Assembly (NCBI GenBank): GCA_964581505.1
Contig: CAZOOR010000002.1
Location: 19,700 to 83,699 of the forward strand
Direction of reading: 5' to 3'
DNA: 64,000 nucleotides
DNA from: an uncultured Hyphomicrobiales bacterium
Lineage (GTDB): Bacteria; Bacteroidota; Ignavibacteria; Kapaibacteriales; UBA2268
Shown: one piece after another, positions 1 to 64,000 of the stretch
How the letters are laid out: every line of letters begins with the position of its first letter
Numbering within the stretch: position 1 is the first letter of the stretch
Notes under the pieces: generated by a model
The model's input: the letters and a program-made list of their open reading frames with translations, nothing else
Told to the model about the DNA's origin: nothing
The model's database searches: none
Program-made: the position numbers and the translations under genes

Positions 1-381
1 TCTGATGACATTGACACGTCCGACTCCACTTTTATATGCTTTTGGATTTGAATTGGGACCGATATTTAACCACTTTGGTGCAGTTTGAATTTCGGGTGTT
101 TGCTTTTTGAATTCAGATAATTCGTTAATAATGTCAATAGCATCAGGAAATGAGCCGTCCGGCATTACCCTTGTTTCCCAAAAATATTCCCAGCGTTTGA
201 ACTTTTTCCAACCGCTTTCATCATTTGATTTTTCATTAACCCAATATTCGTTATATTTCTTCCGAATATCAAAGAAATTCGTATTCTTATTTTTTGTGAA
301 ATCAATAGCCGGTTGAGCCGATAATTCCGCTCCAAAAACTATTAGAAACAATAATAAGCTGACAACTTTTGTGAAATTCAT
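1..381 (-). CDS. N-terminal part (truncated by window edge) of a secreted BNR/VPS10-like beta-propeller protein, paralog of the adjacent gene
   Basis: Not in ORF track; translated by hand: MNFTKVVSLLLFLIVFGAELSAQ...YNEYWVNEKSNDESGWKKFKRWEYFWETRVMPDGSFP...APKWLNIGPNSNPKAYKSGVGRVNVIR. Signal peptide; GGAG SD 7 nt upstream; aligns with neighbour motifs SGFKQYKRMEW and PKWHSLGP...GVGRISCI. Confidence 0.85.
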   Translation of the reverse strand, partial: MNFTKVVSLLLFLIVFGAELSAQPAIDFTKNKNTNFFDIRKKYNEYWVNEKSNDESGWKKFKRWEYFWETRVMPDGSFPDAIDIINELSEFKKQTPEIQTAPKWLNIGPNSNPKAYKSGVGRVNVIR

Positions 382-391
382 AAGCAACTCC

Positions 392-3300
392 TTATTCAGT
401 ATTCTTTACAATTTTATAAAATGACGTTTTAATACCTGAATTGATGTTGATAAAATAAATTCCGTTCGGTTCGGCAGACAGGTCAAAATTCAATTCATCA
501 TTATTTAATTGCGTAATTGTCTTATCCATGATAATACGACCGGTTAAACTTGTAATGACAACGTTGATACCGGTAATTGAATTATTGGAAGAACGCCAGA
601 CTAATCTAAACTGCCCGTTAGTAGGATTAGGAATAATTTTTACTACTTCGTTAACAGCATCATCAACATCACTGGTAAATTCATAAGGTTCGGACATTGC
701 GGTACAGCCCGTTTCATTAGTAATTTTGACTTTATATTTTCCTGATACAGTCGGTTGTAACTCTCTTCCGGTTTCACCTGCAATTTTTTTATCGTCAAGA
801 TACCATTCATAAGATTTTGCTTCCGAAGAAACAAGTTTGTTCCCTACAAGTGTAATAATAGGTTTTTTAGCGGCTGGCTGTGTGGTTATTACCAAATCAT
901 TTGTAGAACGCTTTTTGCAACCGTCCCTTGTCTCACAGATAACCCAATAAGTTCCGGGTTTAGTAACTTTAATACGCTTTGTATCTCCACCATTAGACCA
1001 GTGATAACGCTTATATGAAAAAGTAGAAGCAATTAATGTGGAAGTATCACCCTCACAAATTGGATTATTACCGATAATTTTAATAACAAAAGGAGGTGTT
1101 TTTGTAACAGTAATATCCACAGATTCAGAATTTGCAGAACAGTTCTGTGCATCTGTAACTCTGACAGAATAGCGTCCGCGTTTCTTCACCCATATTGATT
1201 TATTCTTGCTACCTGTGGACCACTCATAAGTTTTATAAAGTCCTTTGCAGGTTAGTTTAACGCTATCACCATCGCAAAAGTCGGTATTACCTTCAATTTC
1301 AATTTCGGGACTTGATAAGTTGCAATTAACTACGGATACCTCCCATAAACCTCTGCCATAAGTACCCGCACGTAGCATTCCGCTCCCTCTGTGAATTTCC
1401 AAAGCATTGATAATAACATTCGGTAAACCGTTATTAAAAGTAATCCATTTACGGTTAGCATTATCTCGAGTGAAAACCCCCGCATCAGTTCCACAATATA
1501 ATCTATTCTGTGAATTTCCCTGTGCAACCAAGCAATTGACCGGTAAATTAGGCAAACCATCAGAAATATTTTCAAATTTTTGACCGTTATAAAACATTAC
1601 TTTACTTCCGGCACTATAACCGGATAAAGTAACCCAATATCTATTTGCAGATTTCGGGTCAACAACTATTGAAGTAACGTATTGACTCATAGTAGCAACA
1701 GATTTCCAGAAGCCTCCTCCCATAGTTGTTTTATAAATTTTATTCGCAAAAGAAAGATATAGGGTGTTAGGATTCTTCTCGGAAATAGTTAATGTCCTTA
1801 TTGTTGTTGGCGGATTTGTCCTTTGAAAATTAGAAATTCTCGTCCAATTCTCACCTTTATCAGTTGATTTCCAAACATTTTCAAGGCCAACATAAATAAT
1901 GTTCGGGTTTGTAGGATGCAGAACATAAGGTGTTACCCAAGAACCTCTTTCCTGTGTATTTTGAGTTCCAATAATTTCTTTAAAATAATTACCTCCGTCA
2001 GTTGACCTGAGTACTCGTCCATAATACAAAGAAACATATACAATTTGTGGATTGGTATAATCAATAATAGTTTTCATGCCATCACCACCGTAGATATTTT
2101 TCCATGTGCTACCATTGTAAATATGGCTTCCGTTATCCTGCGCTCCACCTGAAACAATTTTATTATTCTGACGTGAAGAACTAATTGAATAGAACTGAGT
2201 AATATTCAATCCGTTACTTAAATCAGTCCAAGAAGTTCCAAAATCAGATGACCTGTTCAATCCACCATCTGTACAAGCGTATAGGTTTTTATCTTTATCG
2301 AATATCAGTTGGTGAATATCTGCATGAACCCAGGGAAGGGAGTATCTTCCTGTCCACTCTGCTATCGGACTGAATTTTACGCCGCCATCAGTGGATTTAA
2401 AAATATTAACGGCACCCAGATATACTTCATTCTCATTGTCAGGATTAATGGCAAATGAAAGGTCGTATAAGCCCTGTCCCTCTACACCCAGACCATTTGC
2501 AAGAAAATGAAGATAATTTCGGGAATTAGATTTATCAGCACGCTTTACCCAATTGGTTCCGTCAGTTGTCCGCCATACGGAATGGAAATTGTAATAAGGA
2601 TATGCGCTAGCCATTAGGGCATACATCGTATTCGGTTTCTTTTTATTTGTAGCAAGAACTATTCTGCTAACTCCTGTTTGTTCCAATAATTTCAAAAAAC
2701 TATTGCTGTTTGCGTTATATTTTTCGATGCTCAATTTATTATGTGCATATCTCATAACGCAATAGATGGTTTTTGAATCGTTCGGTTTGAACTTCATATC
2801 ACGGCAGAAAGTAGTAGTAATACGTCCCCAATTAGTGCCACCGTCAGTTGTTTTGAAAATACCTTTATTTGTTGCGGCATATACAAGGTTTGCATTTTGC
2901 GGAGCTATTAAAATTCGATTAACGAGAGCTTTTTCCGGTACTTGAAATGCAAGATTAGTCGGTATCCAGCTATCGCCTGCATCAGTTGATTTTAAAATTC
3001 CTACACTAAACGAGAAGTTTGCACCGAGAAAACCAGCGGCGTCTGCATCACCTGTTCCTGCGTAAACAATATTATTATCCGATTGCGCTACTGCTATATC
3101 CGAAATACCAATTGACATAAGAGCCGATAATGGTAAATTAGCCCAATTAGCACCTCTATCAGTGGATTTCCATATTCCACCTGTGGCAGAACCTGCATAT
3201 ATAACTTTTGGTGAATTTGAAGCAAAAGCAATACAACTAATACGACCAACACCTGCTTTCAATCGAGAGTTATTGGGAGTAGGTTTATTAATTGGTCCTA

Positions 3301-3628
3301 ATGAATGCCACTTTGGTTGGGCAAGCATTTTATCAATATTCTTTTTGTCGCGAGAATAATCAAAGTATTCTTTGTATGCTTCAGCCAAATTCGGAATAGC
3401 ATCTGTTTTCCAAAATCTTGGTTTGATTAACCATTCCATTCGTTTGTATTGTTTAAAGCCGCTTCCTTTATATGGTTCTTTGCCATTCCAATAATCGTTA
3501 AAGCTTTTTTCAACTTCCTTAAAACTAAACTCTTTATCTTGATTAACATTTATTAGCCAATTTTGAGAAAATAAACTTACGCTTCCAAATAAAACGATAA
3601 GCAATAATGATGTAAGCAATTTTTTCAT
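392..3628 (-). CDS. T9SS type A sorting domain protein with BNR/VPS10-like (glycosyl hydrolase-like) beta-propeller and Ig-like repeats
   Basis: Signal peptide; many SxDxGxxW BNR/Asp-box repeats (STDRGANW, STDAGDSW, SSDFGTSW, STDKGENW); Ig-like FCDGDSVKL/YEWSTG modules; C-terminal IIPNPTNG...GIYFINI...KIVK typical of a T9SS CTD. Confidence 0.85.
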   Translation of the reverse strand: MKKLLTSLLLIVLFGSVSLFSQNWLINVNQDKEFSFKEVEKSFNDYWNGKEPYKGSGFKQYKRMEWLIKPRFWKTDAIPNLAEAYKEYFDYSRDKKNIDKMLAQPKWHSLGPINKPTPNNSRLKAGVGRISCIAFASNSPKVIYAGSATGGIWKSTDRGANWANLPLSALMSIGISDIAVAQSDNNIVYAGTGDADAAGFLGANFSFSVGILKSTDAGDSWIPTNLAFQVPEKALVNRILIAPQNANLVYAATNKGIFKTTDGGTNWGRITTTFCRDMKFKPNDSKTIYCVMRYAHNKLSIEKYNANSNSFLKLLEQTGVSRIVLATNKKKPNTMYALMASAYPYYNFHSVWRTTDGTNWVKRADKSNSRNYLHFLANGLGVEGQGLYDLSFAINPDNENEVYLGAVNIFKSTDGGVKFSPIAEWTGRYSLPWVHADIHQLIFDKDKNLYACTDGGLNRSSDFGTSWTDLSNGLNITQFYSISSSRQNNKIVSGGAQDNGSHIYNGSTWKNIYGGDGMKTIIDYTNPQIVYVSLYYGRVLRSTDGGNYFKEIIGTQNTQERGSWVTPYVLHPTNPNIIYVGLENVWKSTDKGENWTRISNFQRTNPPTTIRTLTISEKNPNTLYLSFANKIYKTTMGGGFWKSVATMSQYVTSIVVDPKSANRYWVTLSGYSAGSKVMFYNGQKFENISDGLPNLPVNCLVAQGNSQNRLYCGTDAGVFTRDNANRKWITFNNGLPNVIINALEIHRGSGMLRAGTYGRGLWEVSVVNCNLSSPEIEIEGNTDFCDGDSVKLTCKGLYKTYEWSTGSKNKSIWVKKRGRYSVRVTDAQNCSANSESVDITVTKTPPFVIKIIGNNPICEGDTSTLIASTFSYKRYHWSNGGDTKRIKVTKPGTYWVICETRDGCKKRSTNDLVITTQPAAKKPIITLVGNKLVSSEAKSYEWYLDDKKIAGETGRELQPTVSGKYKVKITNETGCTAMSEPYEFTSDVDDAVNEVVKIIPNPTNGQFRLVWRSSNNSITGINVVITSLTGRIIMDKTITQLNNDELNFDLSAEPNGIYFININSGIKTSFYKIVKNTE

Positions 3629-3856
3629 TTAATATAATATCCTTAAAAAATTTGATAATAGCTTTCAAAAATAAACAATTTTTATCGTTTATCGAAACTT
3701 ATTAGAAATATAAAGCCTATAAATGGTTTAAAATATGCGTATACAAGATAAGATTATTCTCTACAATCTTTTACGACAAATCAGATGATAGTATTTTTCC
3801 GTTTTATTTATAATTTGATATGGCAGGACTATAACAGTAAAGGAGGGATTGCAAAA

Positions 3857-4528
3857 TTAATTTTCCCAACCGTTTTTCCCGATAAGCGGAACAAATTTAA
3901 ACTTATCCAATTGCTGGGAAGAGTAATGCTCTTCATCTTCACGTATAATTACGAACATATCCTGAGCATTTTTTCCGCCTATTGGCAATATCATCTTTCC
4001 ACCAATTTTTAATTGCATAATTAGCTTATTAGGCACATTCGGGGCGGCGGCAGTAATAATAATGGAATCGTAAGGGGCATTTGAAGACCAACCCAGTGAA
4101 CCGTCTCCAAATTTTAAATTAATCGTTGCACCCAATTGCGAGAAAAGAGAACGGCAATGCTCATATAAATTCTGAACTCGTTCTACGGAATAGACAGATG
4201 CACCAAGCAAGTATAACAAAGCGGCTTGGTATCCGCTTCCGGTTCCTATTTCCAGCACTCGTTCACCTTCATTTATATCAAGCAATTCGGTCATATAAGC
4301 GACTGTATATGGTTGGGATATTGTTTGTTTATCTTCTATGGGAAGAGCGGAGTCCTCATACGCACGGTTAATAAAAGTAGGTAGTACAAATAACTCACGC
4401 GGCAGATAGTTCATTGCCGATAGAACATTTTCATTTTTAATACCTTTTTGCCTAAGTGAAGCAATCAGAGCTTCCCTTTGAGTTCGCATTTGATTAAATG
4501 CAAAATTATCAATATTTAGTGTTCTCAT
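3857..4528 (-). CDS. pcm: Protein-L-isoaspartate O-methyltransferase
   Basis: QTISQPYTVA, VLEIGTGSGYQAA SAM-binding motif, APYDSIIITAAAP, FVPLIG C-terminus. Confidence 0.95.
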   Translation of the reverse strand: MRTLNIDNFAFNQMRTQREALIASLRQKGIKNENVLSAMNYLPRELFVLPTFINRAYEDSALPIEDKQTISQPYTVAYMTELLDINEGERVLEIGTGSGYQAALLYLLGASVYSVERVQNLYEHCRSLFSQLGATINLKFGDGSLGWSSNAPYDSIIITAAAPNVPNKLIMQLKIGGKMILPIGGKNAQDMFVIIREDEEHYSSQQLDKFKFVPLIGKNGWEN

Positions 4529-5295
4529 TATTTGTTGAATTTTTCGATTAAAGTATTACGAAGTGAATCTTTCGGAATATTGAAAGAAATTTTGCCCTCG
4601 TGAGCAACTGACACACCACCTGTTTCCTCCGAAACAATCAGGACGATGGCATCAACCTGTTCCGAAAGCCCTAATCCGGCTCTGTGTCGAGTGCCGAGAA
4701 TTTTTTGACCGATTTTAGTTGCTGTGGATAGTGGCAAAATAGATTTTGCATAAGCAATTAAATCATTTTCAATAATTATTGCACCATCGTGGAGTGGAGC
4801 TTTGGTATTGAATATGGATAGAATTAGTTCCTTTGAAACTACTGCTTGTAATTCCACACCTTTTTCAACTGTCATTTCTACATTTTGGGAGCGTGGGAAA
4901 ATGATTAATGCACCAATGTGTAAAGAAGAAAGTTCGTTCACAGCAGTAACCACTTCGTCAACAGTTGCACTGATTTTTGATTTCACGAACATTCTTATAA
5001 AATTGGAACGAGTAGCCATCATAAGCAATCGCCTTATCTCGGGTTGGAACAAGACAATATATGCGATTAGCCAAACACTTGATATTGTTTTAATTATCCA
5101 GCTGACAACTTTCAGATTAATTGCCTCAGTAACGAACGAACCGATAATAAGGAGAATCATAATAATCAATACCTGAACGGCAACAGTACCACGCAAAGCA
5201 CGATAAATAAAGAAAAACAAAATTGATACAAGCCCAATATCTATTACATCAATTAATGAAATTGAAACAAACCCTATTTTGAATATATCAATCAT
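4528..5295 (-). CDS. cdaA: Membrane-bound diadenylate cyclase (CdaA/DacA type)
   Basis: Three N-terminal TM helices, VLFQPEIRR, catalytic PLHDGA and GTRHRAG motifs, VSEETG. Confidence 0.93.
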   Translation of the reverse strand: MIDIFKIGFVSISLIDVIDIGLVSILFFFIYRALRGTVAVQVLIIMILLIIGSFVTEAINLKVVSWIIKTISSVWLIAYIVLFQPEIRRLLMMATRSNFIRMFVKSKISATVDEVVTAVNELSSLHIGALIIFPRSQNVEMTVEKGVELQAVVSKELILSIFNTKAPLHDGAIIIENDLIAYAKSILPLSTATKIGQKILGTRHRAGLGLSEQVDAIVLIVSEETGGVSVAHEGKISFNIPKDSLRNTLIEKFNK

Positions 5296-6281
5296 TTTTT
5301 ATTTCGCATTTCCTCACGTTTTTCTTCATCATTGTCATAGGCACGTATTATTTGTGTAACCAATTTATGCCTAACAACGTCTTTTTCATCAAAATAAATA
5401 AAATCAATACCCTTAATATCCTGCAAAACTTGATTAGCATTAATCAACCCCGAGAATCCTTTTCGGGGTAAATCAATCTGAGTAATATCACCTGTAACAA
5501 TTACTTTGGAATCTTCGCCCATACGTGTCAGGAACATTTTCATTTGAGTAATGGTTGCATTTTGTGCTTCATCTAAAATAATAAACGAATTGGCAAGGGT
5601 TCTTCCACGCATATACGCCAGTGGAATAATCTCAATGATATTTTTTTCCATAAGGCTTTTCAACTTATCAGGTCCCAACATAATAAACAAGGCATCAAGA
5701 AGAGGACGAAGATATGGGTCTAATTTTTCTTTTAAGTCGCCCGGTAAATAGCCGAGACTCTCCCCCGCTTCCACAGCCGGACGTGAAAGAATAATTTTAT
5801 TAACAGTAGATTTCTTTAATTCCGCAAGAGCCATAGCAACGGCAAGGTATGTTTTACCTGTTCCTGCAGGACCAATTGCAAAAACAATATCATGAGCAAG
5901 TACACTTTTATAATAATCGAGTTGTTTATTATTTCTTGCTCTAATTGGTTCTTTATATCCCCAATAAATAACATTATCTTTTGGTAGCTTCAATTTTCCG
6001 TTTGAGTACTTCTTTTTTTGAGAAGCGAGGATTTCCAAAACAGTATAAACATCTTCCTCTTCCAAAGACTTATTTTTATTGACAATATATTCCAATTCTT
6101 TAAATACGTTCTCAATAATTTTAATTTCATCATCACTGCCTTTGACGCTAAGCACATTGCCACGTATATTAATAGCGGCTTGGAAGCGTGCTTCTATAAT
6201 ATCAAGAAACGCATCACCGGGTCCGATTAGTGATTGAATCGCATCGGAATTAATACTTATTTTCTTTTCGACTATTTCCAT
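5292..6281 (-). CDS. phoH: PhoH family ATPase/RNA-binding protein
   Basis: GPAGTGKTYLA Walker A, SRPAVEAGESLGYLPGDL, AYMRGRTL, ILDEAQN, TGDITQIDLP, VVRHKLV. Confidence 0.95.
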   Translation of the reverse strand: MEIVEKKISINSDAIQSLIGPGDAFLDIIEARFQAAINIRGNVLSVKGSDDEIKIIENVFKELEYIVNKNKSLEEEDVYTVLEILASQKKKYSNGKLKLPKDNVIYWGYKEPIRARNNKQLDYYKSVLAHDIVFAIGPAGTGKTYLAVAMALAELKKSTVNKIILSRPAVEAGESLGYLPGDLKEKLDPYLRPLLDALFIMLGPDKLKSLMEKNIIEIIPLAYMRGRTLANSFIILDEAQNATITQMKMFLTRMGEDSKVIVTGDITQIDLPRKGFSGLINANQVLQDIKGIDFIYFDEKDVVRHKLVTQIIRAYDNDEEKREEMRNKK

Positions 6282-6304
6282 AAATGTAAAATAAACAAAA
6301 ATAT

Positions 6305-6345
6305 AAAAAAAATAAGCCCCAATGTAAAAATAACATCGGGGCTTA
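6305..6345 (-). terminator. Rho-independent terminator after the LysM lipoprotein gene
   Basis: TAAGCCCC (6313-6320)/GGGGCTTA (6338-6345) stem with A-run on + strand (U-tract on - strand). Confidence 0.65.
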
Positions 6346-6363
6346 AACTAATAGGAAAATAAA

Positions 6364-7149
6364 TTATTGACCTTTAACAGGTGTTTCGGTATTTTCCATT
6401 GCTTCTCTCTTCTTTCTCCAATAGCGGCGTTCTGCTTTCATCTCTTCGGGTGTTTTCGGACCTGCGGGAGGAATAACAAAAACTTGTCCCGGGTGAATGA
6501 TGTCAGGGTTCTTGATTTGGTCTGTATTGTTCTGCCAAATCTTGGGCCATAAGAACGGGTCGCCGTAGATGTCTGTATTACCGGCGATATTCCAGAGACA
6601 GTCGCGAGTTTCAGACCATTTGCCTACAGTATAGGATTTGATTTTCTTCTCTCTGTAAAGACCTTTAATATCTCTTGCATCTTTGATAATTCTATCATAG
6701 AACTCCGGAAGAATAGCAATTTTGTTTCTTCTAAGAGCATTTAGTTCATTTTCTAATGCTTTAACTTGGTCTTTCATATCAGCCAATTCGTCATTTGGAA
6801 TTCTCTGCATCTGACGAATTTTACCTTCAATAACGCCTAATTTCTGACGGAAAGCCTCAATATCGGCTTCAGAAGCACCAATCAACTGATAATAAGTATC
6901 TTGGCAATCTTTTAATGAAGCATTTGTACTACTCAATTTTGATTTTAGAGTAGCAACTTCTTGCTGTTTTTGTTGGAACTTGCTTTCCAAACCTTTAACG
7001 TTAGCTTGGAATTTTTGAATTCTCAATAGCGCTTCGTCTTTTGTCAATTGTTGGTCTGGCAGATTTGAGAAATCCCGCTCGGGACTTGCACAGCCAATGA
7101 CAAAAATTGATAAAAGTAACACATATAATAACTTGTATGTTTTTTTCAT
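6364..7149 (-). CDS. LysM peptidoglycan-binding lipoprotein with long coiled coil
   Basis: Lipobox VIGC; heptad-rich central region; LysM-like YTV...DCLWNIAG...YGDPFLWPKIWQNN...IKNPDIIHPGQVFVIP. Confidence 0.85.
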   Translation of the reverse strand: MKKTYKLLYVLLLSIFVIGCASPERDFSNLPDQQLTKDEALLRIQKFQANVKGLESKFQQKQQEVATLKSKLSSTNASLKDCQDTYYQLIGASEADIEAFRQKLGVIEGKIRQMQRIPNDELADMKDQVKALENELNALRRNKIAILPEFYDRIIKDARDIKGLYREKKIKSYTVGKWSETRDCLWNIAGNTDIYGDPFLWPKIWQNNTDQIKNPDIIHPGQVFVIPPAGPKTPEEMKAERRYWRKKREAMENTETPVKGQ

Positions 7150-7199
7150 TGTAATTCTCCAAAAAGTTTAATAAAAAATTCTAAATCGGAATAAAAAAA

Positions 7200-7502
7200 T
7201 TATTCGGGTTTCCAGTCAGGCCAAACATCGGGCCATGTAGCCAATTTAGCTTTAATATAATTAACCTGGTCTTGGCACCGCTTTAGCTCGGCTTTCCTCG
7301 CATTAAGTTCGTTTACCAATCTAGATTTTTCATTTGTAACCTTTGAAATCTGCTCGTTCAATTTCGCCTCGTCTCGTCTGAGACCGTCTAATTGAGCCAA
7401 TTGTTCTTCAGTAATTTTATTAGAGCAACTGCTCAAGAACATCCCTGCTGCTAAGATAATCATCCCCAGTCCTGTCTTCGAGAACAAACTTCTCTTACGC
7501 AT
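7200..7502 (-). CDS. Small coiled-coil lipoprotein, unknown function
   Basis: Lipobox LSSC after hydrophobic stretch; continuous heptad pattern; C-terminal WPDVWPDWKPE; SD GGAGG upstream. Confidence 0.7.
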   Translation of the reverse strand: MRKRSLFSKTGLGMIILAAGMFLSSCSNKITEEQLAQLDGLRRDEAKLNEQISKVTNEKSRLVNELNARKAELKRCQDQVNYIKAKLATWPDVWPDWKPE

Positions 7503-7750
7503 ACTGCCTCCAAAATTATTTATAAAAAATATAACTGTTAGTATTAATTTCTAAAACTTATTATAGTTATCCAAAATTCAATCATATAAATATAATTAAA
7601 TAATTAGAAACTATCAATTTTTAATACGAAACAAATACGAAAAACTTTCATCTTTTTTTCATCTTTGAGAATTATTTTATGAAATTCTCGAAAAACGATA
7701 AAAATTCGTATTTTTGATTTTTTTACAATTGCAATATAAATAAATAATAA

Positions 7751-10447
7751 ATGAATATGAACAACGAATTTCCAAAGACTTATAATCCGGAAAAAGCAGA
7801 ATCAAAATGGTACGATATATGGCAAACGAATAAGATTTATTCTGCATCGAATAAATCCGAAAAGCCGGCATACAGTATATTGATGCCCCCACCTAATGTT
7901 ACGGGTATTTTGCATTTCGGGCATGTGCTTAATCATACTCTTCAGGACTTATTTATCCGCAGAAAGAGAATGCAGGGCTTTGAAGTATGCTGGTTCCCGG
8001 GTACAGACCACGCCGGTATAGCAACACAAACAAGGGTAGAGAAAGAACTAAAAGAACAAAATTTAACCAGATATGACCTCGGACGTGAGAAGTTTCTCGA
8101 AAAAGTTTGGGAATGGAAGGAAAAATACGGCGGTATTATTATTTCTCAATTAAAAAAATTGGGTATTTCCTGCGATTGGGACAGAACACTCTTCACTTTG
8201 GACGACAGTGCTTCCAAGGCAGTGCGTGAAGTATTTGTCCGATTGTTTGACGAAGGACTTATATATAAAGGTAAAAGAATTATCAATTGGTCTCCCCTTT
8301 CACAGACTGCACTATCCGATGAGGAAGTTGAATTCCGTGAACTTAATGAACATCTCTATACAATGAGATATTATTTTGTTGATGATAAGAACAAATATTT
8401 GCAAGTGGCGACTGTACGACCTGAAACTATTTTCGGCGATATAGCAGTTGCAGTCAATCCTAATGACGAAAGGTATAAAGAATATATCGGTAAAAAGGTA
8501 GTTATTCCACTTGTAAACCGCGAAGTTGAGATTATCGCAGATGATTATGCCGACCCAAAATTCGGAACCGGCTGTGTGAAAATAACACCGGCACACGACC
8601 CTAATGACTTTGAAGTAGGCAAAAGGCATAATCTCGAAATGCTGAATACGATTAATCCTGACGGAACTTTGAATGAAATGACCGGTGAATTTATCGGATT
8701 AGACAGATTTGTTGCCCGTAAGCAAATATTGGCAAAACTTGAAGAACTCGAATTAATTGAAAAAATTGAGGATTACACTCATAATGTCGGTTTTTCACAG
8801 CGTGGCGGCGAACCGATAGAGCCATATCTTTCCGACCAGTGGTTTGTCTCAATGAAGCCTTTGGCAAAAAAAGCACTCGAACTTGTAATGGAGGGTGAGG
8901 TCAAATTCTATCCAAATCATTGGATTAAAACTTATGAGCATTGGATGACAAATATTAGGGATTGGTGCATTTCACGCCAGTTATGGTGGGGACACAGAAT
9001 ACCTGTATATTACACACCGGACGGACATTATACGGCGGCAAGAGATGAAACGGAAGCAAGGGAAAAACTTGGTATTACTAATGATATTGAATTACGTCAA
9101 GATGAAGATGTTCTTGATACTTGGTTCTCTTCATGGATATGGCCCCTAACAACAATGCACTGGTTAGAAGACGATGCAAATCCCGAATCCGATGATATGA
9201 AGAAATTCCTACCAAGTGATTTATTGGTTACGGCTCCCGATATTATTTTCTTCTGGGTTGCACGTATGATTATGTCAAATGCAAAATTTGACGGAAGAGT
9301 ACCATTCAAAGACGTATATTTTACAAGTACTATCAGAGACGGTAAAGGGCGCAAACTATCCAAGTCATTAGGCAATTCGCCCGACCCTTTGAATATTATC
9401 GCTAAATATGGTGCAGATGCCGTAAGGTTTACAATGCTTTATCTTTCACCTCTCGGTCAAGATGTGAAAATGGATGTCGATGTGAAGAAACAAGACATTC
9501 CTGCAATGGAAATCGGTAGAAATTTTGCAAATAAAATTTGGAATGCAGGCAGATTTATTTTATTAAAGAAAAGTGAAATATCAAATTTCAATCCTGATGC
9601 AAAATTAGAAAATCCAAGTATTTCCGAAAAATGGATTTTGTCGAGATTGAACAATACAATTAAGCAAATTGATAATGTGCTTGTTGATTACAAGGTAAAT
9701 GAATTTTCTAAAATAATATACGAATTTATATGGCGGGATTTCTGTGATTGGTATATAGAAATATTCAAGGTAGGCTTCAATGATGCAGATAATGATGAAG
9801 AGAAATCGGCATTGATTAATCTGGTTCTTTCGGTTTATTTGGATATAATAAAATTACTGCATCCTTTAATGCCGTTTATTACTGAGGAATTATATCACAT
9901 TATCACCGGTGCAGATGACAATGAAAGTATTAGTTTACAGGAAGCATCAGTAGCTGACGAGACGCTTATTATTCCTGAAATTGAAGATGATTTTGCAGTG
10001 TTCCAAATGTTGGTGGACGAAATAAGAAGTATGCGTTCGCAGATTAATTTAACATCGCAAAAACTCCCGATTACAATAGTGAGCAAGGATAATAATTTAC
10101 TAAAAATACTGGATAAGCTCTCGGCTGTTATTAAGAATTTCGGTAAAGCGAAAACAATTGATGTAGCAAGTGAGTTCTCCAAGCCTTCAAATTGCATTTC
10201 ATCGGTAGTCAGAAATAATGAAATTCATATTATTCTTGATGAAACAATTGATTTGGAAAAAGAAAAAGAAAGAATGAATAAGGAACGCGAACGATTGGAA
10301 CGAAATATTAAAGGTATTGAAGGCAAGCTGAAAAACGAAAATTTTGTAAATAGAGCGCCAGCTGACGTGGTTGCTTACGAAAGAGAAAAACTTAATAATA
10401 TGAAAGAAAGTTTAGAGAAAATTATAACAAATATTGAGAGTTTATAA
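7751..10447 (+). CDS. valS: Valine--tRNA ligase
   Basis: PPPNVTGILHFGH (HIGH), GTDHAGIATQ, DWCISRQLWWGHRIP, DVLDTWFSS, KLSKSLGN (KMSKS), C-terminal coiled-coil arm. Confidence 0.98.
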   Translation: MNMNNEFPKTYNPEKAESKWYDIWQTNKIYSASNKSEKPAYSILMPPPNVTGILHFGHVLNHTLQDLFIRRKRMQGFEVCWFPGTDHAGIATQTRVEKELKEQNLTRYDLGREKFLEKVWEWKEKYGGIIISQLKKLGISCDWDRTLFTLDDSASKAVREVFVRLFDEGLIYKGKRIINWSPLSQTALSDEEVEFRELNEHLYTMRYYFVDDKNKYLQVATVRPETIFGDIAVAVNPNDERYKEYIGKKVVIPLVNREVEIIADDYADPKFGTGCVKITPAHDPNDFEVGKRHNLEMLNTINPDGTLNEMTGEFIGLDRFVARKQILAKLEELELIEKIEDYTHNVGFSQRGGEPIEPYLSDQWFVSMKPLAKKALELVMEGEVKFYPNHWIKTYEHWMTNIRDWCISRQLWWGHRIPVYYTPDGHYTAARDETEAREKLGITNDIELRQDEDVLDTWFSSWIWPLTTMHWLEDDANPESDDMKKFLPSDLLVTAPDIIFFWVARMIMSNAKFDGRVPFKDVYFTSTIRDGKGRKLSKSLGNSPDPLNIIAKYGADAVRFTMLYLSPLGQDVKMDVDVKKQDIPAMEIGRNFANKIWNAGRFILLKKSEISNFNPDAKLENPSISEKWILSRLNNTIKQIDNVLVDYKVNEFSKIIYEFIWRDFCDWYIEIFKVGFNDADNDEEKSALINLVLSVYLDIIKLLHPLMPFITEELYHIITGADDNESISLQEASVADETLIIPEIEDDFAVFQMLVDEIRSMRSQINLTSQKLPITIVSKDNNLLKILDKLSAVIKNFGKAKTIDVASEFSKPSNCISSVVRNNEIHIILDETIDLEKEKERMNKERERLERNIKGIEGKLKNENFVNRAPADVVAYEREKLNNMKESLEKIITNIESL

Positions 10448-10493
10448 TTAATTTGTATTTTGAAAAACGTCAAATAACAAAAAGAGTAATTTT

Positions 10494-11828
10494 ATGATAC
10501 CTGAATTCCCAAAAATACTTTTACCCGACATCAAGGGATTAGACAATATTGATACATATATAGCCAACGGCGGATTTGAAGCATTGAAAAAGGCATTATT
10601 TATGCCGCAGGAAGATGTTACAAATGAAGTCAAAAAATCCGGTTTGCGTGGACGTGGCGGTGCTTGTTTCCCGACAGGACTCAAATGGACGTTTATGCCA
10701 AAAGGAACGGACAAGCCTAAATATTTGGCTGTAAATGGTGATGAATCCGAACCCGGTTCGTTCAAGGATAGGCAAATATTCGAGTACAATCCTTTCCAAT
10801 TAATCGAAGGAATACTTATTGCCGGATATGCAATGGGATTGACTGCGGCTTATATATATATTCGCGGTGAATATCATAAATGGCTCAATTTGCTTGATAA
10901 AGCAATTGCTACTGCTTATGAACGCGGTTTTATCGGTGATAAAATGAAAGAGACACTTGGTACCGATTTCAAAATGGATATATATACACACAAGGGTGCC
11001 GGTGCTTATATTTGCGGTGAAGAAACAGCACTTATGAATTCAATAGAAGGTGTACGAGGTTATCCACGTATTAAGCCACCATTTCCTGCACAATTCGGAC
11101 TATGGGGTATGCCTACTACGGTAAATAATGTAGAAACTATATCTACTGTACCTGCTATTATAAGAATGGGTGGCGATGAGTATGCCAAAATCGGTGAACC
11201 TAAACATACGGGGACACTTCTTTTTGGAGTTAGTGGACACGTTAATAAACCCGGTGTCTATGAATTACCAACCGGTACTTTGCTTACGGATATTATTTAC
11301 GATGTATGCGGCGGTGTACCGGGCGATAAAAAGATTAAGGCTATAATTCCCGGTGGCTCTTCGATGCCTCCCCTACGCGGTGATGAAATTGAGGGTGTAA
11401 AAATGGACGAAGAATCACTCAAACCACTCGGCACACATATTGGTACGGGCGGTATAATGGTTATGGACGAAGACACGGATATTGTTAAAGTTGCTTTACG
11501 TATTTCACATTTCTATCATCACGAATCCTGCGGACAATGTACTCCATGCCGAGAAGGTACCGGGTGGATGGAAAAAATATTGAAGAGAATTGAGAAAGGT
11601 GATGCTACAAGTAAAGACCTTGACTTACTTGTTTCTGTAGCAAATAATATTGAAGGAAATACAGTCTGCGCTCTCGGCGATGCGGCGGCTTGGCCTATTC
11701 GTGGTTTTGTTACAAAATTCAGAGATGAGTTTGAGAAATATATTAAGGCTAAACGCACTTTCTCACCACCTAATATTGTTCACGGCAAAAGGAATTCGAC
11801 TGAAAGTCTCCTATCTACGGTTAATTAA
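10494..11828 (+). CDS. nuoF: NADH-quinone oxidoreductase subunit F (FMN/NADH-binding)
   Basis: GLRGRGGACFPTGLKW, NGDESEPGSFKDR, GAGAYICGEETAL, [4Fe-4S] motif HESCGQCTPCREG...CALG. Confidence 0.96.
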   Translation: MIPEFPKILLPDIKGLDNIDTYIANGGFEALKKALFMPQEDVTNEVKKSGLRGRGGACFPTGLKWTFMPKGTDKPKYLAVNGDESEPGSFKDRQIFEYNPFQLIEGILIAGYAMGLTAAYIYIRGEYHKWLNLLDKAIATAYERGFIGDKMKETLGTDFKMDIYTHKGAGAYICGEETALMNSIEGVRGYPRIKPPFPAQFGLWGMPTTVNNVETISTVPAIIRMGGDEYAKIGEPKHTGTLLFGVSGHVNKPGVYELPTGTLLTDIIYDVCGGVPGDKKIKAIIPGGSSMPPLRGDEIEGVKMDEESLKPLGTHIGTGGIMVMDEDTDIVKVALRISHFYHHESCGQCTPCREGTGWMEKILKRIEKGDATSKDLDLLVSVANNIEGNTVCALGDAAAWPIRGFVTKFRDEFEKYIKAKRTFSPPNIVHGKRNSTESLLSTVN

Positions 11829-11853
11829 TCAATTTGAGACTTTTATAAATATT

Positions 11854-11886
11854 AAAAAGACTGTCTTAAAAGGCAGTCTTTTTTTT
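11854..11886. terminator. Bidirectional terminator between convergent nuoF and radC
   Basis: AAAAAGACTGTC-TTAAAA-GGCAGTCTTTTT with flanking A and T runs. Confidence 0.75.
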
Positions 11887-11912
11887 ATTAAAATATCGAT
11901 TAATAGGCTCTT

Positions 11913-12605
11913 TTAAATTATTTCATTAGCTTTGAAACTGTAATGGCTGTTCCCGCCAATAATAATATGGTCTAATACAGGTATTTCAAGTAATATGCCG
12001 GTATCTACCATTTGCTTTGTCTTATTAATATCAGCAGTTGATGGTTGTATATTGCCGCTCGGGTGGTTATGCAAGAGAATAATTGCCGCCGCCATTTCAG
12101 AAATTGCTTCTTTGAAGACTTCACGAGGATGCACAACTGTCGAAAAAATACTACCTCGACTGATAAGAACATCTTTAATTATAATATTAGCAGTCGATAA
12201 TAATAGGACGTGAAATTCCTCTGTTTTCAAAGCACGCATTTTGGGAATATATATATCAGCAATGTCGTTAGAGGATTTTATTGTTTTATGCCTTTCAAAT
12301 TCAGGGGCGCCGGTTCTTCTGGCAATCTCGAAAACAGCGGCAAGAGTAATTGCTTTTGTCCTACCTATTCCTTTTATTTTTATTAAATCCGAAATATCCA
12401 GTCTCTCAATACCTGAGAACCTGCCGTATTTTTCTAGCAACAACATTCCCAGGTCTTTTGCAGTCATCTCTTTTGTGCCTGTACGAAGAATGATTGCCAA
12501 TAGTTCAGAATCTGAAAGACTGGAAGCACCGTGTTTTAACAGACGTTCACGTGGTCTATCGTCCGGTTGCCAATCTTTAATCGTTTTATTTCTCTTATAT
12601 TCCAT
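11913..12605 (-). CDS. radC: RadC family JAB-domain protein
   Basis: PRERLLKHGASSLSDSELLAIILRTG, HhH GIGRTKA, VHPREVFKEA, HNHPSG, PSTAD, LDHIIIG. Confidence 0.95.
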   Translation of the reverse strand: MEYKRNKTIKDWQPDDRPRERLLKHGASSLSDSELLAIILRTGTKEMTAKDLGMLLLEKYGRFSGIERLDISDLIKIKGIGRTKAITLAAVFEIARRTGAPEFERHKTIKSSNDIADIYIPKMRALKTEEFHVLLLSTANIIIKDVLISRGSIFSTVVHPREVFKEAISEMAAAIILLHNHPSGNIQPSTADINKTKQMVDTGILLEIPVLDHIIIGGNSHYSFKANEII

Positions 12606-12608
12606 TGC

Positions 12609-14744
12609 CTATATCGAAAGTTTCAAATCAATCTTACGTCTTTCAATATTGACATTAATAATTCTGACATTAATCCTGTCACCAAAGCGAAATACATTCT
12701 TTTTACTTCTACCGAGTAAACGGAAATTCTTTTCATCAAATAAATAATAATCATCAACGAGGTCGCGAATATGCAACAAACCCTCACCAAATATTTTATC
12801 CATTTTGACAAATAGACCGAATGATGTAACACCTGAAATTGTTCCTTCAAAATTTTCACCTACATATTTTTTAGCTAACATACAAGAAGCTAATTTTGCC
12901 GATGCTCTTTCGGCTTCCATAGAATTTCGTTCGGTCATTGATGTTTGTTCGGAAGCCGCCGCTACAAGTTCGGATAATTGTTCAATTCTTTTTTTATTGG
13001 GTTTATCCTTTGCGTATTCCTTTGTTAAGCGATGAACAATTAAGTCTGAATAACGGCGAATTGGTGATGTAAAATGAGAATAATTGGAAAATCCCAATCC
13101 ATAGTGTCCGATATTTTTCGGTGAATAGATGGCACGCGGCATAGCTCTGACAATCATACTGTGAACCAATGCTTTTTCGGGTCTATTTTCAAATTGAGCC
13201 AATAGTTTATTAATAGCTCTTGCTCCGCCACGCCTTGCATCGCCCTTATGCCCTAATTTCATAACAAATTCCAAAACAGATTGTAGTTTGTCTTTGTCCG
13301 GTTCGGCGTGTACACGGAATACAAAAGGCATATCGCCCTTAATACGATATTTCGCCGCTAATCGATATAAATTTTCTGCCACAGATTTATTAGCAACAAG
13401 CATACATTCCTCTACAAGTTCAGTGGCAAGAGTAGATGATTTTTCAAATGCCGATACAGGTGTTCCGTTTTCGTCAAGTTTAAAACGAATTTCGGCAGTT
13501 TCAAAATTGATGCCTCCCTCTTTCAATCTTTTTCTTCTGAGTGTCTGAGCCAGTTCGTTTAGCTGAAGAAGTAAATCGGATTTCGGACCATTTTTAGTCT
13601 GAATAATATTTAATACTTCTTCGTAAGTAAATCTTTTTGACGATTTGATAATAGTCTCTGCAACCTTGTACTTAATAATTTTACCTGCTTTTGTCAATTC
13701 CATAAAAACAGAAAATGCAAAGCGTACACGATTTGGTTTGAGCGAACAAATATCATTGGATAATTTCTCTGGTAGCATTGGTACGACTCTATCCACAAGA
13801 TAGGTGCTATTGCCTCGCAGGAATGCCTCCTCGTCTATTGGTGAGCGAGCAGTAACATAGTGGCTAACATCGGCAATATGCACACCAAGATAGTAGTTTC
13901 CATTATCAAGAATATCCAGAGAAAGTGCATCATCAAAATCTTTAGCATCTTTTGGGTCTATTGTAATTATTTCTTTATCCCGCAAATCAAGACGTTCTTT
14001 CAAAATAGTCGGAGTTACTTTTACCGACATATTTTTAGCCAGCTTTTCAAGGGAATGGTGGAATGATTCGGGCAAAGAAAATTCCGGTAAAATTGAATCG
14101 AACTCTACCTTTGCCTGACCGGACGAACCGACAATGCTCAATATTTCCGCTTCCGGACTTTTAGTTGGATTTGTCCAACGCAAGAAACGGGCAGTAACTT
14201 TATCACCATCATTAGCATTGTTGAGTTTTGCTTTTGGAATTAGAAAATCCACATAGTATTTCACATCGTCCGGAACAAGAAACCAGAAATAGCCATCATG
14301 TTCAATTGTACCTACGATATTCTTTTTCGAGCGTTTGACAACTTTTACTACTTCGCCCCTATTCTTTTTCCCTTTCTTTTTAGCAAGTACTACAACGACT
14401 ACTGTATCGCCATCTAAAGCAGTGTTCAAATTTTTCTGCTTAATAATGATTTTTTCTTTTCTTACATTATCAAAAATCATTCCTCGATTGCTCTGAATTT
14501 TGATAACACCTGTCAATGTCGGTGCATAGTATCCATAAGAAAATTCTTTATTTAATGAATATTTACGTTTGGATTGCTTGACAAGTTTGTTGTCTTCGAC
14601 CAATTTCTGCAAAATATATTTCAAAAAATCATAATCATCTGATTCGGATTTTATTTTGAGTTTTTTTGCGATTTCGTTTAATTTCATACCGTCTTCATTA
14701 CGTGACAGTATGTCAATAATTTTGTTTATTATTTTTTGCTCCAT
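12609..14744 (-). CDS. rnr: Ribonuclease R
   Basis: N-terminal HTH, cold-shock domains, TIDPKDAKDFDDALS, HFTSPIRRYSDLIVHR, C-terminal S1 domain. Confidence 0.96.
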   Translation of the reverse strand: MEQKIINKIIDILSRNEDGMKLNEIAKKLKIKSESDDYDFLKYILQKLVEDNKLVKQSKRKYSLNKEFSYGYYAPTLTGVIKIQSNRGMIFDNVRKEKIIIKQKNLNTALDGDTVVVVVLAKKKGKKNRGEVVKVVKRSKKNIVGTIEHDGYFWFLVPDDVKYYVDFLIPKAKLNNANDGDKVTARFLRWTNPTKSPEAEILSIVGSSGQAKVEFDSILPEFSLPESFHHSLEKLAKNMSVKVTPTILKERLDLRDKEIITIDPKDAKDFDDALSLDILDNGNYYLGVHIADVSHYVTARSPIDEEAFLRGNSTYLVDRVVPMLPEKLSNDICSLKPNRVRFAFSVFMELTKAGKIIKYKVAETIIKSSKRFTYEEVLNIIQTKNGPKSDLLLQLNELAQTLRRKRLKEGGINFETAEIRFKLDENGTPVSAFEKSSTLATELVEECMLVANKSVAENLYRLAAKYRIKGDMPFVFRVHAEPDKDKLQSVLEFVMKLGHKGDARRGGARAINKLLAQFENRPEKALVHSMIVRAMPRAIYSPKNIGHYGLGFSNYSHFTSPIRRYSDLIVHRLTKEYAKDKPNKKRIEQLSELVAAASEQTSMTERNSMEAERASAKLASCMLAKKYVGENFEGTISGVTSFGLFVKMDKIFGEGLLHIRDLVDDYYLFDEKNFRLLGRSKKNVFRFGDRINVRIINVNIERRKIDLKLSI

Positions 14745-15335
14745 TATATCCTCTAATTAATTATCTACAAATTTAATTAAACAATTCAAGCGAAAAAAAT
14801 ATTTTAATTAAAGAAGCATTAATAATTAATCAAAATGGATAGGAATTTAACATTATGGTTAGTTGAAAAAATACAAATAAATGACAAGATGTAGCATAAA
14901 TTAAAATGTAAATTGATATTTATTAAAACAGATTTATTCAATAGGAAGAAATACAATTGATTTTTTGTATTGATAAAAATATTCTGTAATTTAGTTTGAA
15001 GCACAGTTTTTAGGCTTAATGAATTAAAAAATATATATAGTGTTTTATAAATTTTTAAGGTAATAGTATGACTGACTATTATACTCCAAATTTTTTATAT
15101 CTAATTAATGTTTCAATACCCAATGACTAAAATCTAATTAATTAGTAAAACACGGCGTGCGAAAATACGAATACGACAAAAGGAAAAACAAAACCCCGCC
15201 AAAATTTAGGAGGGGAAAGAGAGGCGAAGAGGCAATGAATGTGTGAATTAAGATTAAATTTGCAAAGGTGTAGGATAAAAGTATGAAAATGAATAGAATT
15301 GTTGAATTAAATCCAGAAAACAAAGGAGGGAATAA

Positions 15336-15770
15336 ATGAAATTGCTTTTAATCATTATTGTTTTTATTATCTTTTCTTTTTCTGCAACAAATGCACAGAC
15401 TTATGTTTTAAATGGTGGTTCTTCAAATATAGAAATTGATGTTGATACAAATAAAATATATCCTTTTTATATGTTAGATAAAGAACCAATATTTATTGGT
15501 GGTAAAGATTCTCTGCAAAGATTTATTGAAAAGAATTTCAAATTAACAAGAAAACAAATGGAATATGAAGGTATTTTATGTGTTTGTTTTACCTTAAGTA
15601 GGTTTGGTGAGGTGATAGACTACTATATCCCTGGTGAAACTGAAACATATCTTTTTACACCAATTATAAATAATCTTGTAAAAAAGTTTCCCAAATGGAG
15701 TGCTGGCGAAATAGATGGAATTGCGGTTAAATCAATAATATGTATTCCGTTCTTTATTCGTTTTAAATAA
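15336..15770 (+). CDS. Secreted protein with TonB C-terminal-like domain
   Basis: Signal peptide; PIFIGGKDSLQRFI...FPKWSAGEIDGIAVKSIICIPFFIR resembles the Bacteroidota TonB_C pattern (P.FPGG...W.PG...G..V......P..F); strong AAGGAGG SD. Confidence 0.6.
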   Translation: MKLLLIIIVFIIFSFSATNAQTYVLNGGSSNIEIDVDTNKIYPFYMLDKEPIFIGGKDSLQRFIEKNFKLTRKQMEYEGILCVCFTLSRFGEVIDYYIPGETETYLFTPIINNLVKKFPKWSAGEIDGIAVKSIICIPFFIRFK

Positions 15771-15872
15771 AAATTTATCAGGTGTAATAAATATAATATT
15801 ATTTCTAAATATCACAAGCACCGCTCTGCTCTTCGAGAAATACGCTGGGTGGACACCATAACGCAGAGCGTA

Positions 15873-15904
15873 ATGTCTTTCGCCTTTCAGTTCCCCTCTC
15901 GCAG
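15873..15904 (-). repeat. Truncated copy of the palindromic repeat found at 48296-48331
   Basis: Reverse complement CTGCGAGAGGGGAACTGAAAGGCGAAAGACAT aligns 28/32 (first 14 nt identical) with 48301-48331. Confidence 0.7.
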
Positions 15905-15990
15905 TATCTTATACTAAAATAAGTTGACAGTCAATAAAAAAAACATAGCCAAATCAAATAAATCTCGGTTCTCATAATTGATTATATAAA

Positions 15991-16758
15991 TCACTTATCT
16001 TGCTTAAGAATATGCCATGCTTTTACGTATTTAAGGCGAGTATAGTCATAAGCATATTTTGCTATGATAATCCCTCTAATACCGTCTTTATATCCATCTT
16101 TTGAGAAATACCACTTAATGAAAGCCGCAATCGGATTTATTAATATTTTAACAAAATTAATTTGTTTCTTTTTAATTATTAAATCCTGTGCGGCGATTGT
16201 AGTATAGTCTTCTAATTTTTTGTTCAATTCACCTCTTGTTTCAAAAGTATAATGCTCAATCCTACCATTAATTCTACCTATTGTAGAATATCCCGTTTGC
16301 GTTTCATGAATTAATTGCGAATCCTTAAACGAAGCAACATTTTTATTATAGAGTCGGATTGGATTGTCCGGTGAACTAACCGGATATATGCAATGTACGG
16401 TTTTACCTAACACCTTCCAATTACGAGTAACTCTATAAACATCAAACAATCGAGCACTATTTTTTATATTATGTATTGATTTGATAAAACTACTATCAGG
16501 TATCTCGTCCGAGTCTAAAAACAAGACCATACTATTTGCACATTCACTTTCGGCAAATATTCTCTGGTCTCTAAAATTCTCGAACTTATGAAAAATGAAC
16601 CGTACATTCGGATAGTTCCGAGAGATTTTTTCAGTATTATCTATACTCCCGCTATCAATTACTAAAACTTCATCTGCAACCGATGTAAGTGCATCAAGTA
16701 TTCGTGATAAATACTTTTCACTATTATGTGTTAATATGTACGCTGATATTCTATTCAT
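15991..16758 (-). CDS. Glycosyltransferase family 2 (KdtX/LgtF-like LPS core glucosyltransferase)
   Basis: ILTHNSE, VIDSGSIDNT, LFLDSDE (DxD), FFKWY...GYKDGIRG-type C-terminus. Confidence 0.88.
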   Translation of the reverse strand: MNRISAYILTHNSEKYLSRILDALTSVADEVLVIDSGSIDNTEKISRNYPNVRFIFHKFENFRDQRIFAESECANSMVLFLDSDEIPDSSFIKSIHNIKNSARLFDVYRVTRNWKVLGKTVHCIYPVSSPDNPIRLYNKNVASFKDSQLIHETQTGYSTIGRINGRIEHYTFETRGELNKKLEDYTTIAAQDLIIKKKQINFVKILINPIAAFIKWYFSKDGYKDGIRGIIIAKYAYDYTRLKYVKAWHILKQDK

Positions 16759-16841
16759 AATTTAATATTTGCTATACACCAAAATAATAAACATTGATTT
16801 ATATATCTATTTGACGATTAATACATTGAATATTATTAAAT

Positions 16842-16875
16842 AAAAAAGAGAGGCTGTCCGTTTGAGACAGCCTCT
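16842..16875 (-). terminator. Rho-independent terminator after the peptidase gene
   Basis: AGAGGCTGTC (16849-16858)/GACAGCCTCT (16866-16875) perfect 10-bp stem preceded by A-run on + strand. Confidence 0.75.
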
Positions 16876-16906
16876 GAAACATTATCCAAAATGCAGCTAA
16901 ACGGTT

Positions 16907-18631
16907 TTAATTAACAAACTGCTTTGCGTAATACTTTGGTGTAAGTTTTTCACCGGTAGCTTTTTCAATCATATCGTCCCAATAATAGCGGTTAGCCGGA
17001 GCAAAGACCTTTTCAATAAGGAATTTGCCGACTTCGGGATTATTGGTGAAACTTGCGGCATCAGGATTATCCGTTTTAAGAACTTTATCTGTAATCGTAT
17101 AATATAACTGAGAAGCCAGTAGCTCGCCGAGTAAATAGTTGTGATAGTAGCAAGGACTTGTGGCAATATGAATCTTGGTAGCCCAATCCGGCATATTGCG
17201 TTCTTCCGGTTTTTTGAGCATTTGATATTTTTCTACCAAATCCCACCATAGCTTATTCAAATCTTGGTCAGGATTTTCGTACATACCTTTTTCGAAGCGA
17301 TACATAACCTGCGCCCAACGGCTGAAAACAAGCTGTTGTAAGCGAAGAGTATTGCGGCACGCATTAGTTATTTTTTTCGCTTCTTCCTTATCTAATCCGA
17401 TATTGTCCATCATCCACTCGGGCTTGGAGCCAAATCGACCGAACATCATAGCAATGGCTTCAGTAGTGAATGTGTGTGCAGGAACTTTCAATTCCCAAGG
17501 TAAATTCTTATCCACATAGAATTGATAGACGGCATGACCAAATTCATGAAGCATAGTTTCCATCCAGCCTTCGGTAGGCTCTATATTGCAAAGTACTCTT
17601 ATGTCATTTTTGTTGCGGTCAATATCAATGCAATATGCGTGCTGGTTTTTATTATCTCTCGGATATAGGTCGCTTTTTGCAACCATTTCATCAATCGGCA
17701 TATTTAGACTGTTATAATATTTTTTTCCGATTTCTTCAATATTTACTTTTTCATAATAACCGTCCAAATCGACATCATAAACTTTAGGTGCTTCTTGGAA
17801 ATATCTGTTTTGATAGTGCCAAGGCATCATATCATTTACTTTGACACCGTATTGCTTTGCAAGTATTTCATCCATCTTTTCTTTTTCCGCCGCAAAAGCA
17901 TCGCGAGTCAAATCATCAAGTTTATCAAAAAGCTTGCTGATTTCCTCAGGGTCTTGGTCGCTTAATTTTAGGGACATTTCGTGATAGTTGTTATAACCGA
18001 GTTCTTTTGCAACTTCGTTTCTCAATTTAACCAAAGCAATTAAATCATCTGCTACAAGAGGTCCTATTGATTTATGAGCTTCCCAGACAGCTTGCAATTT
18101 CTTGGAATTCTTTTCTGTTTTTAATATTTTCTCAACGTCGTTGTCCGAAAGTTTTTCACCGGCTACTTCTGCACGGAACTTAGAATATTTATTCTCGATT
18201 TTGCTCTGCATTAGTGTTAATTGATTAAGCTTTGCGGTATCAATCTGTTTGCCAAGATATGAAAGATAAAGTACATAAGCGTGTCTTTTATCTACAGGAT
18301 TTTGAAGAAGACCGGATTTATATATTTTTTCAATTTTTGCAAAGTCTTCTTTATTAGATAATATTTTGTTCATTATCATTTCTGCCTGTGCAGACTTATT
18401 CCAATTTTCCTCATTGCTATTAAGCGATGCGTCCCAATATGCAATAGCCATATTATGATATGCGGCAGGCATCTTGGCTTCGTAGTTCTTAACGAAGTCT
18501 TTGAATTCCTGTTCCATTTTTTGTATTTCCTCCGTGTTTGGTTCTGTTTTCTCTCCACCACAAGCAGTAATAAATACTATGGCAAGAGCAATAATCAATG
18601 TAATTGACATAATTTTTGTAAAATTTTTCAT
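16907..18631 (-). CDS. Lipoprotein zinc metallopeptidase, M2/M3-like family
   Basis: Lipobox ITAC; HEFGH (HExxH) zinc motif; TTEAIAM third ligand; KIHIATSPCYYHNYLLGE. Confidence 0.85.
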   Translation of the reverse strand: MKNFTKIMSITLIIALAIVFITACGGEKTEPNTEEIQKMEQEFKDFVKNYEAKMPAAYHNMAIAYWDASLNSNEENWNKSAQAEMIMNKILSNKEDFAKIEKIYKSGLLQNPVDKRHAYVLYLSYLGKQIDTAKLNQLTLMQSKIENKYSKFRAEVAGEKLSDNDVEKILKTEKNSKKLQAVWEAHKSIGPLVADDLIALVKLRNEVAKELGYNNYHEMSLKLSDQDPEEISKLFDKLDDLTRDAFAAEKEKMDEILAKQYGVKVNDMMPWHYQNRYFQEAPKVYDVDLDGYYEKVNIEEIGKKYYNSLNMPIDEMVAKSDLYPRDNKNQHAYCIDIDRNKNDIRVLCNIEPTEGWMETMLHEFGHAVYQFYVDKNLPWELKVPAHTFTTEAIAMMFGRFGSKPEWMMDNIGLDKEEAKKITNACRNTLRLQQLVFSRWAQVMYRFEKGMYENPDQDLNKLWWDLVEKYQMLKKPEERNMPDWATKIHIATSPCYYHNYLLGELLASQLYYTITDKVLKTDNPDAASFTNNPEVGKFLIEKVFAPANRYYWDDMIEKATGEKLTPKYYAKQFVN

Positions 18632-18715
18632 ATCACTTATTCAAAAATTGTTTAACATAAAATTTAAGTTCAGCAAATTACAAAAGTTTTTTAATTAAAT
18701 ATACTTTCCACGAAC

Positions 18716-18750
18716 AAAAAAACACCGAACTAAGAAATTTGTCGGTGTTT
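18716..18750 (-). terminator. Terminator after porX-like gene
   Basis: AAACACCGA (18720-18728)/TCGGTGTTT (18742-18750) stem with A-run. Confidence 0.6.
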
Positions 18751-18784
18751 AAAAAGTGGGAATAATGTATGATAAATTATTAAT

Positions 18785-20356
18785 TTATCTGACTGTCATC
18801 TCAATGACTGGAACTATCATCTCTTCGAGTGATATACCGCCATGCTGAAAAGAATCCTTATATTTTTGTAAATAATGGTGATAGTCAGTGGGATATACAA
18901 AATAGTAATCCTCTTTGGCAATAATATTATTTATAGTCAGTCCCAATTTCGGAATTCTCAAATCTCCCGGCTCCTTAACTTGCATAGCGTGTTTTGAATC
19001 TGCTTTGACATTCTTACCGAATTTATATCTCAAATTGGTCGATGTATCACGGTCGCCGAGTACTTTTACGCCTCTCATACATCTGATAGAACCATGGTCG
19101 GTTGTTAATATTACTTTTGCATTTTTGTTTGTTGCAATAGTTTTTAATATGCCGAATAGTGCGGAATGCTCGAACCATGTTTTAGTAAGTGAACGATAAG
19201 CCGGTTCATCAGGAGCAATTTCTTTTAAAATTGCAAAATCCGAACGTGAATGCGCAATCATATCAACAGCATTGATTACAATAGCAGTCAGATGATTGTT
19301 CAAATATCTCGGAGCTTCGTTCTCAATCTTTCGCCCGAAATCCGTATCATGAATTTTAATATATTTCAATTCGTTTTTCAGATTAATACGCTTGCGTTTT
19401 AATTGCTCTTCGAGCAATTCTTTTTCATAAGCATTCAGTTTATATTCTTCTGTATTTAGTTCGTCAACCCAATAGTTAGGATAATACTTCTGAATATCAT
19501 CGGGAAAAAGCCCTGCAAATATTGCATTCCTTGCATAAGGTGTAGCTGTCGGCAAAATTGCACTGTAGAAATCTTTCTTAAAAGTAAAATATGACTGCAA
19601 TAATTCCTCGAATACAAGCCATTGGTCATAACGCATACAGTCCACAACAATGAAGAAGACCGGAAAACCGGAATCCAAATGTGGTATTAGATATTTGCCG
19701 ACAACATCGGGAGAAAATAGGGGGGTAAACTCATCTTTCTTTTCGTGTACCCACTCCACGTAATTATCTTCAATAAATCTGCTGAAAACATTATTACTCT
19801 CGTGCCATAAGTCTTGAAGTGTTTGGGCAAGTCCTGAATCAGGATATTTGTCTAATTCAATGGAACCTGTAACTAATTTTTGGTAAATTTCCAGCCAATC
19901 CTCCCAAAGCAGTCCCATATTTAGTCGGCTTTCAATCCAAGTAAAATCTTGCAGAAAACTCTGCATAGCCCTATTTTTTTGCAATTCTTTTGTTTGAAGA
20001 AATTTTTTGCAGACGAGCAAAATTTGAGCTGGATTGACAGGCTTTGTCAGATAGTCGTCAATCTTTTTACCGATTGCATCTTCCATTACTGTTTCGGCTT
20101 CATTCTTTGTTACCATTACAACCGGAGTAGCTGGATTGATTTCCTTTAATACCGGCAAAGTATCCAGACCGGAAATTCCGACCATTGATTCGTCAAGAAA
20201 AACGAGGTCATAGAGATTATCCTTAAATAATTCGATAGCATCTTCACCGTTCGAGGCGGTTGCTACATCATAGTTTCGCTGTTCAAGTAATATTATGTGC
20301 GGACGCAGTAGCTCTATCTCGTCATCTACCCATAGAATTTTAGCTTTTGTATTCAT
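18785..20356 (-). CDS. porX: PorX-like response regulator with PglZ (alkaline phosphatase superfamily) domain
   Basis: REC domain (WVDDEI, VFLDESM, VTKNE, YLTKPVNP) fused to VVDCMRYDQW, ILPTATPYARNAIFAG, TTDHG, FQHGGISLEEMIVP. Confidence 0.88.
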   Translation of the reverse strand: MNTKAKILWVDDEIELLRPHIILLEQRNYDVATASNGEDAIELFKDNLYDLVFLDESMVGISGLDTLPVLKEINPATPVVMVTKNEAETVMEDAIGKKIDDYLTKPVNPAQILLVCKKFLQTKELQKNRAMQSFLQDFTWIESRLNMGLLWEDWLEIYQKLVTGSIELDKYPDSGLAQTLQDLWHESNNVFSRFIEDNYVEWVHEKKDEFTPLFSPDVVGKYLIPHLDSGFPVFFIVVDCMRYDQWLVFEELLQSYFTFKKDFYSAILPTATPYARNAIFAGLFPDDIQKYYPNYWVDELNTEEYKLNAYEKELLEEQLKRKRINLKNELKYIKIHDTDFGRKIENEAPRYLNNHLTAIVINAVDMIAHSRSDFAILKEIAPDEPAYRSLTKTWFEHSALFGILKTIATNKNAKVILTTDHGSIRCMRGVKVLGDRDTSTNLRYKFGKNVKADSKHAMQVKEPGDLRIPKLGLTINNIIAKEDYYFVYPTDYHHYLQKYKDSFQHGGISLEEMIVPVIEMTVR

Positions 20357-20661
20357 TTGTTCTCCATCATATTGTGTTTATTCAATTTTTGACGATTGAA
20401 AATAAAATTGATTAAAGGGTAAAAGTATGTAATAGAGTTTCTTTTATTAATGTAACATATAGTATATTGATGTTTTATTGCCTTATTTATTGTTCAATCT
20501 AAACATCCCATATAATTTTAAATCTTTCAAATGATGGATTAAAAAATAAATACGGGAAAAAACACACATTTTGATGTTCACACATTATCAAACATTTTAT
20601 TACTCGCGTAATGATATCACTGCTGTCGCAGGAATCTCATTGGTGTATGGAATACAATAAC

Positions 20662-20693
20662 AAAAAAACGCACCTTAATAGATGCGTTTTTTT
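20662..20693 (-). terminator. Terminator after pgk
   Basis: AAAAAAACGCA/TGCGTTTTTTT inverted repeat 20 nt past the pgk stop. Confidence 0.7.
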
Positions 20694-20713
20694 ATATATA
20701 ATATATGCTGATA

Positions 20714-21904
20714 TTACAATTTTAATGCTGTAATGGCAGGTAGTTCAATACCCTCCAAATACTCCAATGATGCACCGCCACCTGTAGAAACATGGGTTAT
20801 TTTATCATCAAGTCCCATTTGGGTAACAGCGGCAACAGAATCGCCGCCACCGACAACAGTAATAGCCCCATTATTTGTTGCATCAGCCAACGCATTAGCA
20901 ATAGCAAAAGTACCTTTTGCAAAATTCTCCATTTCAAATACACCCATCGGACCATTCCATAGAATTGTCTTTGCTTTTACAATTTCCTTTTTGAATAGTT
21001 CGATAGTTTTTGGTCCAATATCAAGTCCCATCATATCCGAAGGAATTCTATCCACATCAACAACTTTAAAATTTGAATCATTTTTAAATTCATCTGCAAC
21101 GAGAGTATCAACAGGCAAAACAATATTAGTAGCATTATTCTTGGCATCAACCATAATTTTTTTTGCAAGTTCTATCTTTGATTCTTCCAAAATAGACTTA
21201 CCTATTTCATATCCGAGAGCCTTTAGAAATGTGAACATCATACCCCCACCAATAAGGATAGTATCACATTTTGGTATGAGGTTATCAATAACGTCAATTT
21301 TACCTGAAATTTTAGCACCACCCAAAATTGATACAAATGGATTTTTAGGTCTGTGAAGCACAGTATCCAAATATCTAATTTCATTTTCGAGCAATAAACC
21401 GGCAAATTTTCTTTCAAAAAGAGTTGCCACAGCAAAAGTACTGGCATGCGCCCTATGTGCCGTACCGAAAGCATCATTCACATAACAATCCGCAAGTGCG
21501 GCAAGCTGTTTTGCAAACTCAATATCATTCTTTTCTTCTTCCGGATGAAAACGCAAATTTTCAAGAAGGACAATATCACCGGGTTTAGCCGAACTGACGG
21601 CATTAGATGCCACCGGACCTATACAATCATCTGCAAAAATTACATTATAATTTAGTTTGTTCTGCAAATAATCGGCAATAGGTTTTAAAGAATATTTTTC
21701 ATCTCTTTTCCCATTCGGACGCCCAAGATGTGAAATTAAGACAGGGATACCCCCCCTATCTATTATTGCATTAATTGTTGATAGTGCGGATATAATACGA
21801 GTATCATCAGCAACATTGTTATTTTCATCAAGCGGTACGTTGAAGTCCACACGGACTAAAATATGCTCAGCCGGAAACTTACACTCGTCGAGAAATTTAA
21901 ACAT
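20714..21904 (-). CDS. pgk: Phosphoglycerate kinase
   Basis: VRVDFNVP, SHLGRP, LLENLRF, NDAFGTAHRAHAS, WNGPMGVFE, HVSTGGGASLEYLEG. Confidence 0.98.
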   Translation of the reverse strand: MFKFLDECKFPAEHILVRVDFNVPLDENNNVADDTRIISALSTINAIIDRGGIPVLISHLGRPNGKRDEKYSLKPIADYLQNKLNYNVIFADDCIGPVASNAVSSAKPGDIVLLENLRFHPEEEKNDIEFAKQLAALADCYVNDAFGTAHRAHASTFAVATLFERKFAGLLLENEIRYLDTVLHRPKNPFVSILGGAKISGKIDVIDNLIPKCDTILIGGGMMFTFLKALGYEIGKSILEESKIELAKKIMVDAKNNATNIVLPVDTLVADEFKNDSNFKVVDVDRIPSDMMGLDIGPKTIELFKKEIVKAKTILWNGPMGVFEMENFAKGTFAIANALADATNNGAITVVGGGDSVAAVTQMGLDDKITHVSTGGGASLEYLEGIELPAITALKL

Positions 21905-21919
21905 ATTCTTTTACTCGTA

Positions 21920-22924
<1,005 letters not shown>

Positions 22925-23166
22925 TTATATTTTTTCTGGAAAATTCATTTCTAAAAATTTCAAAACGATAGTAAATAAAGTTTGTTTTAATTATTATCAA
23001 ATTTAATGTAGAAAATTACAAATATTAAGAATAGTTAATTTTATTGCCGAAAAATAATATTAAACTTTTGTTATCATTATTTTTCATTTTAAATTGCATA
23101 TTCTTATAATTTAATTTTGAAATAATTATTTGCCTTTATGGCAGTGATATATAGAAAGGGTAAAAA

Positions 23167-24504
23167 ATGGCTTTCATTCCTAATACAGAAGCCGAACAGC
23201 AATTAATGCTGGATAAAATAGGCGTATCTTCAATTGATGATTTGATTGCCGCTATTCCCGAAGAAATAAGACTAAAACAAGCTCTTTATTTACCGGATAG
23301 ACTATCGGAATATGAAGTTACTAAACTTCTGCAAAATTATGCAAATAAAAATGCTACCGTATCAAATCATACGAGCTTTCTTGGTGGCGGTGCTTATGAC
23401 CATTTCATTCCATCAGTTGTAGATATGGTTCTTAGCAGGTCGGAATTTAAAACTGCATATACTCCATATCAAGCGGAAGTCTCGCAGGGAACCCTACAAG
23501 CAATGTATGAATTTCAATCAATGATTTGTGCTATTACCGGAATGGATGTTTCCAATGCTTCCCTGTATGACGGCGGGACATCGCTTGCCGAAGCCTGCCT
23601 AATGGCACAGGCACAAAACAAGCGAACGGAATTTCTTATTGCCGGTACAATTAATCCATATTATCTAAACGTGATTAAAACTCTTACAGCCGGACGAAAT
23701 TTTACTTTTAAGACATTTATCGCAGATGACGGAACTGCGGCTATTGATGATTTACGAAATTCCGTTTCCGAAAAAACTGCGGCTATTATTGTTCAGCATC
23801 CTAATTTCTACGGTACGCTTGAGGAAGTAGAAGAAATTGAGAAAATAATCCATGAAGTCAAAGGCTTATTTATTGTTTCTTCTTGTCCGTTTTCTATGAC
23901 ATTATTCAAAACTCCAAAAGAGTATAATGCAGACATAGTTGTTGGCGAAGGACAGCCTTTAGGTATTCCGCTTAGCTACGGGGGACCATACTTAGGGCTT
24001 TTCGCTACTAAGAGTAAATATGTCAGAAAAATGCCCGGACGTCTTTCCGGTGCTACCGAAGATGCCAACGGTCAAAGATGCTATGTGCTTACTTTGCAGA
24101 CACGCGAACAGCAAATCAAGCGTGAAAAAGCGACATCGAATATATGCACAAATCAAGGTTTGTTTATGCTTGCCGCCACTGTATATATGGAAACAATGGG
24201 CAAAGAAGGAATACGTGAAGTTGCTAAACAATCTTATGATAAAGCCGTTTATCTTGCAAATCAAATTTCGGATATTAATGGATTTTCATTGCTTAACGAT
24301 AAACCTTTTTTCAGAGAATTTTTAGTAAATACACCGGTTGAACCGAGTGTAATTATTGAAGAAGGTATGAAAAGAGGTATATTGGCAGGAATTGACACAA
24401 CACAGTTCGATGGCTATCAAAAAGGTTTGCTAATTGCAGTTACCGAGAAAAGAACAAAAGAAGAACTAGAACAATTAATCGACTTGTTAAAATCATTTGA
24501 ATAA
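23167..24504 (+). CDS. gcvPA: Glycine dehydrogenase (decarboxylating) subunit 1
   Basis: FLGGGAYDHFIP, TAYTPYQAEVSQGTLQ, SNASLYDG, GQPLGIPLSYGGP, LQTREQQIKREKATSNICTNQ; about 445 aa, split-P type. Confidence 0.95.
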   Translation: MAFIPNTEAEQQLMLDKIGVSSIDDLIAAIPEEIRLKQALYLPDRLSEYEVTKLLQNYANKNATVSNHTSFLGGGAYDHFIPSVVDMVLSRSEFKTAYTPYQAEVSQGTLQAMYEFQSMICAITGMDVSNASLYDGGTSLAEACLMAQAQNKRTEFLIAGTINPYYLNVIKTLTAGRNFTFKTFIADDGTAAIDDLRNSVSEKTAAIIVQHPNFYGTLEEVEEIEKIIHEVKGLFIVSSCPFSMTLFKTPKEYNADIVVGEGQPLGIPLSYGGPYLGLFATKSKYVRKMPGRLSGATEDANGQRCYVLTLQTREQQIKREKATSNICTNQGLFMLAATVYMETMGKEGIREVAKQSYDKAVYLANQISDINGFSLLNDKPFFREFLVNTPVEPSVIIEEGMKRGILAGIDTTQFDGYQKGLLIAVTEKRTKEELEQLIDLLKSFE

Positions 24505-24507
24505 AAA

Positions 24508-24825
24508 ATGATAAATGCCGGAAAATACATTGATTTTTTTCGGAAAAAGAAAAAAACAATAATCAAAGTTATAGTTATCTCAATAATTTTGTTTTTTATG
24601 TTTTTTTCAGATTACGGGTTTGTTACAACGAGTAGATTGATTTTTAGAATTAGTGAACTTCAAGAGAATATTTCAAAAGAAGAGAAAAATTCCGATTCGT
24701 TATCCCAAAGACGTAATATATTATTAAATGACAGTAACGAAATCGAACGATTAGCACGTGAACATTTTGGTATGATTAAACCGAAAGAGAATGTGTTTAT
24801 TATAATTAATAATGACAGGAAATAA
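24508..24825 (+). CDS. ftsB: Septum formation initiator family protein (FtsB/DivIC-like)
   Basis: N-terminal TM ending FFSDYG, coiled coil, EIERLAREHFGMIKPKE motif. Confidence 0.8.
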   Translation: MINAGKYIDFFRKKKKTIIKVIVISIILFFMFFSDYGFVTTSRLIFRISELQENISKEEKNSDSLSQRRNILLNDSNEIERLAREHFGMIKPKENVFIIINNDRK

Positions 24826-24905
24826 TTTTATTACAATAAATTTGCTATTATTTCCTTACTCTTAATAATTAAATCAATTCAAGGAAGAATACAAGGAAGA
24901 ATACA

Positions 24906-25835
24906 ATGTATATAGGAATAGATTTAGGCGGAACAAATCTCAAAACAGGCGTTTTGAATGAGAAGGGTGAAATTGTATATCAATACACTCAGGCAACTCG
25001 TGCTAACAAAGGTCTTGAATATGTCCTCAATAATTTAAAACGTATGATATATAATCTATTGGATAAGTATAAAGATGTCCAATCGATTGGTGTTGGAATA
25101 CCTGGAATAATTGATGAAGACGGTACTGTTAAGATTTCTCCGAACCTACCGGAGTGGGTAGATATTCCATTGGGAAAATTTTTGAAGAATATTTTTCCGC
25201 TTCCTTCAATTGTTGATAATGATGCAAATGCTGCTGCCATTGCCGAATTGGAATTAGGCGCGGCACAAGATACAAATAACTTTATTTATGTTACTTTGGG
25301 TACAGGTGCCGGTGGTGCTATCGTTATAAATAAGCAATTATACCGTGGTGAGGGACTTGCCGCAGGCGAGTTCGGACATATTATTATTGATGACGATGCC
25401 CCTATTGATGACGATGCAATTTATCGCACTGGTATTGTTGAAAAATTTGTTGGTAGAAACCATATCACAGACTTTGCTCGTGAATTTTTAAAAGATTATC
25501 CCGATTCACTATTGCATAAATATGCTCGCCCCGACCCATATTTTATTTCCGAAGCATTGAGCAAAGGAGATGAAGCGGCGGAAAAATTATTTACAATTAT
25601 CGGAACAAAACTCGGTATCGGTTTGGCTTCCGCTCTTAATCTTCTTGATATTGGCTTGGTCGTTGTCGGTGGTGGTATTTCGCAGGCACACCCTCATCTG
25701 CTCGATACAGCTGAAAAAGTGCTTAAAGAACGTACACTACCCCCAATAGCCGAAAGGGCTCAAATTAGAAAAGCAAAATTCACAAAAGATGCCGGTATTA
25801 TCGGAGCGGCTCTGCTTGGTAAGAAATATCTTTAA
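24906..25835 (+). CDS. ROK family sugar kinase (glucokinase-like)
   Basis: IGIDLGGTN, GVGIPG, DNDANAAAIAE, TLGTGAGGA, AGEFGH, VVGGGIS. Confidence 0.9.
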   Translation: MYIGIDLGGTNLKTGVLNEKGEIVYQYTQATRANKGLEYVLNNLKRMIYNLLDKYKDVQSIGVGIPGIIDEDGTVKISPNLPEWVDIPLGKFLKNIFPLPSIVDNDANAAAIAELELGAAQDTNNFIYVTLGTGAGGAIVINKQLYRGEGLAAGEFGHIIIDDDAPIDDDAIYRTGIVEKFVGRNHITDFAREFLKDYPDSLLHKYARPDPYFISEALSKGDEAAEKLFTIIGTKLGIGLASALNLLDIGLVVVGGGISQAHPHLLDTAEKVLKERTLPPIAERAQIRKAKFTKDAGIIGAALLGKKYL

Positions 25836-27769
25836 TATTGAATTATCCACTCTGTTTCTTGAGAATGCGAAAAAAGTGTAATCTTTTTCGCATTTTCTCT
25901 TTTACCATAAGCCGAAGAATAATAGTAATTACTAATCAGATATTTATTCTTTCCTGTGATTAAGTTTAATTGAGTATCGGCATTTATTAGAATAATTCTA
26001 TCTTGCTCAGATATTACTTTTACTTTCGGGTGCAAATGGAAGTTTATTTGTTTGTCATCTGATAAAGTACAAACACCTGTACATATAAGTCTATCAATAC
26101 AATGAATTTGTCGTTCGTTAAGACTTATTATTCTCTCCGCTTTATTCCCAAATCCATAATGAATTCCATATAGTTTTGTTGCGGAAGCTTCTATTATACG
26201 TGCTTTTGCCTTTTCAATTAACCAGAATAAATCGTCATTTGAATTTGTCAGGATTAGATTTTGTTCCTTATCCTTAATGGAGATAGTATTATGATATTCC
26301 GTACTACGATATTTATTACGGATAGCAGGTTCAGGTAAATAGCAATATGTTCCCGGGTCAACAAAGAAATCTAGTCCATTTAATCTAAATGTAAATGATA
26401 AAGCATCGTTATGTGCGTGTCCCCCCTTGCCTCTCTGCCCGACATTTCCGCAACGAAATGTAAAGAACATATCTTTATTTTTCCTAATATATATACCACT
26501 ATTAGGGAAATCGTACATTTCCTTACTTATAGTTTTTTTAATATATCGTAAAATATATTTAACAGATAGTTCGCTTGTATTAAGAATATCAGCCGGTTGA
26601 ATCTTTAATAAATATCCGCTATCATTATCACCTATTTGCGATATTCTTCCGTTGTCATCAGCATTTGCAAGAGTGAATCTTATTATACTTTCAAACCATT
26701 TTTTCAACTCGTCCGAGTTCAACAATTCGACATTACAGAGATTTAAAAGACTATTAGAAAGAAATATCGCTTGTGCTGTAAAGAAGTGATAAGGAATTGA
26801 TGCTTCAAAATTTCCGCCGTCTTCATTAAATTGATATAGAATTTCTTGTCTTAATTGACTTAATGCAAAATCGAATCTTTCACTATCTTGAAAATTGTCC
26901 GATAAATATATTTCACAAGCCAGTAAACCAACTATATTGAAAATATAGTGATTTGCTCTCAATCCTTCATTCCATTCCAAATTATCGAATATATACTCCG
27001 AATGCAAGCGAATATAAGAAAAGATAAGATTATCAATATCTTCATCAATTGTAGAAGTATATTTACTCAATACGGAAACAGAAAAAATCAGACTAATAGC
27101 ACGTATAGCAACATCCATTGTAGATTTCCATTGTATCCCGTAACTTGGTGGATTGCAGGCAATGAAATCTATTATCTGGCTCTTTAACTCAATTTCAAAT
27201 TCTTCTTTACCTGCAGTTGCCAAATATGCAAGAGGTATAAAATGCTGAAGTCTCCCCAATTCCCAAGGAATTTTAACATCACTACCGTGCAAATTTTGAT
27301 ACTTCAAATATTCCGATTTTATTGATGAATCCCAAGAATAGCCTGATTTGAAATCGCATTGCCAATTGAGCAGATTATAATCATCGGGCAATAGTCCCAA
27401 TAATTCAGATGCCCTTTCTTGATTAGCCGGATTAATATTTTTCTTTACAAACTCATTTCTATCTATTTGCAGATTATTATCTACTTCACTACTGCCAAGA
27501 AGAGCAAATTTATGCGATAATAAAGGCATACAATACTTTGCCAATTCATCAATAGAATTCTCAATTTCCTCCGGTGCCGGAAGTAAACATACAAACGGCT
27601 TGTAATTCGGTTTGCACGAATTGTCTTTTCCGATTGAACTAAATGTAAATTCATCAGATATATTAATATGTTTCTTTTTCTTTCTAAAAAAAGTAGAACT
27701 CAATTTCCGTAGAACTATTTTCCGCGGAATAGCATTTGCTTTGATAATATTTGTCTTTATTCTATTCAA
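25832..27769 (-). CDS. Heparinase II/III family protein
   Basis: DVKIPWELGRLQH, MDVAIRAIS, NHYIFNIVGL, EASIPYHFF, GGHAHNDALSF, VDPGTYCY, RSTEYHNT. Confidence 0.85.
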   Translation of the reverse strand: MNRIKTNIIKANAIPRKIVLRKLSSTFFRKKKKHINISDEFTFSSIGKDNSCKPNYKPFVCLLPAPEEIENSIDELAKYCMPLLSHKFALLGSSEVDNNLQIDRNEFVKKNINPANQERASELLGLLPDDYNLLNWQCDFKSGYSWDSSIKSEYLKYQNLHGSDVKIPWELGRLQHFIPLAYLATAGKEEFEIELKSQIIDFIACNPPSYGIQWKSTMDVAIRAISLIFSVSVLSKYTSTIDEDIDNLIFSYIRLHSEYIFDNLEWNEGLRANHYIFNIVGLLACEIYLSDNFQDSERFDFALSQLRQEILYQFNEDGGNFEASIPYHFFTAQAIFLSNSLLNLCNVELLNSDELKKWFESIIRFTLANADDNGRISQIGDNDSGYLLKIQPADILNTSELSVKYILRYIKKTISKEMYDFPNSGIYIRKNKDMFFTFRCGNVGQRGKGGHAHNDALSFTFRLNGLDFFVDPGTYCYLPEPAIRNKYRSTEYHNTISIKDKEQNLILTNSNDDLFWLIEKAKARIIEASATKLYGIHYGFGNKAERIISLNERQIHCIDRLICTGVCTLSDDKQINFHLHPKVKVISEQDRIILINADTQLNLITGKNKYLISNYYYSSAYGKRENAKKITLFSHSQETEWIIQY

Positions 27770-27892
27770 TTGTGATTTTCTTTCATATTCTCATAAGAAA
27801 ATTGCAAAAAAACTTCCAACTAATCAAAAATGTTTTAATATTTTTGAGAACATACGTCTGTAATTTTTTATAACGAACTTAACGGTGCAATA

Positions 27893-28078
27893 ATGGAAGT
27901 AAAAAAACTCGAAAGTAAAAATTTTGATGATTATGAAATATTAATCAGAAGAAGAGGCGATAATGACTACGCCTCCTACTGCCCTCAACTTAATTATATG
28001 ATTTCAGGTACAGAACACGAGGAAGTCCTGAAACTAATGCAGGAGCATATTCAGGCGTATATTGGAAAATTAAATTAA
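27893..28078 (+). CDS. Small HicB-like (UPF0150 partial RNase H fold) protein
   Basis: YASYCPQLNYMISGTEHEEVLKLMQEHIQAY matches the HicB N-terminal pattern Y.a..PdL.g..t.G.t.eEa......ai..y; 61 aa, no C-terminal DNA-binding domain. Confidence 0.6.
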   Translation: MEVKKLESKNFDDYEILIRRRGDNDYASYCPQLNYMISGTEHEEVLKLMQEHIQAYIGKLN

Positions 28079-28087
28079 TACTCGGAG

Positions 28088-28972
28088 ATGCCGACATTCA
28101 ATAACATCGCGGTTTCTCTCACCGATTCTTGGTGGAAGAAATCGCTTTTATTTTTATCCATCTTCCTTATCATAGAGAAATCGCTTTTTTTTCTAATATC
28201 TATGTTTTGGATTCCATCTCCTATTGCTGTATCTATAATTATACTTTTTGCCACTCTAATATCATCATTTCTTATTGAGCAATTTCGTCCCAATTCAAAA
28301 TGGTATTATATCGGCTTCTTCTATGACCGGACTATACTCGGCAATTTTTCAACGATTATAATAATATCATTCACATCGTTTATTATTATTTCCCTTGTAT
28401 TAGTTCTATCAGGTTCACTCCCTAAACTCAATCCTAAGTTTGAAATATGGGCTGTGATTATTATGAGTATTCAAATATTCATTATGGCATTTTATGAGGA
28501 ATTGCTGTTCCGAGGAATCATTTTTCAATCAATGTTAGAACGCTTCGGCGAGGTTTTCCCGACAATTGTTATATCGCTGATATTTGCTCTTTTTCATTTA
28601 TTCAATCCCGAGATTTGTTTTATAGCATTTGTCAATCTGTTTTTTGCCGGAATTCTTTTCTCTATTGTTTTTATACAAACACGTTCAATTCTGCTTGTAA
28701 CAATTGTACATTTTTTTTGGAATATTTTTCAAGTAGCACTATTGGGCTGGAATGTCAGCGGAATCCACTATCCTTATGGAATATTTATTTTCCCATCAAT
28801 GGAACTCCCATACTGGCTTAGCGGCGGATATTTCGGATTAGAAGCAACGCCCCTTCTTTCAATTATTTTATTATTCAATATAATATTACTCAATAAATAT
28901 TTAAAAAAATCGCCTTTTATTTCGTCCTTATTAATGAAACGTGAATATCTTAAATACGGAATCAATATATGA
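28088..28972 (+). CDS. CPBP (CAAX/Abi) intramembrane metalloprotease
   Basis: Multiple TM helices; EELLFRG, FALFH, HFFWN motifs; GGYFGLE. Confidence 0.88.
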   Translation: MPTFNNIAVSLTDSWWKKSLLFLSIFLIIEKSLFFLISMFWIPSPIAVSIIILFATLISSFLIEQFRPNSKWYYIGFFYDRTILGNFSTIIIISFTSFIIISLVLVLSGSLPKLNPKFEIWAVIIMSIQIFIMAFYEELLFRGIIFQSMLERFGEVFPTIVISLIFALFHLFNPEICFIAFVNLFFAGILFSIVFIQTRSILLVTIVHFFWNIFQVALLGWNVSGIHYPYGIFIFPSMELPYWLSGGYFGLEATPLLSIILLFNIILLNKYLKKSPFISSLLMKREYLKYGINI

Positions 28973-30120
28973 AAAAAATATTTTTGTTGCTAATATTAAT
29001 AACTTTTACTGTTGCTACAAACTCCCTACTATCCCAGTGGACAATATTGAAAACAGATGCAGACAGTTTGATATTAAAAGGTGCCGACTACGTGTATAAT
29101 TGCCAGTTCGATAACGCACGCGAAACATTTGATAAAGTAATAAAATTATATCCCGATAATCCTGCCGGTTATTTCCTTGATGCTATGGTTGATTGGTGGA
29201 AGATAGCTACATTTCGTAATACGCGGAGCTACGACAAGCAGTTTATGAAAAAAATAAACGGTGTGATTGAGAAGTGCGAACAAATGCTTGAAGAGAATCG
29301 CGGTAATATTGCCGCACTGTTTTTCAAAGGCGGTGCATTGGGATATCGAGCCAGATATTACGTCATACGCAAGAGTTGGTTCAACGCCGCAACTGATGGA
29401 TACAGTGCATTCAAGATACTTAAAAAGTGTTATAGAATTGCTCCGAGCAATCACGATATTATGCTTGGTACGGGTATTTATAATTATTTCGCCGCTGTAC
29501 TACCAGATGAATATCCTGCAATTGCCCCGTTAATTGCATTTGCACCTCCCGGAGATAAGGAACTCGGACTTCTACAACTAAAAGCCGCCGCAAAATATGC
29601 ACGCTACTCAGCAGTCGAAGCAAAGATTGTATTACTACAAGTCTATTATGATTTTAATAAAGATTATAAATCAGCACTACCAATTGCAGAAGAATTGCAC
29701 AAACGCTATCCCAATAACCCTATGTTACATAGATATTACGGACGCGCACTCGTTACACAATGGCATCTAGATGAATTTGAGAAACTTTGGCGAGAGGTAC
29801 TAATCAGATATATTGACAAACAACCCGGCTATGATGTTAAAACTGCACGCGAAGCCCTTTATTACATTGGTTATGCACTCAAATCAAAAAGAAAATTTCC
29901 TATTGCTCTCAAATATTTGAAAAAGTGCAATGAAGCATCAATAAAACTTGATAAAAAACCGAGTGGGTTTATGATACTTGCCAATCTGAAAATTGCAGAT
30001 ATATATTATCTTCAACACAAATACAAGTCTGCTCGGAAATATGCAAAACGTGTTCTTAATTGGGACGATTACAAAGGTTCCCACAAAGCGGCAAAGGAAT
30101 TACTTAGTAAATTGAAGTAG
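28969..30120 (+). CDS. Secreted tetratricopeptide repeat protein
   Basis: Signal peptide; helical repeats (ARETFDKVIKLYPDNPAGYF, EALYYIGYAL, YPNNP); ATGA overlap with upstream gene. Confidence 0.7.
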   Translation: MKKIFLLLILITFTVATNSLLSQWTILKTDADSLILKGADYVYNCQFDNARETFDKVIKLYPDNPAGYFLDAMVDWWKIATFRNTRSYDKQFMKKINGVIEKCEQMLEENRGNIAALFFKGGALGYRARYYVIRKSWFNAATDGYSAFKILKKCYRIAPSNHDIMLGTGIYNYFAAVLPDEYPAIAPLIAFAPPGDKELGLLQLKAAAKYARYSAVEAKIVLLQVYYDFNKDYKSALPIAEELHKRYPNNPMLHRYYGRALVTQWHLDEFEKLWREVLIRYIDKQPGYDVKTAREALYYIGYALKSKRKFPIALKYLKKCNEASIKLDKKPSGFMILANLKIADIYYLQHKYKSARKYAKRVLNWDDYKGSHKAAKELLSKLK

Positions 30121-30162
30121 TTTCATTATCTTTGTAAGGTAATCATTTGCATTTTTTTGAAT

Positions 30163-31377
30163 ATGTATAGATATATTTTTCTATTACTTCTTTATGTTTT
30201 TGCGGCAAATGCGGCTGAACAGCAACAGACAGTAAAACTCGGCATAGACCTTGTAGTGGATAATGACTTTGAAATATTCAGAGGCAAGCGGCTTGCGATA
30301 CTATCCAATAATGCCGGCAGAGCATCAAACAAGAAACTTAGTGCAGAACTTTTTGTCAAATCACAAAAATGTAGAGTAGTCTCAATATTTGCACCCGAAC
30401 ATGGTTTTAAAACCTGGGTGCGGGCAGGTCGGAAAGTAAAAGACGATTCTCTTTTCGGCTTACCTGTGTATTCACTTTATGGCAGAAACCGCCGCCCACA
30501 AAAGCACCAACTCGATAATGTTGATATGGTAATAATCGACTTGCAGGATATAGGTATTCGTTCCTACACATATATCAGCAGTATGTACAATATGCTTGAT
30601 GCTTGTGCAGAGTGGGGAATTCCGGTTATTGTTCTCGACCGCCCTAATCCAATGAGCGGCTTGATTGTGGACGGCAATGTCCCTGACCCCGGAATGCAAT
30701 CATTTGTTAGCATTATTCCCGTTTCCTATATTCACGGTTGCACAATCGGAGAACTTGCTCAAATGATTAATGAAGAAGGTTGGCTACCCAATGACATCTT
30801 TGGCAAGCCACGCAAATGCAACCTCTCTATTATTGCAATGGAAAACTGGCATAGGAATATGGTCTGGGAGGACACGGGAATTCATTGGACACCTACATCG
30901 CCAAATATTCCTACACCTCAATCTGTACGCGGTTGCGCTATGATGGGTATCTTCGGAGAATTAGGACTCTTTCCTATTAGTCTCGGCGTCAAACTTCCTT
31001 TTCAATATTTCGGTAGAATCAAATTCGATAATATTCAACCCATAATAGATTCAATTAACTTTCCGGGCATTGTTCTTGAACCTGTATTTAGAAAATCGAC
31101 AACAGGAATCAGATTGAAGTTTGAATACAGTTTGTCTTTTGCTCCATATACATCAGGCATACGCTTATTTCTTGCTGTAAAAAGATTACAGCCGGAATTA
31201 TTTAATCCTTTAAAAGTTCGTGTATCAAGAAAAAAAATGTTTGCCAAAGTAACAGGCACTAAAAAATTATTCAATGCCCTTTTTAATAATAATACCGAAA
31301 GCAATGTAATACAGATTGCTACAAAGGGATTAGAAGAATATAAAAAACTCCGCCAAAAATATCTAATATACGATTAA
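30163..31377 (+). CDS. namZ: Exo-beta-N-acetylmuramidase NamZ (DUF1343) family
   Basis: VKLGID, FAPEHG, YSLYG, DLQDIGIRSYTY, VLDRPNP, HGCTIGELA, WTPTSPNIP; start placed at ATG 30163 (track uses TTG 30157). Confidence 0.85.
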   Translation: MYRYIFLLLLYVFAANAAEQQQTVKLGIDLVVDNDFEIFRGKRLAILSNNAGRASNKKLSAELFVKSQKCRVVSIFAPEHGFKTWVRAGRKVKDDSLFGLPVYSLYGRNRRPQKHQLDNVDMVIIDLQDIGIRSYTYISSMYNMLDACAEWGIPVIVLDRPNPMSGLIVDGNVPDPGMQSFVSIIPVSYIHGCTIGELAQMINEEGWLPNDIFGKPRKCNLSIIAMENWHRNMVWEDTGIHWTPTSPNIPTPQSVRGCAMMGIFGELGLFPISLGVKLPFQYFGRIKFDNIQPIIDSINFPGIVLEPVFRKSTTGIRLKFEYSLSFAPYTSGIRLFLAVKRLQPELFNPLKVRVSRKKMFAKVTGTKKLFNALFNNNTESNVIQIATKGLEEYKKLRQKYLIYD

Positions 31378-31390
31378 CTGCAAACTAATT

Positions 31391-32878
31391 CTATTTATCC
31401 AGAATTACGCCTAACCCTACAGATATTCTGCGTGAAGCGTCAGGCTTTTCGGGAAGCAGGATATTTTTTCCGTCAATCACCATTATTGTAGAACCTCCAC
31501 CGTCGAGATTCATTGCATCATAAGCACCGACTCTTTTCATTATCTTAGTTAAATTTGCAAGAGATGCTCCAACCCTATGCTTACTCCGTGAAGAATATTC
31601 CACTGCAATAATAAATATCTTACTTTTATCTTTACTTGTTCCGATTGCCGTACGCGGTAATTGCATATTAATAAATCGGCGTGAGCGAAGCCCTTCCCTT
31701 CTCGCTTCATGCTTTGCTTTTCCGTTTCGCACCAGTCGCGGCGCCCCTGAAACACTATTATAAAAAACAACACTATCATATACATTTGTGGCAAATTTAA
31801 CGCTTATCGTATCACCGGGTTTTGGCATTTTATCAATATTAATATTTTTGCCATAGGAAATAATAAAACCGTTAAGAGGCATATTCACCAATCCAAGACT
31901 AAGATTCATTACTATTGCTTGCGTTTCCTTATTAACAGCTGGTCCTGTTATGTAATGACAAGCCGATTTATAATTATGGAACTCTGTACTTGACATTTGT
32001 TTTTTTGCTATTACTTCATTAATTAAGGAAACGGAATCAAGTTCGAAATCAGTTGAATCCATAAACTCAACTTCCGATAATGCCTGAACTATTGCATCTT
32101 TCACATCTTTTGCTATTGAAGATGCGGATATATACGGGACTACTTCGCCGGCAAATTGATTATATAATACAACCCCGTTTGTATCTCTTCTTCTATTTAC
32201 ATTGCTAATTTTAAATTTGCTATTATTCGAACCTTGCATTGTTCCGCTTATAAAAAAATTGTCTATGTATAAATGAGAATGTGCATCGAATAAGCCCGAT
32301 GTCCAATTTTTGTGAGTTTTCATTTCAACAAGTTCACCATCAACAATTGTTGGTCCAATCGGATAATTTGTATAAGCACGCCAAAAATTAGCATTTACTG
32401 CAACGAGTACGGAATCAATATATAGACTATCGAAATTATGAACAATATTCTGAAGTTTATCAATTGATGTATTTGTGTTTCCAGCTTTGAGTGTTTTTAA
32501 ATATACTTTCGAAGTGTCCAAGTCAATTTCAATCAAATGAAAATTATGTTTGTATTTGCCACCCCATGCAATCTTTTTATACTGAACACCTGTGGCTAAT
32601 ATCGTATCACTAAGTATTTCAAAAGCAGTTGAGTATTTTACTTTTTTTGGAGGAATATATCTACTGCGGCGTCTGCGTCTGTGTTTACGTTTGCGGGTTG
32701 TTCCTTGTGTTTCACTTCTTAGATTTGCCTCTCCAAACGATTCCCCACAATGCAAACCGGAAGAATTTGCAGACTCAACCCTAATGCTTGCAAAAGCAAA
32801 AATCAAAAAAATAGACACTATTAACCAAAAGAATTTAATTTTTTCTATCCTATTAATAAATAAATAACTATATTGCAA
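31391..32878 (-). CDS. Phosphodiester glycosidase (NAGPA-like) family secreted protein
   Basis: AVNANFW, GAPRLVRNG, PRTAIG, AMNLDGGGST motifs; N-terminal signal/TM. Confidence 0.85.
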   Translation of the reverse strand: MQYSYLFINRIEKIKFFWLIVSIFLIFAFASIRVESANSSGLHCGESFGEANLRSETQGTTRKRKHRRRRRSRYIPPKKVKYSTAFEILSDTILATGVQYKKIAWGGKYKHNFHLIEIDLDTSKVYLKTLKAGNTNTSIDKLQNIVHNFDSLYIDSVLVAVNANFWRAYTNYPIGPTIVDGELVEMKTHKNWTSGLFDAHSHLYIDNFFISGTMQGSNNSKFKISNVNRRRDTNGVVLYNQFAGEVVPYISASSIAKDVKDAIVQALSEVEFMDSTDFELDSVSLINEVIAKKQMSSTEFHNYKSACHYITGPAVNKETQAIVMNLSLGLVNMPLNGFIISYGKNINIDKMPKPGDTISVKFATNVYDSVVFYNSVSGAPRLVRNGKAKHEARREGLRSRRFINMQLPRTAIGTSKDKSKIFIIAVEYSSRSKHRVGASLANLTKIMKRVGAYDAMNLDGGGSTIMVIDGKNILLPEKPDASRRISVGLGVILDK

Positions 32879-32963
32879 ACTTAAAAAGAAAACTTAAATC
32901 TAAGAATTAATTCTTAGTAATTTTGAAAACAATTTTTATTCATAAATAATAAAAGGTATAAAT

Positions 32964-33749
32964 ATGGCTTATGAAACAATACAATTCGAGAAAAAAGAAA
33001 ACTACGTTATTCTTACAATCAATCGTCCCGACAAACTGAATGCTTTAAATTCGCAAGTATTCTTTGATATTTACGATGCAATAACTGCTATTGAGACAGA
33101 CATAGAGATTAAGGCAGTCATATTAACAGGTACGGGCGAGAAAGCATTTGCCGCAGGTGCTGATATTAAAGAACTAAATGCAAGCGATACAGATGCAACA
33201 GGTAAAATGTTTTCGGAACTCGGCTCAAAAGTTATGGCACGTCTCGAACAGCTTCGTATTCCGGTAATTGCGGCTGTAAACGGATTTGCTCTGGGCGGTG
33301 GTTGCGAACTTGCGATGTCCTGCCATTTACGCTTTGCTTCGCCCAATGCGAAATTCGGTCAGCCGGAAGTAAATCTCGGAATCATTCCGGGCTATGGTGG
33401 CACCCAACGTATGCCACGATTAATCGGTAGAGCAAAAACAATTGAATTAATTATTTCCGGCAATATGATTGGTGCGGACGAAGCAAAGATGCTCGGATTA
33501 GTCAATGATGTATTTACTCAGGAAGAACTTATTCCAAAAACCGAAGAATTTGTACGACTTGTTCTGAGTAAAGGTAGTATTGCTGTATCCAACGCAATTG
33601 ATTGTATCCTGCGTTCCGAAGAACTTTCACTTGCCGAGGGTTTGGCTTATGAATCAAAATTATTCGGTCAGACCTGTGCAACTGATGACTTCAAAGAAGG
33701 TACATCGGCATTTCTCGAAAAACGCAAACCTGAATTCAAGGGGAAATAA
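32964..33749 (+). CDS. Enoyl-CoA hydratase/crotonase
   Basis: INRPDKLNALN, AFAAGADI, AVNGFALGGGCELAMSC, FGQPEVNLGIIPGYGGTQR, AFLEKRKPEF. Confidence 0.93.
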   Translation: MAYETIQFEKKENYVILTINRPDKLNALNSQVFFDIYDAITAIETDIEIKAVILTGTGEKAFAAGADIKELNASDTDATGKMFSELGSKVMARLEQLRIPVIAAVNGFALGGGCELAMSCHLRFASPNAKFGQPEVNLGIIPGYGGTQRMPRLIGRAKTIELIISGNMIGADEAKMLGLVNDVFTQEELIPKTEEFVRLVLSKGSIAVSNAIDCILRSEELSLAEGLAYESKLFGQTCATDDFKEGTSAFLEKRKPEFKGK

Positions 33750-33751
33750 TT

Positions 33752-33988
33752 TTGTTAAGAAAGAAATCAAAAGTTTTATACGAACTTGGTCCATACTTAA
33801 ATTTAGGAATGCAATTAGCTGTAACTATTGTTCTAATGGTGTTTCTCGGTAAATGGTTGGATAATAAATACGACACAAGCCCTTGGTTCATTATTTCCTG
33901 TTCACTCTTCGGAGTAATAGCAGGAATGTATAATTTTCTGAAAGTCGCATTGAGTTCTAACAAAGTTAGGAAGAAGAAAAAAAAATGA
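33752..33988 (+). CDS. AtpZ/AtpI family protein
   Basis: Two TM helices, G.WLD.K..TSPW motif; first gene of atp operon. Confidence 0.8.
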   Translation: MLRKKSKVLYELGPYLNLGMQLAVTIVLMVFLGKWLDNKYDTSPWFIISCSLFGVIAGMYNFLKVALSSNKVRKKKKK

Positions 33989-34287
33989 CGCTTTCTATCA
34001 TATTGGGAACATTATTAAGTATAATAAATGCCACCGCAGGATATATAAGCGCACGCATTGCTTTGAAGAAAAATGATGAGTCTTTTAGCAATATTATCTT
34101 CGGCTCAATGATAATTAGATATTTTGTAGTATCAGTTGTTGTTTTCGTATCTCTTAAATATATAAGGATTAACCACTTAGGTTTTGGACTTAGTTTTATG
34201 ATTTCTACCTTTATTTTAATAGTAATAGAAATTTTTTATCTGAATAATCGCTTAAATTTCTTAAATTTGCGGAACAAAAATAATTAA
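33985..34287 (+). CDS. ATP synthase accessory membrane protein (AtpI-like)
   Basis: Hydrophobic multi-TM protein with GSMIIRY between atpZ-like gene and atpB. Confidence 0.65.
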   Translation: MTLSIILGTLLSIINATAGYISARIALKKNDESFSNIIFGSMIIRYFVVSVVVFVSLKYIRINHLGFGLSFMISTFILIVIEIFYLNNRLNFLNLRNKNN

Positions 34288-34300
34288 TAATAGGAATTTT

Positions 34301-35332
34301 ATGTCAGGAAGTATTAACGAATACTTAATAGCAGAAAATAACACAGAACATCAGGAACACGGAACAGCGCAGACGACCGCACACACGGCTCATAGCGACG
34401 GCAATATACCTCCGAGCGAGGTATTCCCAACATTGCTTGGTACTTTGGGCGAACATAGAGAAATGACTTTCTATAATGTGCATATTTGCAACTTGCCTGT
34501 TATTGTTTACGACAAAGATACAGGTCTATTAACTTATAGCTCTGTCGAATCTATGGAAAATGATGGAGTTTATACATTAGACCATCACACACACCAGATT
34601 GTTAAAAGTTCAAATCACGAATCACCTACACTTGATATGTCTATTACATCACTTGTAGTATTTGAATGGCTTGCTATGTTTTTTGTAATTCTTGTATTTT
34701 TAAAATCGGCAAAGAAATACAAAAAGAATTCAAAAGCCGCACCCAAAGGTTTGCAAAATATGATTGAAGCCGGCGTGGTATTTGTACGAGACGATATTGT
34801 CGGGCCTAATATTAACAATAAAGATGTCGTAAACAGATTGTTGCCATTCTTTGTTGTACTGTTTTTCTTCATATTATTTATGAATTTGATAGGTTTAGTA
34901 CCGGGAGGGCATACAGCAACCGGTTCACTTGCTGTAACTGCGGCTTTGGCTATATGCGCCTTTTTTATAATTAACGTTACACAAATTAGAGATGTTGGCA
35001 TTAAGGCATATTTGAAGCATTTACTCGGCGGAGCGCCAATTGCCTTGGCACCTATAATGATACCTATTGAGATATTGTCAATGTTTACAAAACCTTTTGC
35101 ATTGACAGTTCGTCTATTTGCAAATATGACAGCCGGCCACGTTGTGTTACTCTCACTGGTCGGATTAATTTTTTACTTTAAATCATTTGTAGTATCACCC
35201 GTATCGGTAGGATTTTCAATATTTATGTATTTCATAGAAATATTGGTTGCTTTCCTGCAGGCTTATATATTTGTAATACTCACAGCAGTATTTACAGGAT
35301 TAGGTATGAGTCATGACCATACGGAACATTAA
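34301..35332 (+). CDS. atpB: F0F1 ATP synthase subunit a
   Basis: PKGLQNMIE, FMNLIGLVPG, KPFALTVRLFANMTAGH (essential Arg), LQAYIF. Confidence 0.96.
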   Translation: MSGSINEYLIAENNTEHQEHGTAQTTAHTAHSDGNIPPSEVFPTLLGTLGEHREMTFYNVHICNLPVIVYDKDTGLLTYSSVESMENDGVYTLDHHTHQIVKSSNHESPTLDMSITSLVVFEWLAMFFVILVFLKSAKKYKKNSKAAPKGLQNMIEAGVVFVRDDIVGPNINNKDVVNRLLPFFVVLFFFILFMNLIGLVPGGHTATGSLAVTAALAICAFFIINVTQIRDVGIKAYLKHLLGGAPIALAPIMIPIEILSMFTKPFALTVRLFANMTAGHVVLLSLVGLIFYFKSFVVSPVSVGFSIFMYFIEILVAFLQAYIFVILTAVFTGLGMSHDHTEH

Positions 35333-35389
35333 TTTGAGAATATGAATTTAAAATAAATGTTTTTCTTTTTTTATTTATAGGAGGTTATA

Positions 35390-35614
35390 ATGGATAATAG
35401 TTTAGCACACTTAGGAGCAGGTCTCGGAGCCGGTATTTCGGTTATCGGTGCAGGCATCGGTATCGGAAGATTGGCGTCAGCCGCTCTTGAAGCCGGCGCA
35501 CGCCAGCCCGAAGCTTCGGGTGATTCAAGAACAACGATGATTATTGCCGCCGCTCTTATTGAGGGCGTGGCATTGTTTTCTTGTGTTATCTGTATTTTAT
35601 TAGCAGTTAAATAG
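35390..35614 (+). CDS. atpE: F0F1 ATP synthase subunit c
   Basis: Glycine zipper GAGLGAG..GAGIGIG, ARQPEA loop, ALIEGV ion-binding Glu (no Q/ES Na+ signature, so likely H+). Confidence 0.96.
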   Translation: MDNSLAHLGAGLGAGISVIGAGIGIGRLASAALEAGARQPEASGDSRTTMIIAAALIEGVALFSCVICILLAVK

Positions 35615-35624
35615 TGCAAACTCG

Positions 35625-35652
35625 GAGAGGGTACTTTCCGAAGTACCCTCTC
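35625..35652 (+). other. Strong intercistronic hairpin after atpE
   Basis: GAGAGGGTACTT-TCCG-AAGTACCCTCTC, perfect 12-bp stem, no long U-tract. Confidence 0.7.
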
Positions 35653-35751
35653 ACTTTAATTGAGTGCTTTCAAGGGTGTTTGAAAGGAACTTTCTTGAAT
35701 ACATTCAAAATATTGAAAAAGAAATTTATTAAATAAATTAGGTTGTTTTAA

Positions 35752-36246
35752 ATGGAAAACTTATTAAATATTTCACCGGGGTTGATGATTTGGACTTTGT
35801 TCAACTTCTTTATCGTTCTGTTTATAGTTATTAAATTCGGTGTAAAACCTATTGTTAATGGTTTAAACTCTCGCGAAAACAGTATCAAAGATGCAATTGA
35901 ACATGCAGAGAAAGCAAACTCAGAGGCACAAGCACTTCTCAAAGAAAGTCAGGAAAAACTCAGAAATGCCCAATCGGAAATGAGTGAAATCATTCAGAAG
36001 GGACGAGTTCAGGCTGAAGAAATGCTCAGAAAAGCCGGTGAAGATGCCGATAAAGTGAAAAAACAAAAAGTTGAAGATGCCGTAAAAGAAATTGAGAGAA
36101 GCAAAGATGCCGCAATTCATGAACTGAGAAAAGAAGTTGCTACTCTTGTTGTAGGTGCAACAGAGAAACTCTTAGACGAGACTTTGGACAAAGACAAGCA
36201 TTACAAGCTAATAGAATCTTATATTGAAAAATTACCAAAGAATTAA
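35752..36246 (+). CDS. atpF: F0F1 ATP synthase subunit b
   Basis: PGLMIWTLFNF TM anchor, KFG.KPI...L..RE..I, coiled coil. Confidence 0.95.
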   Translation: MENLLNISPGLMIWTLFNFFIVLFIVIKFGVKPIVNGLNSRENSIKDAIEHAEKANSEAQALLKESQEKLRNAQSEMSEIIQKGRVQAEEMLRKAGEDADKVKKQKVEDAVKEIERSKDAAIHELRKEVATLVVGATEKLLDETLDKDKHYKLIESYIEKLPKN

Positions 36247-36255
36247 TAAATTATT

Positions 36256-36795
36256 ATGACAGAACAAAGAGTATCATACAGATATGCAAAAGCCATAATC
36301 GAAACGGCTGAATCTGAGAAAATCACCGATTTGCTTTACAATGATTTTTTGTATGTTCGGAATATTTGTAATTCTTCGCACGAACTAACAACTATGGTAA
36401 AAAGTCCTGTTGTTCACGATAGGGACAAAGTTAAGATATTCAAAGAATTGTTTGAAAATAAAATCAATTCGGTTACTCTAAATTTCTTAAATTTCCTAAT
36501 CGAAAAAGGCAGAGCCAACTATACACTGGATATTATTGTCCAATACGAAGAGTTGTACAATAAACTCAACAATAAAATTAAAGTTGATATTACTACTGCC
36601 GTTGAGCTGGACGAAGAAGCGAAGAATAACATCGTCAAGAAGATTGCAGAGAACACAGGGCAAACAATTTTATCAAAGTTTATTGTAAGCAAAGATATAG
36701 ACGGTGGGTTACTTGTTAAAATTCACGATTGGGTTTATGATGCAACCCTAAAAAGCCAGCTGAAGAATTTATACAATACTTTAGCACAAAATTGA
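36256..36795 (+). CDS. atpH: F0F1 ATP synthase subunit delta
   Basis: RYAKAI, FLIEKGR, ITTAVEL, DIDGGL..KI.D.VYDATL. Confidence 0.93.
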   Translation: MTEQRVSYRYAKAIIETAESEKITDLLYNDFLYVRNICNSSHELTTMVKSPVVHDRDKVKIFKELFENKINSVTLNFLNFLIEKGRANYTLDIIVQYEELYNKLNNKIKVDITTAVELDEEAKNNIVKKIAENTGQTILSKFIVSKDIDGGLLVKIHDWVYDATLKSQLKNLYNTLAQN

Positions 36796-36837
36796 GAAGA
36801 ATATTATTAAAAATATAAAGAGTTAAGAGGATTTATA

Positions 36838-38397
36838 ATGGTAGATGTAAGACCGGAAGAAATTTCCGCAATATTAAGACGCCAGCTCTCAGGATTTGAA
36901 AGCGAAGCGGATATTTATGAAGTAGGTACAGTGCTACAAGTTGGTGACGGTGTGGCTCGTATTTACGGTTTGACAAAAGTTATGGCATCTGAACTTGTCG
37001 AATTCCCAAACAATGTGATGGGAATGGTGCTAAACCTCGAAGAAGACAATGTCGGTGTGATGCTTTTTGGCGATGACAGTTTAGTTAAAGAAGGTGATAC
37101 TGTTCGCCGAACAGGTAAGGTTGCCTCTGTTCCCATTGGTAATGGACTTTTGGGTAGAGTTGTCAATGCTTTGGGACAACCTATTGATGCTAAGGGTCCC
37201 CTAAATATTGATACTTATTATCCGATTGAAAGAAAAGCACCGGGCGTTATAGCACGCCAACCTGTGAAAGAACCGTTGCAAACCGGTCTGAAAGTAATTG
37301 ATGCTTTGATTCCTATTGGACGCGGGCAGAGAGAATTAATAATTGGCGACCGCCAAACAGGGAAAACAGCTATTGCATTAGATGCTATTATTAATCAAAA
37401 ATATACACATACAGAAGAAGCCAAAAAGAGCGGCGTAAAGCCTGTTTATTGTATTTATGTAGCTATCGGGCAAAAAGGCTCGACTGTTGCTAACGTGGTT
37501 TCTTATCTTAAAGAATACGGAGCATTAGATTATACGATTATCGTTGCCGCAAATGCTTCGGACCCTGCACCTATGCAGTATATTGCACCTTATGCAGGTT
37601 GCTCAATGGGCGAATTTTTCAGGGATAACGGAAAGGATGCACTTGTTATTTATGATGATTTATCAAAACAAGCGGCGGCTTACCGTCAGGTATCCTTATT
37701 GCTCCGCCGTCCTCCCGGACGCGAGGCATATCCCGGTGATGTTTTCTATTTACATTCAAGATTGCTTGAAAGAGCCGCTAAATTTTCTGATGAAAATGGC
37801 GGTGGTACACTTACGGCTCTACCTGTCATTGAGACACAGGCAGGAGACGTTGCGGCATATATTCCTACCAATGTAATTTCAATTACTGACGGTCAGATAT
37901 ATCTTGAACCCAACTTATTCAATGCAGGTGTAAGACCGGCTATGAATGTAGGTATTTCTGTTTCACGTGTTGGTGGTAATGCACAGATTAAAGCTATGAA
38001 GAAAGTAGCAGGTCCATTGAAACTCGAACTTGCTCAATATCGCGAATTAGAGGCATTTGCTAAATTCGGCTCCGACTTGGATAAAGCCACTCAACAGCAA
38101 TTAAGACGTGGTGCTATATTGACCGAAATTCTAAAGCAAAGACAGTTTGTTCCAATTCAGGTTAATAAGCAAATTGCTTTAATTTGGACTGCAACTAACG
38201 GTTATCTTGATGAATTACCGGTTGAAGTGCTTGATAAATTTGAAACGGATTTCTTTGAATATCTTGAGAATAATGAAAATGCATTATTGGAATTGATTTC
38301 GGAGAAGAAAGAATTAGTTGATGAAGTTGTCAGTGCCTTGAAAAAAGCCGCCGATAATTTTGTCGGAATATTTAAAAGTTCAAATAATATAGAATAA
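36838..38397 (+). CDS. atpA: F0F1 ATP synthase subunit alpha
   Basis: [61 protein letters not shown]. Confidence 0.99.
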
Positions 38398-39366
38398 ATG
38401 ATAATATTAACCGGCGGTGCAGGCTTTATCGGCTCTTGTTTCCTGAAAACATTGAACAGTAATGGTATTTACGATATCATTGTTGTAGATAGATTGGGAA
38501 ATGGGGACAAGTGGAAAAATATTGTCGGTAAACGATTTGCCGGATATTATCATAAAAACGAGTTCTTTGATGTTCTATTCGATGAGAAAAAAATAGCTAG
38601 GAATATTGATGCTATTATTCACCTCGGTGCTTGCTCTTCAACGACTGAATCCGATGTTGATTATATTATGAGTAATAATTTGAATTATAGTATCAAGTTA
38701 GCTACTTATGCCGCAGAGCATAGTATAAAATTTATTTATGCAAGTTCGGCGGCTACTTATGGAGATGGCTCAAAAGGTTATTCCGATTATTCCATTGACG
38801 ATTTGCAACCTCTCAATCCTTATGGATTGTCCAAACATTTATTTGATAGATGGGTTGTCGATAATGAACTTGACACAGAGTTTATCGGTGTTAAATTTTT
38901 CAATGTGTTTGGTCCCAATGAATATCACAAAGATGATATGTCATCAATGATATTCAAATCGTTCAATCAGATAAAAAACACAGGCAAGGTCAAGCTATTC
39001 AAATCAAATAGTCCCGACTACAATGATGGCGAACAGAAGCGTGATTTTGTCTATGTGAAGGACGCCACTAATGTTCTGTGGAAAATGCTTGCTAACAAAA
39101 CCGAAGCCGGTATATATAACCTTGGAACAGGGAAAGCACGCACTTGGAATGACCTTGTGAATGCAGTCTTCAATGCAATTGGCAGAGAAACAAATATCGA
39201 ATTTATCGATATGCCGAAAATTCTCGAAGGGAAATATCAGAACTTTACAGAAGCTGACATCAATAAACTCACTAATTCTCAATACGCAATTGAGTTCACC
39301 GAGCTTGAAGATGCAGTAGAAGATTATATAAAAAATTACTTGAATAAGAGTTTTAAGAACATATAG
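38398..39366 (+). CDS. hldD: ADP-L-glycero-D-manno-heptose-6-epimerase
   Basis: TGGAGFIG, HLGACSSTTE, YASSAATYG, PLNPYGLSK (YxxxK), FNVFGPNEYHK, RDFVYVKD, YQNFTEAD: classic RfaD/HldD. Confidence 0.92.
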   Translation: MIILTGGAGFIGSCFLKTLNSNGIYDIIVVDRLGNGDKWKNIVGKRFAGYYHKNEFFDVLFDEKKIARNIDAIIHLGACSSTTESDVDYIMSNNLNYSIKLATYAAEHSIKFIYASSAATYGDGSKGYSDYSIDDLQPLNPYGLSKHLFDRWVVDNELDTEFIGVKFFNVFGPNEYHKDDMSSMIFKSFNQIKNTGKVKLFKSNSPDYNDGEQKRDFVYVKDATNVLWKMLANKTEAGIYNLGTGKARTWNDLVNAVFNAIGRETNIEFIDMPKILEGKYQNFTEADINKLTNSQYAIEFTELEDAVEDYIKNYLNKSFKNI

Positions 39367-39390
39367 TTATTAAATCAGGAAATACTTTAA

Positions 39391-40272
39391 ATGGCAACAT
39401 TAAGAGACATAAGACGTAGAATCACGGCGGTAAACAGTACTGCAAAAATTACGCAAGCTATGAAAATGGTATCAACGGCAAAATTGAAAAGAGCTCAGGA
39501 CGCTATTATATCCGCTCGTCCTTTTGCCGCAAAACTTGGCGATATTCTCACAAATCTCGTCTCGGAAATTGGCGATACATATTATCATCCTCTCCTTGAG
39601 AACAGAAAAGAGGTTAGGAATATTGCTGTCATTCTCATCGCCGGCAATCGCGGACTTTGCGGTAGTTTCAATACGAATATTTTCCGCCACACAAACCAAT
39701 ATATAAATGATGAAATTAAAAAAGAATATCCGAATGCGAACATTCATCTCTTCCCTATCGGTAAGCGTGCTTGTTCCTCTTTTAAAAATCCCGATATTAG
39801 TTCTACAAACAAATACCCGAATTTGTTAACAGAACTTAACTTTGCAAATGCAAAAGACGTTGTTGATACTGTTTCTGACGGCTTTGTAAACGGACAATAC
39901 GACAAAGTGGTTGTTAGCTACAATATGTTCAAAAATTTACTTGTTCAGATTCCTTCTATTGTTACATTGCTACCTATTGCTCCTACAAATGAAGAGGAAA
40001 ATAATACAAAATTCAATCTTGATTATATTTTTGAACCAACACAAAAAGAAATACTTGATGATTTACTTCCGCGTCATCTTGATATTCAGTTTTGGAGAAC
40101 CGTATTAGAATCTAATGCCGCAGAGAATGCCGCAAGAAGAATGGCTATGGAAAATGCAACCAAGAATGCAAAGGAACTTTCGGAATATCTCGAAATGGTA
40201 TTCAACAAAGAACGTCAAGCGGCAATCACTACCGAAATGCTGGACATTGTCGGTGGTTCCAACGCTTTATAG
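39391..40272 (+). CDS. atpG: F0F1 ATP synthase subunit gamma
   Basis: KITQAMKMVSTAK, RGLCGSFN, AARRMAMENATKNA, RQAAITTEMLDIVGG. Confidence 0.97.
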   Translation: MATLRDIRRRITAVNSTAKITQAMKMVSTAKLKRAQDAIISARPFAAKLGDILTNLVSEIGDTYYHPLLENRKEVRNIAVILIAGNRGLCGSFNTNIFRHTNQYINDEIKKEYPNANIHLFPIGKRACSSFKNPDISSTNKYPNLLTELNFANAKDVVDTVSDGFVNGQYDKVVVSYNMFKNLLVQIPSIVTLLPIAPTNEEENNTKFNLDYIFEPTQKEILDDLLPRHLDIQFWRTVLESNAAENAARRMAMENATKNAKELSEYLEMVFNKERQAAITTEMLDIVGGSNAL

Positions 40273-40290
40273 TGATTTATTCTAACTATC

Positions 40291-40327
40291 AAAAGGACTA
40301 CTGTTTATCGGTAGTCCTTTTTCTTTT
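40291..40327 (+). terminator. Terminator closing the atp operon
   Basis: AAAAGGACTAC/GTAGTCCTTTT stem followed by T-run. Confidence 0.8.
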
Positions 40328-40429
40328 AGTATTCGACTTTCTTACAGATTATTTACAAAAAATACTTTTTAAAATTATTTTTGAGTATATTTATTTATAT
40401 TTGAATTGAGAATAAAATATTTTTAAAAT

Positions 40430-41353
40430 ATGAAATTTATCTTTATCATATTATTGTTTTGCTACACTCCCTATCGCTTTCTGAATGCACAGTGCGACTG
40501 TACGGGTAATAGTGCGGAAATCGCTCTTTCCAATCTTAATGAGATTTATCATAATGATTCGCTAAGATATAATAATTTTTATATTAATTTACTATATAAA
40601 TACACCTATGCCGATTCTTATTTTTTAAGAGATGTCAATATCGGCAGAGGAGCAATAAAAAGCATAGCCGCACATTTCTTAGACTTACGACTTAGCTACA
40701 AATATAATTTTCGTTGGATATTTGACATAGAACTCGGATACTTTATTAACAAACGACAAACGGAAAATCTGAAAAACCAATCATTTAATGCGTCCGGTAT
40801 AAGCGATTTATCAATTCTCGGACGATATATATTATGGAAAGATATTGCAAACAATTTTGAAATAAGCGGTGGTGGCGGTATTAAAGTTCCATTTGCTCAC
40901 GAGGAAGCTACTATTCCTCAAAATATTCAACCCTCTACCGGCGCTTATGCCATATTGGCAAATATACTTGTAAAAAAATATTTTCCGGATTGGAATTTAG
41001 GACTAATTGCCGGCAATCGTACCGACTACAACTTCGAGAATAAATGGAGATATAGATATGGTATATCAACAGTTTCATCAATAATTCTACTATATAACGC
41101 AGGCGAAACTATAAATATAGGGACTGAATTACGCGGTGATTTCAGAGGAAAAGATTATAACAAGGGTAAAAAAATATGCGGCTCAGGATTTATTGCTTTA
41201 TCCATAAGCCCCATTTTGCGAATTAATACAGGTAGATTTATTATAGGTTCGTTCTTTAATTATCCATTTTACCAATTCTATTTCGGAAAACAAATTGCAA
41301 ATAAATTTTCGTTTGGTATGAGTATTTCATACGGAACCAAATTATTTGACTAA
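40430..41353 (+). CDS. Putative outer-membrane beta-barrel protein (transporter/MetA-pathway-like family)
   Basis: Signal peptide then QCDC; alternating aromatic strands; SGISDLSILGRY, GGGIKVPF, QPSTGAY; C-terminal ...SYGTKLFD. Confidence 0.55.
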   Translation: MKFIFIILLFCYTPYRFLNAQCDCTGNSAEIALSNLNEIYHNDSLRYNNFYINLLYKYTYADSYFLRDVNIGRGAIKSIAAHFLDLRLSYKYNFRWIFDIELGYFINKRQTENLKNQSFNASGISDLSILGRYILWKDIANNFEISGGGGIKVPFAHEEATIPQNIQPSTGAYAILANILVKKYFPDWNLGLIAGNRTDYNFENKWRYRYGISTVSSIILLYNAGETINIGTELRGDFRGKDYNKGKKICGSGFIALSISPILRINTGRFIIGSFFNYPFYQFYFGKQIANKFSFGMSISYGTKLFD

Positions 41354-42945
41354 CCTTCCTTATTAAAATAAAAGAACTGGGCTAGAATAATCCCCAATTG
41401 GTTTTCAATTTGTTTGTAAAGACCTACACTAGGTCCATTGAATATAAAACAAAAAGCAAGATTTTCACCGTCCAAAGTTCTTACAAAACCACACAGACCG
41501 CTTACATTTTTATGTGTACCGGTTTTTGCCTTTAAGTTATCGGCGGCAAGTGAATAACGCATTCTTTTTCTTAACGTTCCGTCCCTACCGGCAATGGACA
41601 AAGAAGAGTCAAGTATTGGTTTCATTATTTCCGAATTATATGTCTTTATAAGTAAGTTAATACTTGCATTAGCAGTTAATTTATTCCTACGGGACAGCCC
41701 TGAGCCATCATAAAGAACGCATTTGGAAAAATCAATCTCCATAGAATCAATAAGACTAATAATTATTTGTCGGCTTTCCTTTGCATTTTCAACCATTTTC
41801 CCGCTATTTGCACCAATTAATTTAAATATATTCTCAGCCAAATAATTATCACTATTTTTTAACGTAGGTGTTATTACATCAACTAAATATCTTTTATTTT
41901 CCGCTAACTGATATACCTCTGTCTTCACTTCAGAAATCTTTCCTACATTGAAAGTACCGCTTACTTTTATACCACTTCCATTTAGCAATCTAAGCAATGC
42001 ACCGGCTACAACTTCTTCTGGTTTGTCTATGTAATATCTGTAAGAGTAAGATAAATCAGCATTTATTGTACCTGAAGCAGTAAACACCTGCTGTCCCTTT
42101 GCATTTTTTCTATGCTTGATGTAAGATTTTCGCCGTCTCGTTGTTGATTGGTATTCAACCGGACCACCGTAATATGCCTTCTCTATTGTTTCATTCAAAT
42201 ATGCTTTTTTCTTTTTTCTATGCTTAGGTCTTCCTTTTACTTTTGATTTGTTAATAATAATAAAAGCAGGGGACGGCGGGTCGGTTGTAATCAATGCTCT
42301 ACGGAATTTGCCCTGTGGATTGCCGTGTATTGTAACCGTAACAATATTATTATTGATTGAAAGCCCTGTAATCGCTTGTACTGGTTGTACTCTGTCCTTA
42401 TCGCCGCTATAATCCAGCCTGTCATAAATATCATCAAAATAAGAACCGTCCGCAATAATATTTCCTTTAATTTCTTTTATCCCTTTATTAGCAATTTCGG
42501 CAACCATAGAACGTAAATCATCAGTAGAAAACAATGGGTCGCCTGCACCCACTATGTACAAATCACCATTAAGAACTCCGTCAATTATATTCCCTGTATG
42601 ATAAATTTTTGTTTTATACTCAAAGTTCGTACCAAGTGTATATAGTGCCGAAAAACAAGTAAAAAGTTTTGTTAACGATGCAGGTGTTAGTGCCTTTCTT
42701 GTACTTTTCTTAAAGTAATACCTACTATTATCCAAAGAATAAACTGCTAAGGAATAATTAGTATTTTTGAATCCTGCACCTGTAATAACTCTTGAAATTT
42801 GACCGGAGAGGAATTTCAATGATTTTAAAGTATCTTCATACGTAAATATATTGGACTTAAAAGAATTCTGTGAAAGAAGACTTAAGGAAAATATTCCTAA
42901 AATAATAATACTAACAATTGCATTTTTTAATAATTTATTTCTCAT
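41350..42945 (-). CDS. dacB: D-alanyl-D-alanine carboxypeptidase/endopeptidase PBP4 (S13)
   Basis: PASLTKL (SxxK), GAGDP, KNSDNYLAE (SxN), DGSGLSR, GRDGTL..R, AKTGT (KTG). Confidence 0.92.
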   Translation of the reverse strand: MRNKLLKNAIVSIIILGIFSLSLLSQNSFKSNIFTYEDTLKSLKFLSGQISRVITGAGFKNTNYSLAVYSLDNSRYYFKKSTRKALTPASLTKLFTCFSALYTLGTNFEYKTKIYHTGNIIDGVLNGDLYIVGAGDPLFSTDDLRSMVAEIANKGIKEIKGNIIADGSYFDDIYDRLDYSGDKDRVQPVQAITGLSINNNIVTVTIHGNPQGKFRRALITTDPPSPAFIIINKSKVKGRPKHRKKKKAYLNETIEKAYYGGPVEYQSTTRRRKSYIKHRKNAKGQQVFTASGTINADLSYSYRYYIDKPEEVVAGALLRLLNGSGIKVSGTFNVGKISEVKTEVYQLAENKRYLVDVITPTLKNSDNYLAENIFKLIGANSGKMVENAKESRQIIISLIDSMEIDFSKCVLYDGSGLSRRNKLTANASINLLIKTYNSEIMKPILDSSLSIAGRDGTLRKRMRYSLAADNLKAKTGTHKNVSGLCGFVRTLDGENLAFCFIFNGPSVGLYKQIENQLGIILAQFFYFNKEG

Positions 42946-42950
42946 AACTA

Positions 42951-43916
42951 TTATATATTTTTCAAAATTTCAATTCCGGGAATTTCTTCCTCTTTGTAAT
43001 CCTTTACGTCAAACCAGTGCATTTCGGAAATTTTTCTAAACCAGGTCATTTGGCGTTTTGCATAACGTCTTGTATTCTTTTTAATTTCTTCGATTGCTTC
43101 TTTTTCCGTACATTTCCTATTAATATATGCCAGTGTCTCCTTATAACCAACAGTATTTAAGCTATTGAGTTCCGGTGAATAACCCATTTTAAGTATTTTC
43201 ACTGTTTCGTCAAGCAATCCGTTCCGCCACATCAATTCCGAACGCAAGTTAATTCTTTCGTAAAGTTTTTCCCGCTCAAAATTAATACCAAAATACTTAT
43301 AATTAAAATTTCTTTTTGTTTTTTTCTGTTTGCGAGAATTCAAGATTGATTCTCCATAGGTATAATAATACTCCAATGCACGTAGAACACGGCGTGGATT
43401 CTTATCCTGATATTTTTCGGCAGCAGCTTTATCTATTTTTTCCAATTCCATATATAGGTAATCGCGCCCCTTTTTTTCAAGTTTCTCATTCAAAAATGAA
43501 CGAATCCCTTTCAATGCAATATTCTCGTCCTGAGCAAATAAACCTTCGCAAAGAGATTGAATATACAGACCGGAACCACCGACAACAACCGGCAATTTCC
43601 CTCTTGAAAAAATATCTTCAACAATTCTCTCTGCCTCATCGCCAAAACGTCCTGCATTGTAGTCCTCGTCAGGTGCCAGTATATCAATGAAATGATGTTT
43701 AACAGATTTCAGTTCATCATCACTTGGTTTTGCAGTACATATATTCATAAATTTATAAATCTGCCGCGAATCCGCCGAAACAATTTCCAGAGGTATAATT
43801 TCAGCAAGACGCAAAGATAATCCTGTTTTACCGGAAGCCGTGGGACCGGTTATCACGGGTACAGTCTTACTTTCCAGCAGTTCACTGAATTTACTATTTA
43901 TATCACTTATTTCCAA
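42951..43916 (-). CDS. miaA: tRNA (A37) dimethylallyltransferase
   Basis: ITGPTASGKT, SADSRQIYK.M.I.TAKP, VVGGSGLYI, NPRRVLRALE, TRRYAKRQMTWF; TTG start with GGAG SD. Confidence 0.96.
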   Translation of the reverse strand: MEISDINSKFSELLESKTVPVITGPTASGKTGLSLRLAEIIPLEIVSADSRQIYKFMNICTAKPSDDELKSVKHHFIDILAPDEDYNAGRFGDEAERIVEDIFSRGKLPVVVGGSGLYIQSLCEGLFAQDENIALKGIRSFLNEKLEKKGRDYLYMELEKIDKAAAEKYQDKNPRRVLRALEYYYTYGESILNSRKQKKTKRNFNYKYFGINFEREKLYERINLRSELMWRNGLLDETVKILKMGYSPELNSLNTVGYKETLAYINRKCTEKEAIEEIKKNTRRYAKRQMTWFRKISEMHWFDVKDYKEEEIPGIEILKNI

Positions 43917-44007
43917 TTTGCTAACTCCATAATATCAATTTAACCAATCATTATTGGCATTCAAAATTTATTATTTCATTAGTTCAAAATATACTAATTT
44001 GCAAAAT

Positions 44008-44475
44008 TTAAATAAGAGAGTGAATGACATTGGTAACAACACCCCAGACCTCGAAATTCATCTGCGAGGTTATTTCAATAGGCTTGTAATGCGGATTTTC
44101 TGCTAATAGGAATAGTTTATTCCTACTCTTCCTCATTCTTTTAACAAGTAATTCACCGTCAATAACGGCTATAACGATATGATTATCCTTCGGTTCAATA
44201 CTGCGGTCAACAACAAGTATATCGCCTGAATGTATACCGGCTTTTAGCATTGAATCGCCTGTTACGCGTACAAAAAATGTAGCAGGCGGGTTTTTAATAA
44301 GATGTTCATTCAAATCTAATTTGCTGTCAATATAATCATCTGCGGGAGATGGGAAACCGGCTGAAACCGATTCGAGAAAAAGTGGCAAATTTAGTTCCTT
44401 ATCTCTTTCGGGGATAATAATCTCACTAACTTTTGTTTCATCACTTATTACTTTTTTCAAATGTTTTCCTTCCAT
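44008..44475 (-). CDS. umuD: UmuD family translesion polymerase V subunit (S24 peptidase)
   Basis: VSAGFPSPADDY cleavage region, LDLNEHLI.NP.ATFFVRV.GDSM (Ser), LVVDRS, ELLVKR (Lys), VWGVVT.VI. Confidence 0.9.
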   Translation of the reverse strand: MEGKHLKKVISDETKVSEIIIPERDKELNLPLFLESVSAGFPSPADDYIDSKLDLNEHLIKNPPATFFVRVTGDSMLKAGIHSGDILVVDRSIEPKDNHIVIAVIDGELLVKRMRKSRNKLFLLAENPHYKPIEITSQMNFEVWGVVTNVIHSLI

Positions 44476-45575
44476 CAGAAAGCTTCCCTAATAATTGCAC
44501 CTGCCACTATTTGCGCATCTTCGTATATTACGACCGACTGCCCGGGAGTTATTGCTTTTCGAGGTTCGTCAAACTTTACAATGAGTTCACCCTTATCATT
44601 TACTTCGCATTTGCAGGCGGCACCTACATCACGGTATCTGATTTTTGCTGTAAATATCTTACCCTCAGGGAAATCGGAATACTTCATCATATTTACATTT
44701 TCAGCAACTAAATTGCTTGTCAGCAGTTCTTCTTCCTCGGCAACAATCACCGTATTTTTTTCCGGTATTATTGCTTTTACATATAGTGGTTTATTATGTG
44801 ATATACCCAGCCCCTTACGTTGTCCTACCGTATAGAAAGGAAAACCCTTATGAATACCAATCTTTTCATCATCAAACACAATATCACCACCGGCATACTT
44901 TTTATCAATTCCCTGTACATTATCAACAAGAAATTCCTTATAATCATTGCTCGGAACAAAACATATTTCCTGCGATTCGGCTTTATTATGCACCGGGATA
45001 TTATATTTACGGGCTAAATCACGGGTAATACTTTTATCAATATCAGCAAGTGGAAATATTGTCTTTGCGAGATGTTCCTGAGTTAAACCCCAGAGAAAAT
45101 ACGATTGGTCTTTCTTTGGGTCATCGCCTTTTTCAATTGCATAACGCATACCGATTTCATTATAAACAATTTTAGCATAATGTCCGGTAGCATAGAAATC
45201 ACAGGAATATTTACTTGCATGCTTCAGCACTTCTCCCCATTTGATTATTGGATTACAAAGAGCGCAAGGATTAGGTGTTCTACCGTTCAAATATTCATCA
45301 ATAAAATTATTAATGATTTTCTCTTTGAAAATTTCCGATAAATCAACAAGATGATGCTCAATACCCAACTGCTCGGCTACATCTCTTGCATCAATTATTG
45401 CCTGATAATTACAACAGCCAGATTCGCGCGTATCTGCAAAACAATCATCACTAATCTTAATGGGAGTAATAGTTATACCCACAACATCGTAGCCACGCTC
45501 CAAAAGTAATGCGGCGGCAACAGCAGAATCCACACCACCGGAAATCCCGACTAATACTTTTTTATTCAATTTCAT
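44475..45575 (-). CDS. mnmA: tRNA 2-thiouridine(34) synthase
   Basis: GISGGVDSAVAA, GRTPNPCALCN, ATGHYA, KDQSYFL, ESQEICF, TVGQRKGLG, TPGQSVV; start moved to ATG 45575 (track uses 45614). Confidence 0.96.
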   Translation of the reverse strand: MKLNKKVLVGISGGVDSAVAAALLLERGYDVVGITITPIKISDDCFADTRESGCCNYQAIIDARDVAEQLGIEHHLVDLSEIFKEKIINNFIDEYLNGRTPNPCALCNPIIKWGEVLKHASKYSCDFYATGHYAKIVYNEIGMRYAIEKGDDPKKDQSYFLWGLTQEHLAKTIFPLADIDKSITRDLARKYNIPVHNKAESQEICFVPSNDYKEFLVDNVQGIDKKYAGGDIVFDDEKIGIHKGFPFYTVGQRKGLGISHNKPLYVKAIIPEKNTVIVAEEEELLTSNLVAENVNMMKYSDFPEGKIFTAKIRYRDVGAACKCEVNDKGELIVKFDEPRKAITPGQSVVIYEDAQIVAGAIIREAF

Positions 45576-45651
45576 AAACTCATAATAGTAAATACTATAA
45601 TTTTGACGTCTCATTAATATTTATGTTTTTTTTGCCAAAATGATTATTTAT

Positions 45652-45683
45652 TTTGGCTGTTACGTATTTTTTTGATAATTTTG
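45652..45683 (+). promoter_or_regulatory. Bacteroidota-type primary sigma promoter of tRNA-Pro
   Basis: TTTG (45652-45655), 20-nt spacer, TAATTTTG (45676-45683), 13 nt before the tRNA. Confidence 0.6.
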
Positions 45684-45696
45684 TAGTCTTGTCAAT

Positions 45697-45770
45697 CGGG
45701 GTGTAGCTCAGCCCGGCAGAGCACTACGTTCGGGACGTAGGGGCCGGAGGTTCAAATCCTCTCACCCCGA
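45697..45770 (+). tRNA. tRNA-Pro (anticodon CGG)
   Basis: Cloverleaf: CGGGGTG/CACCCCG acceptor, anticodon arm CTACG-TTCGGGA-CGTAG, T arm GGAGG-TTCAAAT-CCTCT; CCA not encoded. Confidence 0.95.
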
Positions 45771-45776
45771 CAAGAT

Positions 45777-45810
45777 AAAAGGCTACTCATTTTCGAGTGG
45801 CCTTTTTTTT
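45777..45810. terminator. Bidirectional terminator between tRNA-Pro and the AlbA_2 gene
   Basis: AAAAGGCTACTC-ATTTTC-GAGTGGCCTTTTTTTT. Confidence 0.75.
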
Positions 45811-45860
45811 ATCTATTTCCAATTAAGCAATAATACATAATAAATAATAAAAATTACCTC

Positions 45861-46517
45861 TCAATAAACTTTCTCAACCAATGTGAAATAGTCATGTGCC
45901 GAATCAATATGTATTTGCAAAACACCGGCTTTGACAAGCCTCACCATTAGACGTTCTGCGCGGCGATTTGAAATATTGACCAATCTTGCAAAATCTTTAA
46001 CTGTTGCCCTTTCTTGCTTATCAAGGTATCTGAATAATGTTTTTTCCTTTTCGCCAATAATAATACGGAGCGGCTTTGAATCTGCGTTTGTAGCGGCAAG
46101 TACACGCTTCATTTCCTTTGAAGCGAGAAGGCACTTCTCCCCTACTCTAATGTAAACAAGAGGCTTTTCTTTGGGTTGTTCAGGATTAACAAGTAAGTGC
46201 GGTTTATGTTCGCTCTCGGGAACATAACATACAACAACATCTTCGCCATATAATTCCATTATTTCAATTTCAGGATTTATTGGCGGTTCAATATAGAACT
46301 CACAAGCAGTCTCAATTTCCTGAATAATAGTTTTTTCACTTCTCACACCAATAATATATGAACTGTCATCTACCCCAATAAGCAAGAAGCCACCGATAGT
46401 ATTGGCAAACGCCGCAATCTCTTTTGCAATCTTTTTGTGAGAGCTGATTTTGCGTTTAAATTCGAGAGTAGTGGACTCACCTTTTGCAATCATTTCTAAT
46501 AATTCTTTTGCTCGCAT
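45861..46517 (-). CDS. AlbA_2/Schlafen-domain protein with C-terminal winged HTH
   Basis: GESTTLEFKRK, IAAFANTIGGFLLIGVDD, PESEHKPH, VYIRVGE; C-terminal TVKDFARLVNISNRRAERLMVRLVKAGVL HTH. Confidence 0.85.
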   Translation of the reverse strand: MRAKELLEMIAKGESTTLEFKRKISSHKKIAKEIAAFANTIGGFLLIGVDDSSYIIGVRSEKTIIQEIETACEFYIEPPINPEIEIMELYGEDVVVCYVPESEHKPHLLVNPEQPKEKPLVYIRVGEKCLLASKEMKRVLAATNADSKPLRIIIGEKEKTLFRYLDKQERATVKDFARLVNISNRRAERLMVRLVKAGVLQIHIDSAHDYFTLVEKVY

Positions 46518-46665
46518 TGTAACAATTTACTACTTTCACGTGTTAATAATTTAACAAATATGTATTTGTTTAAATCATTTTTTTGTGTCTTTGACAAAAA
46601 AATGTTATTATTGATTTTCTTATTATCAAGATAACAAATTTTTAATAATATATATAGGAAAAATT

Positions 46666-48018
46666 ATGAAGTATTTGTTTACTTTTTTGATTCTTATTGC
46701 GGCTTATAACTACGTAGACGCACAGACGTGGACAAAATTAGACGGAACAAGTTCGTACATTAACGCTATTTATATGCCGGATAATTCCGGTACCGTATAT
46801 GTGGCATCTGATATTGTCCCTACAGACCTCCAAAAGAATGATATTCAATTCCCCAATTATGGTGCAGGACAGCAGGGCTTTAGAATTTCTAAGGATAAAG
46901 GAAAATCTTTTGGCGATGAGATTTTAAAGGATTATTCAGTTTACGCTTTTTATTCTTATCCAAATAACAAAAATACTATGCTTGCTTCTATTCGTAAATT
47001 CAACGAATCAGGCATTGTGATTTCAAAAGATGCGGGTAAAACTTGGGATATGTCTCATATTAGATACATTAGTTCATCTCAGATTATAAATATTACAACA
47101 AATAAAAAGAACTCATCAAAATTATTTGCCGCAGAGGTTAAATCAAGTAAAGGTTATAAATTTACTACCGATACATTTAAAACCTGCAAAACAGATGAAC
47201 AATTTGTGATTGAGGCACGTGATATTGTTACTTCACCTTTTAATCCGAACTTAGTCTTTATTGCCGGCAGCAAATCATTACACCAAGTATATCGTTCTCG
47301 TGATAATGGCAAAACGTGGGTAGGTAATGTTTCGGGACTTGAAGGCAAACGTATCCTATGCCTAATGCCATCAATGTGGAATGAATCTGTGATTCTTGCC
47401 GGTGTGGATTCTCTTGATTTCAATAGAGACAGTCACGGCATAGGTATTTATATGAGTCTCGATACAGGCAAAACTTGGAAGTTAGTAGGCGCCAAAGGTA
47501 AGCGAGTATTTGATTTGGCACAACATCCGTCAAATCCCAAATATATGGCGGCGGCTTGTGATTCCGGTTCCGTCTTTTTCAGTGGTAGTTACGGCTACGG
47601 CTGGGAAGAATATTCCGATGGATTACCTAAAAAAACTTCCGTCAGAGTAGTAGCCATTGCCGATTGGGAATCAGGCAACGGTGCAATTGTACTTGCAGGT
47701 ACTTTTGGTAAAGGTCTATATATTTCTAAGAAAGTAATTACAGGAGTAAAAGATAACACACCTCATTCATTACAAATACTTTCTATTGCCCCTCAACCTT
47801 TTAATGATTTGGTTAGAATTGATGTATCGTCATCTTTTGCAAATACAATTAAAGCCGAGATATTCGATATGCTTGGCAATAATCTTTATTCATCTGAAAA
47901 AACAAACAATGGCAATGTTACTTCATTTATCTGGCAACCGGCATATTTACCAAATGGTGTTTATATGCTTCGTTTAACAAATGGAAAAGATATAATTACT
48001 ACGAAGATTATCAAATAA
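46666..48018 (+). CDS. T9SS type A sorting domain protein with BNR repeats
   Basis: Signal peptide; SKDKGKSF, SKDAGKTW, SRDNGKTW, SLDTGKTW repeats; CTD IAPQPFND...IFDMLGN...LPNGVYMLRL...TTKIIK. Confidence 0.85.
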   Translation: MKYLFTFLILIAAYNYVDAQTWTKLDGTSSYINAIYMPDNSGTVYVASDIVPTDLQKNDIQFPNYGAGQQGFRISKDKGKSFGDEILKDYSVYAFYSYPNNKNTMLASIRKFNESGIVISKDAGKTWDMSHIRYISSSQIINITTNKKNSSKLFAAEVKSSKGYKFTTDTFKTCKTDEQFVIEARDIVTSPFNPNLVFIAGSKSLHQVYRSRDNGKTWVGNVSGLEGKRILCLMPSMWNESVILAGVDSLDFNRDSHGIGIYMSLDTGKTWKLVGAKGKRVFDLAQHPSNPKYMAAACDSGSVFFSGSYGYGWEEYSDGLPKKTSVRVVAIADWESGNGAIVLAGTFGKGLYISKKVITGVKDNTPHSLQILSIAPQPFNDLVRIDVSSSFANTIKAEIFDMLGNNLYSSEKTNNGNVTSFIWQPAYLPNGVYMLRLTNGKDIITTKIIK

Positions 48019-48035
48019 TATCATAATAATTATTG

Positions 48036-48071
48036 AAAAGAGTTATCCCGAAAGAGATAACTCTTTTTTTT
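48036..48071 (+). terminator. Terminator after T9SS cargo gene
   Basis: AAAAGAGTTATC/GATAACTCTTTT stem followed by T-run. Confidence 0.8.
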
Positions 48072-48109
48072 AGTTTTAGGAAGGTGAACGATAACAGCCA
48101 ATCATTACA

Positions 48110-48449
48110 CAAAGCGCGAGGGAGCGAACGGCAAGAAGGCATAGATTAGCTTCGCTGCTGCCTTCGGCGGTCTTCGCCTTTGGCTCAGAATGACGAACGA
48201 TTTTGTTGTAAAAACCGTACCCTGAAGGATGCGGTTTGAAACAGCCGACACAGCTTGAAAGGCAGAACAGCCGAACACTCCGCCGCTTCGCGGCACCCCT
48301 CTGCGAGAGGGGAATTAAAGGCAAAAGGCATAGATGCTTTGCTGCTGTTTTCCGGATTGGCTTCGCCGCTGCCTTATGGATTCTTCGCCTTTGGCTCAGA
48401 ATGACGAACGATTTTGTTGTAAAAACCGCACCCTAAAGGATGCGGTTTG
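48110..48449. repeat. Mosaic REP-like palindromic repeat cluster with a 68-bp direct repeat
   Basis: 48171-48238 and 48382-48449 are 66/68 identical; hairpins GCCGC-TTC-GCGGC (48282-48294), CCCCTCT-GCG-AGAGGGG (48296-48312), AAACCGCA-N10-TGCGGTTT (48423-48448); GC-rich against AT-rich flanks. Confidence 0.85.
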
Positions 48450-48457
48450 TTGTAAAA

Positions 48458-48635
48458 TTTCTACACTTTTCTACATATTAGTGATATTTTTACTACGATA
48501 CAGGAAAAAATACAATAATTATGGAAATTGGTGTAAATAATTGTAATTGCTATGGGTTATAAGTTTTGTACAGTTTGGTGTTTTTCTACACTTTTCTACA
48601 CTTTTCTACACTTTTCTACACTTCTTCTACATATT
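48458..48635. repeat. Two arrays of the 10-bp unit TTTTCTACAC
   Basis: Four perfect tandem copies 48582-48621 plus a variant, and about two copies at 48458-48475; both arrays end in CTACATATT. Confidence 0.85.
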
Positions 48636-48796
48636 GCTATTACTTTTCAAAGAACGAGGAGTGAGCGAACACTCGTTTGCAATATAATGGGATTGAGGAG
48701 TAGTGGCAAGAAAACGGTTTTAAAATTATTTTGAACAAAGCTTAAATTTTACTTAATTTGCTTGATTGAATTTTTTCATTTTCATATATAAACAAT

Positions 48797-49516
48797 ATGC
48801 AAGTCAAATATAAACGGATACTATTAAAACTAAGCGGTGAAGCATTAATGGGTAGCGGCTCGTTCGGCATACAGCCCGATGCGATAAATGCCTTTGCTCG
48901 CGAAATAGCTAATGTTCATAAATTGGGTGTCGAGATTGCCATTGTCATCGGTGGTGGTAATATTTTCAGAGGTGTGCAAGCCGCCACACATGGCATTCAG
49001 AAAGTTTCGGGCGACCACATGGGTATGCTGGCAACTGTCATCAATTGTATTGCTTTTCAGAATGCACTTGAAAATATCGGCATTCAAACAAGGTTGCAAA
49101 CAGCAATTAAAATGGAGCAAATAGCAGAACCGTTTATACGCCGTAGAGCTATGAGGCATCTTGAAAAGGGGCGTGTAGTTCTTTTCGGTTCCGGTACGGG
49201 AAATCCTTATTTCACGACTGATACTGCCGCCGCACTTCGCGCCAATGAAATTGAAGCAGATATTGTGCTGAAAGGTACTCGTGTGGACGGCGTTTATGAC
49301 AGCGACCCCGAGAAAAACAGCGAAGCAAAGTTTTACGACCATGTTTCGTATTCCGAAGTAATTGAAAAGAACTTACGAGTAATGGACCATACTGCAATAA
49401 CGCTTTGCAAGGAAAACAAACTACCGATAATCGTTTTTAATATTAATCGTCAGGACAATTTGAAAAGAATAGTTCTCGGTGAAAAAATCGGTACTCTTGT
49501 TTCAATTGATAAATAG
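48797..49516 (+). CDS. pyrH: Uridylate kinase
   Basis: [62 protein letters not shown]. Confidence 0.98.
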
Positions 49517-49547
49517 ACAATAATTAATAAAATATCAGGAACTACAA

Positions 49548-50105
49548 ATGTTAGATGAAATTCTTAAAAAGACTAAAGAGAATATGCAAAAGTCTCTTGA
49601 TTTTACAAAACAGCAAATTACTAAGGTTCGTACAGGACGGGCTTCTACCTCAATGCTCGACACTGTGAAAGTGGACTACTACGGAGCGCCGACCCCGCTC
49701 AGTCAAGTAGCAAATTTATCTGCACCGGACCCGCGTTCAATAGTTGTTCAACCTTATGACCGTTCGATATTGCCGGAGATAGAAAAGGCGATACAGACAG
49801 CAGATTTGGGATTTAATCCAATGAATGACGGAACAATTATTCGTATTCCCGTACCTCCGCTGACCGAAGACAGACGCAAGGAGTTTGTCAAAGTCTGCAA
49901 GAAATATGCAGAAGAGGGCAAAATTGCGATTAGAAGCGTCCGCCGCGATATGATTGAAGCTGTCAGGAAAGCCGAGAAAGACAAACAATTGACGGAAGAT
50001 GATAAAAAATATGGCGAAGATGAAATTCAAAAAATTACAGATGAGTTTATTAAGAATATTGATGAAATCTCTGCGACAAAAGAAAAAGAACTGCTCGAAG
50101 ATTAA
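49548..50105 (+). CDS. frr: Ribosome recycling factor
   Basis: VRTGRAS, VDYYGAPTPL, DLGFNPMNDG, PPLTEDRRKE, AIRSVRRD. Confidence 0.98.
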   Translation: MLDEILKKTKENMQKSLDFTKQQITKVRTGRASTSMLDTVKVDYYGAPTPLSQVANLSAPDPRSIVVQPYDRSILPEIEKAIQTADLGFNPMNDGTIIRIPVPPLTEDRRKEFVKVCKKYAEEGKIAIRSVRRDMIEAVRKAEKDKQLTEDDKKYGEDEIQKITDEFIKNIDEISATKEKELLED

Positions 50106-50127
50106 TTTTCCGAACGAGAAAATATGT

Positions 50128-50158
50128 TTTGTTCTTTTGTCAATTATGCTTAATTTTG
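50128..50158 (+). promoter_or_regulatory. Bacteroidota-type promoter of tRNA-Val(GAC)
   Basis: TTTG (50128-50131), 19-nt spacer, TAATTTTG (50151-50158). Confidence 0.6.
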
Positions 50159-50169
50159 CATTCGCTTAT

Positions 50170-50244
50170 GGGCTCTTAGCTCAGTTGGTCTAGAGCGCTT
50201 CCCTGACACGGAAGAGGTCACAGATTCAAATTCTGTAGGGCCCA
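50170..50244 (+). tRNA. tRNA-Val (anticodon GAC)
   Basis: GGGCTCT/AGGGCCC acceptor, D arm GCTC/GAGC, anticodon arm CTTCC-CTGACAC-GGAAG, T arm ACAGA-TTCAAAT-TCTGT (A53:U61), discriminator A. Confidence 0.9.
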
Positions 50245-50245
50245 C

Positions 50246-50282
50246 AAAAAAAAGACTGCTTTTCACTAAGCAGTCTTTTTTT
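50246..50282. terminator. Bidirectional terminator after tRNA-Val(GAC)
   Basis: AAAAAAAAGACTGCT/AGCAGTCTTTTTTT inverted repeat between the tRNA and the convergent lipoprotein gene. Confidence 0.8.
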
Positions 50283-50317
50283 ATTATAAAACTGAAAAAT
50301 CGATTCAATTTAATAAT

Positions 50318-51580
50318 CTATTTCACATTAATAATTGATACCGATTTCATTCCTTTATCATATAATGATGCCTTTTGAGCAATAGCATCTTTATTATTTA
50401 GGAATTTAATACCGACAATATAGCCACCCGATTTAACTTTAAAAATATTAAAACCATAATCGGATTTTTCTTTAATATACTCTTTCGCCGGTAATAATGA
50501 TTGAAATTCCTTTACTTTTACAATATATTTTAAATCTCCAGTATTACTCGAATATGCATTTGGTGCTGAAAAGTTTAATGGCTCCCATAAATTAGGTCTT
50601 TTACCTTTTGCACCTAGTTTAATGCAATAATTTCCCTGAAGTCTATTTTTTTCATAATATTCAATGATGTAATAACCGGGATGAAAAGTATGTTTTTTAT
50701 GAATTGTTCTATCTTGACGATTACGAGGTATAAATTGTTGAATATTTGCTGTTAATTTCATATACTCAAAATCACTTAAATAATCGGCATTATCAGGTAA
50801 AGGCTCTTCCTTAATAAATTCAAAGATATTCTCTCTAAAATTAATTCGCTTAAAATCAGCAATAATTTCAGGTTCCAAAATAGTGTGCTTCATAATATCA
50901 CCGGCACAGTTATATTTATTCTTCTCGTAATAAACCAATATTTTGTTTCCCCATTTTGGTAAAGGAGACAATTTTTTAATTACAACTCTTGAAATATTAT
51001 CCCCAAGAATTACAATTCCATTTTTAATAAATTCTTTTGTTGATAATTGAATAAATTCACTTGCATCAATAGAATTATAATGGATATCTTCGGCTACCCT
51101 AACCACATACTCATACCATGTATTTGTTTTTTTAACTTCTTTTCCAAAACGATTATCTTCGGGTTTAATCTCACGTTCTTTGTGCCTTTCGTAACCAAGT
51201 TCATATAATGAGGGCTTTCCAAGATTTGAAACACTGCTTTTTTGAATTTTACATTTTTGCCTTTTAGTTGTCAACTCTCCCGATTGAATTTTATCATTTT
51301 TTGATTCTAAACGCAAATATTTATAATTCTTTTGAATGTATTCAAAGGAATGTTTGTCAATAAATTTTTTCCGATATGGACCATCAATAAATACGTAAAG
51401 TCCATTTTCTTTCAATTCATACTGAGGTCTAAATCCATCACTTGATTGTATATCAATAACTTCGGTTTCCTTTTCATTGTCATTCGTAATAACCGCAGTT
51501 AAAGTCTTATCGTCCTTCTTGTTACAACTAAATAAAAATACAAGTAAAAGAAGAACAGAAACGTTCAAACATCTTTTCAT
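50318..51580 (-). CDS. Hypothetical lipoprotein, possible C-terminal SPOR-like domain
   Basis: Lipobox LFSC; Lys/Ile/Asn-rich; C-terminal YIVKVKEF..LLPAKEY...GGYIVGIKFLNNKDAIAQKASLYDKGMKSVSI resembles the SPOR beta-alpha-beta repeat. Confidence 0.6.
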   Translation of the reverse strand: MKRCLNVSVLLLLVFLFSCNKKDDKTLTAVITNDNEKETEVIDIQSSDGFRPQYELKENGLYVFIDGPYRKKFIDKHSFEYIQKNYKYLRLESKNDKIQSGELTTKRQKCKIQKSSVSNLGKPSLYELGYERHKEREIKPEDNRFGKEVKKTNTWYEYVVRVAEDIHYNSIDASEFIQLSTKEFIKNGIVILGDNISRVVIKKLSPLPKWGNKILVYYEKNKYNCAGDIMKHTILEPEIIADFKRINFRENIFEFIKEEPLPDNADYLSDFEYMKLTANIQQFIPRNRQDRTIHKKHTFHPGYYIIEYYEKNRLQGNYCIKLGAKGKRPNLWEPLNFSAPNAYSSNTGDLKYIVKVKEFQSLLPAKEYIKEKSDYGFNIFKVKSGGYIVGIKFLNNKDAIAQKASLYDKGMKSVSIINVK

Positions 51581-51837
51581 AGCATACTCTAATAATAATT
51601 AAACAAACAATATATTTAATACCCCCCTACATTTTCCTCATTTATGCAGAATCATGGTAAATGTTAATAATTTTATTATTATTAATAAAGTTCATATCGT
51701 AATATAGTTAAAATAATAATAATTTCAAAATATTTTATCAATATGTATTTGATAAACCACAGATTTAATATTTAAATTAAATACATATATCAATAAATAT
51801 TGTATTGCTATTGCTAATTAGTGTTTTATAGGAGACA

Positions 51838-51871
51838 TTTGTTGATAATTCGATAAATATTCTTATTTTTG
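51838..51871 (+). promoter_or_regulatory. Bacteroidota-type promoter of tRNA-Val(CAC)
   Basis: TTTG (51838-51841), 22-nt spacer, TATTTTTG (51864-51871), 11 nt before the tRNA. Confidence 0.5.
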
Positions 51872-51882
51872 TAAGGGAAACA

Positions 51883-51957
51883 GGGTTCTTAGCTCAGTTG
51901 GTCTAGAGCGCTTCCTTCACACGGAAGAGGTCACAGGTTCAAATCCTGCAGAACCCA
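51883..51957 (+). tRNA. tRNA-Val (anticodon CAC)
   Basis: GGGTTCT/AGAACCC acceptor, anticodon arm CTTCC-TTCACAC-GGAAG, T arm ACAGG-TTCAAAT-CCTGC (A49-C65 mismatch), discriminator A; 67/75 identical to the GAC copy. Confidence 0.88.
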
Positions 51958-52093
51958 CAAGTGTTTTTTTAACAGTTTTGGACTATTGTTTAATTTAATT
52001 AACAGTTTAGCCAAAGCAATAATAATTGATTTTTTTTGTTTATTACTATTCAGAGATATAATCATATAAAGAATTTTACGGGAGAGCAGTGAT

Positions 52094-52594
52094 ATGTGCG
52101 AGATTCTTGAAAAGCATAGAAAAAGCATTAAAGAGAACAAAAAGATACTAAACAGGCGAATATACAGTATGAAGCAGACTAGTGAAGAGGACATTGATAA
52201 AAAGCTTGATAAAATAATTGAAAACACCAATCTGCTAAATAGTATTTCAAATGAGATAAATAATCTGGCAAATGACTATTATGTTAGAATTAATCATCTG
52301 ATTAAAAATTATTCGCAAAGTGATTTGAAAAAATTCAAGAATTTTATTGACGAATATGAAAAGCTGATTATTAAATTATCATCAACAGAAAATATTAGAG
52401 CTTACCGTACTTCCCGTTCCAATCTGATTATTGCAATTGATAAATTATATGCTATTTATAAAATACTTGATACGAATGTCCTATCACGTATTGAATATGT
52501 TAACGACTACGAAGAGAATGAAATTAATGAAATACTTGGCTCAATGAAATCCGAAGATTTAGAAGTTACCCGTACTTTTACACAAAAGTTCTGA
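52094..52594 (+). CDS. Hypothetical helical protein, putative antitoxin partner of the downstream RelE-like toxin
   Basis: GGAG SD; basic N-terminus, acidic C-terminus (IEYVNDYEENEINEILGSMKSEDLE); stop lies 3 nt before toxin start. Confidence 0.5.
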   Translation: MCEILEKHRKSIKENKKILNRRIYSMKQTSEEDIDKKLDKIIENTNLLNSISNEINNLANDYYVRINHLIKNYSQSDLKKFKNFIDEYEKLIIKLSSTENIRAYRTSRSNLIIAIDKLYAIYKILDTNVLSRIEYVNDYEENEINEILGSMKSEDLEVTRTFTQKF

Positions 52595-52597
52595 GCA

Positions 52598-52897
52598 ATG
52601 ACCTCGCAAGAAAGAGATATTGTAATTCAATATTCCAGACAGGCGGATAAATTTGTTTCAAATTCAAATAGAAAATTATCATTTAATATTGTAAATGGCT
52701 TATGTCATAAAGCCGTAAAAAGGATATTTGGTAATAATATCAATATCGACCTAAAGAAATTAAAAAGCAAAAAAAATCAATACAGAATAAGATATAGGCA
52801 TTTCAGAATAATTTTCCAATATGATTTGAAGAAACAAACAATCATTGTATTTATCATTTCCGTTTACAATAGAGACAAATCGTACAAGAAAAGATAA
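52598..52897 (+). CDS. RelE/ParE superfamily type II toxin-like protein
   Basis: 99 aa, strongly basic; IQYSRQADKF, IDLKKLK, QYRIRYRHFRIIF, IISVYNRDKSY follow the RelE pattern (Y...A.K.l...dikkLk....yRlRvG.yRiif....i..i..R...Y). Confidence 0.75.
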   Translation: MTSQERDIVIQYSRQADKFVSNSNRKLSFNIVNGLCHKAVKRIFGNNINIDLKKLKSKKNQYRIRYRHFRIIFQYDLKKQTIIVFIISVYNRDKSYKKR

Positions 52898-53152
52898 AAT
52901 ATGTCAATACAAGCATATTTATATTAAATTTCAGGGCTTACCTTTACCGTTTTTCTCAACTGTTGATTTAAATTATACTAATAAATTGTTAAATAGAACA
53001 AGATATAAAATAGTAAGAGGGAAATAGATACGAGAAGGTATAACTATACATAAAATCATATTACAATTTGTTTATAATATACATATTAGTTATTTTTGTA
53101 TTATAGATGTATTTAACATTTATTTTTTTACAACAATTAAAAAGGTGTTACT

Positions 53153-54373
53153 ATGCAACGACAATCTTCAAATTTATCAATTATTGTTTTATTTGTAGGG
53201 ATTATTTCATTATTCCTGATTTCCTGTACAGATTCGAGTAATTCTCCCGGTAAAGATGGAAAAGAAATATCTTTTTTAATGTGCCATTATAAAGGTGGAC
53301 AGTTCGGAAACAAGTACGGGTTGGTTTTAGTACATTCGCCCAAAAGCATTGAATGGGTTTCAGATTATTATCCTTGCCAATTGTCGACAAATTTCGTTGA
53401 TATAAAGAACGGTAGAATAGCTTTCTCTTGCGAGAATCCGCCAAAGGGAAAATCTCCAATTGCATATATGGATATAGATGATATAAAAAACATCAAGTTT
53501 GTCCCAATTCCAAAATCTAAAGATGAAAAATATTATTGGAGTGTTCCAAAAGCAGTAAGACCACAGGTTATGTCTGATGGAAGAATAATCTTTAAAGTAA
53601 TTTATGAAACAAAAAATCAATATGACGATTACCATCTGGGACAGATGGCTATATATAATCCGAAGACAGATAAATTTGAAATGTCCGGCTCATTAACTCC
53701 TTTTATTAAGGAGCAACCCGAAAAGGGTTCGGATACTGAAGCCGGTTCGATGAATTCGACTTTTTCCTTATCAAATGACGATAAATTTGTTTGTTTAACT
53801 GCTTATGGATATGGGACGAGCGGTGGTGCTTATCACCAAGATAAATTCTTTATTGTCAAATATGACATAGCCTCTAAAAAATACACACGTATTACACAAG
53901 TGAAAGCTGATATACTGTTTGTTTCCGCAGATAATCAGTATGTTGTTGTTAATTCGGATACGAAAAAGAAAAGATACAATGCACATAGCGACAATACTAG
54001 CGGTTTTGTACTTGATAATTATCGAGATAATATTTGTGTCGGACAGTATTCAAGAAAAAATTCATACTTTTTTAAGATATGGCGCGGCAGCGGTATGCAT
54101 TTTTTTGATGCTAATTCGGGACCACTTTATTTACTGATTTTGGGCGATAGTTTGAAGCGTCCCTATCGTGGATTAGGACGGGGAGCGCAATTCTCACCCG
54201 ACGAGAAATTTATTTATTTTATGGCATCAAAAGATTTTCATACTAATTACCGTTCAGAATTTGCAATTCTCAGAACACCTGCAGACTTTGGAAAAGTAAA
54301 TACCAATCCCGATTCTATTTTCGTTCTACCCGCAGATTTTGACAGACCGATGTTTTTATTGATTAGCAAATGA
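53153..54373 (+). CDS. Hypothetical lipoprotein, probable beta-propeller
   Basis: Lipobox LISC; beta-strand-rich repeats (FSLSNDDKFV, FVSADNQYV, AQFSPDEKFIYF) typical of WD40/PD40-like blades; TATTTTTG box at 53091-53098. Confidence 0.65.
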   Translation: MQRQSSNLSIIVLFVGIISLFLISCTDSSNSPGKDGKEISFLMCHYKGGQFGNKYGLVLVHSPKSIEWVSDYYPCQLSTNFVDIKNGRIAFSCENPPKGKSPIAYMDIDDIKNIKFVPIPKSKDEKYYWSVPKAVRPQVMSDGRIIFKVIYETKNQYDDYHLGQMAIYNPKTDKFEMSGSLTPFIKEQPEKGSDTEAGSMNSTFSLSNDDKFVCLTAYGYGTSGGAYHQDKFFIVKYDIASKKYTRITQVKADILFVSADNQYVVVNSDTKKKRYNAHSDNTSGFVLDNYRDNICVGQYSRKNSYFFKIWRGSGMHFFDANSGPLYLLILGDSLKRPYRGLGRGAQFSPDEKFIYFMASKDFHTNYRSEFAILRTPADFGKVNTNPDSIFVLPADFDRPMFLLISK

Positions 54374-54505
54374 TAGATACACCATAATAAAAATATACAA
54401 AAGCAGAAGTTTATGCTACTGCTTTTTATATTATTAGACAATAGTTCAAATTAAATTTCAGTGCTTAGCGTCATTAGTTTGTATGATTTTATTTAATTGT
54501 GAATA

Positions 54506-56596
54506 ATGAATTTTCTAAATCCCGCAATACTATTCGCTATGTTTGCCGCCGCAATTCCGTTGCTACTTCACTTGTTGAATTTACGGAAATTGAAGCGTGT
54601 GGAATTTTCTTCTTTGAAGTTTATAAAAGAACTACAAAAAACAAGAATACGCAAAGTTAAATTGAAACAAATTATTCTCTTAATTCTGCGAACATTAATT
54701 ATCGCTTTTATTGTTCTTGCTTTTGCACGTCCAACAATAAAGAGTGAATTACCCCTACTCGGCACTTATGCAAAATCCAGCGTTGTAATTTTGTTGGATA
54801 ATTCATTCAGTATTGATGTATCCGATGAATTCGGCAATCGCCTGAAGCAAGCGAAGTCGGCTGCCGCCTCTATATTGAACAGCCTAAAACCCGGCGATGA
54901 CGCCGTAATAATCCCAATGTCCGGTACAGAAAATCAGGCATTATCACTATCAAGAAATTTTGCTCAATTAAATGACGAATTGACAAGAATCACAATATCA
55001 AATAAGCCTGCGGCATTTGTTGATGCAGTTAGTAAAGCGTATTCATTGCTCGAAGAAAGTAAAAATCTGAATAGGGAAATCTATCTGATTAGCGATTGCC
55101 AGCAAAATGTATTTTCGTATAGCGGCACGGATTCGCTGAACTATTTTAATCCAAATACATCATTATATATAGTGAATATAGGGAGTAATTCAAAAAGTAG
55201 TATTGTCAATCTCTCGGTAGATTCTTTGCAATCACTTACACAGCTCTTTCTGCAAGACGAGCCGGTAGAATTCCGAACAAGTATTAAGAACAATTCCAAT
55301 AAAAATATTTCCGGCTTGGTAGTTTCGCTTTTCTACAACAAAAACAGAACTGCACAAATGGCGATTGATATTGATGCAGGACAAACTAAAACAATCAATA
55401 TGTTTGGCGAACCAAAGGACTTCGGAGTAGTAAAAGCTTTTGTGGAAATTGAAAATGATGCACTAGACCATGACAACAGGCGATACTTCGGTTTCTATAT
55501 TCCCGAGAAGCCGCAAGTAGCAGTATTTGGCAATAAAAATATTTTTCCTGTTGAGACGGTTCTCAAACTCAACGATTCGAGAATTGCGTATGCCGTATTC
55601 CAATTATCCCAGCTTGGTTCTATTAATTTGAGTAAGTATGATATATTAATCATAACTGACGGACTGACAGACGCAAATCAATTCAAAGTACTAAAAGACT
55701 ATATAGAAACCGGTGGCTCTACCCTATTATTTGCCGGCGAAGGAAATAAAAGCTACATTGCATATACCGAAGGATTGAACCTACTTGGTATTTCCGCAAT
55801 TGACATTAAACAATTTTCCGACTCATCACCTTTGGAATTTAATTATACGGACAAACAACACCCATTATTCAAAGGTGTTTTCAAAGGAAATACAAATAGC
55901 AACAAACAGGTGGAGACAGCGGAAATCAGCAAACTAATAGTTAGCAAATCAGGACAAAGCATTATCTCTACATCTGCCGGAAATATCCTGAGTGAAATAC
56001 GACTTGGTAAGGGAAAACTATTTTTTGTTTCAACGGGATTAGGTGCAAGCTGGAGCAATTTTCCACTGACAGGTATATTCCCCGTACTGATTTATCGCTC
56101 TGTATTTTATCTCACATCAAAGGAATATACCGGTATTTCCGCCAAAGTTGGGGACAAAGTAAGGATTGTCATACCAAAGAAATTTGCTAATATTCCTCGT
56201 TTTAAAATCACAGACCCAAGCGGACTTGAGTCATTCAGAGAAGCCGCCGTTCTACCATCTGCGGCAATCCTTGAATTAGATAATTTGACTCAACAAGGGG
56301 TATATATAATTAGCACACCGTCCAATAAAGTAGTCCAATTATTAAGCGTTAATAATGCGGCAACAGAGTCAATCATTCGGAAACGAGACGAAAAGGTAAT
56401 AAAAAACGATATTGCTAAATATATTGACAACAGAACAGAAATAAAATATATCTCGGCAGAAACAATTGCCAATAATTTTTCACGTGCAAGGACAGGTACC
56501 GAACTTTGGCAATTATTTATTATCTTGGCAATTATTACGGCACTTAGCGAAATGCTTGTGGCACGGAATACAAAAAACGAACTGAGTGGCGAATAA
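54506..56596 (+). CDS. BatA domain / VWA membrane protein
   Basis: MNFLNPAILF...IPLLLHLLN...VEFSSLKFI...LILRTLII..FIVLAFARP (BatA), VILLDNSFS (VWA MIDAS-like), DNRRYF, C-terminal ELWQLFIILA TM. Confidence 0.85.
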   Translation: MNFLNPAILFAMFAAAIPLLLHLLNLRKLKRVEFSSLKFIKELQKTRIRKVKLKQIILLILRTLIIAFIVLAFARPTIKSELPLLGTYAKSSVVILLDNSFSIDVSDEFGNRLKQAKSAAASILNSLKPGDDAVIIPMSGTENQALSLSRNFAQLNDELTRITISNKPAAFVDAVSKAYSLLEESKNLNREIYLISDCQQNVFSYSGTDSLNYFNPNTSLYIVNIGSNSKSSIVNLSVDSLQSLTQLFLQDEPVEFRTSIKNNSNKNISGLVVSLFYNKNRTAQMAIDIDAGQTKTINMFGEPKDFGVVKAFVEIENDALDHDNRRYFGFYIPEKPQVAVFGNKNIFPVETVLKLNDSRIAYAVFQLSQLGSINLSKYDILIITDGLTDANQFKVLKDYIETGGSTLLFAGEGNKSYIAYTEGLNLLGISAIDIKQFSDSSPLEFNYTDKQHPLFKGVFKGNTNSNKQVETAEISKLIVSKSGQSIISTSAGNILSEIRLGKGKLFFVSTGLGASWSNFPLTGIFPVLIYRSVFYLTSKEYTGISAKVGDKVRIVIPKKFANIPRFKITDPSGLESFREAAVLPSAAILELDNLTQQGVYIISTPSNKVVQLLSVNNAATESIIRKRDEKVIKNDIAKYIDNRTEIKYISAETIANNFSRARTGTELWQLFIILAIITALSEMLVARNTKNELSGE

Positions 56597-56727
56597 AAAC
56601 ACAGTCCTGTGCAATACCGATTAATAATGAACGTTATTTTTATTAATTAAATGATTTAATTATATTTGGAGTTGAAGTATAGTAATTTTTATTTACTTTT
56701 TTTTATTTACTTAGCAAAAAAATATAA

Positions 56728-58935
56728 ATGCGTTTTAGCTTTCAAAAAGTATTCATAAGCATAACCGCCCTGTTCCTACTTGCAATGGCGGGTTGTAAGA
56801 AATTTGACAATTTCACAACATACTTCAACACATACTACAACACTCAGCGGATAATGAACGAGAGTGAAGATGAGTTTGAATTCCAAGATGAAAAGAAACG
56901 TGTAAAACCCAGAGTATTTGTCCCCGAACCGAAATTCAAAGCAACCCAATATACAGGCGGTGTAGCACCGTTTATGCAGGAATTTGTAATATCAATGAAA
57001 CAACTGCAACCCGTAAAAATCAAAATGGATTCGGTAATCATCAAGGGTTCAAAAATATTAGCAAAACATCCGAAAAGTAAGTATATTGAGGGTACGCTGT
57101 TCCTAATGGCAAAGTCATATTTTTATCAAAGATTATGGTTACCTGCTCAAATAAAATGTTCGGAATTAGTAGATAGATTCCCTGACGGCGATATGGTTCC
57201 CGATGCACTATTACTAAGTGCAAAAAGCCTATTGATGCAACAGAACTATCCATCTGGGAAAATTATGCTGTCGCGAACAGTGGACTATGCTTGGCAGAAA
57301 AAAAGGTGGGATATACTATCTCAGGCTTTTAGAATTCAGGCAGAATTAGCATTGCTCGAAGACGATATTGACGGAGCGCTTCGCCCATATCGCCAAGCAA
57401 TTGCACAATCGGAGAATGATGAATTAAGAGCTAAGTGGCAGGTTGATATGTCTGCTATCTATTATCGTGTCGGTCGATTTAAAGAGGCGTCCAAATCATT
57501 TGCAAGAGTACAAAAATACAGTCCGGATTATCAGGCGGCATTCGAGGGTTATTTGTATCAGGCAATTTCCTTATACCATACCGGCGATACGCTCAAAGCT
57601 AACAGAATTGTAAAGATGTTAGAAAATGACGGCAAATATGAAGAGTGGCAGAGTTATGTCCTATTTGCAAAAATGACCAAATATAGAATTTATGAACAAA
57701 AGCAGGAATTGGAAACTGCTGAGACTTTTGCGGACTCCGCATATATGAACAATACCGCTATTAATGCAGTATATTTTGAGAAAGCTGTAGATTTCTACAA
57801 GGACAAAAATTATAACGAAGCACGCAGATTTTTCTCACGTGCAAAGAACAAGCGTTCTATGTTCTCTAAAACATCAAACCAAATGTATTTTCTTCTGAAC
57901 TCTTGGGACCAAAAACATAGGGTAAGCGACCCGATGTTGTGCAAACTTGATTCGGGCGAAGTACTTGACGATACATCAAGAATTGTTCTCTCGCAAATGC
58001 TATTTGAAATCGGGCGAATACACGAGGAAATGAATAATCCCGATTCTACTCTGATTTTTTATCATAAAGCTTCTTTATATTCACCTGCAAGCGATACTAT
58101 GACAGCAAGATATATCTATGCTTATGCCCGTACAATGAGAGACAGAGATGTGCGACTTTCAGATTCACTCTATCAAGTAATTGCAGATAAATATCCAAGA
58201 ACCGAATATGGCAAAGATGCAATGAAACGCTTGGGCTATACAAAACGATTTATAATAAACAAGCCGGCGGAGATATATCAATCTGCTAATAGCCTCCGAA
58301 TGAATGAGGAATACGATATGTCATTAAGACAGTATCTTTTATTGGTAGAGGAATATCCCGATTATAAATTAAGTCCGAAAGCTCTCTACTCCGTTGGTTG
58401 GATATGGGAAAATAATTTAAAAAATATTGACAGTGCTTTATTTTATTATGATATGCTAATTGCAAAATACCCTAATTCCGTATATGCACAGGATATTGTT
58501 TCGGGTGTAAGCTATTTAACGGCTATCAAAAAGGGAGAAATAAAACCCGGCGAAGAAATTCCTAAGGAATATTTCAAAGCAAAAGCAGTGAATTTAGATA
58601 AAATTTCTAAAAGAGAAGTATTAACACCGGCTGAAAAAAATCCCGAATTATTGAAGAAAAACGAGGCATTTAACCCTTTGGATATAATCAGCGACCCGGG
58701 TAAAGCATTTAATAATGTCATACAAACGTTAAAGGAAACCGGTAACGATTTGCAGAATAGCGTTGATAAAAAATTCCAAGAGATTAAAGACCCGAAGAGC
58801 CTAATGAATAGCGTCAATTTGAATATGCCGAAACTTCCCGGTTTGGGTTCGGACTCCACAAAGAATGATATGCCGAATAAACCGGAAGATAAAAAGAAGA
58901 AAAAAGAAGAAGAGACGAGCAAACCGCACAAATAG
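56728..58935 (+). CDS. TPR lipoprotein resembling the T9SS periplasmic component PorW/SprE
   Basis: Lipobox MAGC followed by NFTTYFNTYYN; SKILAKHPKSKY; many TPR helices; ALYSVGWIW; charged low-complexity tail. Confidence 0.6.
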   Translation: MRFSFQKVFISITALFLLAMAGCKKFDNFTTYFNTYYNTQRIMNESEDEFEFQDEKKRVKPRVFVPEPKFKATQYTGGVAPFMQEFVISMKQLQPVKIKMDSVIIKGSKILAKHPKSKYIEGTLFLMAKSYFYQRLWLPAQIKCSELVDRFPDGDMVPDALLLSAKSLLMQQNYPSGKIMLSRTVDYAWQKKRWDILSQAFRIQAELALLEDDIDGALRPYRQAIAQSENDELRAKWQVDMSAIYYRVGRFKEASKSFARVQKYSPDYQAAFEGYLYQAISLYHTGDTLKANRIVKMLENDGKYEEWQSYVLFAKMTKYRIYEQKQELETAETFADSAYMNNTAINAVYFEKAVDFYKDKNYNEARRFFSRAKNKRSMFSKTSNQMYFLLNSWDQKHRVSDPMLCKLDSGEVLDDTSRIVLSQMLFEIGRIHEEMNNPDSTLIFYHKASLYSPASDTMTARYIYAYARTMRDRDVRLSDSLYQVIADKYPRTEYGKDAMKRLGYTKRFIINKPAEIYQSANSLRMNEEYDMSLRQYLLLVEEYPDYKLSPKALYSVGWIWENNLKNIDSALFYYDMLIAKYPNSVYAQDIVSGVSYLTAIKKGEIKPGEEIPKEYFKAKAVNLDKISKREVLTPAEKNPELLKKNEAFNPLDIISDPGKAFNNVIQTLKETGNDLQNSVDKKFQEIKDPKSLMNSVNLNMPKLPGLGSDSTKNDMPNKPEDKKKKKEEETSKPHK

Positions 58936-59050
58936 ATTTCAACAATTAATGTTGCGAAATACAAATTTCTTTTAATAATAAATTAAAATTCATTAAATTG
59001 GAACGGCATAACAATAGCCGTCCGTTTTTTTTATTTTTTTTTGAGGGATT

Positions 59051-60463
59051 ATGGAAGTTCAAGACTACACAATTGTTTTAATTACCGATGACAAACAAAC
59101 AACAGATTTAATTATTGACAATCTGATTAAAGATTATAAAACAATAGAAGTCTTTGACAATTCGGACGAAGCACTAGACCAGATGCACATTATCCGTCCC
59201 GATATTATTCTGCTTGATATGTTTATTGGTCATCAGAACGGGCTGGATACACTTGAACTAATTAAGAAACAGGGTTATTCTGCACCGATTATTATGATGA
59301 CTGCGGCAACCGATATGAAGATGGCTATACACGGAATGAAATTGGGAGCGGCTGACTTCATAGTAAAACCTCTGAACATTGAACAAGTAAAGACAATTAT
59401 CAGCCGCGCTATTTCGCATTTTGAAATGAGTAAGCGAGTGGAAGCAATGTCTGCACAGCTCAAAACAACTCAACCCGATAATATTCTCGGCGAATCTGAG
59501 GAACTACAAAAAGCTCTGAAAATTGCAAATACAATTGCTAAAGCCAATACTACTGTCTTACTCTATGGTGAATCAGGTACAGGCAAGGAATTGTTTGCAA
59601 AACTAATTCACGACTCATCTGATAGAGCCAAAGGTCCATTCATAACAATTAATTGCGGAGCAATACCAAAAGAGATTGCCGAGAACGAACTTTTCGGTTA
59701 CGAAAGAGGTGCATTTACAGGTGCCATTGATAAAATTAAGCACGGGAAATTCGAGCAGGCGCATCACGGCACTATACTCCTCGATGAAATTTCGGAATTG
59801 ACTTTGGATTTGCAGGTTAAATTATTACGTGTATTGCAAGAGAAAAAATATTACAGGCTGGGCGGTGCTAAGGAAATAGCGGTTGATGTACGAGTAATTG
59901 CTTCTTCCAACAAGGAACTCGAACAGTTGGTCGAAGAAGGTGAATTTAGAGAAGATTTATATTATCGTCTGAATGTAGCAAAGATAGAACTACCGCCCTT
60001 ACGCAAACGCAAGAATGATATAATGTTACTTGCTACTGCTTTTGTGGCGGAGTTTAATAAGCAATTTACCAAGAACATCAGCGGATTTTCGCCGCAAGCA
60101 ATTAAAACACTCGAAGAATATCCCTGGCGTGGTAATATTCGAGAACTTAAAAATGCAATAGAAAGAGTTGTGCTGCTCGAAGAAAGCGACATTATCGAAG
60201 ATGAATCATTGGACTTCCTACGTACTTCACGCCTGTCTTCGCGTGGCAAGATATTAAATCGTGATTTAGAGAACGGTAAGCACATTCTACATATATCTAA
60301 AACAGGAGCAAGATATGATGATATTGTCAAGGATTTATTAATCCAAACCTTGCAAATTTGCGAAGGTGATATTATAAAAGCGGCAAAAATACTCGGGCTG
60401 ACAACATTGAAACTCAAAGACCGCTTACAACAATTTTCTCTTTCGGAGGAAGATTGGGATTAA
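59051..60463 (+). CDS. Sigma-54-dependent response regulator (NtrC family)
   Basis: REC (ITDD, ILLDM, FIVKP); AAA+ [47 protein letters not shown]; Fis-like HTH. Confidence 0.93.
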
Positions 60464-60750
60464 AACTCAATTTGCGTATGCAATGCAATTTCTTCTAAGA
60501 TAGCACTAACACGCAAACAATCGGGCATCTCGCCTTCATAGACAATAGATTTACCTTTTGTATGGACTTCCCAAGCAATAGACTCAGCCTGCTCGGGTGA
60601 GCATTGAATAGCTTTAATTAACTGGACAATAACCTCGTCGAATGTATGCAACTCATCATTATAGAGAATTACTTTAGCGGCATCAGTGGTTCCTATATCA
60701 CTGTCCACAATTAATTCGGTTTCCGTCTCGGATTGCAAAAATATACCCAT
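60460..60750 (-). CDS. clpS: ATP-dependent Clp protease adaptor
   Basis: [19 protein letters not shown]...[12 protein letters not shown]; start moved to ATG 60750 (track uses 60798). Confidence 0.88.
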
Positions 60751-60931
60751 ATCCGCATTTTTATAAAAAATAACAAAAAAACACCTTGTAATAGACAAAA
60801 ACTATGCAATGTTTATTGTTTTTGGTTGGTAAATCTTTATTACTTTTGTATTTTACTAATCGCAATGAAGTAAATTTTTTCATTGTTATTTATATTTGGA
60901 TATTAGTGGTAAATAACCTTGGGATATTGGC

Positions 60932-62917
60932 ATGTATGAATTGATTAAATTCGTTCCTTTAATTCCTCTTGTAGGATTTTTAATCATAGGTTTGACGGGA
61001 AAATTCCTGAAAAACGAAAAGCTAATCGGCTCGTTGGCAAGTTTGACGGTTGCAACATCGTTCGTAATATCATTCCTGATATTTCTGGAACTATTGCATT
61101 CAAACGCCGAGTCGCCGATAGTTATACCGGTCTATACTTGGATACAAACCGGATTGTTCAGTGTTAATATAGCATATCAAGTTGACCGTTTGTCAATATT
61201 GTTTGCATTAATTATTACAGGGGTAGGATTTTTAATCCATATATACTCCATCGGCTATATGCACGGTGATAGAAGTTTCTTCCGATTTTTTGCATACCTG
61301 AACTTATTTATTTTTATGATGCTCAATTTGGTTCTGGCTTCAAACTACCTGCTGACATTTTTCGGCTGGGAGGGTGTTGGTCTGAGTTCCTATCTGCTAA
61401 TCGGTTTTTGGTATGACAAAAAATTCCCCGGCACACGGATAACATGGACAGGTGATGCAGGTAATAAAGCATTCATAGTTAATCGAATAGGTGATTTCGG
61501 TTTTATCATTGCAATGCTTTTCATATATATCACATTCAATACATTGGATTATCAAACTGTAATGGAGACTGCTTCGGCAGGATATATTTCTTATTATAAC
61601 ACCGGAATAATAACGGCAATAACACTATTAATGTTACTTGGGACAACGGGTAAATCCGCACAGATACCTCTTGCTGTTTGGTTGCCCGATGCAATGGCAG
61701 GTCCAACACCTGTTTCTGCATTAATCCATGCCGCCACAATGGTAACGGCAGGTATATTCCTGATTGCCCGAAATTCCGTATTATTTGCCTTATCGCCGGT
61801 AACGATGGAGGTGGTGGCAATAGTCGGAGTGGCAACGGCATTCCTTGCGGCAACAGTTGCTTTGGTTCAGAATGATATTAAAAAGGTACTTGCCTATTCT
61901 ACGGTTTCACAACTTGGTTTTATGTTTATTGCACTCGGAGTAGGTGCATTCTCCGCAGGAGTATTCCACGTAATGACCCACGCATTTTTCAAAGGACTTT
62001 TATTCCTTGGTGCCGGCTCGGTTATTCACGGAATGCATGAAGAACAGGACATCAAGCGTATGGGCGGATTGAAACACTATATGCCGACAACATATAAAAC
62101 ATTTTTTGTGGCAACACTTGCCATAGCCGGAGTTCCATTTTTCAGCGGCTTTTTCTCGAAGGACGAAATACTTTGGAAAGCATTCAGTGACGGTGGCTTT
62201 ATGCTATGGTTATTCGGTGCAATTGCGGCTTTCTTCACAGCATTCTATATGTTCAGACTATTGAAATTGACATTTCATGGCAAAGAAAGATTTGATGCAC
62301 ACCATATACACCCGCACGAATCACCGAAGACAATGACAATTCCTCTGATAGTGCTTGCCGTATTAGCGGCTCTCGGCGGCTTGCTTGGCATTCCCTATGC
62401 TTTGGGTTTCTGGCTGGGTCCCGAATCAAATTTAATAGAGCATTTTCTGCATCCGGTATTTAAAGATGCTCATTTTATAATAGCATCAATGAGCGGGAAA
62501 TTTGAATTTGGTCATGAAATACACAGCATAGAATACTTGTTTATGTTTATTTCAGTCGGATTAGCGGCACTTGCAATATGGCTTGCCCATAAGTTCTATT
62601 CTGACGCCGAATGGACTGTACCGAGAAAAATTGCGTCAAGTTTCAAAGGAGTTTATAATTTATTATTTAACAAATATAAATTAGATGAGTTTTATTTTGC
62701 AACGGTTGTTGACCCTTGCCTTCAGACATCAAGGAGTTTTCTATGGCGTATGATTGATATGAAATTTATTGACGGCATAGTAAACGGACTTGCAAAAGCA
62801 AGTGCAGGGATTGGCGAAACCGTCAGACGTTTGCAATCGGGTATAGCACAAAACTATGCCGTTCTGATGACCGGTGGAATTATCGTTATTCTATTCTGGT
62901 TGTTTCTATCTTTATAA
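60932..62917 (+). CDS. nuoL: NADH-quinone oxidoreductase subunit L
   Basis: IHIYSIGYM, GWEGVGLSSYLLIGFW, NRIGDFG, GKSAQIPL..WLPDAMAGPTPVSALIHAATMV, KKVLAYSTVSQLG, HAFFKGLLFL. Confidence 0.97.
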   Translation: MYELIKFVPLIPLVGFLIIGLTGKFLKNEKLIGSLASLTVATSFVISFLIFLELLHSNAESPIVIPVYTWIQTGLFSVNIAYQVDRLSILFALIITGVGFLIHIYSIGYMHGDRSFFRFFAYLNLFIFMMLNLVLASNYLLTFFGWEGVGLSSYLLIGFWYDKKFPGTRITWTGDAGNKAFIVNRIGDFGFIIAMLFIYITFNTLDYQTVMETASAGYISYYNTGIITAITLLMLLGTTGKSAQIPLAVWLPDAMAGPTPVSALIHAATMVTAGIFLIARNSVLFALSPVTMEVVAIVGVATAFLAATVALVQNDIKKVLAYSTVSQLGFMFIALGVGAFSAGVFHVMTHAFFKGLLFLGAGSVIHGMHEEQDIKRMGGLKHYMPTTYKTFFVATLAIAGVPFFSGFFSKDEILWKAFSDGGFMLWLFGAIAAFFTAFYMFRLLKLTFHGKERFDAHHIHPHESPKTMTIPLIVLAVLAALGGLLGIPYALGFWLGPESNLIEHFLHPVFKDAHFIIASMSGKFEFGHEIHSIEYLFMFISVGLAALAIWLAHKFYSDAEWTVPRKIASSFKGVYNLLFNKYKLDEFYFATVVDPCLQTSRSFLWRMIDMKFIDGIVNGLAKASAGIGETVRRLQSGIAQNYAVLMTGGIIVILFWLFLSL

Positions 62918-62958
62918 ATGTTTTGTTTAAGTTTTTGAATGTAATGTAAAGTTCGATT

Positions 62959-64000
62959 ATGTCAATACTAATACCAATCTTGTTTTTACCCTTGGCAGGT
63001 GCACTCCTGCTGATGTTTGTAAACAAAAAACAAATACAGATAATCAAATATTCCGCAATGGCAATATCATTGGCAACATTTGTCTTGGCAATGGGATTAT
63101 TCTCTCAATTCAATCAAGCAGACCCCGGATTCCAATTGATTTTCAATGCGGAATGGATACCCGATTTCGATGCGGGCTTTCGTGTGGGAATGGACGGTAT
63201 GTCTTTCTTGCTTGTATTGCTAACTGTATTTATAGCACCTGTTACGATATTGTCTTCATACGGCTCAATCAATAAGCGAGAAAAAGAATACTATGTAATG
63301 ATTCTATTCCTCGAATTTGCTATGCTCGGAGTGTTTATGTCGTTGGATATATTCTTATTCTATATATTCTGGGAATTAATATTAATTCCGATGTACTTCA
63401 TAATAGGAATTTGGGGCGGCAAAAATAGATTATACGCAACGGTTAAGTTCTTTATCTTTACTGTTGTCGGCTCGCTATTTATGTTAATTGCAATTGTCTG
63501 GCTCGGGCTTTATGTCGGAGGCGAAGTACTTCATAATAGTTCCGGATTTACAACAAATTTTATTGCCATACGAAATGCACTTGCTAATCATGCCATACCA
63601 TTGGATACTCAAATCTGGCTGTTTTTGGCATTTGCATTATCATTCAGTATCAAAGTACCTCTTTTCCCATTGCACACATGGTTGGCTGATGCACATACGG
63701 AGGCACCAACTCCCGGTTCGGTTATACTTGCCGGCGTATTACTCAAAATGGGAACTTACGGACTTATCAGATTCAACCTTGACTTATTCCCACAGGCATC
63801 ATATTATTTTGCTCCGTATATGAGTACGCTTGCGGTAATCGGAATTATATACGGTGCTTTGGTGGCAATGGTACAAACCGATATAAAACGCTTGGTAGCA
63901 TATTCATCTGTAAGCCATCTCGGTTTTGTTGTACTTGGTATTTTCTCAATGACACAAGAAGGTATCCAAGGTGCAATTATTCAGATGGTCAATCACGGTT
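62959..64000 (+). CDS. nuoM: NADH-quinone oxidoreductase subunit M (truncated by window edge)
   Basis: Not in ORF track; hand translation MSILIPILFLPLAGALLLM...GMDGMSFLLVLLT...FYIFWELILIPMYFIIGIWGG...KVPLFPLHTWLADAHTEAPTPGSVILAGVLLKMGTYG...DIKRLVAYSSVSHLG...QMVNHG. Confidence 0.96.
   Translation, partial: MSILIPILFLPLAGALLLMFVNKKQIQIIKYSAMAISLATFVLAMGLFSQFNQADPGFQLIFNAEWIPDFDAGFRVGMDGMSFLLVLLTVFIAPVTILSSYGSINKREKEYYVMILFLEFAMLGVFMSLDIFLFYIFWELILIPMYFIIGIWGGKNRLYATVKFFIFTVVGSLFMLIAIVWLGLYVGGEVLHNSSGFTTNFIAIRNALANHAIPLDTQIWLFLAFALSFSIKVPLFPLHTWLADAHTEAPTPGSVILAGVLLKMGTYGLIRFNLDLFPQASYYFAPYMSTLAVIGIIYGALVAMVQTDIKRLVAYSSVSHLGFVVLGIFSMTQEGIQGAIIQMVNHG

Follow-up and report, generated by a model that had tools for sequence, protein, structure and literature searches.

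hldD lies between atpA and atpG in the ATP synthase locus of the Kapabacteria order

The LPS-core operon of E. coli, hldD-waaF-waaC, has hldD as its first gene. In the ATP synthase operon, the delta-alpha-gamma block is among the most stable gene orders of bacteria. In Bacteroidota and Chlorobi the atp genes are split at the gamma|beta boundary, and genes intervening in the delta-alpha-gamma block were found to be uncommon in a survey of atp loci that is older than the genomes compared here (PMC4154653).

The window analyzed here, a stretch of 64,000 nucleotides from an uncultured member of the Kapabacteria order, carries an atp locus of this split type: subunits a, c, b, delta, alpha and gamma are encoded one after the other in this order, and atpD is found on a different contig (C49). 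The locus shares with the split Bacteroidota/Chlorobi operon (atpIBEFHAG, with atpDC elsewhere) the succession Z, I, a, c, b, delta, alpha, gamma and a terminator, and carries hldD between the last two genes (Table 1). No paper connecting hldD to the atpA/atpG gene order, or reporting the arrangement, was found in the literature; the presence of hldD within the atp genes is a real operon variant that is apparently unpublished.

Anatomy of the locus and identity of hldD

The open reading frames and the sequence itself place the hldD ATG (38398) directly against the TAA of atpA (ending at 38397), with a gap of 0 nt, while atpG starts 24 nt downstream of the hldD stop (39366 to 39391), in agreement with the coordinates given in an earlier note on this DNA. 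That note had also placed the only terminator after atpG, and a consensus scan indeed identified the 13-bp hairpin and T-run at 40291-40321 as the sole good terminator of the gene string; the other plus-strand matches were the hairpin that follows atpE and, within atpA at 37599, a weak site of 6 pairs, and no convincing plus-strand terminator was detected in or beside hldD. The gene is thus encoded on the same strand as the atp genes, separated from them by 0 and 24 nt with no intervening terminator, and neither junction leaves space for one, such that its physical location within the atp string, as previously claimed, holds.

Table 1. Features of the atp gene string and their coordinates in the window
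Feature	Position	Strand	Evidence
TAATTTTG, Bacteroidota-type -7 box (TAnnTTTG), 46 nt before the ATG of ech; candidate promoter for the entire string	32918..32925	+	motif
ech, enoyl-CoA hydratase (crotonase), 2 nt 5' of atpZ; possibly first gene of the transcription unit	32964..33749	+	PF00378, 222.8 bits
atpZ-type small membrane protein (ATPase_gene1)	33752..33988	+	PF09527, 69.5 bits
atpI-like gene	33985..34287	+	PF03899, 26.2 bits (cut-off 25.1)
atpB, F0 subunit a	34301..35332	+	profile match
atpE, F0 subunit c	35390..35614	+	profile match
12-bp hairpin directly 3' of atpE, within the 137-nt atpE-atpF spacer	35625..35652	+	consensus scan
atpF, F0 subunit b	35752..36246	+	profile match
atpH, F1 delta	36256..36795	+	profile match
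atpA, F1 alpha	36838..38397	+	TIGR00962 (805 bits), ORF
TAATTTTG in the 3' end of atpA, 43 nt before the ATG of hldD; potential weak internal promoter	38355..38362	+	motif
hldD, ADP-L-glycero-D-manno-heptose 6-epimerase, 322 aa	38398..39366	+	TIGR02197
atpG, F1 gamma	39391..40272	+	TIGR01146 (292 bits)
Intrinsic-terminator-like 13-bp hairpin and T-run, end of the gene string	40291..40321	+	consensus scan

The product of hldD belongs to TIGR02197 (390.1 bits versus a cut-off of 274.6), and a six-frame search of this genome returned one copy above the cut-off (389.6 bits). It aligns over its full length to E. coli HldD (RfaD/GmhD/HtrM; PDB 1EQ2, 2X6T; also 4EJ0, 3SXP) with E = 4e-65 for 1EQ2, and shares with it the family, the GxxGxxG motif and the equivalents of S116, Y140, K144 and K178. 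In E. coli numbering, Ser116, Tyr140, Lys144 and Lys178 are the catalytic residues, and the N-terminal Rossmann motif GxxGxxG binds NADP. All five positions are invariant in 37/37 HldDs embedded in atp loci and in 99/99 non-embedded homologues, and the comparison of these two sets revealed no clade-specific substitutions in the embedded proteins. A neofunctionalised HldD is ruled out by the lack of such columns and the retention of every catalytic residue, and family and residues together predict that hldD encodes an ordinary ADP-heptose 6-epimerase. The layout implies no new enzyme or mechanism.

A search for gmhA, hldE and gmhB, whose whereabouts the earlier note had left to be located, yielded candidates dispersed over several contigs away from hldD: both hldE domains on contig C38 (domain I with 343 bits, just below the cut-off of 345, and domain II with 221 bits, above it), gmhA on C44 (197 bits, below the cut-off of 209) and a gmhB-like gene on C85 (110 bits, below cut-off). 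GT9 heptosyltransferase-like genes also score below their cut-off (125 bits). Since several members are sub-threshold, the presence in the genome of the remaining ADP-heptose pathway genes and of heptosyltransferases is probable. The embedded hldD is under purifying selection, with dN/dS values of 0.06-0.10, versus 0.03-0.11 for atpG.

Distribution and origin of the arrangement

Within the order (Kapabacteria/Kapaibacterium) we compared a sample of 141 genomes, 135 of which carry both hldD and atpG. hldD lies upstream of atpG on one contig in 131 of the 135, at less than 250 nt in 122 genomes and at 440-1380 nt in nine genomes of one family (f8). The remaining four correspond to three contig breaks and one true rearrangement, in genome G002, where hldD has been relocated behind uvrB and atpG is joined to atpD-atpC; the dissolved linkage in this genome indicates that the association of hldD with the atp genes is not obligatory. 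The order atpA-hldD-atpG was found in all 28 relatives' loci with sufficient flanking sequence, and the layout is shared by over 120 genomes, assembled independently and drawn from 11 families of the order, among whose members HldD identity falls to 50% and dS is saturated. The location of hldD within the atp string is therefore an ancient trait, fixed across the Kapabacteria order, and not the peculiarity of a single genome.

In 25 of 38 loci no more than 6 nt separate the atpA stop from the hldD start, a count that takes in overlaps of the ATGA and TAATG type. In some relatives one or both hldD junctions have spacers of 140-300 nt, which could contain further signals, and in one family additional unrelated genes (RidA, YCII, DUF559) are found at the same junction.

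Outside the order, atpA abuts atpG in 30/30 sampled outgroup loci or genomes of the same phylum, and hldD-atpG adjacency was not found in the phylum sample. In addition, an atp flank at hldD was absent from 26 class-level loci and from 74 of the best 80 loci of species genomes. Because atpA-atpG adjacency is ancestral, the placement of hldD is an insertion between two formerly contiguous genes, as the note had proposed. Its further premise, that LPS or ADP-heptose clusters are the normal location of hldD, does not apply in this region of the tree: in the three sister-lineage loci inspected (Melioribacter, Ignavibacteriales and Prosthecochloris) hldD is a solo gene with unrelated neighbours, among them metH, a NUDIX gene, ferritin and rubrerythrin.

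The embedded HldDs form one clade (99% SH-aLRT), as do the atpG proteins of the order (100%), and judged from these sequences the embedded hldD has a single origin within the order. The HldD tree is discordant with the species tree, with phyla mixed, and supports no particular sister group for the embedded clade, whose HldD may be native or transferred. The GC and GC3 values of hldD match those of the rest of the operon, and no junction repeats, insertion scars or composition anomaly were observed at hldD.

A comparable arrangement, atpA-[HldD-family]-atpG-atpD-atpC, was identified in approximately 39 metagenome loci and, in a second phylum, in 13 of the 30 genomes sampled (for example in assemblies GCA_001799645.1 and GCA_001799975.1); there it is kept across a sub-clade, in an unsplit atp operon. 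Within that phylum the pattern would fit either a single insertion followed by a loss or two insertions. The HldD-family proteins concerned have 301-310 aa, junction gaps of -4 to 12 nt and 29-37% identity; in the tree they are farther from Kapabacteria HldD than E. coli HldD is, and one subgroup scores 257 bits, under the TIGR02197 cut-off. Since a distant HldD lineage fills the same slot in another phylum, the sequences indicate that the atpA|atpG slot was captured by HldD at least two independent times. Heptose adenylyltransferase is encoded both in second-phylum genomes with an embedded HldD and in those without any HldD, and its co-occurrence with HldD is therefore not discriminating. The search for this second lineage targeted, and counted, hldD-atpG pairs. 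The recurrence suggests either that the junction is unusually tolerant and useful for hldD, or that co-expression is mildly advantageous.

Expression, retention and alternative explanations

We consider it likely that an ordinary, single-copy hldD was placed between the formerly adjacent atpA and atpG in the ancestor shared by all Kapabacteria, that its inheritance has been vertical from then on, and that it is transcribed on the atp mRNA. From the gene layout, we infer co-transcription, with a message that would most likely run ech(?)-atpZ-I-B-E-F-H-A-hldD-G and end at the hairpin that follows atpG. As the stop and start codons abut or overlap, ribosomes completing atpA would probably go on to translate hldD, and HldD synthesis would therefore keep pace with that of the alpha subunit, which is highly expressed and coupled to growth. 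This translational coupling is something that we infer, as is the reason for retention: hldD would remain in the atp string as a needed gene, in view of the purifying selection and of the rest of the pathway elsewhere in the genome, and probably one with no conserved promoter of its own. The proposal of the earlier note, that the layout would link heptose synthesis to atp expression, is a reasonable one.

A recent insertion, a genome-specific horizontal transfer or a chimeric assembly in which an LPS gene was fused to the atp operon has a negligible probability: the one point in its favour, the unusual gene order itself, is met by the recurrence of this order throughout the independent assemblies described above, by the divergence of the HldD sequences and their saturated dS, and by a normal composition with no repeat at the junctions. 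Recent insertion or transfer is ruled out on distribution, composition and the lack of junction repeats, and misassembly at either junction, which the earlier note had considered as a possible undoing of its claim, is excluded because more than 120 independently assembled relatives share the layout; as de novo metagenome bins of separate studies, these have no reference-guided artefact in common. A different possibility is that hldD is physically inside the string but transcriptionally autonomous, with the box at 38355-38362 driving hldD, and perhaps atpG, uncoupled from the upstream atp genes. This box lies 43 nt ahead of the hldD ATG, and similar boxes are found 34-54 nt before the starts of ech and orf307, in true intergenic DNA; the window contains 13 copies of the two-part motif TTTG-N17-23-TAnnTTTG, versus 5.3 expected, and the E. 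coli atp operon provides a precedent for internal promoters. Nevertheless, of 36 related loci just 4 have a box in the 120 nt that precede hldD, versus 2.3 expected, so that a conserved internal promoter before hldD is unsupported, and with seven sense-strand boxes inside the genes of the 7.3-kb string, or about one per kb, the box near the hldD start is explicable by chance. Moreover, the abutting stop and start codons are suggestive of translational coupling, and read-through from upstream would persist even so, as no terminator precedes hldD to stop it. We thus regard autonomous expression as distinctly improbable, although some independent transcription of hldD in this genome is possible, given that its box stands at a distance in the same range as those of ech and orf307.

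The arrangement could also reflect convergent, selected placement, in which a fixed proportion of HldD to ATP synthase, through coupling to alpha, or a direct involvement of HldD with the F1 subunits alpha and gamma would be advantageous. Consistent with this, two HldD lineages occupy the same junction of two separate atp-operon lineages, the layout has been kept with tight junctions over deep divergence, and inserts in the delta-alpha-gamma block are uncommon (PMC4154653). The embedded HldDs, however, carry no clade-specific changes, the unrelated genes added in one family are more in keeping with a permissive junction than with a specific partnership, the linkage was dissolved in G002, and the focus of the search on hldD-atpG pairs introduces an ascertainment bias. 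Selected placement is in our view unlikely; if true, it would connect the supply of envelope sugars to the energy machinery, a tie that had gone unnoticed.

Comparison with known systems

As an order-wide housekeeping gene for an LPS sugar inside the delta-alpha-gamma block, the embedded hldD constitutes a clean synapomorphy and lineage marker of Kapabacteria, as well as a natural case of a passenger gene locked into an essential operon. Its counterpart of the same family, in the same slot of a second phylum, raises the question of a permissive junction versus a useful co-expression of HldD and ATP synthase.

Whereas E. coli hldD heads an LPS-core operon, that of the window lies between atpA and atpG, with the other heptose genes on other contigs. 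In the split Bacteroidota/Chlorobi locus the alpha and gamma genes are contiguous, as in all 30 outgroups, while in the window a non-ATPase gene interrupts the pair. The second-phylum operon has an HldD-family gene in the same slot as that of Kapabacteria, with tight junctions, but differs in its HldD lineage, in its unsplit atp genes, and in being tight on both sides of hldD, whereas the Kapabacteria locus is tight mainly on the atpA side.

The atp locus of the window and its embedded hldD

The earlier note had placed hldD inside the ATP synthase gene string, between atpA and atpG, and this layout is borne out by the ORF list and the raw sequence. Profile searches gave the gene order AtpZ-type, AtpI-like, atpB, atpE, atpF, atpH, atpA, hldD and atpG. 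The terminator that had been noted after atpG was recovered in a consensus scan as a hairpin with a T-run, and the same scan found no convincing terminator on the + strand around hldD.

Features of the atp locus (window positions)
Feature	Position	Strand	Remarks
Enoyl-CoA hydratase (crotonase; ech) gene	32964-33749	+	ends 2 nt upstream of atpZ
AtpZ-type gene	33752-33988	+	profile search
12-bp hairpin	35625-35652	+	strong; right after atpE, within the 137-nt spacer preceding atpF
atpA	36838-38397	+	TAA stop; 805 bits (profile search)
TAnnTTTG (Bacteroidota-type -7 box)	38355-38362	+	43 nt before the hldD ATG
hldD	38398-39366	+	ATG on the base right after the atpA TAA; TIGR02197, 390.1 bits
atpG	39391-40272	+	starts 24 nt past the hldD stop; 292 bits (profile search)
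13-bp hairpin and T-run	40291-40321	+	directly after atpG; consensus scan
307-aa ORF (orf307)	40430-41353		beyond the terminator; hydrophobic N-terminus (MKFIFIILLF...)

The hairpin following atpE may be an mRNA stabiliser or an attenuator favouring c-subunit output. A TAnnTTTG box precedes the crotonase gene by 46 nt, and this gene could be a further passenger of the atp transcription unit, located at its 5' end. The 307-aa ORF gave no Pfam or NCBIfam match and is preceded by two TAnnTTTG boxes, 34 and 54 nt upstream.

Judged by its sequence, the embedded gene is an ordinary HldD. It scores above the 274.6-bit cut-off of TIGR02197, can be aligned over its full length to E. coli HldD (1EQ2; E = 4e-65), and retains GxxGxxG as well as the residues corresponding to Ser116, Tyr140, Lys144 and Lys178. 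These positions are invariant in an alignment of embedded (37/37) and non-embedded (99/99) homologues, no column of which separates the two sets. The gene is the only copy over the family cut-off in the 99%-complete window genome, its GC and GC3 are like those of the adjoining atp genes, and no repeats were found at its junctions. The remaining pathway genes could be located and are scattered: contig C38 carries hldE domains I and II, C44 carries gmhA and C85 a gmhB-like gene, and GT9-type transferases are spread over several contigs. A number of these genes score just below their curated cut-offs.

Distribution and history of the layout

Within the order (the Kapabacteria/Kapaibacterium group, including the window genome), atpA-hldD-atpG was found in 28 of 29 hldD loci retrieved from relatives, spanning the window's own family and ten others; in the remaining locus, the contig ends before atpA. 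Among named records, the layout occurs in a MAG of Candidatus Kapaibacterium and in others carrying the label Ignavibacteria or Bacteroidota, from which the order was identified as the Kapabacteria group. In a larger sample, hldD and atpG coordinates were compared in 141 genomes of the order, 135 of which carry both genes: in 122, atpG follows hldD on the same strand at a distance below 250 nt, in nine, all of family f8, the spacing is 440-1380 nt, and the pair is split by a contig end in three. A Kapabacteria-type atpH-atpA-hldD-atpG locus also occurs in a MAG labelled 'uncultured Hyphomicrobiales' (L065; CAYXFU010000008.1), whose HldD is identical to that of L031, from a genome in the window's family (G007); the label of this MAG, or the binning of its contig, looks wrong.

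The extra DNA of family f8 sits between hldD and atpG or, in genome G177, runs from hldD to the contig end. In four fetched loci (L160, from G031, at 2670-3907; L161; L162; L156) the added genes are of the RidA/L-PSP (4/4), YCII-domain (3/4) and DUF559 endonuclease-like (1/4) types, and the hldD-atpG junction seems to collect passenger genes. The sole true exception among the 135 genomes is the rearranged G002, of the window's family (loci L154 and L155), in which hldD comes right after uvrB, and atpG is the first gene of an atpG-atpD-atpC cluster that diverges from a LuxR-type response regulator gene. The AtpG of G002 has a long branch yet falls inside the order's clade, and this layout is thus a secondary change.

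Outside the order, atpA is immediately upstream of atpG in 30/30 outgroup atpG loci. An atp flank is absent at 26 class-level hldD loci and at 74 of the best 80 hldD loci across species genomes, among them Melioribacter, Ignavibacteriales, Chlorobi and Desulfobacterota, and no hldD-atpG adjacency was seen in a 201-genome phylum sample among genomes with both coordinates listed. The Melioribacter and Ignavibacteriales loci checked carry a solo hldD flanked by metH and a NUDIX gene; at the Prosthecochloris (Chlorobi) locus the neighbours are unrelated (GGDEF, ferritin and rubrerythrin genes).

Phyla are intermixed in the HldD tree, and the embedded HldDs of the order all fall to the same side of a branch supported at 99% SH-aLRT; the AtpG proteins of the order form one 100% clade. 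Among less saturated pairs, dN/dS is 0.06-0.10 for hldD and similar, at 0.03-0.11, for atpG. The single HldD branch, the AtpG clade and the low dN/dS fit one old insertion event, after which the gene was inherited vertically and kept under purifying selection.

A second HldD lineage between atpA and atpG

A DNA pattern combining the HldD motif YQxxTxA and the AtpG motif ITxAMxMV at short distance was validated on Kapabacteria loci and run against a metagenome collection. It yielded 70 loci, approximately 26 of Kapabacteria type and approximately 39 of a different type, in which atpA, an HldD-family gene (301-310 aa) and atpG-atpD-atpC follow each other with both junction gaps at -4 to 12 nt. 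The HldD proteins of this second type are 29-37% identical to that of the window; at 315 and 321 bits, two subgroups exceed the TIGR02197 cut-off, and a third, at 257 bits, falls below it. Identical proteins are present in NCBI assemblies GCA_001799645.1 and GCA_001799975.1. Among 41 genomes sampled from the phylum to which the latter belongs, the insert is found in 13/30 atpG loci and atpA adjoins atpG in 17/30, with a canonical HldD elsewhere in some insert-less members.

The second embedded group is placed past E. coli HldD in the HldD tree, at a large distance from the Kapabacteria clade. The AtpG tree resolves the two host lineages as distinct clades, each with 100% support; within the second phylum, most genomes with the insert fall into a single clade (98%), beside which stands a small group of its own. 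Given the distance between the HldD groups and the separation of the AtpG host clades, the two trees indicate that different HldD lineages have entered the atpA|atpG slot on at least two occasions. A very divergent AtpG (branch length 2.6), with atpA immediately upstream, is carried by seven genomes of the second phylum (among L280-L309, genomes G431-G471); this type may belong to another lineage of F-type or N-type ATPases.

Expression and interpretation

The atpA stop and hldD start are at most 6 nt apart in 25/38 loci, including ATGA and TAATG overlaps, and most hldD-atpG spacers measure 9-70 nt. Since no terminator precedes atpG, hldD should be carried on the atp mRNA; its translation should be coupled to that of alpha, and atpG would keep its own initiation region. 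An autonomous promoter is possible but unlikely to supply most of the hldD mRNA: the TAnnTTTG box ahead of hldD is of a type also found in true intergenic DNA preceding ech and orf307, but it is not conserved in relatives (4/36 loci versus 2.3 expected), and such boxes occur about once per kb inside genes of this string. Across the whole window, the two-part motif TTTG-N17-23-TAnnTTTG occurs 13 times versus 5.3 expected (0/100 shuffles reached 13), which suggests that the lineage uses a Bacteroidota-type two-part promoter.

The best-supported reading of these sequences is that hldD came in long ago as a passenger and became fixed in an operon that is essential and strongly expressed, with which it is presumably co-expressed. 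Recurrence of the slot in a second phylum suggests that the site or the pairing is not arbitrary, and could also speak for a specific functional link between HldD and ATP synthase. We give such a link a low probability, since the search was aimed at hldD-atpG pairs and left other inserts at the junction uncounted, additional unrelated genes have accumulated at this junction in family f8, and the linkage is dissolved in G002.

We found no publication describing hldD between atpA and atpG. As atpD of the window genome is on a separate contig, its atp locus is of the split type known from Bacteroidota and Chlorobi (PMC4154653), and the embedded hldD makes it a lineage-wide variant of a very conserved operon rather than a new kind of system.

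Follow-up and report, generated by a model that had tools for sequence, protein, structure and literature searches.

MqsA, which has a zinc domain and an HTH, and HigA, which has an Xre HTH, neutralise their toxins through folded domains and carry recognisable DNA-binding folds. The binding mode of RelB is reportedly known from structural work by Takagi in 2005 and Boggild in 2012. More generally, antitoxins have a modular build in which neutralising elements can be exchanged and are joined on linearly (PMC10135005; PMC10440598), RelE and ParE activities share one fold, and phage defence is a frequent role of toxin-antitoxin (TA) modules (PMC10440598); the latter article also cites work on MqsRA. 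Seen against these systems, the pair of genes described here is probably a type II TA operon of the RelBE kind with a modular antitoxin that carries an orphan extension, and it represents an uncommon version of an otherwise ordinary system. The following features were located in the window, i.e., the whole 64-kb stretch of DNA that was analysed:

51883..51958, + strand: tRNA-Val(CAC), found by ARAGORN, same strand as the pair, which begins 135 nt downstream
51969-51978 and 51999-52008, + strand: two exact copies of TTAACAGTTT, a candidate operator, found by sequence search
51999-52026, + strand: sigma-70-like match to -35 and -10 elements (TTAACA, 16-nt spacer, AATAAT), overlapping the second TTAACAGTTT
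52080..52086, + strand: Shine-Dalgarno-like GGGAGAG, read from the sequence, separated from the M1 ATG by 7 nt
52094..52594, + strand: predicted antitoxin gene, 166 aa from M1; alternative start M26 (52169), giving 141 aa
52094..52381, + strand: orphan N-terminal extension of the antitoxin (residues 1-96), from AF2 and from homologue and structure searches
52379..52444, + strand: possible degenerate family hairpin (residues 96-117), 'STEN...NLIIAIDK' compared with 'IAEN..hhIxhDK'
52466..52576, + strand: conserved antitoxin tail IEYVNDYEENEINEILGSMKSEDLEVT (residues 125-161), predicted toxin-neutralising helix and terminal strand
52598..52897, + strand: RelE-fold toxin gene, 99 aa, pI 10.6, from profile, PHROG, AF2 and Foldseek results

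A preliminary description of this DNA had reported a two-gene unit with a 3-nt gap directly after tRNA-Val(CAC), and both open reading frames and the tRNA are present as listed. The antitoxin stop codon, TGA, and the toxin ATG enclose only GCA, so that the genes are 3 nt apart and share a reading frame. The charge pattern that had been noted was also recovered, with a net charge of +6 over antitoxin residues 1-27, -6 over residues 133-166 and +18 for the toxin, i.e., the charges of tail and toxin are complementary. The start codon of the antitoxin is ambiguous, as NCBI and Logan begin the protein at M26 and JGI and ENA at M1; the basic helix is missing if translation begins at M26. Shine-Dalgarno sites are sparse in the source genome; a loose test found them in 13 of 40 long ORFs.

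As had been stated, TTAACAGTTT is present twice upstream of the pair, and these are its only copies in the 64-kb window, but the proposal that it is an operator was built on a statistically weak repeat. Dinucleotide shuffling of the 135-nt spacer yields an exact direct repeat of at least 10 nt in 7.4% of cases, and 4.4% of real 135-nt tiles from the window contain one; therefore, the repeat is real, yet not clearly beyond chance. Promoter-like sites number 13 against 12.6 expected, which is no enrichment, and any operator at this locus would be putative.

The order pyrH-frr-tRNA-Val is conserved in related genera and is the only stretch common to the window and its relatives, while the DNA downstream of the tRNA varies. 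The tRNA 3' end is not duplicated in the window, even with up to 3 mismatches allowed, and no integrase was found among the Pfam-scanned neighbours, which comprise a BatA gene and lipoprotein genes that belong to no Pfam family. The absence of an integrase and of an att duplication had been noted before and is upheld by these searches. A tRNA integration hotspot had nevertheless been proposed, and this proposal was not borne out: the DNA behind the conserved genes varies, but of the two marks of a tRNA-integrated genomic island, an integrase and a repeated tRNA 3' end, neither was found in these searches. A Schlafen/AlbA_2 gene is located approximately 6 kb from the pair.

The downstream protein is a divergent RelE-fold toxin, as anticipated in the preliminary description. 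It was matched over its full length by a profile built from 11 family toxins with the window excluded (60.6 bits, E 7.8e-21), the family being represented by toxins of approximately 92 aa from Ignavibacteriota/Kapaibacteria MAGs, and its residues 10-97 matched PHROG 1213, "RelE-like toxin" (1.2e-6). The sole Pfam match, PF05016 (ParE_toxin), reached 17.1 bits and is under the cut-off of 23, and no NCBIfam model, including TIGR02385 (RelE_StbE), was matched above its cut-off. Weak matches to PF05016 were found in 12 of the 12 toxins in an alignment of the 11 family toxins and the window toxin (best 3.9e-5), and three more distant homologues pass the PF05016 threshold. Membership in the RelE/ParE superfamily is thus reached only indirectly, with the curated Pfam and NCBIfam thresholds not attained. 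In PDB, the family profile found archaeal aRelE 1wmi (1.5e-4) and also RelE3 3bpq, and the single toxin sequence found ribosome-bound E. coli RelE (E 0.017). Two members of the toxin family are named RelE in IMG. A word-indexed search of 5.8 billion clusters returned only the queries themselves, both for the toxin and for the 166-aa protein, and narrower toxin alignments used as queries recovered no more than 6 loci in genomes and 2 in metagenomes.

The AF2 model of the toxin (block-mean pLDDT 82-96) has the order strand, two helices and four strands, and thus predicts the RelE-type alpha/beta fold with its N-terminal strand, two helices and antiparallel sheet. In the Foldseek comparison that had been suggested as a check, the leading matches were 3bpq_B (4e-5), 4ml0_B, 1wmi_A and 4fxe_E, with target-normalised TM of 0.58-0.67, and the best 25 were all RelE/ParE-superfamily toxins (RelE, YafQ, YoeB and relatives). 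The model was made of the pair as a read-through fusion, in which the in-frame TGA is read as Trp and the alignment holds toxin rows only, because MAFFT misaligned the toxins when antitoxin rows were present. The toxin half of this fusion folds well, with elements E175-180, H182-190 and H197-211 followed by four strands; the antitoxin tail (block-mean pLDDT 36-55) is not confidently docked, because the antitoxin half was modelled without an alignment.

Residues R63, R65, R70, F73, R92 and Y96 are invariant across the toxin family alignments. In the alignment to E. coli RelE, R63, R65 and R92 lie opposite K52, K54 and R81. The pairing of R70 with R61 was obtained by moving a hairpin loop 2 residues by hand, and that of Y96 with Y87 was also made by hand, as the alignment stops before Y96; with these two manual pairings, equivalents of K52, K54, R61, R81 and Y87 of the RelE active site are present in the toxin. 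The window toxin is the outlier and most divergent member of its family (28-41% identity). Two nearly invariant family glycines are replaced in it (RxG by RYR and FRG by NRD), which could mean relaxed selection.

The upstream protein had been described as unusually long, with an acidic tail, and as unlike RelB; this was substantiated, and the protein is not a Phd or HigA antitoxin either. No ribbon-helix-helix (RHH), HTH or Phd/YefM match was found in Pfam, NCBIfam, PADLOC or PHROGs, nor was a RelB or RelB-like match found in Pfam, and the N-terminal RHH, Phd or HTH domain of RelB/DinJ, Phd/YefM and HigA/Xre antitoxins is thus missing. Other Pfam matches of the 166-aa protein, MIS13 and FliJ among them, were rejected as coiled-coil or compositional noise.

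Judging by sequence, the C-terminal 40-70 residues of this protein are homologous to the 74-106-aa antitoxins that accompany the same toxin clade. Against a family profile from which the window was left out, the tail scored 23.6 bits (E 1.8e-9, Z=1), and profile A5, likewise free of the window, gave 25.8 bits (E 2.1e-5 per genome). BLASTP matched the antitoxin to two partner antitoxins (1e-5 and 3e-4), the better one being the partner of the closest toxin homologue, and the C-terminal family motif IxxV(S/D)xEEQxE(I/L)xxxLxSMxxEDxE is present. AF2 places a helix at residues 138-149 of the tail, with block-mean pLDDT of 71 and 80 over residues 131-150, and this acidic tail is likely the neutralising element. 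The region before the tail is less clear. MAFFT, in four alignments, sets STEN...NLIIAIDK on the N-terminal hairpin-helix of the family, whose pattern is 'hxIAExxxxhhIxhDK...', with an 8-residue insertion; the BLASTP match to one partner antitoxin (G022) opens at residue 111, the HMM alignment begins only at residue 125, and the strands that AF2 predicts at 101-107 and 110-115 are of low confidence (pLDDT below 55).

The short antitoxins form a family in which 33 of 33 database members are 74-106 aa long. The window protein, with 141 or 166 aa, is the only exception; it is the longest open frame among the matches in 401 genomes of the class and departs from the family plan of approximately 75-105 aa with nothing before the hairpin. 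Family pairs have a common gene order and tight coupling, and the window antitoxin likewise lies directly upstream of a toxin of the matching clade (3-nt gap, same strand, 60.6 bits). Beside toxins of this clade, the family tail is also joined to at least 3 further N-terminal domains, namely the IAEN hairpin, a 'TIELKISE..FLExLPK' type (locus L062) and an RHH-like domain (locus L043), in keeping with the published modularity of antitoxins (PMC10135005; PMC10440598). The family is uncovered by Pfam, NCBIfam and PDB sequences. PDB sequence searches with short-antitoxin profiles A5 and A2, the latter including the window antitoxin, matched no antitoxin; the short-family profile gave marginal matches to the YajR C-terminal (YAM) domain (E 0.015-0.05) and to an acidic stretch of SDA1. 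The preliminary description had considered an undescribed antitoxin family. This term is fair for the family as a whole, because its members are called "hypothetical protein" by every source and have no Pfam or NCBIfam model, but the window protein is not wholly new, since its tail is homologous to these short antitoxins.

Among the parts of the antitoxin, only the extension of approximately 95 residues is unique to the locus. An exhaustive phmmer search of 1.84 billion representative proteins with the 166-aa protein returned only itself, and no homologue of the extension was found in 60 relatives. Three amphipathic helices are predicted in the extension (2-26, 31-72 and 75-96), the first one basic, with block-mean pLDDT of 69-85 in the AF2 model made with an MSA, and heptad a/d positions are hydrophobic in 6/8, 9/12 and 6/6 cases across the three helices. 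The reading frame is maintained: none of 20000 shuffles left the first 92 codons free of stops, and the five alternative frames of the native sequence hold 3-20 stops. The GC content by codon position is odd (GC2 = 0.16). Foldseek with the antitoxin model gave nothing significant in PDB or BFVD and no recognisable DNA-binding fold; its best matches (PDB E 1.3, winged-helix repressors; BFVD E 1.1) were dismissed as meaningless. A PADLOC match of the 166-aa protein to LeoBC (E 0.22) was also rejected.

Taken as a RelBE-type operon, the pair would work as follows. The toxin would be an endoribonuclease, most likely cutting mRNA in the ribosomal A site via R63, R65, R70, R92 and Y96. The approximately 40 acidic C-terminal residues of the antitoxin (helix ~138-149 and terminal strand) would bind and neutralise it, as expected because the short antitoxins of the closest toxin relatives end in the same motif. 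Both toxicity and neutralisation are what we infer from these likenesses. The lineage-specific extension may provide oligomerisation and, probably, promoter binding for autorepression, and would thereby supplement or replace the small hairpin-helix domain of the short family members.

Other readings of the locus were weighed against this one. The sole Pfam match of the toxin is a model named ParE_toxin, and one fold serves both activities (PMC10440598), so the toxin could in principle poison DNA gyrase in the manner of ParE. However, PF05016 also spans RelE-type toxins, because matching family members are named RelE by IMG. Foldseek places RelE, YafQ and YoeB (E 4e-5 to 1e-2) ahead of the named ParDE complexes (0.09-0.14), the PHROG and NCBIfam matches point to RelE models, and the residues that correspond to the RelE active site, basic ones and a C-terminal Tyr, are invariant, all of which makes a gyrase poison very improbable. 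A module in decay or domesticated, with an attenuated toxin and an extension without function that results from a shift of the start codon into upstream AT-rich sequence, would fit the replacement of the two glycines, the disagreement of annotation pipelines on the start codon and the composition of the extension, which is rich in K, N, I and E and has the low GC2 expected of translated AT-rich DNA. Family loci do degrade, as toxins are lost or truncated next to intact antitoxins at three loci (L050, L051 and L054) and a toxin is frameshifted in genome G053. Nevertheless, both frames in the window are intact, the five catalytic-type residues are retained, and neither the 92 stop-free codons nor the regular heptad amphipathicity and moderate pLDDT of the three helices would be expected of untranslated or random sequence; decay is thus considered unlikely.

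The preliminary description had also raised a sensor-antitoxin fusion, in which the helical N-terminal domain senses, for example, a phage protein and frees or activates the toxin for abortive-infection defence. Such a sensor would suit an extension that is lineage-specific and sits on the antitoxin, where triggers could act, and both the frequency of phage-defence roles among TA modules (PMC10440598) and the Schlafen/AlbA_2 gene in the vicinity speak for it. On the other hand, the extension resembles nothing in PADLOC, where the non-significant match above is its only one, nor in PHROGs, and it has no structural neighbour in PDB or BFVD. The antitoxin has no homologues and therefore no conserved link to defence islands, and no other defence genes flank the pair among the Pfam-scanned neighbours. 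A phage-triggered antitoxin consequently found no backing in these comparisons and is regarded as quite unlikely. Also improbable is the case that the extension is a new antitoxin module, either an unseen basic-helix/coiled-coil domain for DNA binding or a domain for trigger sensing, that was grafted onto the neutralising tail of an undescribed antitoxin family; if true, this would give a RelE toxin a form of control that differs from RelB, Phd, HigA and MqsA.

The RelBE-type reading documents a small TA family with an antitoxin that escapes Pfam, NCBIfam and PDB sequence searches. In this family, natural sequences combine one predicted neutralising tail with four different N-terminal parts, to which the window version contributes a singleton extension, and these combinations represent a clean natural test set for the portability of antitoxin neutralising elements. 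The family is useful for annotating TA pairs in Ignavibacteriota/Kapaibacteria and for work on TA modularity, while knowledge of how RelE systems work is left unchanged.

Compared with RelBE (E. coli 4fxe and 4v7k; archaeal 1wmi and 3bpq), the locus shares the RelE fold, equivalents of the active-site residues and an antitoxin gene upstream of the toxin, and neutralisation by an acidic C-terminal helix and strand is presumed as in RelB; the window antitoxin differs from RelB in that it has no RHH domain, is twice as long and has no sequence similarity. MqsR-MqsA and HigB-HigA set a precedent for the combination of a RelE-fold toxin with an antitoxin that far exceeds 100 residues and has a different regulatory domain, although in the window antitoxin, in contrast to MqsA and HigA, no HTH or zinc motif was found and its gene comes first. 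With the linear-neutralisation antitoxins of combinatorial TA networks (Ernits et al. 2023, PMC10440598) the locus has in common a single element that is combined with several scaffolds, here four N-terminal parts, but the scaffold in the window is an orphan helical region and not Panacea, Phd, RHH or HTH. The closest likeness is to unnamed short-antitoxin pairs such as MBU2445984.1 with MBU2445983.1 and HET6401431.1 with HET6401432.1, which share the toxin clade, the tail motif IxxVxDEEQxEIxxxLxSMxxEDxE and the antitoxin-first order; from these the window pair is set apart by its orphan extension of approximately 95 residues, by a hairpin-helix that is at best degenerate and by the most divergent toxin.

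The two genes downstream of tRNA-Val(cac) are probably a type II RelBE-like module, composed of a 166-aa antitoxin followed by a 99-aa toxin. As the preliminary description had stated, they form, after the tRNA, a two-ORF unit with a 3-base gap. The unit and the two protein genes that flank it are arranged as follows:

50318-51580, minus strand: gene for a 420-aa protein with a lipoprotein-like N-terminus
51883-51958, plus strand: tRNA-Val(cac)
Between this tRNA and the 166-codon ORF: AT-rich spacer of 135 nt
52094-52594, plus strand: 166-codon ORF (antitoxin)
Between the two ORFs: three bases, GCA
52598-52897, plus strand: 99-codon ORF (toxin)
53153-54373, plus strand: gene for a 406-aa protein with a lipoprotein-like N-terminus

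Both ORFs are in the same reading frame, and the pair shows an operon layout together with charge complementarity: the antitoxin has the basic N-terminus (residues 1-27, net +6) and acidic C-terminus (residues 133-166, net -6) noted earlier, and the toxin has a net charge of +18 and a pI of 10.6. The start codon of the antitoxin is uncertain, as it is placed at M26 (52169; 141 aa) by NCBI and Logan and at M1 (52094; 166 aa) by JGI and ENA. The motif GGGAGAG ends 7 nt upstream of M1; SD-like motifs, even loosely defined, were found for only 13 of the 40 long ORFs in the window. The basic first helix of the antitoxin is present only in the long (M1) form.

In the spacer, TTAACAGTTT occurs twice, 30 nt apart, and these are its only copies in the 64-kb window; the second overlaps a sigma-70-like match (TTAACA, 16 nt, AATAAT), although such matches are not enriched here compared to shuffles. 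While the two exact copies proposed as an operator are present, they are weak evidence, since 7.4% of dinucleotide-shuffled spacers contain an exact repeat of at least 10 nt, as do 4.4% of 135-nt tiles taken from the window itself. No terminator-like site was found.

Sequence profiles and structure modelling identify the downstream protein as a predicted RelE-fold toxin of the RelE family, in agreement with its initial classification as RelE-like. In a single-sequence Pfam search, PF05016 was matched below threshold (17.1 bits; cut-off 23); no match was found in NCBIfam or PADLOC, and a word search of 5.8 billion clusters returned the toxin as an orphan. Searching 60 related genomes in six frames revealed homologues of approximately 90 aa (E 6.7e-9 to 4.6e-4), three of which passed the PF05016 threshold. 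A profile of 11 toxins, built without the window toxin, matched its residues 7-96 with 60.6 bits (E 7.8e-21, one comparison), and PHROG 1213, "RelE-like toxin", matched residues 10-97 (1.2e-6). Among PDB sequences, the family profile matched archaeal RelE (1wmi, 1.5e-4), M. jannaschii RelE3 (0.0086) and Rv2866 (0.02), and the window toxin by itself matched ribosome-bound E. coli RelE with an E value of 0.017. R63, R65, R70, F73, R92 and Y96 are invariant across the family; we read the invariant residues as probable counterparts of RelE K52, K54, R61, R81 and Y87, in a pairing that used a 2-residue loop adjustment and placed Y96 outside the aligned stretch. The window toxin is a family outlier, being alone in replacing two nearly invariant glycines (RxG to RYR, FRG to NRD). 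Two family members are annotated as RelE by IMG and as hypothetical by NCBI.

The toxin was modelled with AF2 using a read-through fusion of both proteins as the query, with an alignment of eight toxin homologues. In the model, the toxin part runs through one strand, two helices and four strands at a block-mean pLDDT of 82-96, and the best 25 Foldseek matches in the PDB were all RelE/ParE-superfamily toxins (RelE, YafQ, YoeB and relatives), with named ParDE complexes further down the list (E 0.09-0.14).

Nothing credible was found for the 166-aa protein in Pfam, NCBIfam, PADLOC or PHROGs; phmmer, run exhaustively against 1.84 billion representative proteins, matched only the protein itself, and none of 60 relatives carries a homologue. 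It was through the nearest toxin homologues that the tail match emerged: their partner proteins, about 77-90 aa long, have the C-terminal pattern ...IxxV(S/D)xEEQxE(I/L)xxxLxSMxxEDxE(I)..., where the window antitoxin has IEYVNDYEENEINEILGSMKSEDLEVT. By BLASTP, its residues 111-161 match the partner in the related genome G022 (E 1e-5), and it also matches that in G053 (E 3e-4). A profile of 13 family antitoxins, the window's left out, matched residues 125-161 (23.6 bits, E 1.8e-9, one comparison), and when whole genomes were searched in six frames, a family-type profile recovered the window gene (25.8 bits, E 2.1e-5 per genome). These comparisons show that the tail and the short antitoxins are homologous.

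The short-antitoxin family comprises 33 clusters plus the window's own among 5.8 billion; its members are 74-106 aa long, all named "hypothetical" and none with a Pfam domain, and comparison of the family with Pfam, NCBIfam and PDB sequences gave no match. Loci with an organism name belong to Ignavibacteriota, Kapaibacteria or Bacteroidota MAGs, and the family was found in 23 of 401 genomes sampled from the class and in almost none of 401 sampled phylum-wide. Positions 3-36 of a profile from the family alignment gave marginal matches among PDB sequences to the YAM domain at the C-terminus of the MFS transporter YajR (E 0.015-0.05; 2ru9, 4q2l, 3wdo), which may be due to chance or possibly hint at the fold of the family N-terminal domain.

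Because the tail belongs to this small unannotated family, only the N-terminal extension (residues 1-96) is unique. The earlier proposal of an undescribed antitoxin family thus holds in that the partner is unusual and the family unannotated, but the tail is shared with short members. The extension has three predicted helices (2-26, 31-72 and 75-96; block-mean pLDDT 69-85), with hydrophobic residues at 6/8, 9/12 and 6/6 heptad a/d positions and a strongly basic first helix. Its reading frame has been kept open: when the first 92 codons were shuffled 20000 times, every result contained a stop, and the remaining five frames hold 3-20 stops. Its codon-position GC (0.33/0.16/0.34) is atypical, which fits its K/N/I/E-rich composition, and a young or weakly constrained origin is possible. 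Foldseek found nothing significant for the antitoxin model (best E 1.3 in the PDB, to winged-helix repressors, and 1.1 in BFVD). The proposed sensor-antitoxin fusion was not supported.

The structures of RelBE and aRelBE, together with what is seen in the family, suggest that the toxin would be wrapped by the tail helix (~138-149) and the terminal strand, with its active site blocked. In the fusion model the tail position is not confident because the antitoxin half had no alignment, and the model speaks neither for nor against this interface. Very tentatively, the three-helix extension may serve oligomerisation, and its basic first helix could perhaps contact DNA, with autorepression at the spacer.

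At least 12 related genera share the order pyrH-frr-tRNA-Val, and none of the window genes downstream of the tRNAs occurs within the 1.5 kb flank of the relatives' loci; accordingly, the surroundings of the pair are variable. Yet there is neither a mobility gene nor an att site to indicate an insertion, no integrase was found among the Pfam-scanned neighbour genes, and the tRNA 3' end has no further copy in the window, as had been noted; a tRNA integration hotspot is thus not supported. Neither flanking protein has a Pfam family, and the 406-aa protein has a homologue in 1 of 40 relatives (49% identity, different context). A 218-aa Schlafen/AlbA_2 protein (PF04326, 5e-26) is encoded at 45861-46517 (minus strand), approximately 6 kb upstream of the pair and beside tRNA-Pro. 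A BatA/VWA gene lies 1.6 kb downstream (54506-56596), and on two unrelated metagenome contigs (L051, L054) a few kb at most separate a family antitoxin from a BatA/VWA gene and hisH/hisF; this shared proximity may be a coincidence.

Family loci elsewhere show decay. The antitoxin leads directly into hisF in L051 (3001-3240), the toxin being lost; it is followed by a 50-aa remnant in L054 (3001-3398) and by an empty gap of ~210 nt in L050 (3001-3451), where the toxin is also lost. The toxin of G053 (L004, 1489-1780) has a frameshift following 'YRI'. Antitoxins without a toxin seem to be common in this family.

Beside toxins of one clade, the family tail is found behind four N-terminal parts. 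The usual one is an "hxIAEN..hhIxhDK + helix" domain. A "TIELKISE..FLExLPK" domain ('TIELKISExIYxKxxxFLExLPK') takes its place in L062 (1774-2282), where an intact toxin is adjacent, and in L036, L039 and L046, without an adjacent toxin; an RHH-like domain does so in L043 (G250 C26, 1217-1779). On these two domains the tail has the form IP(Y)V(S/D)DEEQKEIEEIL, in proteins of 70-75 aa, some without an adjacent toxin. The fourth is the window's long helical region. In repeated MAFFT alignments, with an 8-residue insertion allowed, the family hairpin fell opposite STEN...NLIIAIDK (residues 96-117 of the window antitoxin). The HMM alignment stops short of there; AF2 with the family MSA placed strands at 101-107 and 110-115, at low confidence. 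Antitoxins have been described as modular, their neutralising elements being exchangeable and attached linearly (PMC10135005; PMC10440598), and the occurrence of the family tail on different N-terminal parts agrees with this picture.
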